Below, one piece after another: positions 1 to 64,000 of a stretch of 64,000 nt of DNA; positions within the stretch are counted from its first letter, which is position 1; each line of letters begins with the position of its first letter. The notes under the pieces were generated by a model that was not told where the DNA came from, did no database searches, and was given only the letters and a program-made list of their open reading frames with translations. Made by a program: the position numbers and the translations under genes. This stretch comes from a virus. The stretch covers positions 62,294 to 126,293 of IMG/VR virus record IMGVR_UViG_3300032334_001128; one strand, given 5' to 3'.

Positions 1-2
1 GC

Positions 3-461
3 AGCATCTTCAATGGTACATTCACTGCTCTTGCAGGTACAACTGGAACTAGCGTTGCTGTTGCTCGTCGTGTTGCAATTTCAGCATGTACAGGCGCTAC
101 AACTACTGGTACATACACTGCTACAGCTCACGGTCTAGTTACTGGTCAGCTAGTGACAGTGACTGGTTTCTCGACTAACGCAGCATTCAACGTTACCGCT
201 GCTGCTATTACAGTAACTGGTGTAAACACCTTCACTGCAACTATCTCAAGCACAACCGCTACAGAAACTATTGCGGCCGTTGCTCAGGTAACTCGTGGTA
301 CTGCAATCACTGCAACTGCGGTTCCTTACGGTGCTTCTGTTTCATCAGCTGTGGCTGGTACTGCAGGTACAACTGGATACAACGTTCCTGGTAACATCAA
401 CTACAACCCTGATGTTGCAATTGACCGCGTTATCAAGTCTAACGAGGACCCAACCTCTTAA
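3..461 (+). CDS. Major tail (tube) protein, C-terminal part; 5' truncated by the window edge
   Basis: Frame is open from base 3 (SIFNGTFTALAG...) through the listed 153..461 ORF. Thr/Ala-rich, with a TAHGLVTGQLVTV module, and lies upstream of the head-tail and tail genes. The role is inferred from position. Confidence 0.6.
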   Translation, partial: SIFNGTFTALAGTTGTSVAVARRVAISACTGATTTGTYTATAHGLVTGQLVTVTGFSTNAAFNVTAAAITVTGVNTFTATISSTTATETIAAVAQVTRGTAITATAVPYGASVSSAVAGTAGTTGYNVPGNINYNPDVAIDRVIKSNEDPTS

Positions 462-476
462 TAGACAAGTAAGAAC

Positions 477-516
477 GGGCGGCGCGTTAGAGTGTTTATC
501 ACAAAACGCGTCGCCC
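477..516 (+). terminator. GC-rich hairpin after the major tail gene (terminator/attenuator or mRNA-stabilising stem)
   Basis: Arms GGGCGGCGCGTT (477-488) and AACGCGTCGCCC (505-516), 12 bp with one G-U pair; no strong U-tract. Confidence 0.5.
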
Positions 517-538
517 GCTTCACTAAGGAGAAGATTAA

Positions 539-1648
539 ATGACAGCTCTATGGGTTACACCATCAGATCTAGGATCTTACGAAAACACAGAGTTTGCTCA
601 GGAGGCCTGCGAAATGGCATCCTATCTAATGTGGACTATGTCTGGTAGAAAGTTCACTGGAGAAGTAACTGTAACTGAACGTTACGTTTGTGCTAAGCGT
701 GCATACCGTATGGGCCCTTCTTCTAAAAACTACTATGCCACACTAATTTCTGGTGAGGTATACAATATTCCGATCACTGATTTCCAAGAATATGCTGAAT
801 TGGTATCGGACGGTCTCTCCCCTGAGTCACGTATTAAGTTACGTGGTAGACCGATAACAAAGATCCATTCAGTTCGTATTAGGACCGGAGCTATCCTTAG
901 TGAGGATAGTTATTACCTAGTGGATCACTCTACGTTACAGGCAGCAGCAGGTGTTCCATGGACTCCTTGTAACGTTGAAGTAACCTACACTTATGGCTCT
1001 CCTATTCCAACAGCTGGAAAAATGGCTGCTCGTACTCTTGCCATTGAGTTTGCAAAGCTCTGGGCTGGAGATGATGACTGTATGCTTCCACAGCGTATTA
1101 CATCTATTTCTCGCCAGGGTGTTTCATACACACTTCTAGACTCACAAGACTTTATTGAGGACGTTAGAACCGGTCTATATATAGTAGATCTATTTCTGAA
1201 GTCAATCAACCCAGACAAGGCTAGAGCTAGAGCTAAGGTGTTCTCTCCTGATGCTCCTAGAGGACGTCGCTATACTCGTAAGGAATTACCACTTGCAGTT
1301 AATGCTGCTACTGACATTACCTTAAACAGGGATACTACTGCAACTTGGACATCTGCTGGCAAAGCCGGTGTTGATGTAAGTCTATTTTTTGATGAACCTG
1401 GATGGACCCCTAGCGTGACTCTAAGAAGTTATTCTGGATCTAAAACAGTAGAAATTACTGCAGCTGACATCACCCTTAACAGCGGTGCTGAGACTGTAAC
1501 TTTTCCGGTCACATACAAGAATGCCTGGGGTGCTCTTGGAATGGTAGATCCTGGAACATGGACTCTATACGCAACTAAGACTGTTGCTGGTGTTACGACC
1601 GTATCAGAGATTGAGACTGGAAACCTCCAGATCAAGTTATATAACTAG
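539..1648 (+). CDS. Head-to-tail adaptor/connector with a C-terminal beta-sandwich extension
   Basis: AAGGAG RBS. Motifs ASYLMWTMSGRKF, VTYTYGSPIP, LPQRITSISRQGVSY and TGLYIVDLFL are typical of actinophage head-tail adaptors. Confidence 0.75.
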   Translation: MTALWVTPSDLGSYENTEFAQEACEMASYLMWTMSGRKFTGEVTVTERYVCAKRAYRMGPSSKNYYATLISGEVYNIPITDFQEYAELVSDGLSPESRIKLRGRPITKIHSVRIRTGAILSEDSYYLVDHSTLQAAAGVPWTPCNVEVTYTYGSPIPTAGKMAARTLAIEFAKLWAGDDDCMLPQRITSISRQGVSYTLLDSQDFIEDVRTGLYIVDLFLKSINPDKARARAKVFSPDAPRGRRYTRKELPLAVNAATDITLNRDTTATWTSAGKAGVDVSLFFDEPGWTPSVTLRSYSGSKTVEITAADITLNSGAETVTFPVTYKNAWGALGMVDPGTWTLYATKTVAGVTTVSEIETGNLQIKLYN

Positions 1649-1661
1649 AAAAGAGTAGAGA

Positions 1662-1871
1662 ATGTCAGTTCAGACAAACTTCCGTGCCGTCGACATGCTC
1701 GGTGGCGTAAAGGCTGCAGAGGTTGTAGTTGATGCCCCTAAGAAGGTAGCACCTAAGCCAATTGCTAAGAAGGTTGAAGAACCAGAGGTTGTAGTTGAGC
1801 CTGAGGTTGTAGTAGAGCCTGTAGTAGAAGAGCCAGCCGTAGTAGTAGAAGACGACAAAGTAGAAGAGTAA
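1662..1871 (+). CDS. Small acidic low-complexity protein with EPEVVV repeats
   Basis: 69 aa, in-operon spacing, ~18-nt tandem repeats at 1777-1850. Confidence 0.6.
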   Translation: MSVQTNFRAVDMLGGVKAAEVVVDAPKKVAPKPIAKKVEEPEVVVEPEVVVEPVVEEPAVVVEDDKVEE

Positions 1872-1875
1872 ATAA

Positions 1876-2382
1876 ATGGCATTAGCGGTAGATATATCTA
1901 ACGTGTCTGAAGACGCACTTGCGTTGAAAGATATGATGGATGGTGTTGTTGAGCGAGTGGGTACTATATACCAGTCGTATAACGTACCCCTACCCGCTCG
2001 TCGTTATTGGACTTTTGGTACTCCAATCGTTGACTGTGAACAAATGGTGGTGGCCGTGCAGCAGCTATATCTTGGCCCTCCGGGAGATCAAGCTAGCAGA
2101 CCACAGCGTTGTAACGTACCTAGAACGGTAGTTATGAACATCATGGTCGCACGTGCCGTCCCCATTGTTGGACAGAATGGACGTCCACCTACAGCAGAGC
2201 AGATCGAGAAATCTGGTCACATTTCGGCTGTAGATTCCTGGGTGCTCATGCAAAGTATCAATTTGTTAGATCAGTGGGATGAGACTGGTTTTGGTGCAGG
2301 CGTTATTGCCACATTGGAGGCCCCGTCAGCTGAGGGTGGTTACCAGGTAATCAACCTGCAGGTGACAATGGCGGTTCCATAA
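1876..2382 (+). CDS. Tail terminator / tail completion protein
   Basis: Size (168 aa) and position between adaptor and gp10-like gene; C-terminal SAEGGYQVINLQVTM. Confidence 0.6.
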   Translation: MALAVDISNVSEDALALKDMMDGVVERVGTIYQSYNVPLPARRYWTFGTPIVDCEQMVVAVQQLYLGPPGDQASRPQRCNVPRTVVMNIMVARAVPIVGQNGRPPTAEQIEKSGHISAVDSWVLMQSINLLDQWDETGFGAGVIATLEAPSAEGGYQVINLQVTMAVP

Positions 2383-2383
2383 A

Positions 2384-2932
2384 ATGCCAGCATATGTAAT
2401 TAATGACAGCTGGCTAACGTACGCCATCGGACAGGGTAGACGCCTAGCTAAAAGAAGCGTACGCCGAGGCCGTGGATTTGGTGGAAATCCTTCTGGTATA
2501 GGTGCGTCATCACGCCCTTCTCTTACTTATAAATTTTCTGGTGTAGTTTTTTACGAACCTGTTTTAGAAAGATATTTACACTCTCCTACCGGAGCCGTGG
2601 GACGCTGGATGACTGTCCAAGGAAATAAAGTAGTTGTCGGTGCTAAGGCTCAGGTTGGTGTACGAACCGGACGTCTAAGAGAATCTATTAGAATCCAGGA
2701 CCATAGAGCCGACGCACGAGGCCAAGTAATGAAAATTGGATCTACTGTCAATTATGCCTACGTGCATCACGAGGGTATGAAACCAGTCGTAATCACCCCT
2801 AAGGGTAATCACAAGACCCTCAGATTTAGAACCGGTGCTCGTATTATTTACAGTAGAAGAGTGGTTCACCCTGGATTTAAGCCAAATAGGTATTTGAAAG
2901 ATAGCCTAAAATTAATAGATGGAGTTAAGTAA
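2384..2932 (+). CDS. HK97 gp10-like neck/tail completion protein
   Basis: Motifs VRTGRLRESI, NYAYVHHEG and HPGFKPNRYLKDSL. Confidence 0.75.
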   Translation: MPAYVINDSWLTYAIGQGRRLAKRSVRRGRGFGGNPSGIGASSRPSLTYKFSGVVFYEPVLERYLHSPTGAVGRWMTVQGNKVVVGAKAQVGVRTGRLRESIRIQDHRADARGQVMKIGSTVNYAYVHHEGMKPVVITPKGNHKTLRFRTGARIIYSRRVVHPGFKPNRYLKDSLKLIDGVK

Positions 2933-2977
2933 ATAACTTCATGTCCACATTCAATACTAAATTAAGGATACGTAAAT

Positions 2978-3304
2978 ATGGCTAGATTCAAAGACTTTGG
3001 TGGATCAGTTGACACAACTGCTGAACCAGTAAAATTCAAGCTTTTTAACGAAGAGTTCGTATGCGTGAAGCAGCTTCAAGGCAAGGTTCTACTAGAACTT
3101 GTTGCTGATTCAGGTTCGGACGATGCTGCAAAAACTGCATCAGTAATGACTAAGTTCTTCAAGACCGTTCTTCTCGATGAGAGCTACGAGCGATTCGACG
3201 CACTTCTAAACGACAAAGAAAAGATTGTTCCAGTAGAAACTCTTGCTGAGATCACATCATGGCTTGTCGAGGAGTACTCAGACCGCCCCAACGATCGGCC
3301 ATAG
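2978..3304 (+). CDS. Tail assembly chaperone (G-like)
   Basis: 108 aa, two genes upstream of the tape measure; ends EEYSDRPNDRP and overlaps a -1 frame ORF. Confidence 0.75.
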   Translation: MARFKDFGGSVDTTAEPVKFKLFNEEFVCVKQLQGKVLLELVADSGSDDAAKTASVMTKFFKTVLLDESYERFDALLNDKEKIVPVETLAEITSWLVEEYSDRPNDRP

Positions 3305-3738
3305 GGTTAATCGAGTGGGGGCTCGACTTATGGCCGTACGTAAACGGTAAATGCATTTTAAATGGAATACGACTAGAAAGTTTGGAGGCATCTGACATGC
3401 TAGATGTACTTCACTATCTTCTAGAAGATGCTTTTGATGTGAGCTCTGCGGAACAGGCTCAGGCTAGAGATCAGATTCGAACTACTTTATACAAAGACTT
3501 TTATGGCAAAACATACAAGTATGCTGCTAAAAAGAAAAACGATGGCTTTAGTACAGCTAGCGGATTTGACGATCAAGAGTTTGCTGAAGAGAATAAGTTG
3601 TCTGCTGAAGAAGATTCAGACATTAAACCATTTAATCCTAGGTATAAAGAACCTACCAAACCATTTACCCCTGCCACCGAAGTTGGACCTGACATGTTAG
3701 ATCCTTTTGGTGGAGTACTAGATAGTCCATTGGGATAG
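3259..3738 (+). CDS. Tail assembly chaperone extension (T-like), probably reached by -1 frameshift
   Basis: In the -1 frame relative to 2978..3304, 46-nt overlap, directly before the tape measure; DLWPYVNG...DMLDVLHY. Confidence 0.7.
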   Translation: MACRGVLRPPQRSAIGLIEWGLDLWPYVNGKCILNGIRLESLEASDMLDVLHYLLEDAFDVSSAEQAQARDQIRTTLYKDFYGKTYKYAAKKKNDGFSTASGFDDQEFAEENKLSAEEDSDIKPFNPRYKEPTKPFTPATEVGPDMLDPFGGVLDSPLG

Positions 3739-3747
3739 AGGTGACGC

Positions 3748-6700
3748 ATGGCAATTGTAGGTGAAGCTCATATTATTGTTCGCGCTTTAACAAATAGAGT
3801 TAAAGGCGACATTCGTAATGGGTTCAGCGGATCTGAAAAACTTGGATCTCAGGCTGGTAAACAGATTAGTGGTGCTTTTTCTAAAGCATTCAACGCGGCT
3901 GGAAAAGATGGTATATCTTTCTTTGGTCGCGTCTCTAAGGGCCTACAAGCCTTGCGTCCTGGTGCTGCTCAAGCATACGATGCATTTGCCTCTTTGCAAC
4001 GTAAATTCTACACAATGGGAACCGCAGCTGGCGGTCTTATTGGTGGAATATCATCACTAGGTAGTGCTGCACTAGCACTTGGTGGTGCACTGGCAGCTGC
4101 TGCTCCAGCTGCAATAGCCCTTGGTGGAGCCATGGTGTCTCTCAAGCTTGCTGGCTTTGTAGGCAAACTTGCTATGAAGGGAGTTGCGGAAGCAGCTTCT
4201 GCCTTATCTGAGCAACAGAAGGGTCTAGGCAAGACTGCTAGAGAACTTAGAGAAGATATGCAGCAGCTGGCTTTTGAAGCCGAAGAAGCTGCACTGGGGG
4301 AAATGAGAGCAGGACTGTCCCTAGAGCAGGCTAGAGAAAACCTAGCTATGGTACAGGATCTACCTCCTAACTCTAGAGCTAGACGAGAAGCTGAACTGGC
4401 ATATGCCGAGGCCGATCTCAATATGAGACAGGCTATAGATCGAAATAAAGATCTACAGGAGCAGCAGGAGAAAGGCTCCAGAGGCTTCGGGCGTAATCCT
4501 ATGGAAGACGCTCTAAAAGGTCTAAACGTATATCAAAAAACTTTTGCTAAATTCTTAGCCGGATTATCTAAGTACATGACTAGACTTCGTCTAGTTGCAG
4601 CTAGAGGTCTATTGCCACCTCTTCAAAGTGCCATATCACTAATTGTTAAAAAGGGATTCCCTGTACTTGAAAAGGGTGTTGGTGCTATTGCAGTAGCAAT
4701 GGGCAAGGCTGCTAAGGATTTTGCCAAAATAATCACCACCACTCAAAATCTTAAAGCAGTAAACTCCGTAATGCAAATGTCTGCTCATTTTATTCAGCAG
4801 ATGGGAAAACCTTTAGGTAACATATTTGCAATATTAGTTTTGCTACTAAAACAAGCTGCTCCTTTGCTCAGCATGTTTACTAAATTTTTAAATAAAAAAA
4901 CTAAAGGATTTTTGTCTGATCTAAGGATCAAAGAGGCAACAGGTGAGCTAAGAAGATTCTTTGTTAGAGCTGGAAAGCTTGCTGCCCAGCTTGGAGCTAT
5001 CCTCGGTAATACTTTTGGAGCTTTTGGTGGAATTGTTAAGGCTTCTGTAGGTAAGAACTCTGGCGGTGGATTACTACTAGATTGGTTCCAAGAAGTAACT
5101 GCAAAGTGGAAAGCACTTAGAAACGCACCTGAAGGCATTGAAAAAATGCGTGAAAGTCTTTATGTTGGGGCTAAAAATGCTAAAAGTCTGTTGCAGCTTG
5201 TTGGTGACTTATTTAGAACTTTGTTTGGAACTCTTCAGACTCCAAATCTTCAACTATTCTTTGATGCGGTTAGAGCGGGAATACCTTCACTTAAAGACAT
5301 GTTTGAAGAAGTTGGATCTGCTTTGCCAATTATGGGTGAGCTTATAACCAACATCCTAAGGTTTTTTGGAGCATTTGCACAGTCTGGTGCTGTAGTTGAG
5401 TTCTTTAAGATCTTAAATGGTGCAGCCAAAATGCTTGCAAACTTTATGGAAAAACCTATGGTAAAGGCGTTCTTTAAAGCTACTGCTAAAATTCACGCCT
5501 TTGCTCTTGCTTTTGGTATGCTAGCCATATATGGTGGCAAAGCCCTAGATATTGTTGTCGGTGGTGCAGCAAAATTTATGGGCTTTCTGGATAAGATGGC
5601 TCAGCACCCTATTCTGACCTTTCTTGGCTTATTAGCCGGTGCATTTATATATTTATATAAAACTAATGCGGATTTTAAAGCTTCTATGGATGAGTCCTGG
5701 AAAGCAATTCAGGATTTAATAAAGCCGGTTGTTGACGTAATAAATCTAGCTCTCAAAGAGTTTGGTCAATTAATTTCTTCCGAAGTTAGTGCTGGGGTTA
5801 ACAAACTTATAGTTCCTTTGACTAAGTTGGCAGAGGTTCTTATGGCTTTAATTCCCCCGTTAATGGAAGCAATTGTTCCAACTCTAAAAATATTTGTAGA
5901 TATTCTTGTACTGGTAATCAAATATGGATCTGATCTAGTTGCACAGTTTGTATCTTCATTAGTTCCTGCCATACAAATTCTCTCGGAACTAGTAGGAACT
6001 TTGCTTAAAGCATTTGCTCCTTTAGTAGAGCTTTTGATTAAAGATCTAATCCCAGTAATTGCCTTATTTATATCTCATATCATAAACTTGGCACTAACCC
6101 TATTAAAAGATTTTACTCCAGTAATTAAATCAATTATTGAAGCCATAACTCCACTTGTAAAAATATTTACGGAAATGGCTGGGACTGTACTTAGAGAGTT
6201 AATGGATGCTTTCTATCAGCTTACCGCTGCATTTGTAGGTAAGGGTAACGGACTTAATGGAATAATTGGTGGACTAGTAGATCTGTTCGGTTCACTAGGT
6301 AAAATCATTGCCGACACTGTAGTTCCAATATTTAATAATCTAGTCCAGCATATTTTCCCTCTGTTTAATCAAATGGTTGCTGAGCTTGCACCTGTAGTTA
6401 TAAAACTTATTACTGACGTTCTTCCAATAATTGTAAAAATTGCAGAAGCTTTTGGAGAAGTATTTCTTCAAATTGCTAACGTTGCTATTCCTGTAATTTC
6501 TGGTCTTGTTAGCGCATTCCTGCCTATTATTAAAGTTCTAGCTGAGCAGCTAATTCCTATATTTGATTCCCTGCTCACTGCGGTTCTCCCTCTATTTAAG
6601 AGCATTATTCCGGCAATTACTCCTTTAATTAGTGAATTAGCTTTGTTTATTCAAAAACTATTTGAAGCAGTTGTTCCATTTATAGAGAAACTTATGCCAA

Positions 6701-8463
6701 GCATAATGTCTCTTATTGGGATGCTTCAACCTATATTTATTAAATTAATGGAAGTTATAACTCCAATAGCAGATCTCTTTATCCGACTATTAGATCCAAT
6801 TCTATCTTTAGTCATGCTAATGCAGGATCTATTTTTAGAAGTTATTCAACTTGTAATAGACATAGTAATTTCTTTGGTAGAAACCCTACTGCCTCTTTTT
6901 GACATCTTTGTAAAGCTTATAGACCCGATCGAATCTCTGATCAAGAGTTTGCTTCCTCCACTAAAAACTATTATTTCCACAGTGGTGGATGTATTTATTA
7001 CATTATTTAAATCAATTATGCCTGTAATTGACGCTCTTCTAGACATACTTATTCCAGTTATTGATACTTTAATAAGAACCGTAATTCCACCTTTGACTCA
7101 AATTATTATGGTTCTTGTTGACTCTTTCCTTGATCTATTTAATGCAGTTATGCCAGCAATTTCTGGTGTACTAAAGGCTCTGCTTCCAGCGGTTGCTGAT
7201 GTTGTTAAGGCTGTATCTCCACTAGTTCAGGTGCTTGTTAATCAGCTTGGCCCAATAATTTCAGACGTAATAATTCCTGTAATTAAGTCATTGATTGATC
7301 CTTTAATCTCTATAGTTACAGTTTTTACAGATATTGTTAAAGCTCTTGCTCCATTTATTGCTCAGGTGGTTCAGCAATTAATGCCTGTAATTACAGAATT
7401 AGTTAAAATTCTTGTGCCTCTTATAGATAGTTTAATAAAAATGTTACTGCCTGTTATTAAAGATATTTTGACAGCAATACTACCTTTGATCTCAGTTCTA
7501 ATTGCTGATCTAGTTCCGGTATTTGGCGATATTATTACGGCATTGATGCCTTTTATTACAACTTTGCTTAACCAACTTATTCCTGTAGTTATGCAATTAC
7601 TTCATGCTTTAGAACCAATTATAGATTTATTGTTGGATATACTCAAGCCACTTCTTCCTATAATTAGTGATCTATTTAAACAATTATTGCCCCCTATTCT
7701 TGAAATTGTTAAAGCATTTTCTAAATCTCTTGGACCTATACTAGAGCTTCTTCTTACACTTATAGAACCAGTGATTGACGTCATAACTACTTTGGCTAGC
7801 ATTCTCTCTGGTACGTTGAGCATAGGGATTGCAGGTATGGTAAATGGGTTAAAACTTATAATGCCTGCAGTCATCGGCGTTACAGATGTGATTGCCAAGC
7901 TTGCAACAGGAATTGTAACTGGTCTTGCTAATGCGTTTACTTTCCTTATTAATATGGCTAAAGGTTTTGCAATTGTTTTTAAGCAAATATTTACTGGAAT
8001 AAATATAGTCATAAAAGCAGTACTAAATGGTCTTTTAATTGCAGTTGAAGCTGTACTTAACTTTATTATTGCTTCAATTAACACCTTGTTAGATGGAATT
8101 AATATAGTTCTTGATGGCATAAAGATTGCAACTTTTGGTGCTGTAGACATACATCTAGATCCAATTAAGCCAGTAAAACTTACTAGGCTAGCTGAGGGTG
8201 GTACTGTAATGCCTAGCCCTGGTGGATCTATTGTTAACATTGCTGAAGCTGGTAAGCCTGAAAGAGTAGTCCCTCTGGACTCAAACGGGCTATCTGCTGG
8301 AGATAAAGCTGTTTTAACTGCGATCAAAGACATGGCAGCTTCTGGTGCCGGAGGACCTGGCATTGAAATTAACGTCTATGCTAGTGAAGGAATGAGCGTC
8401 AAGGATCTAGCAGCTGAGGTATCAAGACAACTTTCATTCTCAATGCGTAAGGGCACGATCTAA
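3748..8463 (+). CDS. Tape measure protein
   Basis: 1571 aa, N-terminal AIVGEAHIIVRA, long amphipathic Pro-spaced 11/22-residue repeats, C-terminal RLAEGG and NIAEAGKPERVVPL. Confidence 0.95.
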   Translation: MAIVGEAHIIVRALTNRVKGDIRNGFSGSEKLGSQAGKQISGAFSKAFNAAGKDGISFFGRVSKGLQALRPGAAQAYDAFASLQRKFYTMGTAAGGLIGGISSLGSAALALGGALAAAAPAAIALGGAMVSLKLAGFVGKLAMKGVAEAASALSEQQKGLGKTARELREDMQQLAFEAEEAALGEMRAGLSLEQARENLAMVQDLPPNSRARREAELAYAEADLNMRQAIDRNKDLQEQQEKGSRGFGRNPMEDALKGLNVYQKTFAKFLAGLSKYMTRLRLVAARGLLPPLQSAISLIVKKGFPVLEKGVGAIAVAMGKAAKDFAKIITTTQNLKAVNSVMQMSAHFIQQMGKPLGNIFAILVLLLKQAAPLLSMFTKFLNKKTKGFLSDLRIKEATGELRRFFVRAGKLAAQLGAILGNTFGAFGGIVKASVGKNSGGGLLLDWFQEVTAKWKALRNAPEGIEKMRESLYVGAKNAKSLLQLVGDLFRTLFGTLQTPNLQLFFDAVRAGIPSLKDMFEEVGSALPIMGELITNILRFFGAFAQSGAVVEFFKILNGAAKMLANFMEKPMVKAFFKATAKIHAFALAFGMLAIYGGKALDIVVGGAAKFMGFLDKMAQHPILTFLGLLAGAFIYLYKTNADFKASMDESWKAIQDLIKPVVDVINLALKEFGQLISSEVSAGVNKLIVPLTKLAEVLMALIPPLMEAIVPTLKIFVDILVLVIKYGSDLVAQFVSSLVPAIQILSELVGTLLKAFAPLVELLIKDLIPVIALFISHIINLALTLLKDFTPVIKSIIEAITPLVKIFTEMAGTVLRELMDAFYQLTAAFVGKGNGLNGIIGGLVDLFGSLGKIIADTVVPIFNNLVQHIFPLFNQMVAELAPVVIKLITDVLPIIVKIAEAFGEVFLQIANVAIPVISGLVSAFLPIIKVLAEQLIPIFDSLLTAVLPLFKSIIPAITPLISELALFIQKLFEAVVPFIEKLMPSIMSLIGMLQPIFIKLMEVITPIADLFIRLLDPILSLVMLMQDLFLEVIQLVIDIVISLVETLLPLFDIFVKLIDPIESLIKSLLPPLKTIISTVVDVFITLFKSIMPVIDALLDILIPVIDTLIRTVIPPLTQIIMVLVDSFLDLFNAVMPAISGVLKALLPAVADVVKAVSPLVQVLVNQLGPIISDVIIPVIKSLIDPLISIVTVFTDIVKALAPFIAQVVQQLMPVITELVKILVPLIDSLIKMLLPVIKDILTAILPLISVLIADLVPVFGDIITALMPFITTLLNQLIPVVMQLLHALEPIIDLLLDILKPLLPIISDLFKQLLPPILEIVKAFSKSLGPILELLLTLIEPVIDVITTLASILSGTLSIGIAGMVNGLKLIMPAVIGVTDVIAKLATGIVTGLANAFTFLINMAKGFAIVFKQIFTGINIVIKAVLNGLLIAVEAVLNFIIASINTLLDGINIVLDGIKIATFGAVDIHLDPIKPVKLTRLAEGGTVMPSPGGSIVNIAEAGKPERVVPLDSNGLSAGDKAVLTAIKDMAASGAGGPGIEINVYASEGMSVKDLAAEVSRQLSFSMRKGTI

Positions 8464-8466
8464 AAA

Positions 8467-10107
8467 ATGATAAAGACAAACTATGTATATAACCCAACGT
8501 TTAGTTTGGGCACGGCTGGGTGGTCTACATCCAACGCTACTCTTTCTAAAGTAGCTAGCTCTATAGCATCTCCGTCATACTATGGGGATTCTTACGGCAG
8601 CTTATCTAAGACTGGAACTAGCAACCCGTCTATCTATACAACTACTAAGTTAGCTACTACCGTGGGGTCTACATATACCTTCTCGGCATATGTAAAAATT
8701 CCTACTGGCCAAGAGTCAGGAACTTATCAGCTATCTATTGGATGGTATACAGCGGTACCTGCTTTAGTTTCTACATCAACTTCAACTAGTACATCACTGA
8801 CTAGTTCGTCTGGCTGGACAAGGATCACTGTTACTGGTACTGCTCCAGCTACTTCTACTCAGGCTCAGCTGAACATTATAAATACAAGTGGAAGTACAGT
8901 CGGTCAAATATTTTTGGTTGACGCACTTCAGTTTGAAAATAATGCTACTGCTAGCCCCTTTGTTGAGCCAATCAGTCAAGATCAAGAAAATAACAAAACT
9001 AACAATGTTTTACGTCCGGTTCCTCCTCCACATCTAACCGGTATTGAGCTTAACGCTGATATCATGCTTAATGGACTTCTTCTTAACACAATTGACAACA
9101 ACAATGTTTTGTGGGTATGTACTGACATTAAAGGTTGGTGGGATCTTCCAGATCCTGAAATTCTAGATCTTACAAGAGGTCTGGATGACGGTTCATATGA
9201 TGTGAGCGGAAGATACACAGCTAGAAATCTAACTTTAACTGGGTCAATTCTTGTACCTAGTAGAACATACACAGCTGCGGCTAGAGATAGATTGATTTCA
9301 GCTATAAACTTAGTAGCTACTGGTGGGTGGTTGTATGTAGATGAAAGCCCTACTAAAGCAGCTTACGTACGTTTGAGCGGACGTCCAAACATCGAGGTTG
9401 TTAACGCTAGAGGTCGTATTGACTTCTCTATTGGCCTAAAAGCAGCTAATCCAGTAAAGTTTAAATGGAACTGGAATGATGCTAATGGCTATGAGTACTC
9501 ATCAGTGTCTGCAGGCGGATCTACTGCTATAACTAATGCAGGAAATTACCCCGTACCTGTTGTGTACACGCTTACTGGAGGAACCAGTGGCTTGACTGCT
9601 CCTATAACAATTGTAAACTCTACTACCGGTAAAACACTGACTGTAACTAAAAAAATCCGTGGGTCTACCTACTCCGAGTCTATTGGGACTACCCTGGTAG
9701 CTTCTGGTGTAGTGACTATTGGATTTGGCGCAACTGTTCACTCTTTCTTAGTTGGAGATATTGTAAACGTAGCCAGTATTAGTACTGCTGGTCGTACCGG
9801 TCTGAATACTACTGGTGCTGTTATCACAGACGTAACTGATACAACTTTAAGTTTTGCAAAAACTACTGGTGATTTAGCGTCTCTTTCTACTAATGGAACT
9901 GTAACTTTAGCTGCGGCTGACATTTTAGAAATTGATACTTATAATAAGTCTGCCGTATTTAATGGATCTTCAAGTATTGCTAGATCTTATATTGATACTT
10001 TGACAGATTGGACAACTCTTCTACCTGGAAGCAATACCATTCAATTTACCCCGACGTCTGGATCTACATCCTTAACTGTAAAATACAGATCTGGTTGGAT
10101 CGGTTAG
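8467..10107 (+). CDS. Distal tail (Dit)-like minor tail protein with an N-terminal carbohydrate-binding-like domain
   Basis: Follows the tape measure. N-terminal NPTF...WS/YTFSAYVK/FLVDALQFE jelly-roll; core GWWDLPDPE, RNLTLTG, LLPGSNTIQF, YRSGWIG. Confidence 0.8.
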   Translation: MIKTNYVYNPTFSLGTAGWSTSNATLSKVASSIASPSYYGDSYGSLSKTGTSNPSIYTTTKLATTVGSTYTFSAYVKIPTGQESGTYQLSIGWYTAVPALVSTSTSTSTSLTSSSGWTRITVTGTAPATSTQAQLNIINTSGSTVGQIFLVDALQFENNATASPFVEPISQDQENNKTNNVLRPVPPPHLTGIELNADIMLNGLLLNTIDNNNVLWVCTDIKGWWDLPDPEILDLTRGLDDGSYDVSGRYTARNLTLTGSILVPSRTYTAAARDRLISAINLVATGGWLYVDESPTKAAYVRLSGRPNIEVVNARGRIDFSIGLKAANPVKFKWNWNDANGYEYSSVSAGGSTAITNAGNYPVPVVYTLTGGTSGLTAPITIVNSTTGKTLTVTKKIRGSTYSESIGTTLVASGVVTIGFGATVHSFLVGDIVNVASISTAGRTGLNTTGAVITDVTDTTLSFAKTTGDLASLSTNGTVTLAAADILEIDTYNKSAVFNGSSSIARSYIDTLTDWTTLLPGSNTIQFTPTSGSTSLTVKYRSGWIG

Positions 10108-10152
10108 AATAGATATATAAATGACGATTAGACGCAAGGTTAAATATATCCA

Positions 10153-13100
10153 ATGGTAGATGCTGCAACGTATAAATACTTTACTGTTGACATAGTAAGT
10201 AACACAATACTCGCTGAAATTCCTTTTAGTGATGTGAGTTTTGAGCGAGCTCTAAAAGGTTCTGGAAAATTTGCTGGAACCATAGCTATTAGCGAAGAAA
10301 CAAACAATTTAGATCTATATGAATCAACTATGCCTGGTAGAACTGCTGTTTACGTTTTACGAAACGGAGTTTGCGTATGGGGCGGAATTATTTGGTCAAG
10401 AGACTACAAAGTAACAAGTAAGGAGTTATCTGTAGACGCTTCTGAGTTCACTAGTTATCTACAACACAGGTACGTATGGAAAACTTTTAATTACAATCTT
10501 GAAGCAAAGGCTGAAAAAACTGTAGCTGGTGGAAATGTTAAAATTACTTTCCTAAATAGAAGCTACACCATGCCTACTCTGGACAGCGCTGGAAATAGAG
10601 TAAAAGCGTACATAAGTTTTGGTGAGCAAGGCTATGCCCAATACGGTGGATTCTATGAAGTTCTAAGTAGTCCTGCACCCACAAATACTTATTTTTATGT
10701 CAAGATCCCTAAGCTACCTACTAGAGCTAGCAGTTACTATTCAAAAGTCACTGTCACTGCAAAAGTAGATACGTATCAATACATACGAGATATGCTTGAT
10801 GGAGTTTTTAGTGATTTTATTGATACTGAATTTGCTAACGAGTTAATTGCACCTGGTGTTAAAGAAGCTAATACAATTACATATAGAAAAGTAGATAATT
10901 CAATAGCTACAATAACAACGCTTTCTGCCCACGGGTTAATTCCGGGCCAACGTGTAGAAATTGTAAATTTATATGTAACTGAATTAAATGGTACTTTTAC
11001 GGTTCTCTCTGTTCCGTCGTCAAATACTTTTACTTATGATGTAACTGGTTTAATTTCTACACTTGCAATAAATACATCTCCACTAACTAGCGTTTACTAT
11101 CCAATAAAGAGCAGACGCGTCACCGAAACAAGTAAGCGTGGAATTACTAAAGTAAAAAGAATTTCAAATGTGGCTTATATAACCACTAGATATCCTCACA
11201 AATTTGCTGTTGGAGATATTATCACAATGAAAGTTGAAGAAAAATATAAAGCTTTCAACAACGGAGATCCTGCGGTACCTGTAACAGTTACATCTGTTCC
11301 TAGCGATAAAGTGTTTACTTATGCAAACACTGGGTCAAATACTTCATCTGATGGAGTAACTGTGACAGACTCTAGATGTGAGTTTTCTGTTAGTAGAAAA
11401 ATTCTTGAATTAACAGTATACGATGGCTACAGTTTAAACTTTAGTGCTGATGACTATGTATTAGTAAATGGTGTAGATGATCCGTCATGGGGAGTACCTA
11501 TGTATGATGGGTACAAATATGTGATTGCTACTGATACGGCTTCTCCTAAAACTTGGTTCCAGTTTGATCCTGAATTTGATATGACTGTAGAACCGTCAAG
11601 TGTTACTCAGATCAAAACTAAAAAATATACAACATCTAGTAATTTAATTACTATTGTCACGAATTCTGCTCATGGATTTATGGTTGGTGACACCATTATC
11701 ATAAATATGGCTAAAGCTGATAAATTTTATGATGGTACTCAGACCATAAAAACAGTCACAAATTCTACAACTTTCTCATACACTCCTAAAGACCCTGGAA
11801 CTGCTGATACTAAACAAGCAATGGCAGCTGGAACTGCTAAACGTATAAAGACTCAGCTTGCCCCTATTGCAAACACTTCTTACACTATAGAGGCAAAAAA
11901 GCGGGTATTGTCTACTGCAACAATTAGAACTACTGCGGCCCATGGCTTTGTTGTTGGAGATACAGTACTTGTTTCTTGTGATGATACGACTTTTAATAAC
12001 TCAGACTCTCCTGTGCTCATCCTTGACGTACCTACTACTACAACTTTCTCATACACAAGTGTTGGAACATCGGTGCCCACCTTGATTGCTGCTACTGGTA
12101 CAGCAGTTGCTGTGTATACAAATTATGGCGTGGCTAGATACCCAACTCATATATCATCTAGCGGAACTTCTAGAACTATCTATTTCTATGGAGACGAGCA
12201 TGGGTTTACTGCAAATCAATTTGTAACTGTTTACATAAAAGGTAAAACAAAATATAACAACAATAGTATTCCTGTACAAATTACATCTGTTACTGATAAC
12301 AGCTTTACATACACTGTTACTGGATCATATACTGAATCTTATGTGGCTGCCCCGGATGATAGCAAAGTTCTAAAATCCGCCACAGTTTCTAAAATTCCTA
12401 CTGCATTCTCTAGAACTTATGGAGAGTTTCCTAATAATGCTGGCATGGGTGGAATTACTTATAGTAGTAATAACTATAGCCAAAAGGAGATCATCAATGC
12501 TCCGGTAATTGGAAGTGCCTTGACAAACGTTGGGGATATGCTTAACAAATACTCAAATAGCGTAAATGGATTCCAATATAGAATAGATTGCTCCGTCGAG
12601 AGTGTTGGCGGTATAAATGTATTCAAACGAAAATTTGTTCTTATACCTAGAACTCCTACTAGTCTTACTACTTACTTACTAACAAATCCTCTTGATCCTG
12701 GAGAGTATGCTCCTATAAGTGCTTTTGGTGCAGACAAACTTACTTTTGAGTACCCAGCGAATATTAACGATGTAACTCTGCAAGAAAATGCTGAAAATGG
12801 GGTAACTCGTATGTTTGTAGTAGGTGATGGTAAGGGATCTGGCGGTGGAGATACTGGTGCTAGATATTCTGCTGCATCTGATAATGCACTACTAGATGAT
12901 GGATGGCCTTTACTAGAAAGTAGTGAAAAAGTTAGCTGGCCTTTAGTAGGTTACAATCAGATCAACTTGGATAACTGGGGTAATTACGATGTTGAAGGAG
13001 ATCTACAAAAATCTGCAGAACGTTTCTTAGCTGAGTCAAAGCCACCTATGGGTGAGTATTCAGTAGAAGTTAATGGATCTATTGACCCTGCCGTTGGTTC

Positions 13101-13302
13101 ATATAATCCAGGAGATTGGTGTCAAATAGTTATTAAGGATGATTTTATCTCTAAGCGTCTAAATAGTGCACTCGAGCCAAGAAAGAATGCAATACTTAGA
13201 AAAATTGAATCTATTAAGGTAAAAGTTCCTGAGGGCCCGGAAGCCACCGAAACTGTAACATTAAACTTAGTTCCAGAATGGGATATTGATCGACATGGGT
13301 AG
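10153..13302 (+). CDS. Baseplate hub / Tal-like minor tail protein with inserted tandem beta-domain repeats
   Basis: N-terminal LAEIPFSDVSFERAL...CVWGGIIWSR, C-terminal PAVGSYNPGDWC, and about 6 internal HG-x3-G-D repeats. Confidence 0.8.
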   Translation: MVDAATYKYFTVDIVSNTILAEIPFSDVSFERALKGSGKFAGTIAISEETNNLDLYESTMPGRTAVYVLRNGVCVWGGIIWSRDYKVTSKELSVDASEFTSYLQHRYVWKTFNYNLEAKAEKTVAGGNVKITFLNRSYTMPTLDSAGNRVKAYISFGEQGYAQYGGFYEVLSSPAPTNTYFYVKIPKLPTRASSYYSKVTVTAKVDTYQYIRDMLDGVFSDFIDTEFANELIAPGVKEANTITYRKVDNSIATITTLSAHGLIPGQRVEIVNLYVTELNGTFTVLSVPSSNTFTYDVTGLISTLAINTSPLTSVYYPIKSRRVTETSKRGITKVKRISNVAYITTRYPHKFAVGDIITMKVEEKYKAFNNGDPAVPVTVTSVPSDKVFTYANTGSNTSSDGVTVTDSRCEFSVSRKILELTVYDGYSLNFSADDYVLVNGVDDPSWGVPMYDGYKYVIATDTASPKTWFQFDPEFDMTVEPSSVTQIKTKKYTTSSNLITIVTNSAHGFMVGDTIIINMAKADKFYDGTQTIKTVTNSTTFSYTPKDPGTADTKQAMAAGTAKRIKTQLAPIANTSYTIEAKKRVLSTATIRTTAAHGFVVGDTVLVSCDDTTFNNSDSPVLILDVPTTTTFSYTSVGTSVPTLIAATGTAVAVYTNYGVARYPTHISSSGTSRTIYFYGDEHGFTANQFVTVYIKGKTKYNNNSIPVQITSVTDNSFTYTVTGSYTESYVAAPDDSKVLKSATVSKIPTAFSRTYGEFPNNAGMGGITYSSNNYSQKEIINAPVIGSALTNVGDMLNKYSNSVNGFQYRIDCSVESVGGINVFKRKFVLIPRTPTSLTTYLLTNPLDPGEYAPISAFGADKLTFEYPANINDVTLQENAENGVTRMFVVGDGKGSGGGDTGARYSAASDNALLDDGWPLLESSEKVSWPLVGYNQINLDNWGNYDVEGDLQKSAERFLAESKPPMGEYSVEVNGSIDPAVGSYNPGDWCQIVIKDDFISKRLNSALEPRKNAILRKIESIKVKVPEGPEATETVTLNLVPEWDIDRHG

Positions 13303-16300
13303 TGACAGACTTTCTAGGCACAGAAGTATAGGATCTTATTTAAATTATCTAGATGAAAAATCTAGGTATAGCGAATATAGAACTGACTACTCTAGTGTTA
13401 TTGCCACAAATGCTATTGGTGAATCTTCTTTATCTGAAGAATTATCAATAATTGAAAAAGCTATACAAAGTGGTAACTATATCTCTGGTGAAGCTGGCTG
13501 GAGAATAACTGGTAATGGTGACGCTGAGTTTGGCAACGTTGTGGTTCGTGGAGACATAACTGCTTACTCCGGTGCTATTGGATATTGGAATATATCTAGT
13601 CCGGCTGTTACCCGTGTAGTTGGAACTACAACACTACTGGGAACCTTTCTTGAGAGCTCTGGTATTGGTGATAATGATGATAGCGTCACGTCAGGCACAT
13701 ACGTAGGTCTATTTAAGTCTTATTCTCCAGATCCATTTGACGTATCCGTTAAAAGTAGAACTAACAACGTAGCCACTCTTACAATACTTGGTCACGATCT
13801 ATTAATTGGAGACTACATAATTGTAGCTTTAGAGGATGACACTACCTTTAACTCTAACGGTGCGATAGTTCAAATCACCGATATTGATTATGAAACAATT
13901 AGTTACGCTAACACTGGTGCTGATGTAGCTAAGTCAGACTCTATTGGCTACGTATATTTCCAGAACAAGGACGTAGCAGGTCTTTACCTTCGTGACTATT
14001 CAAAATCTGAGTTTGATTATGGGTATTTTTCTAATACTGGTATAAAGTATGTTTCAGCTGAAGACGTAAACTTAATTGAAAACCCTAGTTTTGAATATAA
14101 AAATGACTCCAATGTCATTACATCTTCTACAACATCTTGGTCTCAGGGTACAGGATTAACTTTAGCATCTTTAGATATTAGTTCTATATATTCTAGTGAT
14201 AGCACTTACGGTGGAAAACTTACATGGGCTGGCACTGGGCTATCTACCTATTTATCTTCAAAAATTGACTATTCTTCCGGAAGTAGTTATAGCGTATTTA
14301 ATTCAGGAAAGAGTCTTTACCTTGATCTGACAGTTTTTCCTTACTATGTTCCTGTAGCCAAAACTATAAGCTCTATAGCAAGTTGGTCAGTGGGAAGTAC
14401 TTGGTATCTAAAAGTATACTCCACAGCTCACGGATTTTCTGCAGGAGATACTGTATTTTTAGACGTTAATGCTACTTTTACTAAAGATGGTGTAACAACA
14501 ACCCACTGTCCGCATACAATTGCTGATGGTACACTTGGATACACCTTTACCGTCCTATCTAGCCCTGCCCCGGCTGCTAATTATTTTTATGTAAATGCAA
14601 ATCCAAGTGGAAGTTTTAACGCTCCTGAGCAAACTTTAACAACGGCTTCTGCCACCGGCGTGTCTAAATCTGCTTATAAAGCATATGAAGTTGCTTTGGA
14701 TTTAACTGCAATACGGTTTAGATATGAGAACGGTACTACAACCCCAATAACTGATGTTGTATCTATTGCAACAGAAGCTTTATGGAATTCTGGAAAAAAT
14801 AAATACTTATTTAGTAATTCAAATGATTACATTTTTTCTTATATTAAGCATCAAAATGACCCAACTTTCGTGGTTGCGCCAATGTATAAAACTGATCCTA
14901 TTATTATTGATGCTGAAAGCCTTGAAACTAGTTACAGAAGCTCTAACATTGATAGTTTAAATGATCAGTTAGATTTTTATTTAGATATTCCTGGCTGGTT
15001 GCTTAAGCACGACGGTAATTACGTAGTTTCTGGTACAAAAGTAACTAATTCTTCTGGAATAGGTTACATTGTAGATAATGTTTTATTGTCAACTGCATCT
15101 AATTTTTTCTATGGTTCTTATCTAGCCACAAATAGTTGGGCTGATGGTAATAATAATCCTGCTCAAGCGTCTATTGAAAGCAGTAAAACTTGGTTAAATG
15201 TAGACTTAGCGAGTCAATCTGCTAGCCTAGATTATTTTGATTACGTTAAGTTTAGAAATAATACTTTTACTAAAACTATGATTCAGCGGCCATCTTTAAG
15301 TATGAATGATTCTTTAGAATTATATGTACCTTTTTCTGGAAATACTTATGACACACTTACTCTTAGTTCTGGAGAATATCAGTATTTAGCTAGTGAATCT
15401 AGTTATAAAAACATTAACTCTAATTTAAAACTTATAACTGGAGATAATAATTCTCAGTTTGAGCTTTCTACTAGCAGTAGATATATAGATACTACTACTG
15501 GGATTCTAGATTATAGAGTTGCAGCTGTTATATCTGGAAACGTAGAGTCATCATACGGTTCTGAAACTTCTACTATTAGAATTGCTAGCGATAAATTTGT
15601 TTGGACTTATCTACCAGATGAAATGACAACTGATGAAAGAGTTGTTTTTGATCAGGATCATATACTTTTATCTGCTCCTCAAACTACTATAAATGGTGAT
15701 TTATTAGTTACTGGAGCTGCGGTTTATGACGGTGGAGCTACCTATTCTGGAGATACTTCTTATCAAAGAATAAGAATTACATCCGTTGATGGTGTTGGAA
15801 GCGGTACCCAAGGTTTTCAGTTGGGAGCTACTCTTGGCTTAAATCTTCAAATGGATAGAAATAGTATTCAGGGGTATAACAACAGCGTTGCATCAGCTAT
15901 AGATATAAATGCTTCAGGTGGATCAGTTAGTATTGGAAGTACCTCATCTGATGTGGAGATTAAAAAACTAACTGTTGCAGGATACGTCACTAATACTTCT
16001 GGTGGAGTACTAGGAACTACTACAACCATTCCTAATGCTGGTTTAACGAACTCTGCAATAACAATTAATGGATCATCAGTGTCATTGGGTGGTTCAATAA
16101 CAGTTGCAAACTTTAATGGTTCTGGAACATCAATCACTGGTTTGCAATCTGCTGCTGGTATTGCACTACCTATATCAACTGCAAATAACACTACTGCATC
16201 TGGTGCAATCACACTTCAAACTGGTACTTCTTCCACTTCTTCAACTACTACTGGCACATTAACAATCGCTACTGGAAGTCACTCAAATACAAGCAGTGGT

Positions 16301-18295
16301 CTTTCTGGTGCAATAAGCATTAAGTCTGGAGATACTACTGGTGCTGGAGGTAACTCTGGTGCAGTGACTATTGATGTTGGAACTGGTTCTGGTACTGGTG
16401 CTCCAGGAACACTGAGCATCGGTAATACAAATGCTAAAATCATAAATCTTGGTTCTAGTGCTAGTGGGACTAAAACTTTAACTATACAACCTAGTGCAAG
16501 TACTGGTACTAATACAATAGGTATTGGAACAGGAACAGTCTCTACTGGTGCTATGGTCATAAACATTGGTACCGCATCTATTTCTTCTGGAAGTTCTTCT
16601 ATTACTATTGGTGCTTCTGGTGCTACAACTACAATAAATGGAACGCTTGTAGCGTCTGCTCCTGCTGATTCTCTTACAGGCACATCTTTACCTGCTGCAA
16701 TTACGTCTGCTTCTGGGTTAGCAACCGTTGGAACTATTGATACAGGAACTTGGAATGCCACTGCAATTGCTGATGGAAAAATTGCATCAGCTCTTACAGG
16801 TAAAACTTACAATGGCCTAACAATTACAACTAGCACAGGTACTTTGACAATTGCTGCTAGTAAAACTCTTACCGTAAATAACACAATTGCAATAAGTGCT
16901 ACTAATGACAGCAATAGCGGTCTTAACATTGGGGGTGGTGGAACATTAGGAAGTGCGGCGTTTACAGCATCTACCGCATATATTTCTTCTACATTAATGA
17001 CTGCATTAGGTGACATTATATACGGTGGATCTTCTGGTGCAGCTACTAAACTACTTGGAAATACCACTACTACTAGGAAGTTTTTACGTCAAACTGGTGA
17101 TGGTACTAACTCGGCTGTCCCTGCTTGGGACACCGTCACTAAAACTGATGTCGGACTCGGTAACGTAGACAATACTTCAGATGTTAATAAGCCAGTATCG
17201 ACCGCCCAGCAGACTGCGTTAGATCTAAAGGCAAATAAAAATAATGCTGTATTTACTGGAACTATGCCATCAGTCACTAGCTCTACTTCTTCAAGTGTTA
17301 AGTCTAGTACTGATTTAGTAAACAGAGCGTACATAGATTCTGTTGTTAATCCAACAACTTGGAAAGTTTCAGTCGTATGCGCGACTACAGCGGCTTTAGG
17401 TACTACTGGTAATCTAGTTGGCGGAACCATCACTACTACCTATAATAATGGAACTTCAGGTGTAGGGGCAACTTTAACTATTGCTACTTCATCGAACTGG
17501 ACAGCTATTACTATTGATGGATATAGTTTTACCACAGGTGATCGTGTACTTATTAAGAATCAAGCATCAGCTTTTCAAAATGGTATTTATACAGTTACAA
17601 CTAAAGGAACTGTTGGAACAACTACTTCATTTGTTTTTACTAGAGCAACTGACGCAGACACTTCTACAGAAAATTTTGAAAAACATTCCTTATATGTTGA
17701 ATCCGGAACTAATTATGCTGACAATGCTTTTGTAAATATTATAAATGGTGATATCGTAATGGGGACTACCGATATAGTCTACAGCCTTGGTGTTTTTAAT
17801 TCAACTGTCCCAATCTCAGGATCAGGTAGAATTCCTTATACAAACTCTAGTAGAGGGATTACCTACACATACCCATCTTCAAAAACTGGTCAGGTTTTAA
17901 AAAGTGGATTTGCTTCACCTGGTGCAGATTTAGGTTGGTATGATCCAGTCCCATTTGATATGAAAACTGGAAAAATTGCTTCTGCTGACTGGGATAATGT
18001 TGCTAGTCCAGTTGGTGAAGTGATCGTTACTTTTGATGCTCCTTTTCAAACAGGAGCTGTTCCTAATATAACACTTAGTCCGGTATCTACCTCCACAACT
18101 ACAATTTTTACAGTTACCTTAAAATCAGCGCCTACGGCAACTGGTTTTACTGCCATTATTAGAACTTGGAATGGTACAGCTTTTTCAGTTACTACGGCTC
18201 CTACTGTATATTGGACTGCAGTGCAAGGAGCAAGAATAGTAGGTGATCCATCTAGCACTAATGATGGTAGAACAGACTATGGAGCTGTTGGTTAG
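13286..18295 (+). CDS. Tail fibre / receptor-binding protein (true start may be ATG 13295)
   Basis: QSGNYISGEAGWRITGNGDAEF; Ser/Thr/Gly-rich shaft; DVGLGNVDNTSDVNKPVSTAQQ; GDRVLIKNQ...NGIY...RATDAD; C-terminal lectin-like VTFDAPF...YWTA domain. Confidence 0.85.
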   Translation: MIDMGSDRLSRHRSIGSYLNYLDEKSRYSEYRTDYSSVIATNAIGESSLSEELSIIEKAIQSGNYISGEAGWRITGNGDAEFGNVVVRGDITAYSGAIGYWNISSPAVTRVVGTTTLLGTFLESSGIGDNDDSVTSGTYVGLFKSYSPDPFDVSVKSRTNNVATLTILGHDLLIGDYIIVALEDDTTFNSNGAIVQITDIDYETISYANTGADVAKSDSIGYVYFQNKDVAGLYLRDYSKSEFDYGYFSNTGIKYVSAEDVNLIENPSFEYKNDSNVITSSTTSWSQGTGLTLASLDISSIYSSDSTYGGKLTWAGTGLSTYLSSKIDYSSGSSYSVFNSGKSLYLDLTVFPYYVPVAKTISSIASWSVGSTWYLKVYSTAHGFSAGDTVFLDVNATFTKDGVTTTHCPHTIADGTLGYTFTVLSSPAPAANYFYVNANPSGSFNAPEQTLTTASATGVSKSAYKAYEVALDLTAIRFRYENGTTTPITDVVSIATEALWNSGKNKYLFSNSNDYIFSYIKHQNDPTFVVAPMYKTDPIIIDAESLETSYRSSNIDSLNDQLDFYLDIPGWLLKHDGNYVVSGTKVTNSSGIGYIVDNVLLSTASNFFYGSYLATNSWADGNNNPAQASIESSKTWLNVDLASQSASLDYFDYVKFRNNTFTKTMIQRPSLSMNDSLELYVPFSGNTYDTLTLSSGEYQYLASESSYKNINSNLKLITGDNNSQFELSTSSRYIDTTTGILDYRVAAVISGNVESSYGSETSTIRIASDKFVWTYLPDEMTTDERVVFDQDHILLSAPQTTINGDLLVTGAAVYDGGATYSGDTSYQRIRITSVDGVGSGTQGFQLGATLGLNLQMDRNSIQGYNNSVASAIDINASGGSVSIGSTSSDVEIKKLTVAGYVTNTSGGVLGTTTTIPNAGLTNSAITINGSSVSLGGSITVANFNGSGTSITGLQSAAGIALPISTANNTTASGAITLQTGTSSTSSTTTGTLTIATGSHSNTSSGLSGAISIKSGDTTGAGGNSGAVTIDVGTGSGTGAPGTLSIGNTNAKIINLGSSASGTKTLTIQPSASTGTNTIGIGTGTVSTGAMVINIGTASISSGSSSITIGASGATTTINGTLVASAPADSLTGTSLPAAITSASGLATVGTIDTGTWNATAIADGKIASALTGKTYNGLTITTSTGTLTIAASKTLTVNNTIAISATNDSNSGLNIGGGGTLGSAAFTASTAYISSTLMTALGDIIYGGSSGAATKLLGNTTTTRKFLRQTGDGTNSAVPAWDTVTKTDVGLGNVDNTSDVNKPVSTAQQTALDLKANKNNAVFTGTMPSVTSSTSSSVKSSTDLVNRAYIDSVVNPTTWKVSVVCATTAALGTTGNLVGGTITTTYNNGTSGVGATLTIATSSNWTAITIDGYSFTTGDRVLIKNQASAFQNGIYTVTTKGTVGTTTSFVFTRATDADTSTENFEKHSLYVESGTNYADNAFVNIINGDIVMGTTDIVYSLGVFNSTVPISGSGRIPYTNSSRGITYTYPSSKTGQVLKSGFASPGADLGWYDPVPFDMKTGKIASADWDNVASPVGEVIVTFDAPFQTGAVPNITLSPVSTSTTTIFTVTLKSAPTATGFTAIIRTWNGTAFSVTTAPTVYWTAVQGARIVGDPSSTNDGRTDYGAVG

Positions 18296-18332
18296 TAATG
18301 ATAAAATTAAGTAAAGTTTTGAAGGATAAGCA

Positions 18333-18461
18333 ATGTACACGATTCTAAAAATAACTACTGATGAAGTAGACAAATTTATTGTATATAATAAACTAACTAA
18401 TTTAGAGGTTGCTCGATATTCTACTTATCGTGAAGCATTTCAAGATTTATTATCTAGATAA
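18333..18461 (+). CDS. Small hypothetical protein (42 aa), not in the ORF track
   Basis: GAAGGA RBS then MYTILKITTDEVDKFIVYNKLTNLEVARYSTYREAFQDLLSR*. Confidence 0.55.
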   Translation: MYTILKITTDEVDKFIVYNKLTNLEVARYSTYREAFQDLLSR

Positions 18462-18463
18462 AT

Positions 18464-18613
18464 TTAATTTTTAGGTCTAGGTTCTTGTCTAGGATCTCTG
18501 ACAAAGACTACTCCTTTATGCTTTAGCTCACAGCACTCGGCTAATTTTCTAACGACAAACATTTGTCTACATACCGTACATTGATATGGATCCTGATACT
18601 TATTATTCTCCAC
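18464..18613 (-). CDS. Small zinc-finger-like protein (49 aa), not in the ORF track
   Basis: GTG start, MENNKYQDPYQCTVCRQMFVVRKLAECCELKHKG...; CxxC followed by CC-x3-H. Confidence 0.55.
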   Translation of the reverse strand: MENNKYQDPYQCTVCRQMFVVRKLAECCELKHKGVVFVRDPRQEPRPKN

Positions 18614-18683
18614 GCGGGCCTTACGGTCGTCGATCTTATAGATTAATTATCTCATCTAACCGGCTAAGTCATATGGTAAATTA

Positions 18684-18763
18684 GATGTATAAGCTTAAAG
18701 TTAAGTTTATACATCAAATTTTACCCAAAAATGATGTACAAAACTGATACATTATTATATAAC
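18684..18763. promoter_or_regulatory. res-like/operator element, copy A: 32-bp palindrome plus 29-nt promoter block
   Basis: GATGTATAAGCTTAA-AG-TTAAGTTTATACATC (14/15 arm match), then TGTACA-N17-TATAAC at 18735-18763. A second copy lies at 50186-50258. Confidence 0.65.
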
Positions 18764-18781
18764 TAGTTAGGTTCGATAGAA

Positions 18782-19126
18782 ATGATGCCAAAACAGGTAA
18801 AAGTTGGTCTACAAACTTTTAAGATCGTAGAAAAGACTGCTTTAGATGATGGAATGCTAAATGAGGGTAGCTACGGATATACTTTAGAGAATCAAAATCT
18901 AATAGTGATCGATAAAAATATCCCTAAAAGCAAAAAACAAGTAACGGTGCTTCATGAAGTTCTCCACGCTTGTAGAATGTCGCTTGAAGGCCCTACAAGG
19001 CCTAAAAAGTCTGATGACTACGAAACTTGGGAGCATCATTTCATTGGAATATATGAAAATGCTGTTCTCATGGTGATGAGAGACAACCCTACTCTTTTAA
19101 AATGGCTATTAGAAGTTGGTGAATAG
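18782..19126 (+). CDS. HEXXH zinc metallopeptidase-like protein
   Basis: VTVLHEVLHA motif with a downstream E(H)HF; 114 aa. Confidence 0.7.
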   Translation: MMPKQVKVGLQTFKIVEKTALDDGMLNEGSYGYTLENQNLIVIDKNIPKSKKQVTVLHEVLHACRMSLEGPTRPKKSDDYETWEHHFIGIYENAVLMVMRDNPTLLKWLLEVGE

Positions 19127-19778
19127 TTTGACTGAGCCAGGTAAAGCCCTTTTATATGCCCGTGTATCCACCCAGCTTCAGGTAAATGACGGTGTATCTC
19201 TCGACGTCCAGGAAAGACAGCTTATAAGTGCTGCTGGACTAGCTGGATTTACGGACTATGAATTGATCAGGGAAGAGGGTCGCTCAGGTAAGTCAATTAC
19301 GGGCCGTCCGGCTCTTACAGCGGCTTTAAAGCGTCTAGACACTGGTGATGCTCAAGCACTGTTCGTGACGCGTATCGACCGCCTAGCCCGTTCTACAAAG
19401 GACTTTTTGAGCATAATAGACCGGGCAAATGCCAATAAATGGCGTCTAGTTATGCTAGATCTAAACTTGGACACAGCCAGCTATCAGGGCCGCTTTGTGG
19501 TTACAATTATGTCCGCTCTAGCTGAGATGGAACGTGGAATCATTGCAGAACGTCAAAAGGACGTCCATAAGGATCGCCGCGCTCGTGGAATCAAATGGGG
19601 CATTGATATGGGTCCTAAAAACAAGACTCCAGAAGAGATAAAAGAACGGATTAGATCTGAACGATCTAAGGGTAAGTCTTTTAGGGCTATAGCTGATGGG
19701 TTGAATAAGGATGGCATACCCACTCAAAATGGTGGAAAATGGTATGCAACCACGGTCAAGAATATTCTAGACAAATAA
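19116..19778 (+). CDS. Serine recombinase (resolvase-type catalytic domain plus short recombinase DNA-binding domain)
   Basis: YARVST catalytic Ser motif, EEGRSG, TRIDRLAR, MSALAEMER; C-terminal SFRAIADGLNKDGIPTQNGGKWYATTV. Confidence 0.92.
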   Translation: MVNSLTEPGKALLYARVSTQLQVNDGVSLDVQERQLISAAGLAGFTDYELIREEGRSGKSITGRPALTAALKRLDTGDAQALFVTRIDRLARSTKDFLSIIDRANANKWRLVMLDLNLDTASYQGRFVVTIMSALAEMERGIIAERQKDVHKDRRARGIKWGIDMGPKNKTPEEIKERIRSERSKGKSFRAIADGLNKDGIPTQNGGKWYATTVKNILDK

Positions 19779-19814
19779 AAGAAACCGGATCCTTTTGAGA
19801 TCCGGTTCTTTTTT
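19777..19814. terminator. Bidirectional rho-independent terminator
   Basis: Stem AACCGGATC/GATCCGGTT with an A-tract before and a T-tract after, between convergent genes. Confidence 0.85.
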
Positions 19815-19856
19815 GTGTCTCTCCCCGAGATCACATTTATACCTAAGTATCTCTAC

Positions 19857-22472
19857 TTAAAAGTTTCTAGCCATTCTTGTAGCAGTTCCCCAGTCTACTT
19901 CAGCAGATGGAACTGCTCTAGGTGGGACATATCTACCATGAATTACAGCTGACTTACCTTGGCCTTTAATATCTAAGCCCCGATCATTTAGTTTACGAGT
20001 AAATCCAATAGTGCTGAGTGGACGTTCTCCACGTTCTTCGCTCCACATTCTATAAATTGCATATAGACCTGATAGCTGAGTTTCACGTTCTGGATCTTCT
20101 ACAGTCTCTTCTTCAAGGAATAGGCCAATACGATCCTCATTCTTGCGATACATCTCGGCTGCTTCTGTTACTGCTGAACACCAACCTAGTGGATCTCTAA
20201 GAGAAGATCCTAAATACTTAATAGCACCTTCAACTGCCCATGCTAGGACAGCTGGAAGACCACCCTCGGGGTCAGTTAGATATGCTTTTAGGTCTGGATC
20301 TGACTTACCTTTTTCTGGTGCATTCATCCATGGGATAGGACGTAGACGTCTCCACATCGCATCATCATTGATGATAGGTCTGTGGTTTGTTGTAATCCAC
20401 AACTTACCCTGAGCTTTGAATGTAAATGGCTTTTCACCTGGGGAACGACCTTGGATAGTAGATGAACCAGTTAGGTTCTTAACTTGATTTTCGTTAAGAC
20501 GTTCTGATTCAGGAAGCTCGTCTACCCAGATCATACGCTTACCACGAAGCTCGGCCAAGTAGTACTGGTTTGAACTATTTTGTCCACCGCCATTTGCAGC
20601 CAGTTGATCTGATGGAAGTACACCAGCATATTGGTCAGTACCCATTGCCTTAACAATAGTCTCAACAAAAGTGTTCTTACCGGAACCTGATGGACCATAT
20701 ACAAGGAATAGAACGTCTTGATTACTCAATCCAGTCAATGTATAACCAACTGCACGCTGAATCCAGTCTTGTAATTCTTTATCTCCACCGGTAGCAAAGT
20801 CAATAAACTGCTCCCAACGAACGTTACGCATACCTGGAGTGTAGTTAACAGGAGCACGCTTTGTGATGTGGAGATCTGGTTGACCTTTAAGAAGTTCTCC
20901 AGTGCGAAGATTAATTACTCCATTCAGTACACCGAACAGGTGGTCATTGTTATCCCACTCTTCGACTTCATTTACGATTCGAGGGTCTGACTTAGCACTG
21001 TCGATAGCTGCACGCATACGTGAGTTAGCTCTCGCCTGATATGCCCATTTAACCACTTCACGCTTTTTGTCATCGTCAGAGTACTTGGCTGTTTCAGCCG
21101 CAATGATTGTAGCTAAGTGCTTAGCAATTTCTTGTGTAGACAAATCTTCAGCATCTGGTTTCCAGTACTGACCGTCCCAGATGAACCAACCGAGTCCAGG
21201 TGTGTAACGCATCACGTTACCAAATGAGTCAACTAGTCGACGTCCATTACCGATGTCTGAAAGTGATCGACGTTCAGGATCTCCACCCTCTACTTCTGAT
21301 AGAGCATCGGGGTTATTTGGTACGTCGACGTTATTACCACTAAAAGCACCTGATACTGAGACACCAGAGTGTGCAGCTGCAGAGATTGCTTCACCAATTG
21401 TATTTTGCATACGTGGAGATGGAGCTCCTGGGTCAACTGGAGTTGTGGTAACTCTAGGGGTACCCGACCCTGTGCCATCTACCGGTCTTGAAGCCCAGGC
21501 GGTTAGACCTGGATACATAACTTCAATAATCGGGTTCTCAGCTACAAAGTCAATAGCACGGCGAACGTGCATTAGTAATCCACCCTGTCCCTCGATTTCT
21601 AGAGGTGGACGAACCTTTTCGTGATTAAAACGGATCATGGTTGTTTCAATCATCAAACGTTTTTCAGGAGTATCGACTCCAAACTTATTTGCAAGGGCGC
21701 ATGTTAGTTTGTAGATGTCTACGGCACGTGAACCTTCATCGATTCCGTCTTCAAGCATCTTAGTAATATCTACACGCTCACCTTTGTAGTCAAGACCGCT
21801 CATCCAGTCCCACTCGCCATTACCTAGAGCTGTACCACTTCTACGTGCACGCTTTCTAATGACTTGTAAAAGTTCTTCTGGAGCTTCAGCAATCTCCATT
21901 TGCCATGGAGCATGACCGTCTCTCCATTCGTACTCAACACCAGATGCGTGACGAGATGGGGCAAGCATTACGTAACCGTTATGTTTGATATCAATGCCCG
22001 GAAGATCGGTAGCTTTTAGGTTTCCCTGGAACTGCTCACCCTCGGAAACTTTAAAGTATAGGTGGCGACCACGTGCAGTTACACCATTGTATGTATATAC
22101 ACCTGTATATGCTTCAACGGTTGGAGGTAGGCAGTAGTTAAGCTGCTCTTCAAGTGTTTCAAAAGATGCAACACCACCAGAACGTGGGTCAATGTCGATA
22201 ACAATAAAACCTGATGCCTGACAGTAAACACCAATATTGTTCTCTGATCCTTTTGACCACCAGTTATCCACGGTCTCTAAATTATCCGTAGCCTGTGTGT
22301 TCCAGGCACCAATCACAGGGTGCTTACCAGCATCTTTAGGCTCACCGTGTGGCCCTCCACAGGTACAACGTCCACCTGAATTAATTCCGTAGCATGGTAG
22401 AAGTTTCCACCCGTGTCCCGCATACCACTGGGCTCCAGCGGATAGTTTGTCGGCATGAGTTCTGTCGTTCAT
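19857..22472 (-). CDS. Bifunctional primase-polymerase fused to a D5/P4-type SF3 helicase
   Basis: Prim-pol motifs GKHP, NIG, VIDIDPR, GRHLYF, GYVMLAPS; D5_N region DIGNGRRL; Walker A GPSGSGKNT, Walker B WVDE, TNHRP, MWRRL. Confidence 0.93.
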   Translation of the reverse strand: MNDRTHADKLSAGAQWYAGHGWKLLPCYGINSGGRCTCGGPHGEPKDAGKHPVIGAWNTQATDNLETVDNWWSKGSENNIGVYCQASGFIVIDIDPRSGGVASFETLEEQLNYCLPPTVEAYTGVYTYNGVTARGRHLYFKVSEGEQFQGNLKATDLPGIDIKHNGYVMLAPSRHASGVEYEWRDGHAPWQMEIAEAPEELLQVIRKRARRSGTALGNGEWDWMSGLDYKGERVDITKMLEDGIDEGSRAVDIYKLTCALANKFGVDTPEKRLMIETTMIRFNHEKVRPPLEIEGQGGLLMHVRRAIDFVAENPIIEVMYPGLTAWASRPVDGTGSGTPRVTTTPVDPGAPSPRMQNTIGEAISAAAHSGVSVSGAFSGNNVDVPNNPDALSEVEGGDPERRSLSDIGNGRRLVDSFGNVMRYTPGLGWFIWDGQYWKPDAEDLSTQEIAKHLATIIAAETAKYSDDDKKREVVKWAYQARANSRMRAAIDSAKSDPRIVNEVEEWDNNDHLFGVLNGVINLRTGELLKGQPDLHITKRAPVNYTPGMRNVRWEQFIDFATGGDKELQDWIQRAVGYTLTGLSNQDVLFLVYGPSGSGKNTFVETIVKAMGTDQYAGVLPSDQLAANGGGQNSSNQYYLAELRGKRMIWVDELPESERLNENQVKNLTGSSTIQGRSPGEKPFTFKAQGKLWITTNHRPIINDDAMWRRLRPIPWMNAPEKGKSDPDLKAYLTDPEGGLPAVLAWAVEGAIKYLGSSLRDPLGWCSAVTEAAEMYRKNEDRIGLFLEEETVEDPERETQLSGLYAIYRMWSEERGERPLSTIGFTRKLNDRGLDIKGQGKSAVIHGRYVPPRAVPSAEVDWGTATRMARNF

Positions 22473-22514
22473 AACTTTCCTTGTCTATGTCTATATCGAT
22501 AAATTTAAATTACA

Positions 22515-22601
22515 CCTAAAAGCTAATTTTGTCTAATTGACACACTACCTGAAAAAGAGACAGGTATCCCAAAATCAGCTTTTAGGGGAATAGGTTACAA
22601 T
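22515..22601. promoter_or_regulatory. Divergent promoter region with nested inverted repeats
   Basis: CCTAAAAGCT (22515-24) / AGCTTTTAGG (22577-86); TACCTG (22546-51) / CAGGTA (22561-66); TTGACA near 22537; TACAAT at 22596. Confidence 0.5.
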
Positions 22602-22642
22602 TATACGAGAAACAATCTCCCCTTATTTTTGTTTAGGAAATT

Positions 22643-22981
22643 ATGACTCAAGAGCTAATCCTCAGTATAGCAGCCATATTCAGTGGAATTGGCGTAATAT
22701 TTGGCGGTGTACTATCCGTCTATAAGATCTCCAAGCGTATTGACTCCGCCATTGGTTTAGATAGTAGCGGTAGAACTCTAGCTGAAAGATTAGAGCGTGT
22801 AGAGAACCAACTTTGGGAGAATGGTGGATCTTCACTGGCGGATAGAGTAAACGTTATTGAAAAGCATACCGTGAAAACCTCGGCAGAAGTAGAACTCATA
22901 AAAAACTTAATTATTGCTAGCACTGGTGCGCAAGTAACTGCTGTAGAAACCCCAGTTAAAAGACGTAGAAAAGCTTCGTAA
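22643..22981 (+). CDS. Single-TM membrane protein with a coiled-coil tail
   Basis: N-terminal hydrophobic helix followed by LERVENQLWENGGSSLADRV, a pattern common in actinophage membrane proteins. Confidence 0.7.
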   Translation: MTQELILSIAAIFSGIGVIFGGVLSVYKISKRIDSAIGLDSSGRTLAERLERVENQLWENGGSSLADRVNVIEKHTVKTSAEVELIKNLIIASTGAQVTAVETPVKRRRKAS

Positions 22982-23061
22982 TACATCGGTGTAGTTCTAT
23001 GGATTATAGATAAGTAATCCGCTAATATTGAAAAGACAAATACGCATCGAAGGGATCCACT

Positions 23062-23331
23062 ATGTCGCTATCAGATCGACTAAACTCTGCAATCAATGCC
23101 ACACCTTCTCGTAAGTGTAAACTTATGATTATCCTTGATAGTGAAAAGCTTACTGACGAGGACAGAGCAACCTTTACCTCACTACTGAATGTTCCAGACG
23201 GTAATCCTTCTAGAGTTAGTAATGTAGTTTTAGCTCAGGTTCTTAGAGATGAAGGTTTTGATCTATCAGATAGTGCAGTTGATAGACACCGTCGTAAATC
23301 ATGTAGCTGTAGCCGAAACTTGGGAGAGTAA
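23062..23331 (+). CDS. Small HTH-like protein preceding the phosphoesterase
   Basis: Starts with a CKL motif and ends VDRHRRKSCSC; helical. Confidence 0.6.
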   Translation: MSLSDRLNSAINATPSRKCKLMIILDSEKLTDEDRATFTSLLNVPDGNPSRVSNVVLAQVLRDEGFDLSDSAVDRHRRKSCSCSRNLGE

Positions 23332-23333
23332 AA

Positions 23334-24533
23334 ATGGCACTTTCAGAAAACTTAAAAAAATTAGCAGAACCTGGGCAGACTGGTTCTGATATCAAAGCAC
23401 TGGGTACCCCAGAAGAATGGCGACCACGTTTAGACGTCGATGACTCTAAAGGTGGTTTTGTTGTATCTAAGCCTCACCCAGTCGGTGAGATTCCTGACAC
23501 AGCTGACGTACTAAAGGAATTTGATCTTGATCCAAACTCTTGGACTGTAACTTCTTTACGTCGTTCTCGTTGGCAGACGTACAGCGGTGAATGGTTGGAG
23601 TCAGTTCGTGTAAACGTAACTCCATCTGGTCTAGTTGTTGCTGATCAGCTTGACGCTGAAAAACTTATTGATGAAGTTAAGAAGTGGCGTCCAGAACGTG
23701 GTATCAAAGCTGGTACCGGTAACGGAGCTTACCTAGTCTCTCCTAGCGATCAGCAGATCGGTAAGAAAGCTAATGGCCAAGGTACTCAGCAGTCAATTGA
23801 TAGAATTCTTCACTTGACTGAGGCTTCAGTAAACCGTCTACATGACCTTCGTAAAATTGGTCTTAACCTTGGAACTGTAGTTCTAGCACTCCCGGGAGAT
23901 CACGTAGAGGGTCTTACAAGCCAAAATGGTCGTTTGCAGGGTCAAGCAGCATCTGACCTAGGACTCACTGAGCAGGTGCGTGTTGCACGTCGTTTGCTTA
24001 TGGCACAGATCAAAGCTTTAGCCCCACTAGCGGAGCGCGTAATTGTTCCGGTCATCAACGGAAACCATGACGAGGTAACTCGTCAGGTAGCTGCCGATCC
24101 CGCTGATGGCTGGAACGTTGAGATTGCATCAGCAGTGCAGGACGCATGTGCTGAGAATCCAGCGTTACAACACGTCGAGTTTAGGTATCCGTCATCTGGT
24201 CACCAAACTCTAACTGTTGATATCAACGGAACTATGCTTGGACTATTCCATGGTCACCAGGTTGGTAGGGATGTAATGAAGTATCTATCTGGTCAAGCTG
24301 CAGGTCAGACTGCTCTCGGATTAGCAGACGTATGGATCTCTGGTCACTACCACAACTTTAAGACTATGGACATCGGTCAGCGTCTTTGGGTTCAATGCCC
24401 TACTACTGATCCAGGATCGGAGTGGTTCCGTGATCGTGCAGGTCTAGAATCAAAGCCAGGTCTATTGACTATGGTTATTGGTGGAGACTACGAGCCACGC
24501 GAACACATCAGCGTTCTAGCTGTTAAGCTTTAG
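23334..24533 (+). CDS. Calcineurin-like metallophosphoesterase / Mre11-like nuclease
   Basis: SDQQIG, GDHVEG, GNHD, FHGH and SGHYH motifs. Confidence 0.85.
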   Translation: MALSENLKKLAEPGQTGSDIKALGTPEEWRPRLDVDDSKGGFVVSKPHPVGEIPDTADVLKEFDLDPNSWTVTSLRRSRWQTYSGEWLESVRVNVTPSGLVVADQLDAEKLIDEVKKWRPERGIKAGTGNGAYLVSPSDQQIGKKANGQGTQQSIDRILHLTEASVNRLHDLRKIGLNLGTVVLALPGDHVEGLTSQNGRLQGQAASDLGLTEQVRVARRLLMAQIKALAPLAERVIVPVINGNHDEVTRQVAADPADGWNVEIASAVQDACAENPALQHVEFRYPSSGHQTLTVDINGTMLGLFHGHQVGRDVMKYLSGQAAGQTALGLADVWISGHYHNFKTMDIGQRLWVQCPTTDPGSEWFRDRAGLESKPGLLTMVIGGDYEPREHISVLAVKL

Positions 24534-25020
24534 GGCTTTTACTTTTAGCTTTTTTACTTGCTTTTTCTTCAGCTAGTGCGTGGAAAGCATTAACCGCGTT
24601 AGCACTGGTACGACTACGCCATTTAAAATTACATTCGGTGCACTCTACTACTCGCATGGTAGTCCAACGTCCACCGCCTGGTTTATCAACAATCATTGTT
24701 TTTAAAAACTTTGTATTTGCCGAGCAATATGGGCATATCGGGTATCTACTTCTTCTTACTTCGGCTCCATCGACGTTGACAGATAGAGTTCGTCTAATCT
24801 CGTCTTCATCTCGCCCTCCCCAAATTCCCCATATTTGTTTACTTTCCAGGGCCCATTTAAGGCAATCTTTACGCACTGGGCATGAGAAGCACATATTTTT
24901 TGCTTTATGTCTTTCTTCATATTTTGGAGAGAAGAACATCTCAGCTAAATGTTTATTTTCTAACTTCCCACATTCGGATCCATTCATCCAATCTAGATCT
25001 TCTGGATTATTTTTAGACAT
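24523..25020 (-). CDS. whiB: WhiB-family Fe-S transcription factor with a C-terminal zinc ribbon
   Basis: C...CFSCPVRKDC, GIWGG turn, plus CPYC...CTEC. Confidence 0.9.
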   Translation of the reverse strand: MSKNNPEDLDWMNGSECGKLENKHLAEMFFSPKYEERHKAKNMCFSCPVRKDCLKWALESKQIWGIWGGRDEDEIRRTLSVNVDGAEVRRSRYPICPYCSANTKFLKTMIVDKPGGGRWTTMRVVECTECNFKWRSRTSANAVNAFHALAEEKASKKAKSKSPKA

Positions 25021-25355
25021 TAAAGCTCCACAACTGTAATTAGGATGATTTGATCTACGGTATCTCCGTACTCAGTCTCACCGTTTTCATCACAGATGGT
25101 TAGATAAACTTCACCGTTTAATTCACCAGCATAAGCGTGAGTAATTTTTCCACGCTCTACTAAATGAAATGCCTCGCTTAATGAATCTACAGATCCATCT
25201 CTTTGTACAGCTGAGGCTAGGGCTCGTTTTATTACATCGATATCAAGATCAACGTGATCTTCAGTATAAAAAACAATAGGATTTAGCCTACTTGTTTCGT
25301 AACCTTCACCAAACCATTCAGACCATAAAAATTCGCCTGGGCGTTTGTCAATCAT
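25020..25355 (-). CDS. Hypothetical protein
   Basis: 111 aa, acidic, translationally coupled within the operon. Confidence 0.7.
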   Translation of the reverse strand: MIDKRPGEFLWSEWFGEGYETSRLNPIVFYTEDHVDLDIDVIKRALASAVQRDGSVDSLSEAFHLVERGKITHAYAGELNGEVYLTICDENGETEYGDTVDQIILITVVEL

Positions 25356-25417
25356 ATATAACCATCCTAAAGATAATTATATATTTGTCTTCGTTAGAAG
25401 TTGCCGATGTATTGTTA

Positions 25418-25912
25418 TTAGGCTACTGGCCAGATATATTCGTAAGTTTCTGGCTTTGATCCTGGATCTTCTTCCCAGTCAAACTGGGAATACCACTCGT
25501 AATCTTTATTAAGTAGTGCCAGTCTGTGACTTGCAGCAATTTCTTCGTATTGAGGCTGATACCTCATCCACTGAGGATTAAACATGTTATCGTCTCTAAT
25601 GAGCCCTAGCTCGATCGCACGAAAAACTGTTGTTTTAGCTTTGTCGCCAATGGTTGACTTATAGCCGCGACGCTTCCATTCGTCTACCATACATTGAATG
25701 TAGTAGTGCAAAGCCATTTCGTGACCACGCCACATCTTGACTGCAGGATGGTTTACCCAGCCTTTAGGGGTACGATGGTTTCCTTGCGGATCAAGCTCAA
25801 GCAGAGTCATAAGGATTTGCCATCCTTCAAGAGCTTGCTTGTTTAGACGCTTATTATCAAGCACTTTAGCAATGTCTTCAAAGCTGGATGTTAGTGGTAC
25901 AAATGTTTGCAT
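25418..25912 (-). CDS. Pyrimidine-dimer DNA glycosylase-like protein (DenV / MSMEG_6728-like)
   Basis: MQTFVP...LDNKRLNKQALE, HPAVKMWRG, SHRLALL..K, YIWP. Confidence 0.8.
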   Translation of the reverse strand: MQTFVPLTSSFEDIAKVLDNKRLNKQALEGWQILMTLLELDPQGNHRTPKGWVNHPAVKMWRGHEMALHYYIQCMVDEWKRRGYKSTIGDKAKTTVFRAIELGLIRDDNMFNPQWMRYQPQYEEIAASHRLALLNKDYEWYSQFDWEEDPGSKPETYEYIWPVA

Positions 25913-25932
25913 ATTATTCCTTTGATATGTAG

Positions 25933-26139
25933 TTATTTGATTTTGACGTAAACGTGGCCGGTGAAACCAACACCCTCTGATTCTAGTACAGCTTCCATCT
26001 CCACGTCAACTAGATCTTCAATATCTTCGTAATTATCTAAAAGGAAATAATCTAAGATAACTTGCTCGGCTCTGCGTTTTAGTTCTTCCTGATTTTCACC
26101 AAAAACTTCAAACTTTAGTTTAGTTCTCCAAGCAGCCAT
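25933..26139 (-). CDS. Hypothetical protein
   Basis: 68 aa, TAATG coupling to the upstream gene. Confidence 0.65.
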   Translation of the reverse strand: MAAWRTKLKFEVFGENQEELKRRAEQVILDYFLLDNYEDIEDLVDVEMEAVLESEGVGFTGHVYVKIK

Positions 26140-26558
26140 TATCTGATCCTCTTCTCCAGCTGAGCCGGTCTGTAGTGGATTCCATCAAGAATTGGATTTA
26201 AGCCATCTGTTGAGTTGAAGATAACATCTCCAGATCTAATTGCAGCTACAATTCCTGGACGACCGTTCTGATTTGCCCCTACAACGCCGTCAAAGGCATC
26301 GTGGCGGACTCTAACAATATCTCCTACAGAGATTTGCCCTGGCTCTGCTTGAACCCACAGCTCGGTCTTAGGGGTCTCGATGATGGCATGTCCTAGAGCT
26401 ACTTTTGAAAAAATGTCTAATACTGCTCTAAGATCCTGGGGAGACATCTCAATAGGTTCCCAAGCTTTCAGCAGATCTAGCACAGCTAGCCCTACTCCTT
26501 TTTTAGTTTTTGTAGCTACAAATTGCTGTTTTACCCAGTCAATATCGACTTTACTCAT
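26139..26558 (-). CDS. Hypothetical protein with an SH3-like C-terminal region
   Basis: 139 aa; ISVGDIVRV...GIVAAIRSGDVI. Confidence 0.7.
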   Translation of the reverse strand: MSKVDIDWVKQQFVATKTKKGVGLAVLDLLKAWEPIEMSPQDLRAVLDIFSKVALGHAIIETPKTELWVQAEPGQISVGDIVRVRHDAFDGVVGANQNGRPGIVAAIRSGDVIFNSTDGLNPILDGIHYRPAQLEKRIR

Positions 26559-27582
26559 TATTATTCTCCTGATTATTATTTAGACCGATGGTCGTTTCTA
26601 AAATTTTTCCTGCCAAGCCTTTTGATGGTATATACGATTTGTACAGATCTTTCTGGGCCATAGCTAGAATTCTTCTGTTTTCTGGATGCATAGCTTCAAT
26701 GCTAGAAGCTAGTGCTTCCCACGCATCACCAAGTTTACTGGACTCTTTCCACTCCGTAGCAATTGGTGTGAGAGTGTTTAAAGCTTGAACATATCTGTAT
26801 GTCCACCAAGTTCCATCTTTTTTGTGTGGACTTATTAGCACACCGATAGATTTTTCAATCTGAGATAAGACTTGATCGTCTGTCCAGCCTTTATTCCACT
26901 TCATAGGAGAATTTGGGTAGATCAATGATGCGGTAGTTGACTTAGCCCAGTCTGTTTTATGTGTATCAGCTACCCATTTATCTCGTCTTGACTCTTCAGA
27001 TTCTAAGTCTTGTAGTAGATACGAATCTAAATTAATTCCAGATAAAACTTTTAAATTAGGTGGCAGAAGACTTTTAATTTTTCCTGGAGTTGACCAAGGG
27101 AGTGTTGGATAGATTACATCCGGCCAATCCTGATCCATTAATTTTTCTACAGCACCAAATAATCTGGTTTTTAAAAGTTCGTCAGAAGTTACTAAAGAAA
27201 AGTCTTTTCTATATGAAAAGAAAGATTTTGTAAATGATTCAGGATTTGAATGTATTGATTTGATACTAAAAGTAATTTGATTAACTTTAGGAGCATCAAT
27301 AAAAAGTTTAAGTTTCGGTGAGTCCCACATTAGATCAATAATGCTAAGTGCACCGTACAGTCTATTTGCAGCAAGACTTGTTAGTGGGGATATTCCCACC
27401 AAAATAGAGTCGTAAGAATCTAAATCTTCATAAGAAAAATTAATGTCTGGATCTACCCAAGTCACATCGTGACCTACTTCTGTGAGTACTTTATTTAGTA
27501 CTCCAGCAAAATTTAGAGATTTTTTATTAGCTGACTCTGACGCTTGAGATGCAGACATACCTGTCAATAAAATGTTACTCAT
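26551..27582 (-). CDS. Putative GT-B-fold glycosyltransferase-like protein
   Basis: N-terminal ILLTG...LTEVGHDVTW and C-terminal YVQALNTLTPIAT resemble GT-B Rossmann motifs; weak evidence. Confidence 0.45.
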   Translation of the reverse strand: MSNILLTGMSASQASESANKKSLNFAGVLNKVLTEVGHDVTWVDPDINFSYEDLDSYDSILVGISPLTSLAANRLYGALSIIDLMWDSPKLKLFIDAPKVNQITFSIKSIHSNPESFTKSFFSYRKDFSLVTSDELLKTRLFGAVEKLMDQDWPDVIYPTLPWSTPGKIKSLLPPNLKVLSGINLDSYLLQDLESEESRRDKWVADTHKTDWAKSTTASLIYPNSPMKWNKGWTDDQVLSQIEKSIGVLISPHKKDGTWWTYRYVQALNTLTPIATEWKESSKLGDAWEALASSIEAMHPENRRILAMAQKDLYKSYIPSKGLAGKILETTIGLNNNQENNNE

Positions 27583-27608
27583 AAAATCTCCTTAATAAAT
27601 TGTGTAAG

Positions 27609-27633
27609 GACACCACGCATGTAGCGTGGTGCC
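27609..27633 (-). terminator. Hairpin downstream of the SSB gene
   Basis: CACCACGC (27611-18) / GCGTGGTG (27624-31); weak U-tract. Confidence 0.5.
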
Positions 27634-27650
27634 CCCACAAGCAATCTAAT

Positions 27651-28175
27651 TTAGAACGGCGCACCTGGGGCAGGAGCCGGAGCAGGGGCAGGAGCCGGTG
27701 CTGGAGGTACAGCTGCACCTGCAGTAGTAGCGGCAACTGAGTCGATAGAAACGCCAGGAGTAGCCGCAATGCGGTGGTACTTCTTGATCTCGTTGCTAAC
27801 GTTTCCGTTGTAAGTCTTTTTACCAAGAGTTACACGGAAGTGTGCACCACGAAGAGCATCTTCAATCTGAGCGTCAGTACGGTCAGGAGTGAAGTAGCTC
27901 TGAGGTAGACCAAGGGCAGCCATCTTAGAGAAGAATGCACCTAGGGCCTTAGGGTTGTCAAGAACAACAACGAGGTTGTCCCAAACAAGACGCTTAGCAT
28001 AAGCGCCGTTCTGAACCTCTGCCTTGATCTTGAACATCTTACGTCCAGTCGAAGCAGTGGTAGCGGTAGCTTCAACGACCTTTAGGTCGTAGTCGCCGTC
28101 TGGTAGTGGCTCGTAGTTTCCACCTGCTGAATCTCCAGCAAGTTTGACAATGTCAGCCCAGTTTGTTGTACTCAT
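27651..28175 (-). CDS. Single-stranded DNA-binding protein (DUF669-like OB fold)
   Basis: YEPLPDGDYDLKV, GRKMFKI, VWDNL, NEIKKY and a PAPAPA...APF tail. Confidence 0.8.
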   Translation of the reverse strand: MSTTNWADIVKLAGDSAGGNYEPLPDGDYDLKVVEATATTASTGRKMFKIKAEVQNGAYAKRLVWDNLVVVLDNPKALGAFFSKMAALGLPQSYFTPDRTDAQIEDALRGAHFRVTLGKKTYNGNVSNEIKKYHRIAATPGVSIDSVAATTAGAAVPPAPAPAPAPAPAPGAPF

Positions 28176-28192
28176 AATTTATGAATACCTTT

Positions 28193-28957
28193 CTACTTAG
28201 TAGTTGATTTGTTAGTTGCGGCTTTTGGGCCAAAGATGATGTCAAGCATACGCTCAACACCAAGGTCACCCTGCTCGACAATCGAGCCTAGGCGTCCCTG
28301 AACGCGTTCACCGGCATCGTACTTGTCAGTACGCTCGACATACATACGACGAGCTTTGTATGCTGGTTGGGTTGGATCAGGGTTTGGGATGTTCTCCAAA
28401 GCAATGGCACCAAGAACATCATAGAAGTATGGAGCCTGAACTGCAAGTTGACCCTGCAAGTAAGGCTTCATATGTCCATTCTGATCAGAACGAGCCATAG
28501 CTGTTAGAACCACTGCCTCAAGAGGCTGTGTTGGATGCATCGTTAGGTCACGTAGGTCGCGTAGAAGAGCACCCATGTGGCGAAGTAGTTCGCCCCACTG
28601 CTGCATCTTCATCTGCTCTGTACCAGCGATGTTGTCCATGCACTTGACCTGCAGCTCCGAAATGGAGTCGATGATCAAGGACTTGAACTGGTGCTTACCA
28701 GCTTGTAACCACTGGAAAGCTTTTAGAACTACGTCATAGTCACGCACTGGCACTACGACGGTGTCCCAAGTTCCGTCCGCTACAGGAGGTTCTTCCCGCA
28801 TTGGATCCCAATACTTTACGTTGATTGGGAGGAATCTGTGTCCACCCTCAACGTCAAGCATCAGACGAGGATATGGTGCTGTTACTGCGAAAGTTGATTT
28901 ACCAACCTTTGACTCGCCGTAGACCATAAGAGTAAGAGAACGTTGTACGTCTGACAT
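28193..28957 (-). CDS. AAA_24 / Sak4-like ATPase (recombination-associated)
   Basis: Walker A YGESKVGKST, LDVEGG, IIDSISE. Confidence 0.85.
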   Translation of the reverse strand: MSDVQRSLTLMVYGESKVGKSTFAVTAPYPRLMLDVEGGHRFLPINVKYWDPMREEPPVADGTWDTVVVPVRDYDVVLKAFQWLQAGKHQFKSLIIDSISELQVKCMDNIAGTEQMKMQQWGELLRHMGALLRDLRDLTMHPTQPLEAVVLTAMARSDQNGHMKPYLQGQLAVQAPYFYDVLGAIALENIPNPDPTQPAYKARRMYVERTDKYDAGERVQGRLGSIVEQGDLGVERMLDIIFGPKAATNKSTTK

Positions 28958-29910
28958 TACTCACTACCTTTCTTTTCTTCTGTGTTGTAATAACCGTATG
29001 GATCGGAGACCTCATACATATCTGCAATAGCTGCTTCAGCTGATGATCCATCATCAATCATTGGGCAGATAGTGTAGAACTGGCACTTCCACTTGCAGTC
29101 CTTGGTAGGACGTGGGTAAGCGACAAAATTAGGATCAGCACCTGCATCAAGTGACTTTTTCACGTTGATTAGGTCTGTTACTGCACCGTGAATACGTTGC
29201 CAAAAAGCACGCATTGTAAACACGTTGTGACGAACTTCAATCTGCTCATAGAAAGGTGGCTTAGCGTTAGCTGTACGCTTTACTTTCTTTAGCATAGTAA
29301 AGATACCACCCTCAGCACGTTCTTCAGGTGCTTTGTTCTGGGCGTGTTCCAAAAGCATGTAAGTCAAAATCTGCTCATTCATCTGAGCCTGGTTTGCAAA
29401 GTCTGCAAAAGATCCACCAACAGTTTTGAAGTCACGGAACATACGAACGCCATCGATCTTACGACGGACACGCATGTCAAGTTTTCCCTGCAGAATTACT
29501 TCTCCATCAAACATTGGCATCTCAATGATTTCTTCTGTAGAGATCATCTCAAGTTCAGCATCAATACCCTGATCTTCTACCCATTGTAGGTAGCCCTCAA
29601 GCATGATTCGACCAAGTTCTGCCTCTGACTCTAAGTCTGAAGTATCTCTAAACTCTTTAACCAAAGATTCCAAATCTTTCTTCACTAAAGCAGCATGTGC
29701 TTCTAGAAGACCGATTGCACCTTCAGACGAGTAATACTGATCTAAAGCTTCGTGAATACGAGATCCAAGAGCAAGTGCGCCGGTGTATTGAGTTTGCTTT
29801 GGCATTAGACGACGGTAGTAGTTTAGCCACCATTTACGTCTGCAGTCTTTGAATACCTGAAGCTCTGAATTAGAGAGACGGTATGGTACTGGGGTGTTGT
29901 CTTCTGTCAT
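28957..29910 (-). CDS. PD-(D/E)XK exonuclease (Cas4/RecB-like)
   Basis: SNSELQVFKDCRRKWW, GSRIHEAL, LQGKLD, DFKT, Q..TY and C-terminal CKWKCQFYTIC. Confidence 0.88.
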   Translation of the reverse strand: MTEDNTPVPYRLSNSELQVFKDCRRKWWLNYYRRLMPKQTQYTGALALGSRIHEALDQYYSSEGAIGLLEAHAALVKKDLESLVKEFRDTSDLESEAELGRIMLEGYLQWVEDQGIDAELEMISTEEIIEMPMFDGEVILQGKLDMRVRRKIDGVRMFRDFKTVGGSFADFANQAQMNEQILTYMLLEHAQNKAPEERAEGGIFTMLKKVKRTANAKPPFYEQIEVRHNVFTMRAFWQRIHGAVTDLINVKKSLDAGADPNFVAYPRPTKDCKWKCQFYTICPMIDDGSSAEAAIADMYEVSDPYGYYNTEEKKGSE

Positions 29911-29912
29911 GA

Positions 29913-31721
29913 TTACAGAATACCTTTCTTGTCGTCTTTTAGCAATTCGAGAAGTTTACCCTTATCTTTCACGATTTGCTCAAAGTTATCGGCCTTACTT
30001 TCTAAGACTTGGATAACACGTTCCTCGATAGTACCTTCAGTTACATAGTCCATGATAATTACTGAGTCATGGATTTCAGAACCGATGCGGTGAATACGAT
30101 CGAGAGCTTGTTTGTGGTCTACAAGAGACCATGGTCTTTGTAGCATAACTAATCTACGTCCGGTTGTCAAGGTGACACCAACACCACCAGCCTGGGCAGT
30201 GAATAGGATCCACTTAATCTTGCCTGATTGGAAATCATCAATAGCTTTTTGACGCTCGTCTCCGCTTTGAGCACCAGTGATTAGACCATGTGGAATTCCT
30301 TCTTTGGTCATACGAGCACTAAGTAGATCAATTAGCTGACGTGATACTGCACATACAGCTACGCTGTCGTCACCAAAGTCGCCTTCTTTAATATCATCCA
30401 TCAGAGCATCTACCTTACATGATGGCTCTGACAAAGTTACAGTGGTTTCTCCAGTAGCTTCATCAATTACTGACTCAGCAAATGAGCTAGCAAACTGATG
30501 TAGACGTACAGCTTGAGTCAGAACACTAGGAGCCACTACAGAATCTCCGCCCTCAAGCTCAGCGATCATATTGTCACGCATCTGCTCGTAAGCTTTCTTC
30601 TGCTTAGTAGACATCTCGACGTCACGACGTTCAAACATCATCTCTGGTAGCCAAGGAAGTACACGAGCCTTGAGCATACGACGCATACGCGGGTTGATAG
30701 TTGCATGGAATTCTTCTTCCATATGAGACTTAAGTCCAAGAACCATCATTCCACCAAACGCATTTAGCATTGTGTTGACCATACGATCAATCCAGCGTGT
30801 TTTGCTAGGCCACTCGTCTGGAGAAATCCAGTGAAGAATTGGCCAAAGATCAATGACGTTATTAGCAATAGGGGTACCGGTAAGTGCAAAACGAATATCT
30901 GCATCGCCAGTAGCTGCCCATAGGGCACGAGTCTGTTTAGACTTAGGTTCTTTTGAACGGTGCATCTCGTCAGCAATAACTGCCTTGAAATCAATTTCGT
31001 TTAGTTCTCTTTTGTGAACTTCACATCTAGTCTCAGTGACGCGGTCGTCCATGCCACCACACTCTTTACAGCGAGCTAGTGCAATTGATCCATATCCAGA
31101 AAGCCTTGAGTGAGAACGCAATGATTCCCAGTTGATAACGTAAACGTCAGCTGGCTCTTCAAACTGCTTACGGCGTTGCGTAGCTGTGCCAGAAATTACT
31201 TGCACCTTTACATCTGGCCACCACTTAGCAAACTCTCGTTTCCAGTTTTTCTTCAAAGTGTTAGGGCAGACAATCATTGCAGGAAATACTTCCTGACCCT
31301 GGTCTTTCAAAAGTTTTAGAGCACGGATAGCTTGGGCTGTCTTACCTAGTCCAGGTTCATCAGCTAGAAGTGCACGACGTGCAGTTGCTAGAAACTTTAC
31401 GCCAGCACGCTGGTGTGGGAATAGATCTTGATCGCCTTCGCCATCTGGCAGAAGTTCTAAGTCTCTAAGAAGATTAGCTGGATCTACTCGATTATTACGC
31501 TCTTGAGTAGCCCACTCAACGAGCTTTGGACCTAATACAAGATCGTCTCTAAAAGTAGATCTAAGAGCTAAACAAGCAGTCCAAGATACTGGAATTTTCC
31601 ATACTTGCTCTTTTGGATCCCAGGTAGCACCTGGAATGCTTTTACATAGTTCTTTGAATCGCCAATCCGTATAGATGGCAATGTGAGAACCGGAGTCGTT
31701 CAGTTCAACATTTACTGGCAT
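29913..31721 (-). CDS. SNF2-family (SF2) DNA helicase
   Basis: LADEPGLGKT, IADEMH, LTGTP, GGVGVTLT, QALDRIHRIG. Confidence 0.92.
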   Translation of the reverse strand: MPVNVELNDSGSHIAIYTDWRFKELCKSIPGATWDPKEQVWKIPVSWTACLALRSTFRDDLVLGPKLVEWATQERNNRVDPANLLRDLELLPDGEGDQDLFPHQRAGVKFLATARRALLADEPGLGKTAQAIRALKLLKDQGQEVFPAMIVCPNTLKKNWKREFAKWWPDVKVQVISGTATQRRKQFEEPADVYVINWESLRSHSRLSGYGSIALARCKECGGMDDRVTETRCEVHKRELNEIDFKAVIADEMHRSKEPKSKQTRALWAATGDADIRFALTGTPIANNVIDLWPILHWISPDEWPSKTRWIDRMVNTMLNAFGGMMVLGLKSHMEEEFHATINPRMRRMLKARVLPWLPEMMFERRDVEMSTKQKKAYEQMRDNMIAELEGGDSVVAPSVLTQAVRLHQFASSFAESVIDEATGETTVTLSEPSCKVDALMDDIKEGDFGDDSVAVCAVSRQLIDLLSARMTKEGIPHGLITGAQSGDERQKAIDDFQSGKIKWILFTAQAGGVGVTLTTGRRLVMLQRPWSLVDHKQALDRIHRIGSEIHDSVIIMDYVTEGTIEERVIQVLESKADNFEQIVKDKGKLLELLKDDKKGIL

Positions 31722-31751
31722 TTGTGTTATTCCTTTTGTCTTTATGTATAC

Positions 31752-31800
31752 ATACTAGCATAAAAAATCTAGTTTAGTTTTAAATTTTTTGCTAGTATCT
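31752..31800. repeat. Imperfect inverted repeat upstream of the helicase; one arm recurs at 58181
   Basis: ATACTAGCATAAAAAAT ... ATTTTTTGCTAGTAT. Confidence 0.7.
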
Positions 31801-32271
31801 CTAACTTTGTAGCAATTTTACTGGTTTCCAGCCACTTTTTACTAATCTTAATAGGGCGTGTCGGATTGCATCAAGTGCGTGTCCCTCACCACCACGGTGC
31901 CAATAATCCAAAATTCTGATCTTTTCATTAGTGAACATGGCTTTAGCATCTGCTGGAGATTGAAAGAAAATATCATCCGGAGCTCTGCCATGATCTAACA
32001 TGACTTGTTTAAGAATTCCGATCTGCTCCAATGAGTATGGAGCCTGAGAGTTCTTGACGGTCTGAGCATTGATAGTAAATCTCTCACAGACTACTTCTAA
32101 TCTATTACCAGTACCACTGGCATAAAGAAAAGCTCGGCGAATTGGATCAGCGTACTCGTGTTGCTGGTATTCACCGGACCAGAGCATTTCTGGTTCGCTT
32201 CCCTCGTCCCATCTAAAAAAGCAAACCCCACTGGCTTTACCTGGGTCAACTGCCAAAATCAATCTACTCAT
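31801..32271 (-). CDS. RuvC-like Holliday junction resolvase (start reassigned to ATG 32271)
   Basis: ILAVDPGKASG, VVCERF, EQIG, HALDAIRH. Confidence 0.8.
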   Translation of the reverse strand: MSRLILAVDPGKASGVCFFRWDEGSEPEMLWSGEYQQHEYADPIRRAFLYASGTGNRLEVVCERFTINAQTVKNSQAPYSLEQIGILKQVMLDHGRAPDDIFFQSPADAKAMFTNEKIRILDYWHRGGEGHALDAIRHALLRLVKSGWKPVKLLQS

Positions 32272-34081
32272 ATTTTTCTCCCCAATTGTCAAACGGTCCG
32301 TCTACTCCAGCTGTAAGGGGGACTTGCCAGCCATCACGGGTGGTCATACATTCTCTAACTGTTTCCATAATCTCTGCAGCTTCTGAGCGTGGAGCTTGTA
32401 GAACAATTTCGTCATGTACTGGAACAATAAGATACTCTGTCAAATCTGCTTGGTCAAGTTTGATTAAGTTCTGCTTAAAGATTTCAGCAGCACTTGCTTG
32501 AATCAAATAGTTAGTAAGTGAGTAAACACGATCATCATCGCAAGGCAGACGACGTCCAGTACGAGTTCTTACGTATCCGGTACCTTCGTCTTTTAGACGA
32601 CGCATTCCAAGATCTTCAATTTGATGTTGCATCATTTTTACACCTGGGTAGTTGCCATCAAAGGCATCTACAACTTCTTTCATCTGATGATCTGGAACTC
32701 CAGCTGTAAGAGCCATCTTAGATACACCAGCACCATAGAGCTTTCCATAGACAACACCTTTAATAAGTTTACGTCTAGGATCTGACTTTTGCAGACTTGG
32801 GTCTTGATATACCTGTTGCATAATCGAAGTAAATACGTCACCGCCTACTCTATCTGCTTCATTGAATAGATCGATAAGTTGTTGATCTTCACTGAAGTTT
32901 GCAGTTAGACGGAACTCTACCTGATCTAAGTCAGATGAAATAATTACATGGTCTTCATCCTTAGGAATAAATGCACGACGTACAGTTGCGTCTCCAGACG
33001 GAAGAGTTTGTAGTGCTGGGTCGGTGATAGACATACGACCGGTGCGAGCACCAAGGGTTTTTACAGATGGATGCATGATGCCATCAATATTCCCATCAAG
33101 GAAATTTTTGAAATAAGTATTAGCTAGCTTGTCAGCTTTACGTTGTTGTAGAACTGCCTCTGCTAAAGCACGTTGTCCAGGATCTCCGTCGCGAGCAATC
33201 AACATTAGCTGTTCTTTAGATGCTGATTTTTGACCGCTGGCAGTTGTCTCTGTGATTTCAAATCCCATGGTTTCAAACTGACGAACTAGTTGGATATTGC
33301 TTGTAATCATGAGACCGTTATAAGTATCTTTGGCCCAATCACGAACTGACTGGCCATAGTTATTTAGTTCATCAAACTTACGCTGAGAATAGTCAAGGTC
33401 CACGCGAGCACCATTGATTTCCATGCGAGTAACAATTTTACGAGTAGCCATTTCTAATTCGTATGCTTGGCTGTAAGGCATTCCAGGGCCACACTTATCC
33501 CAGAACTGCTCGAATAGACGCATAGTTAGGACTGTATCTAGAGCACCATATGCCCAGTAAGGCTCAAAGTTAGTTGGAACGGTTCCCCAGGTCCATCCAT
33601 TCTCTGTTAGCGACTGATCTAAATGTGCTTGAAGTCCAGCAGCTCTACGATCTACATATTGCTGTGTAAGTTTTTTCAAAGCACCGGAACCAAGTGGATC
33701 AATAATTTGAGCCATAATCATAGTGTCGTGAGTACGGTGCCATGGAATAGACCACTTTGACTGAATCTCAAACCAACGTGCTTCAAAAGCTACGTTATGG
33801 CAGACAATTGGTCCATCAAAACGTTCCATGCCTTCGTAAAAAACACCAGACCATTCATTCCAAGGAATGGACCAGCCCTGCTCTCCATCGCCAACTTGAA
33901 CTAGACGTAAGCGTCCATGCCAAGGAGATAGAGCATCTTTATGTGGGCGACCTGGAAGCTCTCCAGTTTCTGTATCAATGGCGATAGCGTTATGAGGTCT
34001 GCGCTCACCTAGCCAAGTTAAAAATTCTTGTGCAGTTTGCACATCTTTTACTAAATGAAGTTTGACATTTTCTAAGCTCAA
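32264..34081 (-). CDS. polA: Family A DNA polymerase with 3'-5' exonuclease domain
   Basis: IDTET, CHNVAFE, YGALD, TGRMS..DPALQ, DLDQVEFR, RKLIKGVVYGKLYG, VPVHDEI; TTG start with AAAGGA RBS. Confidence 0.95.
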   Translation of the reverse strand: MSLENVKLHLVKDVQTAQEFLTWLGERRPHNAIAIDTETGELPGRPHKDALSPWHGRLRLVQVGDGEQGWSIPWNEWSGVFYEGMERFDGPIVCHNVAFEARWFEIQSKWSIPWHRTHDTMIMAQIIDPLGSGALKKLTQQYVDRRAAGLQAHLDQSLTENGWTWGTVPTNFEPYWAYGALDTVLTMRLFEQFWDKCGPGMPYSQAYELEMATRKIVTRMEINGARVDLDYSQRKFDELNNYGQSVRDWAKDTYNGLMITSNIQLVRQFETMGFEITETTASGQKSASKEQLMLIARDGDPGQRALAEAVLQQRKADKLANTYFKNFLDGNIDGIMHPSVKTLGARTGRMSITDPALQTLPSGDATVRRAFIPKDEDHVIISSDLDQVEFRLTANFSEDQQLIDLFNEADRVGGDVFTSIMQQVYQDPSLQKSDPRRKLIKGVVYGKLYGAGVSKMALTAGVPDHQMKEVVDAFDGNYPGVKMMQHQIEDLGMRRLKDEGTGYVRTRTGRRLPCDDDRVYSLTNYLIQASAAEIFKQNLIKLDQADLTEYLIVPVHDEIVLQAPRSEAAEIMETVRECMTTRDGWQVPLTAGVDGPFDNWGEKYE

Positions 34082-34105
34082 AGTTATTCCTTTTGTCGTT
34101 TTGTA

Positions 34106-34135
34106 AGTCTAGATGGTGTTTTCTATTTTTGTCAA
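34106..34135 (-). promoter_or_regulatory. Housekeeping-sigma promoter for the polymerase operon
   Basis: On the minus strand: TTGACA-N18-TAGACT, 25 nt upstream of the polymerase start. Confidence 0.7.
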
Positions 34136-34423
34136 CTAGAAGATCGAATCTCCAAAATCATCATCTTCATCATCAAAAAAATCTTTTGTATGTTTTGGAT
34201 TTCCACCAAGCTCATCATCTAGTGGATCATACCTATTAGGTTCCATAATACCGGCTGCACCTGCAATAAATCCAACTAATTCTAGAGCTTCTTGTTTAGT
34301 AAATCCAGAATTTTGAAAAGCTAGATACATCTCGTGTACTTGAATTGCTGCAACGTTTAGTGCAGATGGGAACGCGGTCTCATCAATAACGGCTGGCTGA
34401 TTTTCGTTGTTTTGTTCTTCCAT
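34136..34423 (-). CDS. Hypothetical protein
   Basis: GGAGG RBS; AIQVHEMYLAFQNSGFTKQEALELV; acidic tail. Confidence 0.75.
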   Translation of the reverse strand: MEEQNNENQPAVIDETAFPSALNVAAIQVHEMYLAFQNSGFTKQEALELVGFIAGAAGIMEPNRYDPLDDELGGNPKHTKDFFDDEDDDFGDSIF

Positions 34424-34437
34424 GCCAGCCTCCGTTG

Positions 34438-34914
34438 TTAAGGAATGATCTCGTAGTTGTAAACCGATTGTATTCCAGGATCTTGTTTTCCAGAAGACTC
34501 TAGAAGACGCTGAGCTACACCAGTTAAATACTTTGATCCATGATCGTCGTATTTATACAGTGCTTCAAGTATAGCAGTTGGGTTATCGCTTACTTGTGCC
34601 CAATGACGATGTTTTTCAGGAAAAACTAAATCCGCTTCTTTTGTAGGATAGCATCGATCGCAGGGAATACTGCCTGGGGATAGTTTATCAAAAGCAAGGT
34701 CATGAAGATTGTAGTTTCTAACCAATTGACAAGCAGCACCGTGATAAATAAGTGATACACCTATACGTGATAATACGTATGATCCGCTCTCTGTTATATA
34801 GAGCTTAAATTCTATCCACCGGGTAGATCCACGTTTAAATGAAGTGGATTCTCCTAGTAGTTTACCGTTAAATTGAAGCGTACGAGCTCCATCTTTAACT
34901 TCAAATTCAAACAT
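34438..34914 (-). CDS. Hypothetical protein
   Basis: 158 aa, RWIEFKLY, CDRC. Confidence 0.75.
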   Translation of the reverse strand: MFEFEVKDGARTLQFNGKLLGESTSFKRGSTRWIEFKLYITESGSYVLSRIGVSLIYHGAACQLVRNYNLHDLAFDKLSPGSIPCDRCYPTKEADLVFPEKHRHWAQVSDNPTAILEALYKYDDHGSKYLTGVAQRLLESSGKQDPGIQSVYNYEIIP

Positions 34915-34916
34915 GA

Positions 34917-35111
34917 TTACTCTTTGGTTTTTTTATCTTTAGAAGATTGTTCTAGCTGATCTACTTTTGCTTCTAGCTCTTGATTCTTTTTACGTTCTAG
35001 ATTTAGCATTGCTTCTAGTTCAGCATTTAAAGCCATAGATCTATTTAGCTGATCGCGAGTAATGTTTACGATGTTACCTAAAACTTCGAGCTGGTTTTCA
35101 TTTTCTGACAT
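34917..35111 (-). CDS. Small coiled-coil protein
   Basis: Heptad pattern LNAELEAMLNLERKKNQELEAKVDQLE. Confidence 0.65.
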   Translation of the reverse strand: MSENENQLEVLGNIVNITRDQLNRSMALNAELEAMLNLERKKNQELEAKVDQLEQSSKDKKTKE

Positions 35112-35256
35112 TATATAGTCCTTAATTTTGTAGTTTGGATATGGTTCTATTTTACATAGGTTTTTAAAGTGTTATCTGGACATCATGTCAAGGATAGCTT
35201 TCTGGTAAGTATTATATCTAGCAACTTCTTTTTTAGTAATGTAGCTTACATATCTA

Positions 35257-36303
35257 TTGTATACTAATAAAAACGAAAGACACGTGTATAAATTGACTAA
35301 TTTAGTTCAAAAAGCTGTTGCTTTTGGTGGCAAGCTATCGCCACTAGTTATCTCTAACGGTTTAACTTCTGGAACTGGTTTGATGAATCCATCTGTCTTT
35401 GTGAATTCTAAGAATGAAATTTTTGTAAATCTACGCCATGTAAATTACACGCTGTATCATTCTGAAAATAATCAACGGTTCAACAGCAAGTGGGGGCCGA
35501 TGTCCTACTTACATCCTGAGCAAGATCAAGCGCTTCGCACAACTAACTACATTTGTAAGCTAGATGAAAATTTGTCTATGGTCGGACACGGACTAGTTGA
35601 TACTTCAGAACTGGATGTAAAACCCTTATGGGAATTTACTGGTGAAGAAGATTGTCGTCTTGTTGAGTGGAATGGTAAGTACTACATTATCGGGGTAAGA
35701 AGAGATACGACAACTCACGGTGAGGGCCGTATGGAACTTAGTGAGATTACTATCAACGAGGAGACTTGGGAAGTAAAAGAAGTATCTCGTATTCGCATTC
35801 CCGCTCCCGGGGCTAACAATTCTTATTGCGAAAAAAACTGGATGCCGATTCTTGACAAACCGTTTCATTTTGTGAAGTGGACATCTCCGACTGAAGTTGT
35901 TAGAACTTATCCAGAGCTGCCAGCAAGATGTGAGCAGGTTATGTTGAATCAAGGACTTACTCCACTTAAAGACCAACGTGGTAGTTCTCAAGTTGTTCGG
36001 TGGGGAAATGTGTACATTGCAATCACTCACGAAGTTGATTTGTTTAAAAACTATCTTGATCAAAAAGATGGTATCTACAGACATCGATTGGTTATCTGGG
36101 ATGAGCAGTTTAACCTAATTGGGTTATCTCCTAAACCACTTACATTCTTAGAAGCAAGAGTGGAGTTTGTCGCTGGTGCTGCTAAGTATGGAGACGATTT
36201 ATTGATTAGTTTTGGTGTTCAAGACAACGCTGCTTTTATTTTGAGAACTCCTAAGCTTGTTGTTGAAGAACTTATTTCGGAGGCATTGACTTATGAGTTC
36301 TAA
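35257..36303 (+). CDS. Five-bladed beta-propeller glycosidase/phosphorylase-like protein, paralog 1 (start may be GTG 35284)
   Basis: MNPSV, GEEDCRL, CEKNWMP, RGSS, THEV, YRHR, VEFVAG, ISFGVQDN resemble the GH130/GH32-43 propeller clan. Confidence 0.65.
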   Translation: MYTNKNERHVYKLTNLVQKAVAFGGKLSPLVISNGLTSGTGLMNPSVFVNSKNEIFVNLRHVNYTLYHSENNQRFNSKWGPMSYLHPEQDQALRTTNYICKLDENLSMVGHGLVDTSELDVKPLWEFTGEEDCRLVEWNGKYYIIGVRRDTTTHGEGRMELSEITINEETWEVKEVSRIRIPAPGANNSYCEKNWMPILDKPFHFVKWTSPTEVVRTYPELPARCEQVMLNQGLTPLKDQRGSSQVVRWGNVYIAITHEVDLFKNYLDQKDGIYRHRLVIWDEQFNLIGLSPKPLTFLEARVEFVAGAAKYGDDLLISFGVQDNAAFILRTPKLVVEELISEALTYEF

Positions 36304-36871
36304 TGAGATTATTCAAAAACTTGTTGTTGAGGCTTCTAGTGATCCACTTGATGCCAAAAAAAACTTTGATATTGCCGTTGAGTATGAGAAGTTAGGTCAG
36401 ACGGCATCTGCTGTTGGATTTTATCTTCGTGCTGCGGAATACGGATATGAAACTGAACCTCTTATTGCCTACGCTTCTTTGCTTAGAATATCTATTTGTA
36501 TTGAGGGTCAGAAAGATAGAAAGCATACTGTATCTAATGTAATACTTCAAGCTATTGCCTATCTACCTAAAAGACCAGAAGCCTACTTTCTTCTATCGAG
36601 GTTTTATGAGAAAGATGGAAACTGGCAAGAGTGTTATACATATGCAACTGTTGGTCTAATGGTCTTAGATTATCCTGTAGCAAAACTTCCGGTAAGTATT
36701 GATGGCTATCATGGGGATTATGCTTTAGAGTTTCAAGTTGCTATGAGTGCTTGGTGGATTGGTCGCAAAGATGAAAGCATAAAAAGACTACAAGAACTAA
36801 GTCTTAGAGAAGATTTGAGTGCTATGTATAGGTCAGCAGTTTTTGATAATTTAATTAAGGTTGGTGTCTAA
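36293..36871 (+). CDS. TPR-repeat protein
   Basis: Helical repeats: FDIAVEYEKLG..A.A..FY, AIAYLPKRPEAYFLLSR. Confidence 0.75.
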   Translation: MSSNEIIQKLVVEASSDPLDAKKNFDIAVEYEKLGQTASAVGFYLRAAEYGYETEPLIAYASLLRISICIEGQKDRKHTVSNVILQAIAYLPKRPEAYFLLSRFYEKDGNWQECYTYATVGLMVLDYPVAKLPVSIDGYHGDYALEFQVAMSAWWIGRKDESIKRLQELSLREDLSAMYRSAVFDNLIKVGV

Positions 36872-37539
36872 TGTTGCTATTTGATATTGGAGCAAATAGC
36901 GGTGATGCCGTTAGAGCTGGATTAGGGCTTGGTTATAAGGTAATTGCTTTAGAGCCTGCACCTAAAGTGTTTGCAAAGTTGGTAAAAAATTTTATATATG
37001 AACCAAATGTTGTGCCACTTAGATTAGCAGTTGCTGAGATCTTGGGGGAAAGGATTGAATTTTACGAATGTGTTGAAGATGGACTTTCAACTATAGAAAA
37101 AGATTGGCTAACAGATCCGTCTATGCCGTACAACGGTAAAGAATTTAGAACTATTTATGTAAATACCTGCACTATGGACTGGCTGATTGAGCAGTATGGT
37201 AAACCTGACCTAATCAAGATTGATGTTGAAGGTGCCGAATGGTCTGTCCTTCGTGGTATGACTAAACACTCTGGAAAGATTGCCCTTGAGTGGACAATGG
37301 AAACTATGGATAAGCATAATGAACAGCTGCAATATCTTAAATCTATTGGATATACAAAATTTAGATTGCAGTTCATAGAACATCACTTACTAGAGCCTGA
37401 TGATGAGTGGCAAAAGATTAACGAAAATACTGATCTTGAAAAAATTCGTCAAGACAAACAATTTTGGTGGGTCTCAAAAGGATGGAAACGTTCTAGCTTA
37501 AGGCCAACAGCTGATGTTGGAATGCTTTGGGTTATCTAG
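36871..37539 (+). CDS. FkbM-family SAM methyltransferase, paralog 1
   Basis: FDIGANSG, IALEP, LIKIDVEGAE. Confidence 0.88.
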   Translation: MLLFDIGANSGDAVRAGLGLGYKVIALEPAPKVFAKLVKNFIYEPNVVPLRLAVAEILGERIEFYECVEDGLSTIEKDWLTDPSMPYNGKEFRTIYVNTCTMDWLIEQYGKPDLIKIDVEGAEWSVLRGMTKHSGKIALEWTMETMDKHNEQLQYLKSIGYTKFRLQFIEHHLLEPDDEWQKINENTDLEKIRQDKQFWWVSKGWKRSSLRPTADVGMLWVI

Positions 37540-37727
37540 CCTAGAAGTGCTTGAATTTCTTCTTCGGTAAGGCCAAGTGCTTGTAGTTTTGCTAAAGCAG
37601 ATTGTCTAGTTGCTAACGCTTGTGCCTCTTGCTCTGCTGATTGCTCTCTAGAGGCAATTTCTTCTGGTGTTTCATCTCTTTCAATTATTTCACCAGTGGT
37701 GCAGTTTAGTTCGATTATTCTATTCAT
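37536..37727 (-). CDS. Small fibre-associated/assembly protein (start reassigned to ATG 37727)
   Basis: TAATG coupling to the fibre stop codon; MNRIIELNCTTGEIIER...KLQALGLTEEEI. Confidence 0.7.
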   Translation of the reverse strand: MNRIIELNCTTGEIIERDETPEEIASREQSAEQEAQALATRQSALAKLQALGLTEEEIQALLG

Positions 37728-40700
37728 TAGTTTATTCCGTATAGATAGGCGGTTCCAGTGGCTGAAGTAAAAGTTCCAGTAGATGCTGTAAATGTTATTG
37801 AGGTGATTGCTGAAGTTGATGACCCTACTCCCCATCTAGAAGACTGACTTGAAGCACCAGTTCCACCTGATACCCATACAGTTGGTCTTGTTTGAGAGTA
37901 GTTTGGTATCTCTACTGTCATTAAATCTCCAATTGAGGGTGCTCCGTTAGTTATTGGTATGACAGTTGCTGAAGTGCTTACTGATGAAGTTGTAGAACCG
38001 GTATTATACAGCGTATAAGCAGTAGCAGTTCCACCATTAAATTGAATTTGTAAGTTTCCAGTAATGTTTCCAGCATTTGTAAAAATTATCTGAGCAACAA
38101 GTTTTTTGTATGTTCCTGGAATTGAAGTAAATGAAGGTGCTGCTCCAGAGAAAGCAAGTGGAGTACCGCTACCTGAAGCAACATTGTATGATCCAGTTAC
38201 TCCTTGTGCTCCAGTTGCTCCAGTTGTACCTTGTGTCCCTGTTCCAGTTAGACCTTGAATTCCAGATGTACCTTGAACACCTTGTAGCCCAGTTGTACCT
38301 TGAATACCTTGAGTTCCTGTAGTTCCTTGGCGACCTTGTACACCCTGAATGCCTTGAGTGCCTTGTAGCCCAATAATTGAAAACTTCCAAGAGGAGCTTG
38401 AACCAGAACCAGAAAAAGATGTAATGTCTACTGTAAAATAATTATTGTCTCCGTCATAATCCAAAGAAACTATAGTTCCTTCTAGATATCTAGCAGTATT
38501 AGTTTGATCAATAATTCTTATATTTGCTCCAGCAGCATAGGCTTCATGTGAACCAGATGAAGGGTAAAAAGCCTTTAAACCAGTTGAAAATGTATGAAGA
38601 CTTGTGCTAGTTACTGTATATCCTGCACCAGTAGGTCCTGTATAACCAATAGAGCCAGTTGTACCTTGAGCACCTCTATCGCCAGCAAGAGCAAGAGTCC
38701 AAGAACTATATGTTCCTGAACCATTTATATAGTCAATAGTTGTTATTAACTCACCAAACTCGCCGAATGCAGTGACTCTACCTTCCATATAGTTTGATTG
38801 ATATGGTGCCTCTGCTATAAATCTAACTCTTACACCTATAACATTAAAACCTTTAAAGTCATTACTATTACTTGAGAATGCCTTAGAGCCTAGTGAAATT
38901 GTATTAGATGATGAACTGTATACTCCTGTATAGCCAACTCCATTGATTCCTTGTGTCCCTGTTCCAGTTAGACCTTGAATTCCAGTTGTACCTTGAGTTC
39001 CTGTAGTTCCTTGGCGACCTTGTACACCTTGAATGCCTTGAGTGCCTTGAGCACCCGTTGTACCTTGGGAACCTGTAATGCCTTGTAATCCTGTAATACC
39101 TTGTAAACCAGTAGTACCTTGAGTACCTGTTGTCCCTTGAGCACCTGTTGTTCCCTGTGCTCCATTTGTACCTATAAAACCGCTAGTACCTTGAGCACCA
39201 GTAATTCCTTGTGTACCTAAACCTGTTGTACCTTGTAGTCCAGTTGCACCTTGAGTCCCTGTCGTACCTTGAGTTCCTGTTGCACCCTGCAATCCAGTAG
39301 TACCTTGAGTTCCGTTAGTTCCGTTAGTTCCGCTAGTGCCTTGAGTACCAGTTGTTCCTTGGGCTCCAACTGGACTTATAGAATCAAGTGAGCCGTCACC
39401 CTTTACATACTGAGCAGAAGTTCCACCTTGAGTGATGAACTTATCGGCGTTGATTAGCTGAAAATAGTCAATGGAGTTTGTTGTTCCACCAGTGCCCGAT
39501 GAGGCAACCAGGGTCGAGTTTGGCTTGTCGTACACGCAGTTGAGGATTGAGTAGAAGCCGATCAAAACGACTGGTGCGACATTGTTTAGTGCGGAAGTCA
39601 GTAGTTGACAGTTTGCTAAAGTAATCACACTTGAGGCAGCCGATGTCACGGCATTGGTCACAGCAGCAACGACTACAGAATCTACAAGGCTTAGAGTTCC
39701 AGCAGTTAGAACAGGGGCAACGGTGACAGCACTTTTTACAATCACATTGGCACTAGCGTTGTTGACGGTTATGAAGTTTGGGTTACCGCCAAAGATGGCA
39801 ACTAAACCTGCTCCAGTAATGCTTGCGGCACCGAGATCACACAACCGAAGAACGGTGTAGTCAGCGTTGCTGCTCTTTGTAAAGGTTCCAGAGACCTCAC
39901 AGTTTAGGATGTTTACGTTTCCCGTAGCGGTTGGGGCAGTTACGGTTAAGTTTGTCATCTTTATACCTGCAATAGTACAGCCAACACTTGTGCTTAGAGT
40001 TCCAGAGAGTACAATGTTTCCACCGATAAGCCCAGGACCTGTTATGGTAGTGTATTGGACAGTTATTGACGGGCTTTCAGTGTACGTTCCTGGGTGAACA
40101 ATAATGGTTTTACGCTGTGAATCTACTAAAGTCAATGCCTTAGTAATAGAAGCAACTGGAGTAAGCAAATCACCATTACCAGTAGTGTCATTTCCATCTA
40201 CTTGACTAACGTGAATTTCATAGTCATAGCCTGTGAAGGTTGTGCCTTGTACACCTTGAATACCTTGGACAGAGAGACCCTGAGTTCCTTGAATACCGAT
40301 AAGACCTTGAGTACCTTGAGTACCTTGAGTGCCTTGAAGTCCTTGAGGACCCTGAGGACCCTGAGGACCATCATTACCAATAAAACCTATTTGACCTTGG
40401 ATACCCCTTTGACCCTGAAGTCCCTGAGTACCTTGTGCACCTTGGGCACCTGTTGTGCCTTGCACACCTTGAGTTCCTTGGGTACCAGTTGCACCTGAGC
40501 CTCCATCTGGCCCTTGAGGTCCTGTTACACCTCTTAGACCTTGAAAACCAGTAGTTCCTTGTAATCCTTGGGTGCCTTGAGTACCTGTTGAGCCCTGAGC
40601 ACCTGTAGTTCCTTGACTACCAGTTGTACCTTGAGATCCAGTGTTACCAGTTGTACCTGTTAAACCTTGTGTACCAGTGGTACCCTGCGAACCATTGGTA

Positions 40701-42100
40701 CCGTTAGTACCACTCGTACCCTGAGTTCCAGTTAAGCCTTGAGTACCCGTGGTTCCCTGCGTACCAGTTAATCCTTGTAATCCAGTAAGCCCTTGAAGAC
40801 CTGTTGTACCTTGTGTACCTTGTGTACCTTGCAACTGAGCAAAGCCAAAGCCTTGAACACCCTGAATACCCTGAATACCTTGTGTACCTGTATCACCTTT
40901 ATCACCTGTTCTTACAAAGGTGACTATAATGTCGTCTGAGTTTGCAAATGTGGCTGGGTTTCCAGACACGTAAGAACCAGTTACGGTGAACCAGCCTGTG
41001 TTGCTAGTTAATGCTGTGATAGTAAATAATGCAAATACACTGGCATCAAATTTCTTTGCAATTCTAAAGTGACCCTTAATAGCAGAACTAGAGTCGTCAA
41101 TAGTGTTAAGGAAGCTGGATACATCGGTTGTTGCATCATTACTTGCATCAACATACATCTGAGTTGCAGATGAGATCGTAGCGTTGTTAAATCTTATAAA
41201 ACCAGTACCTGGGTCGGCTGCTGTAGTAGTTGTGCTGTAGGTGTAATCAAAAGTTGCTCCACCAAAGTTTCCATCTCTACCTACGGTACCTTGGATTCCT
41301 GTTATACCCTGTGTACCCTGTAGGCCTTGGATGCCCTGTGTTCCCTGAGCACCTTGTGCACCTGTAAGACCTTGAATACCTGTCGTACCCTGAACGCCTT
41401 GTGTTCCTTGTACGCCTTGTGTTCCTTGCGTACCTAAAGCACCTTGAGTCCCTGTTGTACCTTGAGTTCCTGTCGTACCTTGAACACCTTGAACACCTTG
41501 AACACCTGTAGCACCCTGAGTTCCCGTGATGCCTTGAGAACCTGTAATACCTTGTGAGCCAACCAATCCTTGAGTACCTGTTGCACCTTGTAGTCCTGTT
41601 GTACCTTGTGCACCAACCACACCTTGAGTGCCTTGACTACCAGTAACTCCTTGTACGCCCTGAGTTCCCTGAACTCCTTGTACGCCCTGTACACCTTGAG
41701 TGCCTTGTGAACCGACTGCACCTTGTAGTCCAGTTGCACCCTGAGTACCTACCGAACCTTGTGTTCCAGTTGTACCCTGTAGTCCGGTAGTTCCTTGTAT
41801 GCCTTGAGTACCTTGTGTACCCAGTGCACCCTGAGTTCCTGTAGTGCCTTGAATACCTTGAGGACCTTGTATTCCTTGAATACCTTGGGTACCTTGAGTA
41901 GCGATTCGTCCTTGGATACCTTGAGTGCCCTGAGCACCTTGTGTACCTTGTACTCCTTGAATACCTTGGAGTCCGGTAGCACCTTGTGATCCAACAGCAG
42001 AAACAATTACTTTATTTTCTTGATCTTGGATAATTACGTGATTAACGTCCGAAGAATCAATGATTACTTTATTTGGGAGATCTTCATATATTGGAGACAT
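37727..42100 (-). CDS. Collagen-like (Gly-X-Y) fibre protein with interspersed globular domains
   Basis: Several long uninterrupted GTQ/GAQ/GTT/GLQ tracts, a beta-helix-like domain, two tandem beta modules and a C-terminal jelly-roll-like domain. Confidence 0.88.
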   Translation of the reverse strand: MSPIYEDLPNKVIIDSSDVNHVIIQDQENKVIVSAVGSQGATGLQGIQGVQGTQGAQGTQGIQGRIATQGTQGIQGIQGPQGIQGTTGTQGALGTQGTQGIQGTTGLQGTTGTQGSVGTQGATGLQGAVGSQGTQGVQGVQGVQGTQGVQGVTGSQGTQGVVGAQGTTGLQGATGTQGLVGSQGITGSQGITGTQGATGVQGVQGVQGTTGTQGTTGTQGALGTQGTQGVQGTQGVQGTTGIQGLTGAQGAQGTQGIQGLQGTQGITGIQGTVGRDGNFGGATFDYTYSTTTTAADPGTGFIRFNNATISSATQMYVDASNDATTDVSSFLNTIDDSSSAIKGHFRIAKKFDASVFALFTITALTSNTGWFTVTGSYVSGNPATFANSDDIIVTFVRTGDKGDTGTQGIQGIQGVQGFGFAQLQGTQGTQGTTGLQGLTGLQGLTGTQGTTGTQGLTGTQGTSGTNGTNGSQGTTGTQGLTGTTGNTGSQGTTGSQGTTGAQGSTGTQGTQGLQGTTGFQGLRGVTGPQGPDGGSGATGTQGTQGVQGTTGAQGAQGTQGLQGQRGIQGQIGFIGNDGPQGPQGPQGLQGTQGTQGTQGLIGIQGTQGLSVQGIQGVQGTTFTGYDYEIHVSQVDGNDTTGNGDLLTPVASITKALTLVDSQRKTIIVHPGTYTESPSITVQYTTITGPGLIGGNIVLSGTLSTSVGCTIAGIKMTNLTVTAPTATGNVNILNCEVSGTFTKSSNADYTVLRLCDLGAASITGAGLVAIFGGNPNFITVNNASANVIVKSAVTVAPVLTAGTLSLVDSVVVAAVTNAVTSAASSVITLANCQLLTSALNNVAPVVLIGFYSILNCVYDKPNSTLVASSGTGGTTNSIDYFQLINADKFITQGGTSAQYVKGDGSLDSISPVGAQGTTGTQGTSGTNGTNGTQGTTGLQGATGTQGTTGTQGATGLQGTTGLGTQGITGAQGTSGFIGTNGAQGTTGAQGTTGTQGTTGLQGITGLQGITGSQGTTGAQGTQGIQGVQGRQGTTGTQGTTGIQGLTGTGTQGINGVGYTGVYSSSSNTISLGSKAFSSNSNDFKGFNVIGVRVRFIAEAPYQSNYMEGRVTAFGEFGELITTIDYINGSGTYSSWTLALAGDRGAQGTTGSIGYTGPTGAGYTVTSTSLHTFSTGLKAFYPSSGSHEAYAAGANIRIIDQTNTARYLEGTIVSLDYDGDNNYFTVDITSFSGSGSSSSWKFSIIGLQGTQGIQGVQGRQGTTGTQGIQGTTGLQGVQGTSGIQGLTGTGTQGTTGATGAQGVTGSYNVASGSGTPLAFSGAAPSFTSIPGTYKKLVAQIIFTNAGNITGNLQIQFNGGTATAYTLYNTGSTTSSVSTSATVIPITNGAPSIGDLMTVEIPNYSQTRPTVWVSGGTGASSQSSRWGVGSSTSAITSITFTASTGTFTSATGTAYLYGIN

Positions 42101-42462
42101 TATCTAGTCACCTGAGCTTTTACCTTGAAGTTTCCTTCAATAATGGTAGTTTTTTGTCCTCCTCCAGAAACTAGCTCAAGATCGTAAACATATTGTCCAG
42201 GTAGAAGTTGTGCAGTAACTGATGAAGCTACAGTAAGAGTGATTGTTCCTAAAGCTCCACCAAGAACTATTCGACTATTTTCAGTAGTTAGCTCCAGTAG
42301 AAAGTTTTGAGATGTTACTGCTTCTCTGACTTGCATTTTTGCAGTGTATCCAGTCAAATTATGGGGGACTTTAGCGTTGTTAGTCCAGGTCAGGACACGG
42401 GATAGTGTATCGCCTTGTGTAAAGGTGATGTTATAAACATCGGAAGATCCGCAGCTGCTCAT
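42100..42462 (-). CDS. BppU-like beta-sandwich fibre adaptor
   Basis: QGDTL, NLTGYTAKMQVR, ITLTV, GQYVYDLEL, IEGNFKV. Confidence 0.7.
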   Translation of the reverse strand: MSSCGSSDVYNITFTQGDTLSRVLTWTNNAKVPHNLTGYTAKMQVREAVTSQNFLLELTTENSRIVLGGALGTITLTVASSVTAQLLPGQYVYDLELVSGGGQKTTIIEGNFKVKAQVTR

Positions 42463-42540
42463 GGAAGTCCTTATTTTAGGGAGTTATGTCATACTAATTT
42501 TACTCTAATTAGTGAAATCTTACTTTGGTATCATTGACTG

Positions 42541-43485
42541 ATGGAATCCCTATTTACTGACCTTGGTGGGGAGGTTTGGCGTATTCGCCGATTTGCTGAC
42601 CCTGGAGACACTAGATTCTCGGCTTTTAACCCTTCTGTAGCCTATTCACCAGTTGAAGGTTATGTAGTCCTTATGCGATCAAGTAACTATTTTTTCGATC
42701 CTAAAACTGGCGATGTTGTTGCTACATATGGAAATAGGGTAAATAATCGCATGTGGCTAGCTAATTTAGATGAAAACTGGCAAATTATAGAAGAAACTGT
42801 GCGACAGATTGATTTTTCCGACTGTGGTCAGTTTATTAGGGGGCCTGAAGATGGTCGATTGTATTGGAGAGATGGGGCTTGGGAAATTTTATCTGTTATG
42901 AGAGAGCCAAAGATTACAGATGACGTACCTAGGTTAGGAACCTTCAGATTAACTGGAGTAAAAGCTGAACTAGTAAAACTACATACTGAGGGGGATCTTC
43001 AAGATGTTGAAAAGAACTGGATGCCAACTTATGAAAAAAATTCTTTATTTGACTTTATTTACAGTGCTACTGACACTTATCTTATTGATGTAGGCACAAT
43101 AAACGTCAGGAACCCTATTACTCAAGGTGGTGATGATATACGTGGTGGCAGTTGTTTGTGGGATCTAGGAGATTGGGGATATCTAGCTATAGTCCATGAA
43201 GTAGAGCATTTTAAACAAATGGTCTATTCTGCTAGATATTTCTCTTATGGATCTAAAAAATTTAGACGTTACTACCACAGATTTGCTAGATATGACAAAA
43301 CTGGAAAATTAATTGGACTCTCTGATCGCTTTAGATTTGCTGGAGTTAGGATTGAATTTGCAGCCGGTTTGGTAATTTCTAAAGATAATGTTATTGTTTC
43401 TTACGGATTCAAAGATGTTGCCTCATATCTAGGCAAAATTAAACTTAGCAAAGTAAAGGAGCTAATACATGACATCGACTCTTGA
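42541..43485 (+). CDS. Beta-propeller glycosidase-like protein, paralog 2
   Basis: FNPSV, GPEDGRL, EKNWMP, RGGS, VHEV, YYHRF, IEFAAG, VSYGFKD, collinear with paralog 1; leaderless promoter TGGTATCAT-N6-ATG. Confidence 0.65.
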   Translation: MESLFTDLGGEVWRIRRFADPGDTRFSAFNPSVAYSPVEGYVVLMRSSNYFFDPKTGDVVATYGNRVNNRMWLANLDENWQIIEETVRQIDFSDCGQFIRGPEDGRLYWRDGAWEILSVMREPKITDDVPRLGTFRLTGVKAELVKLHTEGDLQDVEKNWMPTYEKNSLFDFIYSATDTYLIDVGTINVRNPITQGGDDIRGGSCLWDLGDWGYLAIVHEVEHFKQMVYSARYFSYGSKKFRRYYHRFARYDKTGKLIGLSDRFRFAGVRIEFAAGLVISKDNVIVSYGFKDVASYLGKIKLSKVKELIHDIDS

Positions 43486-43708
43486 AAGCATCGCTACTGA
43501 AGATGAGGTTATTGCTTATGATGAAAATGGTGATCAAATTTTTTGCCACTATGCTGACAAAAACAAGGTTACTGAGGGCTATGTTATGGGTACTCCTGTA
43601 CAAGCACTCTGTGGGAAGGTCTTTGTTCCGCACAGAGATCCACTAAAATACCCAGTCTGTCCTGAATGCAAGGCAATTGTAGACGCACTATTTATCAAAA
43701 CTGTGTAA
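43469..43708 (+). CDS. DUF3039-like small Zn-binding protein (actinobacterial type)
   Basis: FCHY...GTPVQALCGKVFVPHRDP..YPVCPECK. Confidence 0.8.
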   Translation: MTSTLESIATEDEVIAYDENGDQIFCHYADKNKVTEGYVMGTPVQALCGKVFVPHRDPLKYPVCPECKAIVDALFIKTV

Positions 43709-43788
43709 TACTCCCTCTTTGTTTTATGAGGTATACTGGTAAAACCTCAAATACTCCCCGATAATCTGATCAGAAAGAATAATTAAAT

Positions 43789-45822
43789 ATGTTCTCTTTT
43801 AAATTAAATGAAGAATTCGTAGCGGAGTACAAGTCAAAAGAATCTCCTTTCGGTTACAAAGATGCCGCTGGCAACTCTGTAGGCGAAATTACATTCTTGC
43901 GCACGTACTCTCGTAAGAAAGAAGATGGCACTAAGGAAACTTGGGCTGAGGTTTGTGAGCGTGTAACTAACGGTACATACTCAATCCAGAAAGACCACGC
44001 AAAGCAGAACCGCTTGCCATGGTCAGATGCTAAGGCTGCTGCCTCAGCTAAGGAGTTTTTTGACTCCCTATTTCACCTTAAGTGGTCACCTCCAGGTCGC
44101 GGACTCTGGGTTATGGGAACTAACATTGTAAACGTTCAGAAGAACTCGGCTGCTTTGCAGAACTGTGCTTTTGTATCTACTTTGGAAATGACTAAGCAGA
44201 ACCCTGCTAAGCCTTTTGCTTTCCTTATGGAGGCGTCAATGCTTGGTGTTGGTGTTGGCTTTGATGACAAGGGTGCTGATAAAAACTTTGAAATCTACAC
44301 TCCGGGTGACGCTCAGGGGTATGTAATTCCTGATACTCGTGAGGGTTGGCAGGAATCTACTGTTGCTCTAATCAACTCTTATTTGAAGCCAGATCAGCCT
44401 AGCTATGAGTTTGACTACAGTGAAATCCGTCCATACGGTGCACCTATTACTACTTTTGGTGGAACTGCTTCTGGCCCAGATCCATTGATCATTCTTCATG
44501 ACAAGATCCGTGAAATCTTCAATGGTCGTGCTGGTCAGCTTTTGACTACTGTCGACATTGCTGACATCGGTAACCTAATTGGTCGTTGTGTGGTATCTGG
44601 AAACGTTCGTCGTTCGGCTGAGCTTCTTATTGGTCGCATTGAGGATGATAACTTCCTAAACCTAAAGAATGCTGAGCAGTTCCCTGCTCGTAACTCTTAT
44701 GATGCGGAGAACCCTGGTTGGGGTTGGATGTCTAACAACTCAGTTATGGTAAACGTTGGAACTGACTTCTCAAAGATTATCGATGGTATTGTCCGTAATG
44801 GTGAGCCTGGAGTTATCTGGGAAGATGTGTCTAAAGCTTACGGTCGTCTAGGTGACCCAATCAACAACAAAGATCACCGCATTATGGGCTACAACCCTTG
44901 TGCAGAACAGTCTTTGGAGAGCTACGAAATGTGTACTCTTGTGGAGACTTACCTTAACCGCCACGAGTCATTGGAAGATTACAAGCGTACTTTGAAGTTT
45001 GCTTACCTATACGCCAAGACCGTAACCCTTCTTCCTACACACTGGGAAGAGACCAACGCAATCATGCAGAGAAACCGTCGTATCGGAACTTCTATGTCTG
45101 GTATTGCTAACTTTGCTGATCAAAAGGGACTTCCAGTACTACGTACATGGATGGATGAAGGCTATGCGGTAGTCAAGAAATATGACACTGTATATTCTGA
45201 ATGGCTTGGTATTCGTGAGTCCATCAAGACTACAACTGTCAAGCCATCGGGTACTGTCTCGATTCTTGCCGGTGAGTCTCCAGGTGTTCACTGGACTCCA
45301 GGTGGTGAGTACTTCATGCGTGCTATTCGATTTGGAAACAATGATCCAATGTTGCCTCTATTCAAGATGGCTAACTACACTGTGGAGCCAGCCTCTGAAT
45401 CACCAGAGACTACTTCAGTAGTATTCTTCCCAATCAAGTCTGGTGCAAAGCGTGCAGAACGCGATGTAACTATCTTTGAGAAGATGGCACTTGCTGCAAC
45501 TGCCCAGCGTTACTGGTCAGACAACTCTGTATCTGTGACTGTAACCTTTGATCCTGAAACTGAGTCTCAGCATGTTGAGTCAGTACTCCACATGTACGAT
45601 GGTCAGCTCAAGACTGTGTCGTTCCTACCTTCAGGAAACCATGTCTACCCTCAGATGCCGTATACCCAGATTACAAAGGAAGAGTATGAGGATGCAGCTA
45701 GCAAGCTATTCCCTATTTCTCTTTCTGGTATTTACCAGGGTCTCGGTATTGAAGCTATCGGTGATGCCTACTGCACCACAGACGCCTGTGAAATCAAGTT
45801 GATTGTGGAGAACCAGAAGTAA
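43789..45822 (+). CDS. nrdJ: Class II (B12-dependent) monomeric ribonucleotide reductase
   Basis: RTYSR, PPGRGLW, LQNCAF, GNVRRSA, NPCAEQSL, RRIG, TTVKPSGT, C-terminal CTTDAC; no intein-sized insertion. Confidence 0.93.
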   Translation: MFSFKLNEEFVAEYKSKESPFGYKDAAGNSVGEITFLRTYSRKKEDGTKETWAEVCERVTNGTYSIQKDHAKQNRLPWSDAKAAASAKEFFDSLFHLKWSPPGRGLWVMGTNIVNVQKNSAALQNCAFVSTLEMTKQNPAKPFAFLMEASMLGVGVGFDDKGADKNFEIYTPGDAQGYVIPDTREGWQESTVALINSYLKPDQPSYEFDYSEIRPYGAPITTFGGTASGPDPLIILHDKIREIFNGRAGQLLTTVDIADIGNLIGRCVVSGNVRRSAELLIGRIEDDNFLNLKNAEQFPARNSYDAENPGWGWMSNNSVMVNVGTDFSKIIDGIVRNGEPGVIWEDVSKAYGRLGDPINNKDHRIMGYNPCAEQSLESYEMCTLVETYLNRHESLEDYKRTLKFAYLYAKTVTLLPTHWEETNAIMQRNRRIGTSMSGIANFADQKGLPVLRTWMDEGYAVVKKYDTVYSEWLGIRESIKTTTVKPSGTVSILAGESPGVHWTPGGEYFMRAIRFGNNDPMLPLFKMANYTVEPASESPETTSVVFFPIKSGAKRAERDVTIFEKMALAATAQRYWSDNSVSVTVTFDPETESQHVESVLHMYDGQLKTVSFLPSGNHVYPQMPYTQITKEEYEDAASKLFPISLSGIYQGLGIEAIGDAYCTTDACEIKLIVENQK

Positions 45823-46046
45823 TGGTAACCGTATACAGCAATCCAAGCTGCCAAGCGTGTGAGCAGACCAAAAGGTTTCTTACGCTAAAAGAAATTCCAT
45901 TTGAGTCTAAGATGATTCAGGATAGTCCAGAAGTATTTTCTCTTATTGAAGAGAAAGGCTATGCGTCAGCCCCCGTCGTAGTGGCGGGGGAGGACAGCTG
46001 GGCTGGGTTCCGTTTAGATAAATTGAATGAGCTAATCAAAGAATAG
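45822..46046 (+). CDS. nrdH: NrdH-like glutaredoxin
   Basis: SNPSCQACEQTKRFL, SAPVV, WAGFRLDK. Confidence 0.88.
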   Translation: MVTVYSNPSCQACEQTKRFLTLKEIPFESKMIQDSPEVFSLIEEKGYASAPVVVAGEDSWAGFRLDKLNELIKE

Positions 46047-46050
46047 TTAG

Positions 46051-46572
46051 ATGACTAGATTTAGAGACTTTGATACAAATGACGTACAAGTGTTTTTCAA
46101 AAAATACGAAGATCTGAACGTCAGGACTATGGCATGGTCAGATATAAACACTTTCTCTGATCTTAAAGAGAAAAATAAAGATCATGTGTCAAGGTGGGAG
46201 ATCACATCTCTTGGTGGTCCAACTACTACATCTATAGATTTTGGTATTTGGCTTGGAGATATTCCAATTGGAAAAATCACTTTGTGGAGCTTTGATAAAG
46301 TTCAAGGTAGATCTAAAGTAAGTTATTGGCTTGACCGGGACTACTGTGGTAATGGGTACATGACTAAAGCTTTAGGTATTGTAGTTGACTATGCTTTCTC
46401 TAATTTAAATATTAAAGAGATTTCAGCACCTGTTCAATTAGACAATGAAATTAGCATTTCACTTCTTGAAAAATTAGAGTTTACTAAATTAGGTCGATCT
46501 GTGTTTGAGACATTGGATGGGACATTAGTAACTCACTACATATACGTTAGGAATCTAGATGGCAACTTATGA
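46051..46572 (+). CDS. GNAT N-acetyltransferase (RimJ/RimL-like)
   Basis: VSYWLDRDYCGNGYMTKAL, DNEISISLLEKLEF. Confidence 0.85.
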   Translation: MTRFRDFDTNDVQVFFKKYEDLNVRTMAWSDINTFSDLKEKNKDHVSRWEITSLGGPTTTSIDFGIWLGDIPIGKITLWSFDKVQGRSKVSYWLDRDYCGNGYMTKALGIVVDYAFSNLNIKEISAPVQLDNEISISLLEKLEFTKLGRSVFETLDGTLVTHYIYVRNLDGNL

Positions 46573-46750
46573 ATATAAATGTGAAAACAATCAAGAGCAT
46601 GTTTTACAACATGTCCGTAGTATTACCGATGATGAACCGGATCTGATTTGCACTGAAGAAGGGTGCGGTGGTAAAATGATTCGTATCTTCAAAGCTCCTC
46701 CCATCAAATTTGAAGGAGGGGGCTGGAGCACTAAAGATCCATGGAGATAG
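46559..46750 (+). CDS. FmdB-like zinc-ribbon protein
   Basis: MATYEYKC...C...C...MIRIF...IKFEGGGW. Confidence 0.8.
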   Translation: MATYEYKCENNQEHVLQHVRSITDDEPDLICTEEGCGGKMIRIFKAPPIKFEGGGWSTKDPWR

Positions 46751-46775
46751 ACATCCTATAGAAAGACAAAAGAAT

Positions 46776-47090
46776 ATGGAACTCAAAGAGTTTATTGATC
46801 CAACAAACTATGTAGATCAAGGAACACCACCCTGTGCTGAAACTGATCCAGAGGCATTCTTTCCTCAAGATATTGAAGGGTATAGAGCAGCTCAATATTA
46901 CAACGAAGCTGGGGCAAAATCGGTCTGTAGAGAGTGTCCATATATGACTAGGTGTCTAACTTATGCTGTACAAAATGATGAAATTGGCATCTGGGGCGGT
47001 ACCACTGAGGGTCAGCGTAAAGCTATCCGCCGGGCTATGAAATTGAATGGCCATTCTATCCAGCAAATCAACCTGTATATTAAGCGGTAA
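46776..47090 (+). CDS. whiB: Second WhiB-family transcription factor (start reassigned to ATG 46776)
   Basis: PPCAETDPEAFFP, AKSVCRECP..TRC, GIWGGTT..QR. Confidence 0.92.
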   Translation: MELKEFIDPTNYVDQGTPPCAETDPEAFFPQDIEGYRAAQYYNEAGAKSVCRECPYMTRCLTYAVQNDEIGIWGGTTEGQRKAIRRAMKLNGHSIQQINLYIKR

Positions 47091-47147
47091 ACTAGTATTA
47101 CCCCTTGGGAGAGAGGTTATTAATTCCTACTATCCCCGGGAGAATAC

Positions 47148-47414
47148 ATGAAACTCGTATTAACCATCTTAAAGAGAACAATTGCCCTTGTAATTCTAAA
47201 GGTCAGTGCCGTTCTAGCTGCTGGTTCTATTGGTGGCGTTGAACTATGGAAGTCAGCTTTGATTGCTGCTTTCGTTGGAATCATGGAAGTTGCAGAGAGC
47301 CTTGCTCGTGCTTACGTTGTAGACGGAAAACTTGACAATGATGAGATCAACATTGCTTTTGCTAGCTCTGCTGAAGCAGCTCTATCTGAGACAAAAAAGA
47401 AAAACGCCGAGTAA
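47148..47414 (+). CDS. Small 2-3 TM membrane protein (holin-like), paralog of 54652..54948
   Basis: Hydrophobic helices, AGSIGG..LWKSA, DGKLDNDEINIAF. Confidence 0.7.
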   Translation: MKLVLTILKRTIALVILKVSAVLAAGSIGGVELWKSALIAAFVGIMEVAESLARAYVVDGKLDNDEINIAFASSAEAALSETKKKNAE

Positions 47415-47514
47415 TAAATTACTGGCGTGTCGGATCATACAACCATAAAAAGTAGATAGTATTAAATTGCTTAGTTGCTGATAGTGGTTAAGTGTTGTTT
47501 CCTTTCTATGTCGG

Positions 47515-47553
47515 AGAAAACCCCCTGGTGTTTAATCAGGGGGTTTTCTTTTA
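47515..47553. terminator. Bidirectional rho-independent terminator
   Basis: AGAAAACCCCCTG / CAGGGGGTTTTCT perfect 13-bp stem, T-tract after, between convergent genes. Confidence 0.88.
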
Positions 47554-47557
47554 TCGA

Positions 47558-48022
47558 CTAGATTGACTTTTTGAGCTTGGCTCTTGATACTGCGTAGTAC
47601 AAAGGATTAGCTGAGCTAAGTCCCAGTCCTTGAGAGATCTTAGCTAAAGACACCTTGTTGTCTTCGTACTCAGATCTGATAGCTTCGTGATACTCATCTA
47701 CACCCACTCGTTTGGCAGCTTTGATATTAGCTACTGCTGCCTCTACCTGCTCTGGGGTAGCCTTGCTGTGCACCTTTGAGTGAGGAGCAACCTGATCTGT
47801 GATGATCCTACGACGCAGTCCTGCATAAGTAACTTTAAGCAAAGATGCCATTTTTAGAAGGCTACCTCCCTTTGAGTAGAACTCAAGTAGAACTTTGGTG
47901 TACTCCCTGGAAGCATCGTGCTGAGGGGACTTAGTGTTTCTTGATCCATAAGCAACTCTAGCTAATGGTAGAAGAGCAGACAGTGTGGCTGCATACTCGT
48001 TGGTCATTTCTTCATTCATCAT
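47558..48022 (-). CDS. Hypothetical helical protein, possibly with tandem HTH motifs
   Basis: AAGGA RBS; two similar segments (GGSLLKMASLLKVTYAGL and KVSLAKISQGLGLSS). Confidence 0.65.
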   Translation of the reverse strand: MMNEEMTNEYAATLSALLPLARVAYGSRNTKSPQHDASREYTKVLLEFYSKGGSLLKMASLLKVTYAGLRRRIITDQVAPHSKVHSKATPEQVEAAVANIKAAKRVGVDEYHEAIRSEYEDNKVSLAKISQGLGLSSANPLYYAVSRAKLKKSI

Positions 48023-48131
48023 TTATTCCTTATCTATTAGATTGATGATGTATCATTATAAACACAGTTTTGCTAATAGTGCAAATCTAATTTTGTGTGT
48101 TATGATTTTTATATCAAAAGAAGGTAGATCT

Positions 48132-48266
48132 ATGGCAAAGAGCAAGGGTGGTGCAAAGCCAGCACCAGAAGTAAAGAGTTCTGGTAGACAGAATGGTAAG
48201 GCGTCTAAGAAGCGTCCTAAAGTCTGGGATCCAGAAAAGCGTAAGCTAGTAGTAAAACAAAACTAA
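48132..48266 (+). CDS. Small Lys-rich basic protein (44 aa) directly upstream of tmRNA
   Basis: AAGGT RBS, MAKSKGGAKPAPEVKSSGRQNGKASKKRPKVWDPEKRKLVVKQN. Confidence 0.6.
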   Translation: MAKSKGGAKPAPEVKSSGRQNGKASKKRPKVWDPEKRKLVVKQN

Positions 48267-48273
48267 ATATTGA

Positions 48274-48616
48274 GGGGATGACTGGTTTCGACAGTTATTC
48301 TGAAATTGGTGAAGCAAGCAGAGATGACAGTATCTCTTGAATCTGTCAAAACAATAAATGCTAACACATCTGCATACGCTCTAGCCGCGTGATTTAATCG
48401 CAACGCTTAGGCCCCTGACAAAGCACTAGTTCTAGGTGGGCAGTCAGGTTTTAAATAAGTAGGACAAAACAAAAGTCTCTCCCACAAGACTTTAAAGAGT
48501 GGTAACGACTTGATGGTCTGGTAGGTCATACATCTAAGCCGTAACATAAACTACCTAAGCTTGTAGAAGAACAATGGATCCGTAACTGGACCGGGGTTCG
48601 ATTCCCCGCATCTCCA
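48274..48616 (+). ncRNA. ssrA: tmRNA (SsrA) with tag peptide (A)ANTSAYALAA
   Basis: 5' GGGGATG pairs with 3' CATCTCC-A giving G3.U70; GGTTTCGAC 5' motif; T-arm CGGGGTTCGATTCCCCG; pk1 AGAGAT/ATCTCT with GACAG/CTGTC; resume context ATAAAT-GCT at 48360; TGA at 48390. CCA is not encoded. Confidence 0.95.
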
Positions 48617-48674
48617 CGCTTGTAGACAAAGGAGCGTAAAGCGGTCTACCCGTCCTAGGCAACGGAATCTCCAA

Positions 48675-48746
48675 GGACTGGCGTAGCCAAGGTGCTACGA
48701 GTCGATTCGGTAAGTAGTAGTCGGTAGTGCAAATCTACACAGTCCA
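48675..48746 (+). ncRNA. Degenerate tRNA-like element
   Basis: 72 nt closed by GGACTG/CAGTCC+A; T-arm-like GTAG-TGCAAAT-CTAC after TAGTC; no canonical anticodon arm. Confidence 0.35.
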
Positions 48747-48768
48747 CGGATTAGATAAGGAGTAAGTA

Positions 48769-48960
48769 ATGGCTGGTGGCTTCATAAATCCTTACCCAGA
48801 CCCCATTCCAGACGATTCACATCATAGGGAGAAGTATTCGACTGGTTGGCTTGGCTGGAGGAATGAATGGAAGAGTTGTTTACTTCTAGTAGTTGGGCTT
48901 ACTCTTTTTGGCTTGATAGTAGTTGGGACAGTGGTTCTGGTAAACTACTTATACTCTTAA
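48769..48960 (+). CDS. Small single-TM membrane protein
   Basis: AAGGAG RBS; C-terminal hydrophobic helix. Confidence 0.7.
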   Translation: MAGGFINPYPDPIPDDSHHREKYSTGWLGWRNEWKSCLLLVVGLTLFGLIVVGTVVLVNYLYS

Positions 48961-49170
48961 ATAACTATAGGCTCTTTACTGCTGAGTCCACAAGACCAAC
49001 CAGCAGAGTGAAAACTTGAGACGACTCGAAAGAGTGGGAACCTCTGGAACCAAGGTCCAAACTTGGGAAAAGTTAGTACTAGGTCTTCCAAACTTGGCTC
49101 GAAAAGCTGCGGCAGTTGTGCAGCCTGTTCTGTGAGACTAGAGCCAACCCATACAACATAAGGACAAATA

Positions 49171-49494
49171 ATGAGCAGTGCATTGAAATACAGAGTCTGG
49201 GAGATCTTATCTTCTGACGGAGATCTAGAGCCAGAATTTAATAAAGAATCCATGGATGCTCAAAAAGAGGCTATTAACTATTCCTTTGCTCTATGGATGA
49301 GATTTAATGATCTAAAAGCTACTGTCAATCACAACTATCGTGCTATTACAGAAGCAGCTAATACATCGGAAGATCCAGGATCTGTCCTAGCTGAACTGAT
49401 CGAGATCCACCCCTATTGCAATGCTTTAAAAGCTTTGGATGAGGGTAAGGAATATGAGTCAGCTTTGTGGGATTTATTGAAACCAATCGACTAA
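49171..49494 (+). CDS. Hypothetical protein
   Basis: AAGGA RBS, 107 aa. Confidence 0.7.
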   Translation: MSSALKYRVWEILSSDGDLEPEFNKESMDAQKEAINYSFALWMRFNDLKATVNHNYRAITEAANTSEDPGSVLAELIEIHPYCNALKALDEGKEYESALWDLLKPID

Positions 49495-49514
49495 CCATGT
49501 GTAGAATAAAAAAT

Positions 49515-49646
49515 ATGAAAAATAACGAAATTGAAGCATTAATAAAAAAGATTAAATATGACCGTCAGATGCAGAAAAAGTGTCTGTATGAGCAAGCTAA
49601 GCGAGCTCGCAAACAAGAAAAGATTGCCAATGATCCTAAACAATAA
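49515..49646 (+). CDS. Small basic hypothetical protein (43 aa), probably leaderless
   Basis: TAGAAT (49502-07)-N7-ATG; MKNNEIEALIKKIKYDRQMQKK... Confidence 0.5.
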   Translation: MKNNEIEALIKKIKYDRQMQKKCLYEQAKRARKQEKIANDPKQ

Positions 49647-50178
49647 CTACATCGGATTATCTGGATGGGCTAAATCCGGTAAAGACACTATTGCTAATTA
49701 CCTGATAGAGAATCACGGTTATAGAAGAGTATCCTTTGCTGATCCTATGAGAGAGGCTCTTCTTAGGTTAGATCCTAAGATTCCTTTTTATGGGTTAGAC
49801 ATCGCCCTTTCTACAGCAGTTAGGCTAATTGGTTGGGAAGACCTAAAGCGAAATAATCCAGATGTACGTGAGCTACTACAACGTTTTGGTACAGAGGTTG
49901 GTCGCGAGATGTTTGGTGAAAACTTCTGGGTAGATCTAGCTATCTCTAAGATCCAGCCTGGAGAGAAGGTTGTGTTTGCTGATGTTAGATATAAGAACGA
50001 AGCTGAAGCAATTCGATCTCTTGGTGGCGTAGTAGTACGTGTCAATAGAGATGGAGTTCTGGCAGCTAATGACCATGCTTCAGAGCATGATTTGAATGAG
50101 TATAACTTTGATCTAGTCCTAGATAATAACGGAAATCTAGAAGATCTCTGGAACTTGATTGGTTCCTACACAAGCTAG
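49630..50178 (+). CDS. Deoxynucleoside monophosphate kinase (start reassigned to ATG 49630)
   Basis: IGLSGWAKSGKDT P-loop, SFADPMRE, RELLQRFGTEVGR, DVRYKNE, HASE. Confidence 0.9.
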   Translation: MILNNNYIGLSGWAKSGKDTIANYLIENHGYRRVSFADPMREALLRLDPKIPFYGLDIALSTAVRLIGWEDLKRNNPDVRELLQRFGTEVGREMFGENFWVDLAISKIQPGEKVVFADVRYKNEAEAIRSLGGVVVRVNRDGVLAANDHASEHDLNEYNFDLVLDNNGNLEDLWNLIGSYTS

Positions 50179-50185
50179 TTTTTGC

Positions 50186-50258
50186 GTATAAACTTAGGAT
50201 TAAGGTTATACACCCCTAAAAATATAGTCTGTACAAAAGTGATACATTATTATATAAC
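50186..50258. promoter_or_regulatory. res-like/operator element, copy B
   Basis: GTATAAACTTAG-GA-TTAAGGTTATAC, then TGTACAAAAGTGATACATTATTATATAAC (28/29 identical to copy A). Confidence 0.65.
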
Positions 50259-50283
50259 CTGATATTATGGTAGGATTTAGACT

Positions 50284-50964
50284 ATGAAAGTTGGATTAGT
50301 TATCCCCTGGCGACCTCAGCCAACAAGAGTCTATGCTTTTGAAGCAACTATGAATAGATACTCTGATCAGCTCCCTGGCGTAACTGCCTACTATGGAGAT
50401 ACTGATGATGAGATCTTCAATCCTTCCGGGGCTAGAAACAAAGGATGTCTAGAAGCTATAGCAGATGGTTGTGACGTTCTTGTTGTGTCAGATGCTGATC
50501 TATTTGTAGAGCCTTACCCTTTACATAAGTCAATTGAGAAAGCTGCGTCTGAAAACGTAATTAGTATCCCCTATATAGATTTACTATTCCTAAGCAAGAT
50601 GGAATCAGATGAGATTATAGCTGGAAGAGAAGATGTACACTCTCTGGCAAAGAAGCCAGGGATCACTATATTTCGTGGTCAGGTAGGCGGAATCTTTGTT
50701 CTAAGTGAGTCGACGTTCAGGATCCTAAACGGATGGGACGAGCGATTCCAAGGATGGGGATTTGAGGACTTGGCTATCCGAGAGGCTCATAAGGCTATTT
50801 TTAATAGGGATTTGCATAGGACTTATGGAATAGCCGTATCTTTAAATCATGAGGATAGGGATAAAAGCTTGCTAGAAGATAATGAATCTAGGTTCAAGGA
50901 GTATCAGAGTCTAGGGCTATCCAGAGAAGAAATGATTGAGCACGTAAAGGGAAACCGTAAATAG
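50284..50964 (+). CDS. GT-A (family 2-like) glycosyltransferase
   Basis: VGLVIPWR, SGARNKG, VSDAD (DxD), NGWDERFQGWGFED. Confidence 0.88.
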   Translation: MKVGLVIPWRPQPTRVYAFEATMNRYSDQLPGVTAYYGDTDDEIFNPSGARNKGCLEAIADGCDVLVVSDADLFVEPYPLHKSIEKAASENVISIPYIDLLFLSKMESDEIIAGREDVHSLAKKPGITIFRGQVGGIFVLSESTFRILNGWDERFQGWGFEDLAIREAHKAIFNRDLHRTYGIAVSLNHEDRDKSLLEDNESRFKEYQSLGLSREEMIEHVKGNRK

Positions 50965-51662
50965 TGGAAAATATCTGGCTTCAACCGATGGTTGACAACT
51001 ATAAGAAGTTCTTTGGCGATGTCGCCGACGTCGTTATTGATATCGGCACTAGAGACGGAGATGATGCTGAGTTCCTTCGTGAGAAGTTGTCCGCGGGAAG
51101 GGTGATCGCCATAGACGCCAACCCTTTGGCAGTTGAGAAAACTAGGGCTGCTTATCCAGACTTTGAGGTAATAGAGAGTGCTATCTCGGATACTGCTGGT
51201 GAAAGTAGCTTCTATCAGGTTAATAGTGGAGATGCAGGTATGGATGGTTGCTCGTCTATCTATGCACAGAGGATCGTACAAGCAGAGGTATTTGAGGGTA
51301 AATACAAAGTCATCGACGTCCAGGTTAGAAGAATGGAAAGAATTCTGAAAGATATGGATCTGTGGGACAAAGTAGTCGACGTCGTTAAGGTTGATATTGA
51401 AGGGTTCACCTACGAGTGCATCGTGGGATTTGGAACGCAGGTGGGGAACGTAAAGATGTTCCACCTAGAAACTGAGATAAATGCTACGCATCCTTGGCAT
51501 AAAGGGAATGTGGCTGTAGCTAAGCTGATGCGTCAGCTGGGCTTTGCTCTGGTAGATCTGTCGTATGAGTGGGGTCCTGGGGTTCAGGATCAGGTTTGGA
51601 TTAACCGGAAATTGGCTAACGGAGACGTTCTTAAGGATTTTCAAGAACTTAGAGAAAAGTAG
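50964..51662 (+). CDS. FkbM-family SAM methyltransferase, paralog 2
   Basis: VIDIGTRDG, IAIDANP, VVKVDIEG, HLETE. Confidence 0.85.
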   Translation: MENIWLQPMVDNYKKFFGDVADVVIDIGTRDGDDAEFLREKLSAGRVIAIDANPLAVEKTRAAYPDFEVIESAISDTAGESSFYQVNSGDAGMDGCSSIYAQRIVQAEVFEGKYKVIDVQVRRMERILKDMDLWDKVVDVVKVDIEGFTYECIVGFGTQVGNVKMFHLETEINATHPWHKGNVAVAKLMRQLGFALVDLSYEWGPGVQDQVWINRKLANGDVLKDFQELREK

Positions 51663-51672
51663 TCATTTTGAC

Positions 51673-51701
51673 TTGACAAGGTAGACGTAAGTCACTACCA
51701 T
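51673..51701 (+). promoter_or_regulatory. Housekeeping-sigma promoter
   Basis: TTGACA-N17-TACCAT upstream of a run of small genes. Confidence 0.7.
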
Positions 51702-51742
51702 AATAAATGTCATATTAACTAGCACTTAAGTAAAGGAGTAGA

Positions 51743-51943
51743 ATGACTAATATTGGAGAAGCTTACGATGCTGGTAAAAAAGCCGGTAGAGACTATGAAC
51801 GTGAGCGCATCATCAAATGGATCGAAGAGAACCGCACTGGTACGGAATTAGCTGAAGGTGTGATGATGTATAGAGATCGTTTCAGATCTGAAGACATTAT
51901 TGCCTTTATCAAAGGAGAGCTAGATGAATCAGAAAGTGATTAA
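51743..51943 (+). CDS. Hypothetical protein
   Basis: AAGGAG RBS; AYDAGKKAG..YERERII. Confidence 0.7.
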   Translation: MTNIGEAYDAGKKAGRDYERERIIKWIEENRTGTELAEGVMMYRDRFRSEDIIAFIKGELDESESD

Positions 51944-52115
51944 AAAAGAGATTGTCGTATTTATACTTATCGTAGGAGCAATGCTTGGATCTTTGGTCTA
52001 TGGATTCTTCTTACTAAAGGATAACCAAAAGCCAGTTCCTGTATCTTGTTGGGAGCAGTACGAGGATTCCGGAGAAGATGTAGCGATACAGATGTGTGAG
52101 GGTAAAGGTGAGTAG
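51924..52115 (+). CDS. Small membrane protein
   Basis: N-terminal TM helix, C-terminal C...C pair. Confidence 0.65.
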   Translation: MNQKVIKKEIVVFILIVGAMLGSLVYGFFLLKDNQKPVPVSCWEQYEDSGEDVAIQMCEGKGE

Positions 52116-52263
52116 TGAAGCAAAAATGGTGCTCACTACTTTAGCAGTGGCCGTCAGTATTATTGGGTTACTATATGTATCTCAGCACTATAAGTGCACA
52201 ACCCTTGAATATCAGAACTTGAGTGGTACCCACTCGGAAAGTGTTTGTGAGTGGAATGAATAA
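52108..52263 (+). CDS. Small membrane protein (51 aa), not in the ORF track
   Basis: GTG start, MSSEAKMVLTTLAVAVSIIGLLYVSQHYKC...ESVCEWNE*. Confidence 0.55.
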   Translation: MSSEAKMVLTTLAVAVSIIGLLYVSQHYKCTTLEYQNLSGTHSESVCEWNE

Positions 52264-52423
52264 AAATGCTTTAGTATCTTTTGCGTTTTGGTTTGGATAC
52301 CATGAGATCATTGCCAGTATTATTTCTTATGGAACTGGATTTAACTGGTTGATTTTGCAGATCTTTGTAGTTCCGTTCAGCTTGGTAATGATGGCTCTAA
52401 CCATGGGTAGTCAAAACAAGTAA
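52256..52423 (+). CDS. Small 2-TM membrane protein (start reassigned to ATG 52256)
   Basis: Hydrophobic; overlaps the stop of the previous gene. Confidence 0.55.
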   Translation: MNKNALVSFAFWFGYHEIIASIISYGTGFNWLILQIFVVPFSLVMMALTMGSQNK

Positions 52424-52540
52424 TTAGTTTCACAAGACATCGATAACTTAAAAACACGATCTTAAAATGATTGTACAATTTAAGTGTATCGAGGGCTTTA
52501 TTCCTTTCGACTCGATACCTTAAAGGACAATTATTGTCCC

Positions 52541-52582
52541 GAAGCCCCCTGGTTTGTGGTGTTACCGGGGGGCTTCCCTTTT
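52541..52582 (+). terminator. Rho-independent terminator (+ strand)
   Basis: GAAGCCCCCTGGT / ACCGGGGGGCTTC stem followed by TTTT. Confidence 0.8.
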
Positions 52583-52591
52583 ACCCTGGAT

Positions 52592-52626
52592 AAAAGAAAT
52601 CCCCCCTGACATTAAATGCGGGGGGA
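52592..52626 (-). terminator. Rho-independent terminator (- strand, after the lysin)
   Basis: TCCCCCC / GGGGGGA stem with an upstream A-tract. Confidence 0.7.
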
Positions 52627-52710
52627 CTCTTTATATTGGCTGATCGTATTATGCACCTAGTAGTTGTTATTTATTTGATTTTTAGATGTGCCTTTATAGC
52701 CAATAATTCT

Positions 52711-53241
52711 TTATGCCTTCTTGGTTGGAACAACCTTCTTGACTGCACTAACAACCTTAGCTGCAACAGACTTCTTAGGAGCTGCTGAGAAAAGAGTTAG
52801 TGGGTCAACTAGACGCTCGAATGGAAGCAAGTGTGCTTCTACTCCTGCGTAGTTCTTTCCCATTGTTGCAACGGTCATGTGGAGGTGGGCTCCAGTTGAG
52901 GCTGATCCGCTAGGGGTGTTCTTACCGCCACCAACTAGACCTACTACAGTCTGACCACCAACAACCTTGTCACCCTTCTTAAGGGTAGGTGCTGCTGCAA
53001 GGTGTGCGTATAGGACCCAGTGCTTGCCATCTGCTGAAGAGTGAACAAGGATGTGTCCAAGAACATCAGTCCAGTCAACTAGACCAACTGTGCCATCACA
53101 GATGGCTTTGATTGGAGACTTCTCCTTTGGTGCCCAGTCCTGGCCACGGTGAGGTCTTCCATTGCGGTATGGTGCTAGATTGCCCAGTTCGTCGCCACGA
53201 AGCTTTGGGTCAAATGGTTCGTAATAAGTTACGTCTGCCAT
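52711..53241 (-). CDS. M23 peptidase endolysin
   Basis: HRGQD (HxxxD), YAHL, STGAHLH (HxH); basic C-terminal tail. Confidence 0.9.
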   Translation of the reverse strand: MADVTYYEPFDPKLRGDELGNLAPYRNGRPHRGQDWAPKEKSPIKAICDGTVGLVDWTDVLGHILVHSSADGKHWVLYAHLAAAPTLKKGDKVVGGQTVVGLVGGGKNTPSGSASTGAHLHMTVATMGKNYAGVEAHLLPFERLVDPLTLFSAAPKKSVAAKVVSAVKKVVPTKKA

Positions 53242-53257
53242 CGGTGATTCTCCTTAA

Positions 53258-54436
53258 TTAGTTTGTTTGTTTTGTATCATCGGTGATCGGACCGCCAACA
53301 ACCCAGGCAGAACAAGTTCTAGATGCAGCACACTTGAAATCAAATGCTTCGCAGTAGCCTAGTTCTGCTGTGTCGATTGCGTCCCAGGCATTTTGTGAGC
53401 CTGATTCCCCAGCTGCAAGACCTGTTTCTATACAGTCAAGCATTGAGGGAGTTCTAATAAACATTACACAGTTTCCACAGACGCTCTTCTTTGCGTCAGC
53501 AACCGGTAATGACCAGCGTTTTGCTTTCTCTGCCCAGAACTGTTCATTAGGTTCTTTAGGGTTGAGAGGGCCGTAGCCAGCTGTTGTAATAGCCTTTTCA
53601 CGGTTTTGAAGATTGATCGCGATATCCTGAGTAGCTGGTGGACAGTCAGGAACTGCAACGTCAGTGGTAGCTAGCTCGGTAACTGAAGCGTCGATCGGCA
53701 CACAGTTAGGAACCATCTTTCCATCTTTCTCCTTCATACCAATCTGCTTGTAGCCTTCCCAGCAAGGATCCTCTGTGACAAGTTCCAATGCATCTGAGGT
53801 AATCGTAGGCTTAGCTGCTGCAAGTAGGGAAGCTCTAATTGGTGAGTCTGAAGGATAGTAGACGTCCGCTTCAATAGTCTTCTTACCTCTTAGTAGGTTT
53901 GAGACTGCTCTGTGGTGGCCGTCAACTATCTTCATACCAGCAGAAGTCGCCCAAACCTTAATTGGTTTGTTAGACATTGCAACTTCTTTTGCACGCTTCA
54001 AATTGACTGTACGTTGGGTTGGGATCAGATTAGTGATTGGAACCTGGATAACTTGATCTGGATCATTCAATGAAGTAATGGTTTTGATGTAGTCATCCAT
54101 TTGACTTGGTGGCTTAGGGAAATAAGTATTAGTAGAAACGTCAGTATCTACACCAGCTGGAGCTTTAGAAGGATCTACTACACCATCAGGAATGACTGCG
54201 AAACGGCAGTAACCTTCTGATTCAACTTCGAACGCAATGATCTTACAACCATTACCACCTTCAAAGAGTACGCAGTTACCACACTTGACGCCCATCTTGG
54301 CGTAAGGGTTCTTTGAACCAGGGTGATAATCAGCCCAGATGCCAGTTTCATCCTCGTTGAACTTGCCATACTTTGTGGCTATTTCAACAAGGGCGGCAGC
54401 TAGGTCCTGCTCTTCAGGTACTAAATTTCCAGTCAT
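53258..54436 (-). CDS. Multidomain protein: ParB/Srx-like domain flanked by Cys-rich modules
   Basis: LIPTQ...KIVDGHHR (ParB-like); CGNC..C...YC modules at both ends; CWEGYKQIG..K.GKMVPNCVP. Confidence 0.7.
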   Translation of the reverse strand: MTGNLVPEEQDLAAALVEIATKYGKFNEDETGIWADYHPGSKNPYAKMGVKCGNCVLFEGGNGCKIIAFEVESEGYCRFAVIPDGVVDPSKAPAGVDTDVSTNTYFPKPPSQMDDYIKTITSLNDPDQVIQVPITNLIPTQRTVNLKRAKEVAMSNKPIKVWATSAGMKIVDGHHRAVSNLLRGKKTIEADVYYPSDSPIRASLLAAAKPTITSDALELVTEDPCWEGYKQIGMKEKDGKMVPNCVPIDASVTELATTDVAVPDCPPATQDIAINLQNREKAITTAGYGPLNPKEPNEQFWAEKAKRWSLPVADAKKSVCGNCVMFIRTPSMLDCIETGLAAGESGSQNAWDAIDTAELGYCEAFDFKCAASRTCSAWVVGGPITDDTKQTN

Positions 54437-54457
54437 GGGTTAATTTTACCCTAGATC

Positions 54458-54652
54458 CTATTCGTCGTCTTTTTCGCGACGGATCGGAAATGTCAAAACC
54501 CAGATCAGAAGTGTAACTCCGATCAATTTTCCAACGATGTCTCTTGCTGAGCCTTCTAAGAGCACCCAACCAAGAGCTAGACCTAGTAGGGTCCAAGCCT
54601 GGTCAAGTAGATCCTTGAATAGATCTGCTAGGAATTTAGTTATTTTCTTCAT
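54458..54652 (-). CDS. Small 2-TM membrane protein
   Basis: QAWTLLGLALGWVLLEGSAR...; coupled to the upstream gene. Confidence 0.7.
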   Translation of the reverse strand: MKKITKFLADLFKDLLDQAWTLLGLALGWVLLEGSARDIVGKLIGVTLLIWVLTFPIRREKDDE

Positions 54653-54948
54653 TAGTTAGCTTCTTTCTTGCTAGTTGAGTTGGTTTCATCTATGTCTTTT
54701 AGCTTTGTGGTCTGGCGGAAAGCAGCGTCAATCTCTGCTCTAGTTAGCCTTCCATCCTCTAGGAAAGCTAGAGATAGGAGTTCAACAACCTTGGCAACAG
54801 ACATAACACCGCCCATCACTGCACTAAACCAGATTGGGATATTGATTCCACTTATAGAGCCAGCAACGGATCCTGCACCAATAACTGCCAAAGCAGAGTT
54901 GACAAAGGTCGCTAAAACTCTAAGTAGTACGTTTCCAAATGTTCTCAT
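54652..54948 (-). CDS. Small 2-3 TM membrane protein (holin-like), paralog of 47148..47414
   Basis: AGSVAG..IWFSA, DGRLTRAEIDAAF. Confidence 0.7.
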   Translation of the reverse strand: MRTFGNVLLRVLATFVNSALAVIGAGSVAGSISGINIPIWFSAVMGGVMSVAKVVELLSLAFLEDGRLTRAEIDAAFRQTTKLKDIDETNSTSKKEAN

Positions 54949-57764
54949 TATTTTCTCCTGATTGTCCTGTTTGATGAACCTCCGGAACTGGAGGCTGTGG
55001 CTAAGGCTGCTGCTTGGGCAATTTGCCCAACAACAAGAGTGGTTACAACAAGGTTTTGAGCCTCTTTACGTTTCTTTGGTGAGATGTCAGCACCAACGTT
55101 TCCAACTAAGTTCAAGACGTTTGCGATGGCAACGGCTGCTTGTCCAACACCAGGAATGTTGGCAATTGACTCGTCAACAACAATGTCGTCCTGTTGGGCT
55201 GCAAGTGCAAGTGCATCCAGTGCTTGCTCGTACTCTGCTGAGCCTTCTGTGGCTGTCTCAAAGGCTACAAGGGCTGCCTCTACAAGTTGCTCTGCTTGAG
55301 CGGGAGTAAGTTCTGTAGGGTCAACGGCTGCTAGGTCGACTTGCATTAGGTCTTCAATAACTGCTGGAATCTCTGCTGAACCTTCTTCTTTCTTAGGTGG
55401 CTCCTGATTTAGAAGATCTTTGATCTGTGATAGGGAGATCTGAGAGGAAAGGGTGGAAGCTTCTTCGTTCGAAGTTGTGGCCGCGGCTTCTGCTTCTGCT
55501 AGAAGATCTTCTGCTGCTGTTTTATTTGATGTGGCAGCAGATGTTTCGTCTTGAGCTGCAGCGTAGTTGGCAGCAACTATATCTAAGGTTGCTTTAGCTG
55601 ATGCTTCATTAGATGTAGAGGTAGATGATGTGGTAACACTGAGGTCATATGTTTCTTGGGCAGAAAGTTGGGTAGCTTGTTTAGATCTTAGATCCTGATT
55701 TAAAGCTTCGTTAGAAGTTTGTAGCGCTTGACTTTGTCTAACTTCTGTGCTAAGAGTATTTTTCTTTGTCTGAAGTTTCGTTGATTCTTCATCAAAAGTT
55801 GATTGTTTGTTTGTTAGATCTTGCTGAGCTATCCTCAATGTTTGTGAGGCTGAGTCGTAAGAAGATTCAGCTTGGTTAGATGTGATTTGCTTGACGTCCA
55901 GCTCTGAAGAAAGAGTGTTGAGAGAAGTGGCAGTATCTATTACTTGGTAGTAGGCAGTTGTAGAGTTTTGGGCTGCTTGCTGTTGATTTGCTTGTGCGAT
56001 CTGCCAGTCTTCCTCTGCTTGCTGGTTAGCAAGAACGGTTGCGTCGTAATAGATTTGTGCGTTTTGTAGATTCGGTAGTAGAGCAGGGTCGTGGATGAGT
56101 GGGTGGACTTGTCCTGGAATTACCTCGGTGGTGTAGTAGGTTTCGTAGTCCCAAACAGTTTGTTCAACGTAGGTAGTTGTGGTGGTAGATGTTGTACCTA
56201 GGTGAGATGGTGGAACTAGAACATAGCCTGTCTGTGGGGTGTAGTAGTAGAGCCATACGTTAGCTCCGCCACCATTCTCGTAATAGTAGAGGGTTATGGT
56301 GTGGGTGGAGCCACCTTCAAAATAAACTGGTGCAGAGGTAGAACCGCCTCCACCTTTATCTCGCCAGTCGCTGATGATTTGAACTCCGTCGATTTGGAGA
56401 ATAGTTCCGTCATCTGCCGGAGAGTGGAACTGGTAGTTGCCGGAGGTTGGGAATGAAATGTTTCCCGTGAAACGTACAATGACATCTTCGCTTCTACCTG
56501 AGTTAAGAACCTGTCCTGATCCCCAGTTGAAGTTGATGTCTGGAACTATGGTTGTGTAGATAGGTCGTTCGTTTGAGGTAGGTAGTGGTGGAGCGTTGTT
56601 ATAACCTTGACGGTTGAATACGTCAGCGGTTAGGCCACCTGTAAGGGTTGTGGTTGTAACTGGAACAATAGTGGTGGTTGGAACTAAGCGTTCGTGCTCT
56701 TGTTCATAAGTAAGTGGAGTCCACGTTGGGTCAGGAATGAGTAAGTTGTCATAATCTGACTGTGCTTGGTTGAGCTGGTTGGTTGCTTCTTGAAGATTTG
56801 TTCGTGTGATGTTTAAAGTCTCTTGCGCATCCAGGTACTCGTTATAAACAGTTGTGTATGTATCAAGGATCTGGTTATAGTTTGAGACAACTTGGTTGTA
56901 AGTTTCCCTGGCTGCAGAAACTTCTTCCTGCTTCGTTCGAAGTTCTACGGTAGCTTTATTACGATCTCTTGCTGCTTCTTCTAGTGCTGATGTTGCCTGA
57001 TCTAATGTTTGCTGAGCTGCAGCCAACTTTGCTTGGGCTTCGTCGGAAGTCTGCTGCTGCTGTTCTAATGCTTGCTGTGCCTGAACTATGACGCCAGCTT
57101 GGACCTCAATGGCTGTCTGGCTTAAGGTAACTAGATCCTGAGCTTTTGTGGTTGCAGACTTAAAATCCTCTAGGGTTACTAGAGCAAGTTGTAAAGCCTG
57201 AAGATCTGAAGCAGACTGGGCTGAAGCCTTTGTGTGGGTTTCTGTGGCCAAATCTAGCTCGGTTTTAGCTGTAGATTGCTTGGTATTGGCTGTCTCGAAA
57301 CGCTCTAGAGCAGACGTAAGGGTACCCTTAGCTAGCTTCAGGGCTGCTAGATCTGTCTTTAGACGTAGGATTTTGTTGGTTAGAAGTTGAATCTTAGACT
57401 CTGTGTATGAGATCTCCTGGGCAATTTGTGTGTCTAAATCTGGATCTAAAGGCTTAGAAGCTTTAAGTGTGCTAAGTTGAGATATGTAAGAATCCAGTGT
57501 AGACTGGAGGTCTAGAAGATCCTGATTGGAGGGTACTGATGCAATTAACCGTAAACTTAGATAGTTTCTGGGTTGGCTTTGCTGCCAGCTGGGTTTCACT
57601 GTTTGTGATTGCTGTTGTGTTGGCAGTCCTAAAGCGGAGTAAGTAACTGCTTGGGCTACGCAGACTGGGTAGCCTACTAAGAGGGCCGTTGTGATAAGCA
57701 ACGGTCCTTTTTTAATTATCGACTTCGAGCGCTCTCCCTCGCCCTTTGATGGGCGGAGTCTCAT
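54948..57764 (-). CDS. Exported coiled-coil protein with a central PA14 domain
   Basis: Signal-peptide-like LLITTALLVGYPVCVAQA; Ala/Gln/Thr heptads; PA14 motifs INFNWG, VRFTGNI, ADDG, YYENGGGA; hydrophobic C-terminus. Confidence 0.8.
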   Translation of the reverse strand: MRLRPSKGEGERSKSIIKKGPLLITTALLVGYPVCVAQAVTYSALGLPTQQQSQTVKPSWQQSQPRNYLSLRLIASVPSNQDLLDLQSTLDSYISQLSTLKASKPLDPDLDTQIAQEISYTESKIQLLTNKILRLKTDLAALKLAKGTLTSALERFETANTKQSTAKTELDLATETHTKASAQSASDLQALQLALVTLEDFKSATTKAQDLVTLSQTAIEVQAGVIVQAQQALEQQQQTSDEAQAKLAAAQQTLDQATSALEEAARDRNKATVELRTKQEEVSAARETYNQVVSNYNQILDTYTTVYNEYLDAQETLNITRTNLQEATNQLNQAQSDYDNLLIPDPTWTPLTYEQEHERLVPTTTIVPVTTTTLTGGLTADVFNRQGYNNAPPLPTSNERPIYTTIVPDINFNWGSGQVLNSGRSEDVIVRFTGNISFPTSGNYQFHSPADDGTILQIDGVQIISDWRDKGGGGSTSAPVYFEGGSTHTITLYYYENGGGANVWLYYYTPQTGYVLVPPSHLGTTSTTTTTYVEQTVWDYETYYTTEVIPGQVHPLIHDPALLPNLQNAQIYYDATVLANQQAEEDWQIAQANQQQAAQNSTTAYYQVIDTATSLNTLSSELDVKQITSNQAESSYDSASQTLRIAQQDLTNKQSTFDEESTKLQTKKNTLSTEVRQSQALQTSNEALNQDLRSKQATQLSAQETYDLSVTTSSTSTSNEASAKATLDIVAANYAAAQDETSAATSNKTAAEDLLAEAEAAATTSNEEASTLSSQISLSQIKDLLNQEPPKKEEGSAEIPAVIEDLMQVDLAAVDPTELTPAQAEQLVEAALVAFETATEGSAEYEQALDALALAAQQDDIVVDESIANIPGVGQAAVAIANVLNLVGNVGADISPKKRKEAQNLVVTTLVVGQIAQAAALATASSSGGSSNRTIRRK

Positions 57765-57775
57765 TTAAGTACCTT

Positions 57776-57982
57776 CTATTTTGTCGGAGTATTCCAAACC
57801 GCGTCGCGGACTTTAAATACCAATTCAGCTACGTCTCCGCCGAGCTGTTCTACTGCTAATAGTAGGTCTGCTCTTTGATCGGGATCGGAGGTAACTTCGA
57901 ACTCATTGGTGATTTCGTCGACAACAAGAGTGCACAGAATGATCTTATTTAAGATCTCTGTTGGCTCAAATGGTTCGGTCAT
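57776..57982 (-). CDS. Hypothetical protein, probably leaderless
   Basis: TAAAAT-N6-ATG; 68 aa. Confidence 0.6.
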   Translation of the reverse strand: MTEPFEPTEILNKIILCTLVVDEITNEFEVTSDPDQRADLLLAVEQLGGDVAELVFKVRDAVWNTPTK

Positions 57983-58036
57983 AGGTCTATTTTATCCCGA
58001 AAACTGGAAGGGGATTATGGGGAAATGTGGTAGGTT

Positions 58037-58380
58037 AAAACTATGAAAAACAACCTAAAACCATGAAATGCAACTATATCTGAAAACGAGGCATAGTGTA
58101 TAGTAGAAATCGGTACCTTACCATAAAGTGTTGGAGAAAATGCAAAAAGTCTTGAACAGCTGCTTAGATCTGATACATTGAGATACTAGCAAAAAAATTA
58201 AAAATAAAATGAAAAAAGTTGTTATGTCATGAAACCATGAAACCATGTAACCATGTAACTCAACTATATTTTCTATACGCGTATAGAGTTCAATTCTACG
58301 CCAAGTAAAACTATAGTTGACTTACATGGTTACATGGATTTAAGTCTGTTTTAGGTTGTTTTTCATGACATTCATGGTTT
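58037..58380. repeat. Iteron and inverted-repeat region, candidate replication origin
   Basis: Tandem (T/A)AACCATG units at 58231-58257; 26-bp inverted arms (1 mismatch) around a perfect 16-bp palindrome TCTATACGCGTATAGA; outer perfect 18-bp IR (58043-60 / 58349-66); A-rich tract; no ORF. Confidence 0.7.
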
Positions 58381-58427
58381 GGTTTGTGCTAGACTGAAAA
58401 AGCAAATTTTTGTACAAGGAGAAAAAT

Positions 58428-58889
58428 ATGGAAGATAAGAATAAAGATCCGTTTTCATTTATGGATTTTACATTGGAAGAAGCGATTGAAGCGGATCAGT
58501 CAGTTGAGACTGGACGTTCTAGAGATGGAAGAGTTTGTGCTTGTGGACATCCAATGACAAGACACGTACTTGTTGCCGGACTAGTGTTCTGTAAGCCAAC
58601 CAGAATGGAATGTCCATGTAAAGAACAACGAGCTGTGATTGAGACAACAGACACAAGATCGTTCCTGAGAAAGACTGCTGGACAAGGAGCTCTCCATGCT
58701 TTAGGCAGAGGACTTCAAAATGCAATCAAAGCTGGGCACAAGGTTGAATGGCTGATTGATATGAAGTGTGATCGATGTGAAGCTGAAGGTCCGATTGCTC
58801 CAGTTGCAGTTAGCCAGCGTGGCGTTGCTATGGATGAAGCAACAGGATATGATAGGCTCCTATGCAAGCAATGCAGAACGGAAATCTAA
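58428..58889 (+). CDS. Cys-rich zinc-binding protein (start reassigned to ATG 58428)
   Basis: AAGGAG RBS; CACGH, C-x6-CPC, CDRC, CKQC. Confidence 0.75.
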   Translation: MEDKNKDPFSFMDFTLEEAIEADQSVETGRSRDGRVCACGHPMTRHVLVAGLVFCKPTRMECPCKEQRAVIETTDTRSFLRKTAGQGALHALGRGLQNAIKAGHKVEWLIDMKCDRCEAEGPIAPVAVSQRGVAMDEATGYDRLLCKQCRTEI

Positions 58890-59059
58890 TGGACACCTTT
58901 TTCAAAGTGGTTTTTGTTTGGCCACTAAAGATTGCTTTCTTCCTACTGATGACAGGTTTGGCTGTGGGCTTTGCCATTATGGTGATCTCTAAGCTAGGCT
59001 CACTAGGAAAAGACGTTACAGCAATCAAAGAGAGGATCTTCAATGGGGCTAATCAATGA
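58889..59059 (+). CDS. Small single-TM membrane protein
   Basis: TAATG coupling; long hydrophobic helix. Confidence 0.6.
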   Translation: MDTFFKVVFVWPLKIAFFLLMTGLAVGFAIMVISKLGSLGKDVTAIKERIFNGANQ

Positions 59060-59495
59060 GTCTTGGTACACATCCAATGCTGACAATTGGGGTACTCCTC
59101 AGAAGTTGTTCGACGAACTAAACACCGAGTTTGGGTTTACCTTAGATGCTTGCGCAGATGAAGTGAACTTCAAAGTCTCTAACTACTACACTAAAGAACA
59201 GGATTCCCTAAAGCAAGACTGGGAAGGAATCGTGTGGTGCAACCCTCCATACAGCCGAGCTTTAAAACTCTGGATGGCAAAAGTAGTTGAAGCCTGGGAA
59301 AATGGAGCAACCGTGGTTTGTTTAGTTCCAGCTAGAACCGATACAGGTTGGTGGCATGATTACGCCATGAAAGCTACGGAGATTAGATTCCTACGTGGCA
59401 GACTTAGGTTTGATCGACCAGGAATGAAATTAGATAACGCACCTTTCCCGAGCGCCGTGCTAGTATTTAAACCGAAATCTAAGGAAGACGATTAA
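59043..59495 (+). CDS. Phage DNA N6-adenine methyltransferase
   Basis: DNWGTP, FTLDAC, WCNPPYS, LVPARTDTGWW, IRFLRGRLRF. Confidence 0.9.
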   Translation: MGLINESWYTSNADNWGTPQKLFDELNTEFGFTLDACADEVNFKVSNYYTKEQDSLKQDWEGIVWCNPPYSRALKLWMAKVVEAWENGATVVCLVPARTDTGWWHDYAMKATEIRFLRGRLRFDRPGMKLDNAPFPSAVLVFKPKSKEDD

Positions 59496-59762
59496 ATGTC
59501 AGAAGAAAGAAAAATTGTAAGTATTGAATACTCTGAAGGATTATTCTTTAACCTCTACCACTTGGACAGCATTTCAGTCCTAGCGGCTATCGCCCTTGAG
59601 AAGGCAGATGAATCTAAGAAGCTGATCGATACCTATGAGTTGTTCTTCTACCTACTGGTGGATCCAACCGACCGTGAAGCTCTAGAGAACCTCACAGTTC
59701 CAAAATTTCAAAGTTTAGTAGAAGGATGGTTAAGTGCTTGTAAGCCAGAAGAAACACTATGA
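59496..59762 (+). CDS. Hypothetical protein
   Basis: 88 aa, operonic. Confidence 0.65.
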   Translation: MSEERKIVSIEYSEGLFFNLYHLDSISVLAAIALEKADESKKLIDTYELFFYLLVDPTDREALENLTVPKFQSLVEGWLSACKPEETL

Positions 59763-60405
59763 TGTTCTGATCGCAACTCCAGGAAGTTCTCTAAACCCTG
59801 AGTATGTGAATAGTTTGCTTGCAACCATCGAATGGTTAACCGCTAACGGCTACACATACAAGTGGTTGAATAAGTACTCTTCGTTCATTCCTAGTGCCAG
59901 AGAAATTACAGCACTTGATCAATGGGAGAACGACTGGAGTACGAAAGAAGTTGGAGCCGGGAAGTTCACCTATGGGAAGATCTTCTGGATCGACTCAGAT
60001 ATCTCATGGGATGTTGAAAGCTTTGAAAAGATTTTCAAGTCAGATCTAGATGTAGTCGGTGGATTGTACAGAACTGATCCAATGGGTACAGTAGCTTGTG
60101 CGTTCTTTGATGCTAAGCGTCGACCAACCCTGGTCCATGAGAATTCGTTCTTTATGCAAGAAGATCCAATGGAAGTCTTCGGACTCGGATTTGGATTTAT
60201 TGCCATGAAGCAGGGAGTCTTTGAGAACCTAGATCGACCTTGGTTTAGAATTCATGGAGTTCAATGGGATGAACTTGACTTTGAGTGCAATGTAGGAGAA
60301 GATTATTCTTGGTGCATGAATGCTAGGAAAAATGGATTCCAGGTATTCGTTGATCCAACAGTCAAAGTGAAGCATCACAAAGAAACGATTTATTTAGTTA
60401 GGTAG
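59734..60405 (+). CDS. GT-A-fold glycosyltransferase-like protein
   Basis: VLIATP, FWIDSD (DxD), VVGGLY, GFGFIAM, GEDYSWC, VDPTVKVKH. Confidence 0.82.
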   Translation: MLVSQKKHYDVLIATPGSSLNPEYVNSLLATIEWLTANGYTYKWLNKYSSFIPSAREITALDQWENDWSTKEVGAGKFTYGKIFWIDSDISWDVESFEKIFKSDLDVVGGLYRTDPMGTVACAFFDAKRRPTLVHENSFFMQEDPMEVFGLGFGFIAMKQGVFENLDRPWFRIHGVQWDELDFECNVGEDYSWCMNARKNGFQVFVDPTVKVKHHKETIYLVR

Positions 60406-60407
60406 CT

Positions 60408-60656
60408 ATGGCCAAGTCTTTTACCGGAAGAACCGCTTGTGGTTTTTGTGATACAGGACACCATCAAAACTGCCGACCTAAAATAACGTGGTATGACAAC
60501 GTGTGGTACTGCGAATGTAAAACTTGCCGAAAGCAAGAGAAAGAAGATACACCTCAAAATGAAGAAACTATTCAATCAATTCAAGAAGCTATTCTCGAAG
60601 AAGAAGAAGACAAAGCCGAGCTTCCTATCACCAGCGGAGATCAGGAAGCTGAATGA
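60408..60656 (+). CDS. Small zinc-finger protein with an acidic tail
   Basis: CGFC.TGHHQNC...CEC..C. Confidence 0.65.
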   Translation: MAKSFTGRTACGFCDTGHHQNCRPKITWYDNVWYCECKTCRKQEKEDTPQNEETIQSIQEAILEEEEDKAELPITSGDQEAE

Positions 60657-60906
60657 GAGCAGAGCTGAGTTTGGTAAGGTTCTAGATAATCTAAAGACTG
60701 AACTTTTAAATATCGAGAAGGACAAGTTCGTAGAAGAACTTAAGATCAATCTTGAGAAGCAGACAATTGTAAAGAAGCCTGCTGCTAAGAATCCAACCAC
60801 TCCGGCCAAGAAGACTGTAACCGCTAAGAAGCCAGCTGCAGAAAAGAAGCCAACCGCTAAGAAGCCAGCCACTAAGAAGGCGAGCCCAAAGAAGTCAGGT
60901 AAGTAA
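60559..60906 (+). CDS. Basic protein with a histone-H1-like PAKK/KKPA tail
   Basis: C-terminal KKPAAKNPTTPAKKTVTAKKPAAEKKPTAKKPATKKASPKK; only available in-frame ATG is 60559. Confidence 0.7.
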   Translation: MKKLFNQFKKLFSKKKKTKPSFLSPAEIRKLNESRAEFGKVLDNLKTELLNIEKDKFVEELKINLEKQTIVKKPAAKNPTTPAKKTVTAKKPAAEKKPTAKKPATKKASPKKSGK

Positions 60907-61118
60907 TGTCTTACTGGCAAGCACTGAAGGTAGTCCTCGGTATTGATGCTATTAAGAATCGTAGGAAGATGAATCGTCAGCGTAGGATCGATGCCTTGTT
61001 TGCAAGTTCCCACTTCCAAAAACCAGAGCGAGATGAGTATGGTAGGTGGATTGTTTCTGCCCCCAAAAAATCTGGTTGCTGTGGTGGAGAGCAGTGTCAA
61101 TGCAAGAAGTCGAACTAG
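60906..61118 (+). CDS. Small hypothetical protein with a Cys-rich C-terminus
   Basis: TAATG coupling; ends GCCGGEQCQC. Confidence 0.6.
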   Translation: MSYWQALKVVLGIDAIKNRRKMNRQRRIDALFASSHFQKPERDEYGRWIVSAPKKSGCCGGEQCQCKKSN

Positions 61119-61381
61119 TCAATGTAAAGACAGCTGCCTATCACGGGCAAGTTTCAATCAGCATGATTGGTTACATGATTCGGCGAGGATACGTAAAGCG
61201 TCATCCAATTAAACCGGAATCAAGATACTATCTAGTTGATTTGAACGAAGTCCTCACTCAGCTTGAGCTTGGAGCAGAACGGAAGTCCAAATGCTACAAC
61301 CTCCACTGGGATAAACAACCGAGGGATCGACACGGTAATTTTATTAAGTTATCTAATGATCCTCCGATCAATTTGAAGTAA
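61100..61381 (+). CDS. MerR/excisionase-like HTH DNA-binding protein (start reassigned to ATG 61100)
   Basis: VNVKTAA..GQVSISMIGYMIRRG.V...YYLVDL.EV. Confidence 0.6.
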   Translation: MQEVELVNVKTAAYHGQVSISMIGYMIRRGYVKRHPIKPESRYYLVDLNEVLTQLELGAERKSKCYNLHWDKQPRDRHGNFIKLSNDPPINLK

Positions 61382-61388
61382 CGGCGAG

Positions 61389-61422
61389 CCCCTGTAAAAT
61401 CCTTGATTTTATGGGGGTTTTT
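61389..61422 (+). terminator. Rho-independent terminator
   Basis: CCCCTGTAAAATC / GATTTTATGGGG stem followed by TTTTT. Confidence 0.75.
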
Positions 61423-61578
61423 CCGTTGTTTGTAAATAGGAAGTGTCTCTGTCAGCCAACTCACCCCAAAAAACTTTCCAGCATACTAGTACCGTCACCA
61501 AAAATGCAAATTTACGTGACGTCGGGAAGAGACTTCCAAACTGCGTAGGAACACACGCAAAAATCGGCTGGTCGCACT

Positions 61579-62607
61579 ATGTCTCTCCCCGCGGTGCGGC
61601 CAGTCTTAGAACGGACGTCTACATTGACCACCCTAAACGTCACCCCCGGCGAGGATAGCGGCGAGGATACGAATCCATTTGCCGCCCCCAAAGTTGAAGC
61701 CCCCGACGTTCGGATTGATGAACCGATCAACCTACGTCCAGATCTATCTCAGCTAGGTATCCAAGAGTCTGACCGTGGTGTATGTGAAGATACTTATGAG
61801 AACCGTGCCATCTTACGTCGAGCAAAATTTAACTGGGCTCCTGTCTACGCCACTAACGGTGTCCCAACTGGTTTGATCCAAGCTATCTCTCCCGAGATGT
61901 TAACCGAACGTCGAGTATTATCCCTCGCTGAGAAGAAACCACTTCTAACGGACCCATCAAACAAGAACTCAGATTACCTGGTTGGTTATGATCTAATAGC
62001 TGAAGAAGCAACCGACTACCTAGTCCCAGCTTGGGTCTTGGGTGCAACGCGTGCCTGGATCAAAGAACAAACAACGGACGTCGTTAGAAGTTCAAAGAAG
62101 AAACCCGCAGCCTTGCCTGCACGTTGTGCTGCTATAAAAGACGACGGCATCAGATGTCAGCTCTGGACGTCTGGTCGGATCCAAGATGACGGCCTGTGTA
62201 GAATTCACCTGGGATCGATGAAGCGACGTCCTGGTGATGACATCGAACGAGCTCGTGCAAAGTTAACCCAGGCAGCGCCTTACGCCGTCGACGTTCTCGA
62301 AGATATGATGTCTAACGCTGAGAGCGAACCGGTCAAGCTGAAGGCCGCCACTGAGATCTTGGACCGAGCCGGCGTGCGTGGTGGTGTAGAGTTAGATGCG
62401 ACGGTAAACTTAGACGTACGTCCAGCTGCTAGTATCATTGCTGAACGTCTGAACAGGCTAGCCATCAACGCCATGGAGAACGCGGCCAGCCTGGTTTCAA
62501 CGGGAGTCACTGTTGAGGCCGATAAGGACGTCCGGGATGATATAGTAGAAGCAGAAGTTGTAGAAAGCGAAGAGAATGACGACAGTACAAACGAGGTCAA
62601 GGAGTGA
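61579..62607 (+). CDS. Terminase small subunit-like protein
   Basis: Zn knuckle RC-x7-RC...CRIHLG; helical AAPYAVDVL...VKLKAATEILDRAG; acidic tail. Confidence 0.6.
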   Translation: MSLPAVRPVLERTSTLTTLNVTPGEDSGEDTNPFAAPKVEAPDVRIDEPINLRPDLSQLGIQESDRGVCEDTYENRAILRRAKFNWAPVYATNGVPTGLIQAISPEMLTERRVLSLAEKKPLLTDPSNKNSDYLVGYDLIAEEATDYLVPAWVLGATRAWIKEQTTDVVRSSKKKPAALPARCAAIKDDGIRCQLWTSGRIQDDGLCRIHLGSMKRRPGDDIERARAKLTQAAPYAVDVLEDMMSNAESEPVKLKAATEILDRAGVRGGVELDATVNLDVRPAASIIAERLNRLAINAMENAASLVSTGVTVEADKDVRDDIVEAEVVESEENDDSTNEVKE

Positions 62608-62609
62608 CC

Positions 62610-62768
62610 ATGGAACAGATTCTAGAAGCGGCGAGGGAACATGCCCAACGTCTGCAGGAAGATATCAAACAAGCTGGGAACCGTGTAGATCACATTCGTA
62701 TGACGACTCGAGCAAACGAAGCTCAGCACCTGGTGAGCTACCTGGAGCAACTTCAAACGGAGCAGTAA
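62610..62768 (+). CDS. Small helical hypothetical protein (52 aa), not in the ORF track
   Basis: AAGGAG RBS; MEQILEAAREHAQRLQEDIKQAGNRVDHIRMTTRANEAQHLVSYLEQLQTEQ*. Confidence 0.7.
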   Translation: MEQILEAAREHAQRLQEDIKQAGNRVDHIRMTTRANEAQHLVSYLEQLQTEQ

Positions 62769-62865
62769 ATGTTTAGCCGCCGGATGAGACGCAGCGGCCA
62801 GGGTTTCCGTGAAAAGTTACAAGCATTCTTGACTGAAGCGGCGAGCCATCTGGGCTATAGGAGCC

Positions 62866-63120
62866 ATGCTGGACGTGTATCGTTCTACGGCGAGCGTAAC
62901 GGGTATAGCGGCCAGCCTTGGTCCGGGTCTATTACAGCAAGCTGGTGGTTTCTATCCTAGTGTGATGGGCGGAGTGATTCAGAATGCGGGACTTCTCTTT
63001 CCCGTGGCCGCTCGCCAGGGCATGAGTCTCTTCTCCAAGTATAAGAATGCTAAGAAGACACGCAAGGCGCGGAAAACCCGCAAGACACGGAAAGCACGTA
63101 AGCAAACACGAAGGGCGTAA
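62866..63120 (+). CDS. Small protein with a KTRK-repeat basic tail, giant-virus-like
   Basis: GGFYPSVMGGV core and KKTRKARKTRKTRKARK tail. Confidence 0.55.
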   Translation: MLDVYRSTASVTGIAASLGPGLLQQAGGFYPSVMGGVIQNAGLLFPVAARQGMSLFSKYKNAKKTRKARKTRKTRKARKQTRRA

Positions 63121-63159
63121 ATTTGAACTGCCCCCTGTGCAAACTAAAAACTAGACTAT

Positions 63160-64000
63160 ATGGAATTAGCGCAACGTGCCACTACAATTCGACGCATTGC
63201 TGAAGAGGGACTCTTATACGACGAAGTTCTGAGAAAGAAGCAGCAGAATGCATGGAAATCATGGGTCCTCTATGTGGGAGGCGGTACAGTTCTCATTCTC
63301 TCTGTTCTCTCATCTATGTACATGACACATGATATGATTCGCAGTGCACTGATAAGTGCATATACACGTTCCGAAAAGACACAAGATGTTATCACATCTT
63401 CTTTCTTCTCACTCTCAAGTCTCGGTCTCATTCCACAACCAATTGACCAACCCTTTCTACCTGAGTCCATTGCCCTAAAAACACTTGAACTGCAGGAGGC
63501 ATACAGTAAAACAAATGTGGCACAGACGAATACGACCAGTCTACAAGTGGAACTTCAACGTCTCGAAATCCTACAAGCCTCCGTTCAACAGATGGTCTCT
63601 ATTGCCGAGCAGGCGGCCAAACTCACATCGCAACATTTCTCTCTTCATTCAATTCATGCCCAACTTCCAATCATTCTTGCCGCAACCGCCAAAAATGCCT
63701 CCTCTCTACACAGGAATCTCTGCACAGTCTCCTTTGGTAGAGAAACCTGTCAACATGTAAGCACTGAGTATCAGCGAGCCTTAACTCTCTATACATCACT
63801 TCAGTCACAGGTGCGGCGCTTGAATACAACAGAGGGTACACTTGAAGTACTCTATGAGCGAGGCATCCTTTCAGCCTATCCTCAACTCATCGCCAATAAG
63901 AACTGGATAGAGAAATGGTATCATCAGAATCTAACTAATGAAATCCCGTATGATACGCTAAGTATTCCATATCTTGAGTATATTCATACATTTATGAAAC
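63160..64000 (+). CDS. Membrane-anchored hypothetical protein, 3' truncated; not in the ORF track
   Basis: 280 codons open to the window end (MELAQRATTIRR...), one N-terminal TM segment, no SD, preceded by AAATTTGAA; CTC-rich codon use unlike the phage genes. Confidence 0.75.
   Translation, partial: MELAQRATTIRRIAEEGLLYDEVLRKKQQNAWKSWVLYVGGGTVLILSVLSSMYMTHDMIRSALISAYTRSEKTQDVITSSFFSLSSLGLIPQPIDQPFLPESIALKTLELQEAYSKTNVAQTNTTSLQVELQRLEILQASVQQMVSIAEQAAKLTSQHFSLHSIHAQLPIILAATAKNASSLHRNLCTVSFGRETCQHVSTEYQRALTLYTSLQSQVRRLNTTEGTLEVLYERGILSAYPQLIANKNWIEKWYHQNLTNEIPYDTLSIPYLEYIHTFMK

Follow-up and report, generated by a model that had tools for sequence, protein, structure and literature searches.

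A palindrome-and-promoter control element present twice in a lake-water phage genome and linked among its relatives to a small serine recombinase

The genome of a lake-water phage carries two copies of a 73-base control element that consists of a 26-base palindrome and a promoter. Our preferred reading, to which we give a probability of roughly 0.55 from sequence comparison, is that the palindrome would be the binding site of the phage's own serine recombinase, joined to a promoter and, in this genome, duplicated as a regulatory module. Both copies (A and B) lie in the window we analyzed, a stretch of 64,000 nt that forms the second half of a 126,293-bp virus record (43.6% G+C). The features of the two copies and of the genes around them are as follows.

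18464..18643, minus strand: small Cys-rich ORF (CxxC...CC), divergent from copy A
18687..18712, no strand: copy A palindrome, 12-2-12
18699-18700: copy A central dinucleotide, AG
18735..18763, plus strand: copy A promoter box, with TG at 18745-46 and TACATT at 18748-53
18782..19126, plus strand: 114-aa HExxH (ImmA/IrrE-like) peptidase gene, first gene 3' of copy A
19116..19778, plus strand: 220-aa serine recombinase (catalytic domain, long helix, C-terminal three-helix DNA-binding domain)
49558..50178, plus strand: dNMP kinase gene, ending 8 nt before copy B
50186..50211, no strand: copy B palindrome, 12-2-12, arms differing at positions 7 and 12
50198-50199: copy B central dinucleotide, GA
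50212..50229, plus strand: copy B spacer, 18 nt, with an A-run
50230..50258, plus strand: copy B promoter box
50284..50964, plus strand: GT-A-type glycosyltransferase, first gene 3' of copy B
50964..51662, plus strand: FkbM-type methyltransferase, second gene 3' of copy B

As a whole, copy A spans 18687-18763 and copy B spans 50186-50258; they are 31.5 kb apart in direct orientation. The two palindromes match at 21 of 26 positions (22 of 27 when the next base is counted) and the two promoter boxes at 28 of 29, and the gap between palindrome and box is 22 nt in copy A. A first-pass annotation of this DNA had described the two-part architecture, and we reproduced all of it, including the coordinates, the gaps of 18 and 22 nt and the 22/27 and 28/29 matches. 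Its statements that the AG and GA centers match in neither orientation, and that the genes 3' of copy B encode a glycosyltransferase (50284-50964) and a methyltransferase (50964-51662), were likewise confirmed. With up to three mismatches allowed, the box has two matches in the window (A and B), as compared to none in 100 shuffled sequences. The motif scan of the full genome that had been proposed found the box and paired half-sites at A and B only: the whole 126,293-bp genome contains no third copy of the box at up to seven mismatches, and no further paired half-sites outside A and B. We also considered a general promoter class and rejected it, as TGTACA followed by a -10-like hexamer has no intergenic occurrence in the genome beyond A and B.

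Both copies recur in related phages. In L096 (from the same contig as L099), the kinase gene, palindrome, box, glycosyltransferase gene and methyltransferase gene are found in the same order as at copy B, and a 75-nt stretch that starts just ahead of the palindrome and runs through the box is 100% identical to this genome, as compared to about 78% in the flanks. A 16-nt indel begins a few bases past the box, and the flanking proteins are 72–79% identical (72% for the glycosyltransferase). A third lineage with the copy B layout, represented by L104, L110 and L119, matches the palindrome at 25/26 and the box at 29/29 positions, while its spacer is partly changed and its flanking proteins are 69–71% identical. 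Copy A is found together with the divergent Cys-rich ORF in L002-L005 and L117, and its palindrome in L002 matches at 25/26 positions. An extended -10 of TGAGATAAT type (minus strand, 18646-18654) serves the side of the Cys-rich ORF; it is divergent and lies about 60 nt from the center of the copy A palindrome, so copy A is placed within a divergent promoter region, and both the ORF and its extended -10 are kept in L002. An element without conservation in relatives, an outcome for which the first-pass annotation had allowed, is excluded, with copy B present in two other lineages and copy A in one. The comparison supports an element that would be functional and conserved, i.e., more than a neutral duplication. 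Among named relatives, the nearest is the lake phage DSL-LC01 (an uncultured Actinomycetia phage), with a recombinase of 70.7% identity; the paper on DSL-LC01 makes no mention of the recombinase (PMC10611076). IMG/VR and metagenomes hold a very large number of related contigs.

Scanning all fetched loci, we identified at least 24 distinct cassettes in which a palindrome is followed by TGTAC[AG] and then by a conserved TACNTT hexamer, and the 12-2-12 geometry is seen in all of them. Among 40 arms, positions 2, 5 and 9–11 of the half-site are almost constant, position 7 varies with no compensation in the other arm, and the four central bases are free. The orientation of the central dinucleotide relative to the promoter is not fixed, and none of the cassettes scanned has a palindromic dinucleotide at the center. 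Within the cassette, only the TGTAC[AG] hexamer recalls the outer half-site. A symmetric second operator in the box (TGTA-N9-TACA) was considered and rejected: its last A varies freely among lineages, and TACNTT is kept.

The box allows two promoter readings. At copy B, TGTACA (50230-35), 17 nt and TATAAC (50253-58) would make a -35/-10 pair, as had been annotated; in the second reading, TG (50240-41) and TACATT (50243-48) would make an extended -10. The TGTACA-17-TATAAC arrangement fits the main group, and TATAAC is missing or mis-spaced in several lineages; TACNTT is kept in all lineages, mostly with TG-N before it. Since TACNTT is universal and TATAAC is not, an extended -10 promoter appears at least as likely as the -35/-10 pair. 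The annotated promoter thus stands for the main group, as one of two readings, with TG-N-TACNTT being the universally kept part. The extended -10 reading leaves space for ribosome-binding sites close after the box in L018 and L047. The place of TGTACA is taken in DSL-LC01 and L069 by the palindrome's right end. We note a cassette at positions 976-1040 of L115 (G004), located after a tRNA-like 3' end and a terminator, in which the TGTACA hexamer is missing and the palindrome and the GATACATT...TATAAC segment are retained.

From palindrome to TACNTT, 7 cassettes measure 22–24 nt, 15 measure 31–35 nt and 2 measure 45 nt, so that the distance classes are about one helical turn apart; the 18-nt spacer of copy B is the shortest of its class. 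When compared to uniform spacing, the distances are periodic with R of about 0.8 at a period of 10.5–11 (0 of 20,000 random sets were as periodic), a figure that covers related cassettes with few independent length changes (indel events) behind it. The more robust point is that spacers that are unalignable hold their length within one or two bases. Spacers held in length in this way fit a palindrome-bound protein that would work with whatever occupies the promoter, and a recombinase synapse that involves an accessory element would also be compatible with constrained spacing. The protein had been proposed to be a repressor; the palindrome lies well upstream of the core promoter in this genome, so activation is as possible as repression, and we dropped that term. 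In L127 (about 2024-2049) and L131 (about 2036-2061), palindrome and promoter box are separated by an inserted GC-rich terminator hairpin, and the spacing is longer by about one more helical turn.

The recombinase encoded 3' of copy A matches the Pfam Resolvase family (1e-30) and was aligned to the catalytic domains of TP901-1, Gin and gamma-delta. Residues R16, S18, D88, R89 and R92 are invariant in 29 homologues (72–91% identity), and, with the catalytic residues kept throughout, catalysis is presumably in use. The structure model shows a long helix and, with confidence, a C-terminal domain of three helices (helix-turn-helix), and fold matches were found to the N-terminal part of large serine integrases and to whole resolvase-DNA complexes. 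Only the first 45 residues of the Pfam Recombinase domain are present before the protein ends, and the length of the protein is kept in all homologues (it always stops after the first helix-turn-helix of the integrase 'recombinase domain'); this constant end point points to a stable minimal form and not to a recent truncation. We found at least 1,702 homologues of the recombinase, which is strongly conserved in many 120–137-kb phages of abundant lake Actinobacteria. Over 29 lineages the recombinase is 72–91% identical, as compared to 45–62% for the peptidase and 57–72% for the kinase.

Among 57 distinct lineages (loci of about 5.7 kb), 20 have the site within 3 kb of the recombinase gene, always upstream of it, whereas a single site at a random place in 130 kb would give about 2.5 of 57; no false match arose in three whole genomes scanned in the same way. 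Loci centered on the primase gene provide more cases of a site directly upstream of the recombinase gene, and in several recombinase subfamilies the palindrome is found 69–96 nt upstream of the gene. Three relatives that have no recombinase, G019 (complete, 153.7 kb), G020 and G021, have no site. Main-type recombinases (with a recognition helix of TTVKN kind) pair with half-sites of GTATAAACTTAA kind, and subfamilies with an SSIKY-type helix (64–70% identity) have a 12-2-12 palindrome 74–96 nt upstream, with a half-site of GTACAYCCTTAA kind. The tie between the element and the serine recombinase that had been suggested for this genome is thus upheld by linkage, co-occurrence and covariation of half-site and recognition helix, all from comparison and, for co-occurrence and covariation, confounded by phylogeny; the linkage could also stem merely from the recombinase gene belonging to the operon of the promoter.

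This last point leads to the reading in which the palindrome is the operator of another regulator, phage- or host-encoded, and the recombinase gene just happens to be in the regulated operon. We consider it unlikely, while giving it appreciable weight. The cassette heads many different first genes (peptidase, recombinase, kinase, glycosyltransferase and small ORFs), it is found far from the recombinase gene in G1, G2 and G4, and its length-constrained distance to the promoter is as for an ordinary operator; two WhiB-like transcription factor genes (46710-47090, plus strand, and 24523-25020, minus strand) and many uncharacterized small phage proteins could provide the binder. However, a 12-2-12 palindrome with a variable center is typical of serine recombinase sites, subfamilies down to 64% identity keep the site immediately before the recombinase gene, with the half-site changing in step, and the site is missing from the three relatives in which the recombinase is missing. 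No helix-turn-helix regulator was found among 30 neighboring small ORFs scanned. In a search of 185,579 species, the strict palindrome matched no actinobacterial genome, which argues against a host regulon. A host attachment site or host regulon was rejected as a candidate, with the strict palindrome matching only three gut Firmicutes MAGs, which we took as chance.

Cassettes with a palindrome and promoter unit before different genes in related phages are also known from T4-type phages, as PeSL promoter/stem-loop cassettes (PMC2839356, PMC4122927). We think it improbable that the element described here is of that type, in which the palindrome would act as an RNA hairpin or terminator and the repeat would only promote module shuffling by homologous recombination. 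The palindrome-then-promoter architecture is shared, and among relatives the cassette is found before different genes with flanks differing on both sides, but the RNA hairpin of copy B is weak (-6.9 kcal/mol, z 0.19 versus shuffles) with its A/C mismatch retained in L096, and the arms are conserved in sequence and do not covary, position 7 being uncompensated. Copy A has no co-directional upstream gene to terminate, and some lineages have a separate GC-rich terminator between the palindrome and the box. PeSLs have variable stem sequences, act as terminators and are present many times per genome, at indel borders, whereas this cassette has conserved arms and only 0–2 copies per genome. We also rejected a plain terminator reading, as a consensus scan called no terminator at either copy. 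With the copy B RNA folding no better than shuffles, the palindrome is a DNA site for a protein and not a terminator.

Returning to the reading of the palindrome as the recombinase's own site, we compared its number and place among the genomes of the family, which have 0–2 sites each (the counts cover relatives other than the closest 126-kb ones, whose recombinases are 91–93% identical). Near-complete relatives with one site are G1, G2, G4, G5, G7, G8-G9, G11-G12 and G14-G18. At up to three mismatches no site was found in G3, G6, DSL-LC01, G22 and G23; G3, G6, G22 and G23 carry the recombinase despite this, and DSL-LC01, G22 and G23 have diverged versions of the palindrome upstream of the recombinase gene. 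Two sites are found, besides this genome, in G010 (13.7 kb apart) and G013 (15.5 kb apart), so the two-site state is uncommon but not unique. The centers differ within all three two-site genomes; we rejected this as a sign of selection, given a chance probability of about 0.4 (our own estimate from the center frequencies).

The sole site of G1, G2 and G4 is 13–26 kb away from the recombinase gene, and in G1 and G2 it is at the copy B position. The gene order in G1 is tail fibers, kinase, recombinase, primase, replication block, tmRNA region, cassette, peptidase, further putative glycan genes (assigned by eye) and a cytidylyltransferase-like gene. In G2, the tmRNA region is followed by the cassette, small ORFs, and glycosyltransferase, peptidase and DNA methyltransferase genes. 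In both genomes, one cassette therefore heads an operon that has the peptidase gene and the glycan genes together. In this genome, the peptidase gene and a cassette precede the recombinase gene, and the kinase gene, which in many relatives is directly 5' of the recombinase gene, precedes copy B. The simplest account would be one operon split in two, with each half keeping the control cassette. Among relatives, a single cassette would control an accessory operon whose set of dNMP kinase, recombinase, HExxH peptidase, glycosyltransferase and methyltransferase genes varies; here, copy A would control the peptidase and recombinase genes, and copy B the glycosyltransferase and methyltransferase genes. 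With the cassette kept by both halves, one protein could still set both. The co-regulation of two operons suggested by the first-pass annotation fits the relatives in which one cassette stands over peptidase and glycosyltransferase genes, and to that extent, at the level of comparison, it can be retained.

A and B might also be working or former crossover sites for the excision of the 31.5-kb replication/RNR/tmRNA block between them, which had been put forward as an alternative; we find this improbable. Direct orientation, 12-2-12 geometry and a recombinase that looks catalytically intact would suit such a switch, and joining A to B would bring the dNMP kinase gene 5' of the peptidase and recombinase genes, similar to the kinase-recombinase adjacency of many relatives. 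But the AG and GA centers match in neither orientation and should prevent A x B recombination, most large relatives have one or no detectable site (in the whole genomes G1 and G2 it is the copy B position that is shared), and excision would take away the primase, helicase-like and SSB genes that the block contains, which would be lethal. A single A x B event cannot turn the cyclic gene order of this genome (G0) into that of G1, so a simple excision footprint does not account for the layout. One 26.4-kb contig of the source sample crosses copy B with no loose end at the palindrome; since contigs drop rare forms, this weighs neither for nor against a junction. The idea of a relic switch is not supported, with the split operon explaining the A/B pair instead. 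We note that in G2 (L082-L088, 12298-19068) a block of kinase, recombinase, primase and 399-aa genes is inverted and moved as compared to this genome and G1, and the ends of this inversion do not coincide with the palindrome. A neutral, recent promoter duplication with a functionless copy B is hardly credible: the boxes are 28/29 identical within one genome, but copy B is kept in place where the flanking proteins are only about 70% identical. Readings outside those listed here share a small remainder of the probability.

The element can be compared to several known systems. In Tn3 and gamma-delta, promoters are within or beside res and resolvase binding autoregulates the neighboring genes; passenger genes of Tn3-type elements adjoin site I and are exchanged there between elements (PMC7157771). 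At the sequence level, the phage recombinase gene is similarly preceded by a site with inverted 12-bp half-sites and a central dinucleotide, as in res with TnpR. Sequence, structure model and fold match agree on the catalytic Ser/Arg set and the C-terminal helix-turn-helix of a res-type system, and the crossover-site geometry beside the recombinase gene is there at the sequence level. Unlike Tn3 res, accessory subsites II and III were not found, and the genome has no more paired half-sites. The carrier is a 126-kb phage and not a transposon, the second copy precedes an unrelated operon, and the palindrome is upstream of the promoter and not over it. Unlike TnpR, the 220-aa phage enzyme is closest to the N-terminal part of large serine integrases.

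A 26-bp 12-2-12 site with a non-palindromic center and a small phage-encoded serine recombinase are also what is found in the Hin/Gin/Cin systems with their hix/gix sites. Invertase sites form an inverted pair with identical centers and a short invertible segment between them. Here, in contrast, the centers differ (AG and GA, as do those of the other two-site genomes), 31.5 kb lies between the sites and a single site is usual among relatives; we saw no inversion with the sites as its ends, and the one in G2 is not bounded by them. The presence of one site per replicon beside the recombinase gene is like multimer-resolution systems (Sin/res, structure 2r0q), of which P1 Cre/lox is a phage example. 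As in multimer resolution, a single site in each genome would be enough for exchange between sister copies, in keeping with the one-site relatives; the likeness is one of site count and gene adjacency. Unlike Sin/res, no accessory or architectural-protein site was identified here. Nor does the system conform to a large serine integrase with attP, as the enzyme ends short of a full Recombinase domain plus zinc ribbon and no prophage forms were seen. Among the 120 best homologues, no integrated form was seen and the longest contigs stop at about 137 kb, i.e., the phage genome size; with phage-sized contigs and no strict site in actinobacterial genomes, integration by this recombinase is unlikely.

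Taken as a mechanism, the element would be a two-part control cassette in which the 26-bp 12-2-12 palindrome, the putative site of its cognate recombinase, is held at a constrained distance upstream of a dedicated promoter. With all catalytic residues kept, the recombinase probably also recombines this site between sister genomes (e.g. in multimer resolution), which one site per genome would suit, and recombination of A with B within one genome would be blocked by the different central dinucleotides. We put forward only tentatively, as rather doubtful in its full extent, a broader proposal for these widespread uncultured freshwater actinophages. A minimal, integrase-derived serine recombinase would do two jobs from one palindrome: it would resolve or join sister genomes at a single site, and it would act, always from one face of the helix, as a transcription factor dedicated to an accessory operon with glycosyltransferase and methyltransferase genes that may modify the virion; a second site would be made purely regulatory by its differing center. 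If the recombinase binds the sites, this would be a phage case of a recombination site reused as an operator for genes unrelated to recombination, and it would give a first functional handle on a recombinase that is conserved in phages of lake Actinobacteria. With its small size of 220 aa and a defined 26-bp site, the enzyme could also be of interest to users of serine recombinases as tools.

Other features were observed near the two copies and elsewhere in the window. The peptidase gene overlaps the start of the recombinase gene by 11 nt; in many lineages, an HExxH peptidase gene accompanies either the cassette or the recombinase gene, and no gene for an ImmR-like repressor was seen next to the peptidase gene. 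A two-way terminator-like hairpin (19783-19807) is located between the convergent recombinase and primase genes. The phage has a tmRNA gene (48274-48617, tag ANTSAYALAA), which was the sole match in an Rfam search, and many contigs from four runs break or differ in the region of this gene. A 1457-aa ORF on the minus strand (37727-42100) has dense 9- and 18-nt periodic repeats (collagen-like Gly-X-Y coding). A motif at 58170 was considered as a related element and rejected, since it has no palindrome and sits in an iteron-rich, origin-like region. This non-coding region (58000-58400) has repeated ACCATG-type iterons and contains a 44-nt inverted repeat (58240-58283 and 58297-58340) with arms that are 82% complementary.
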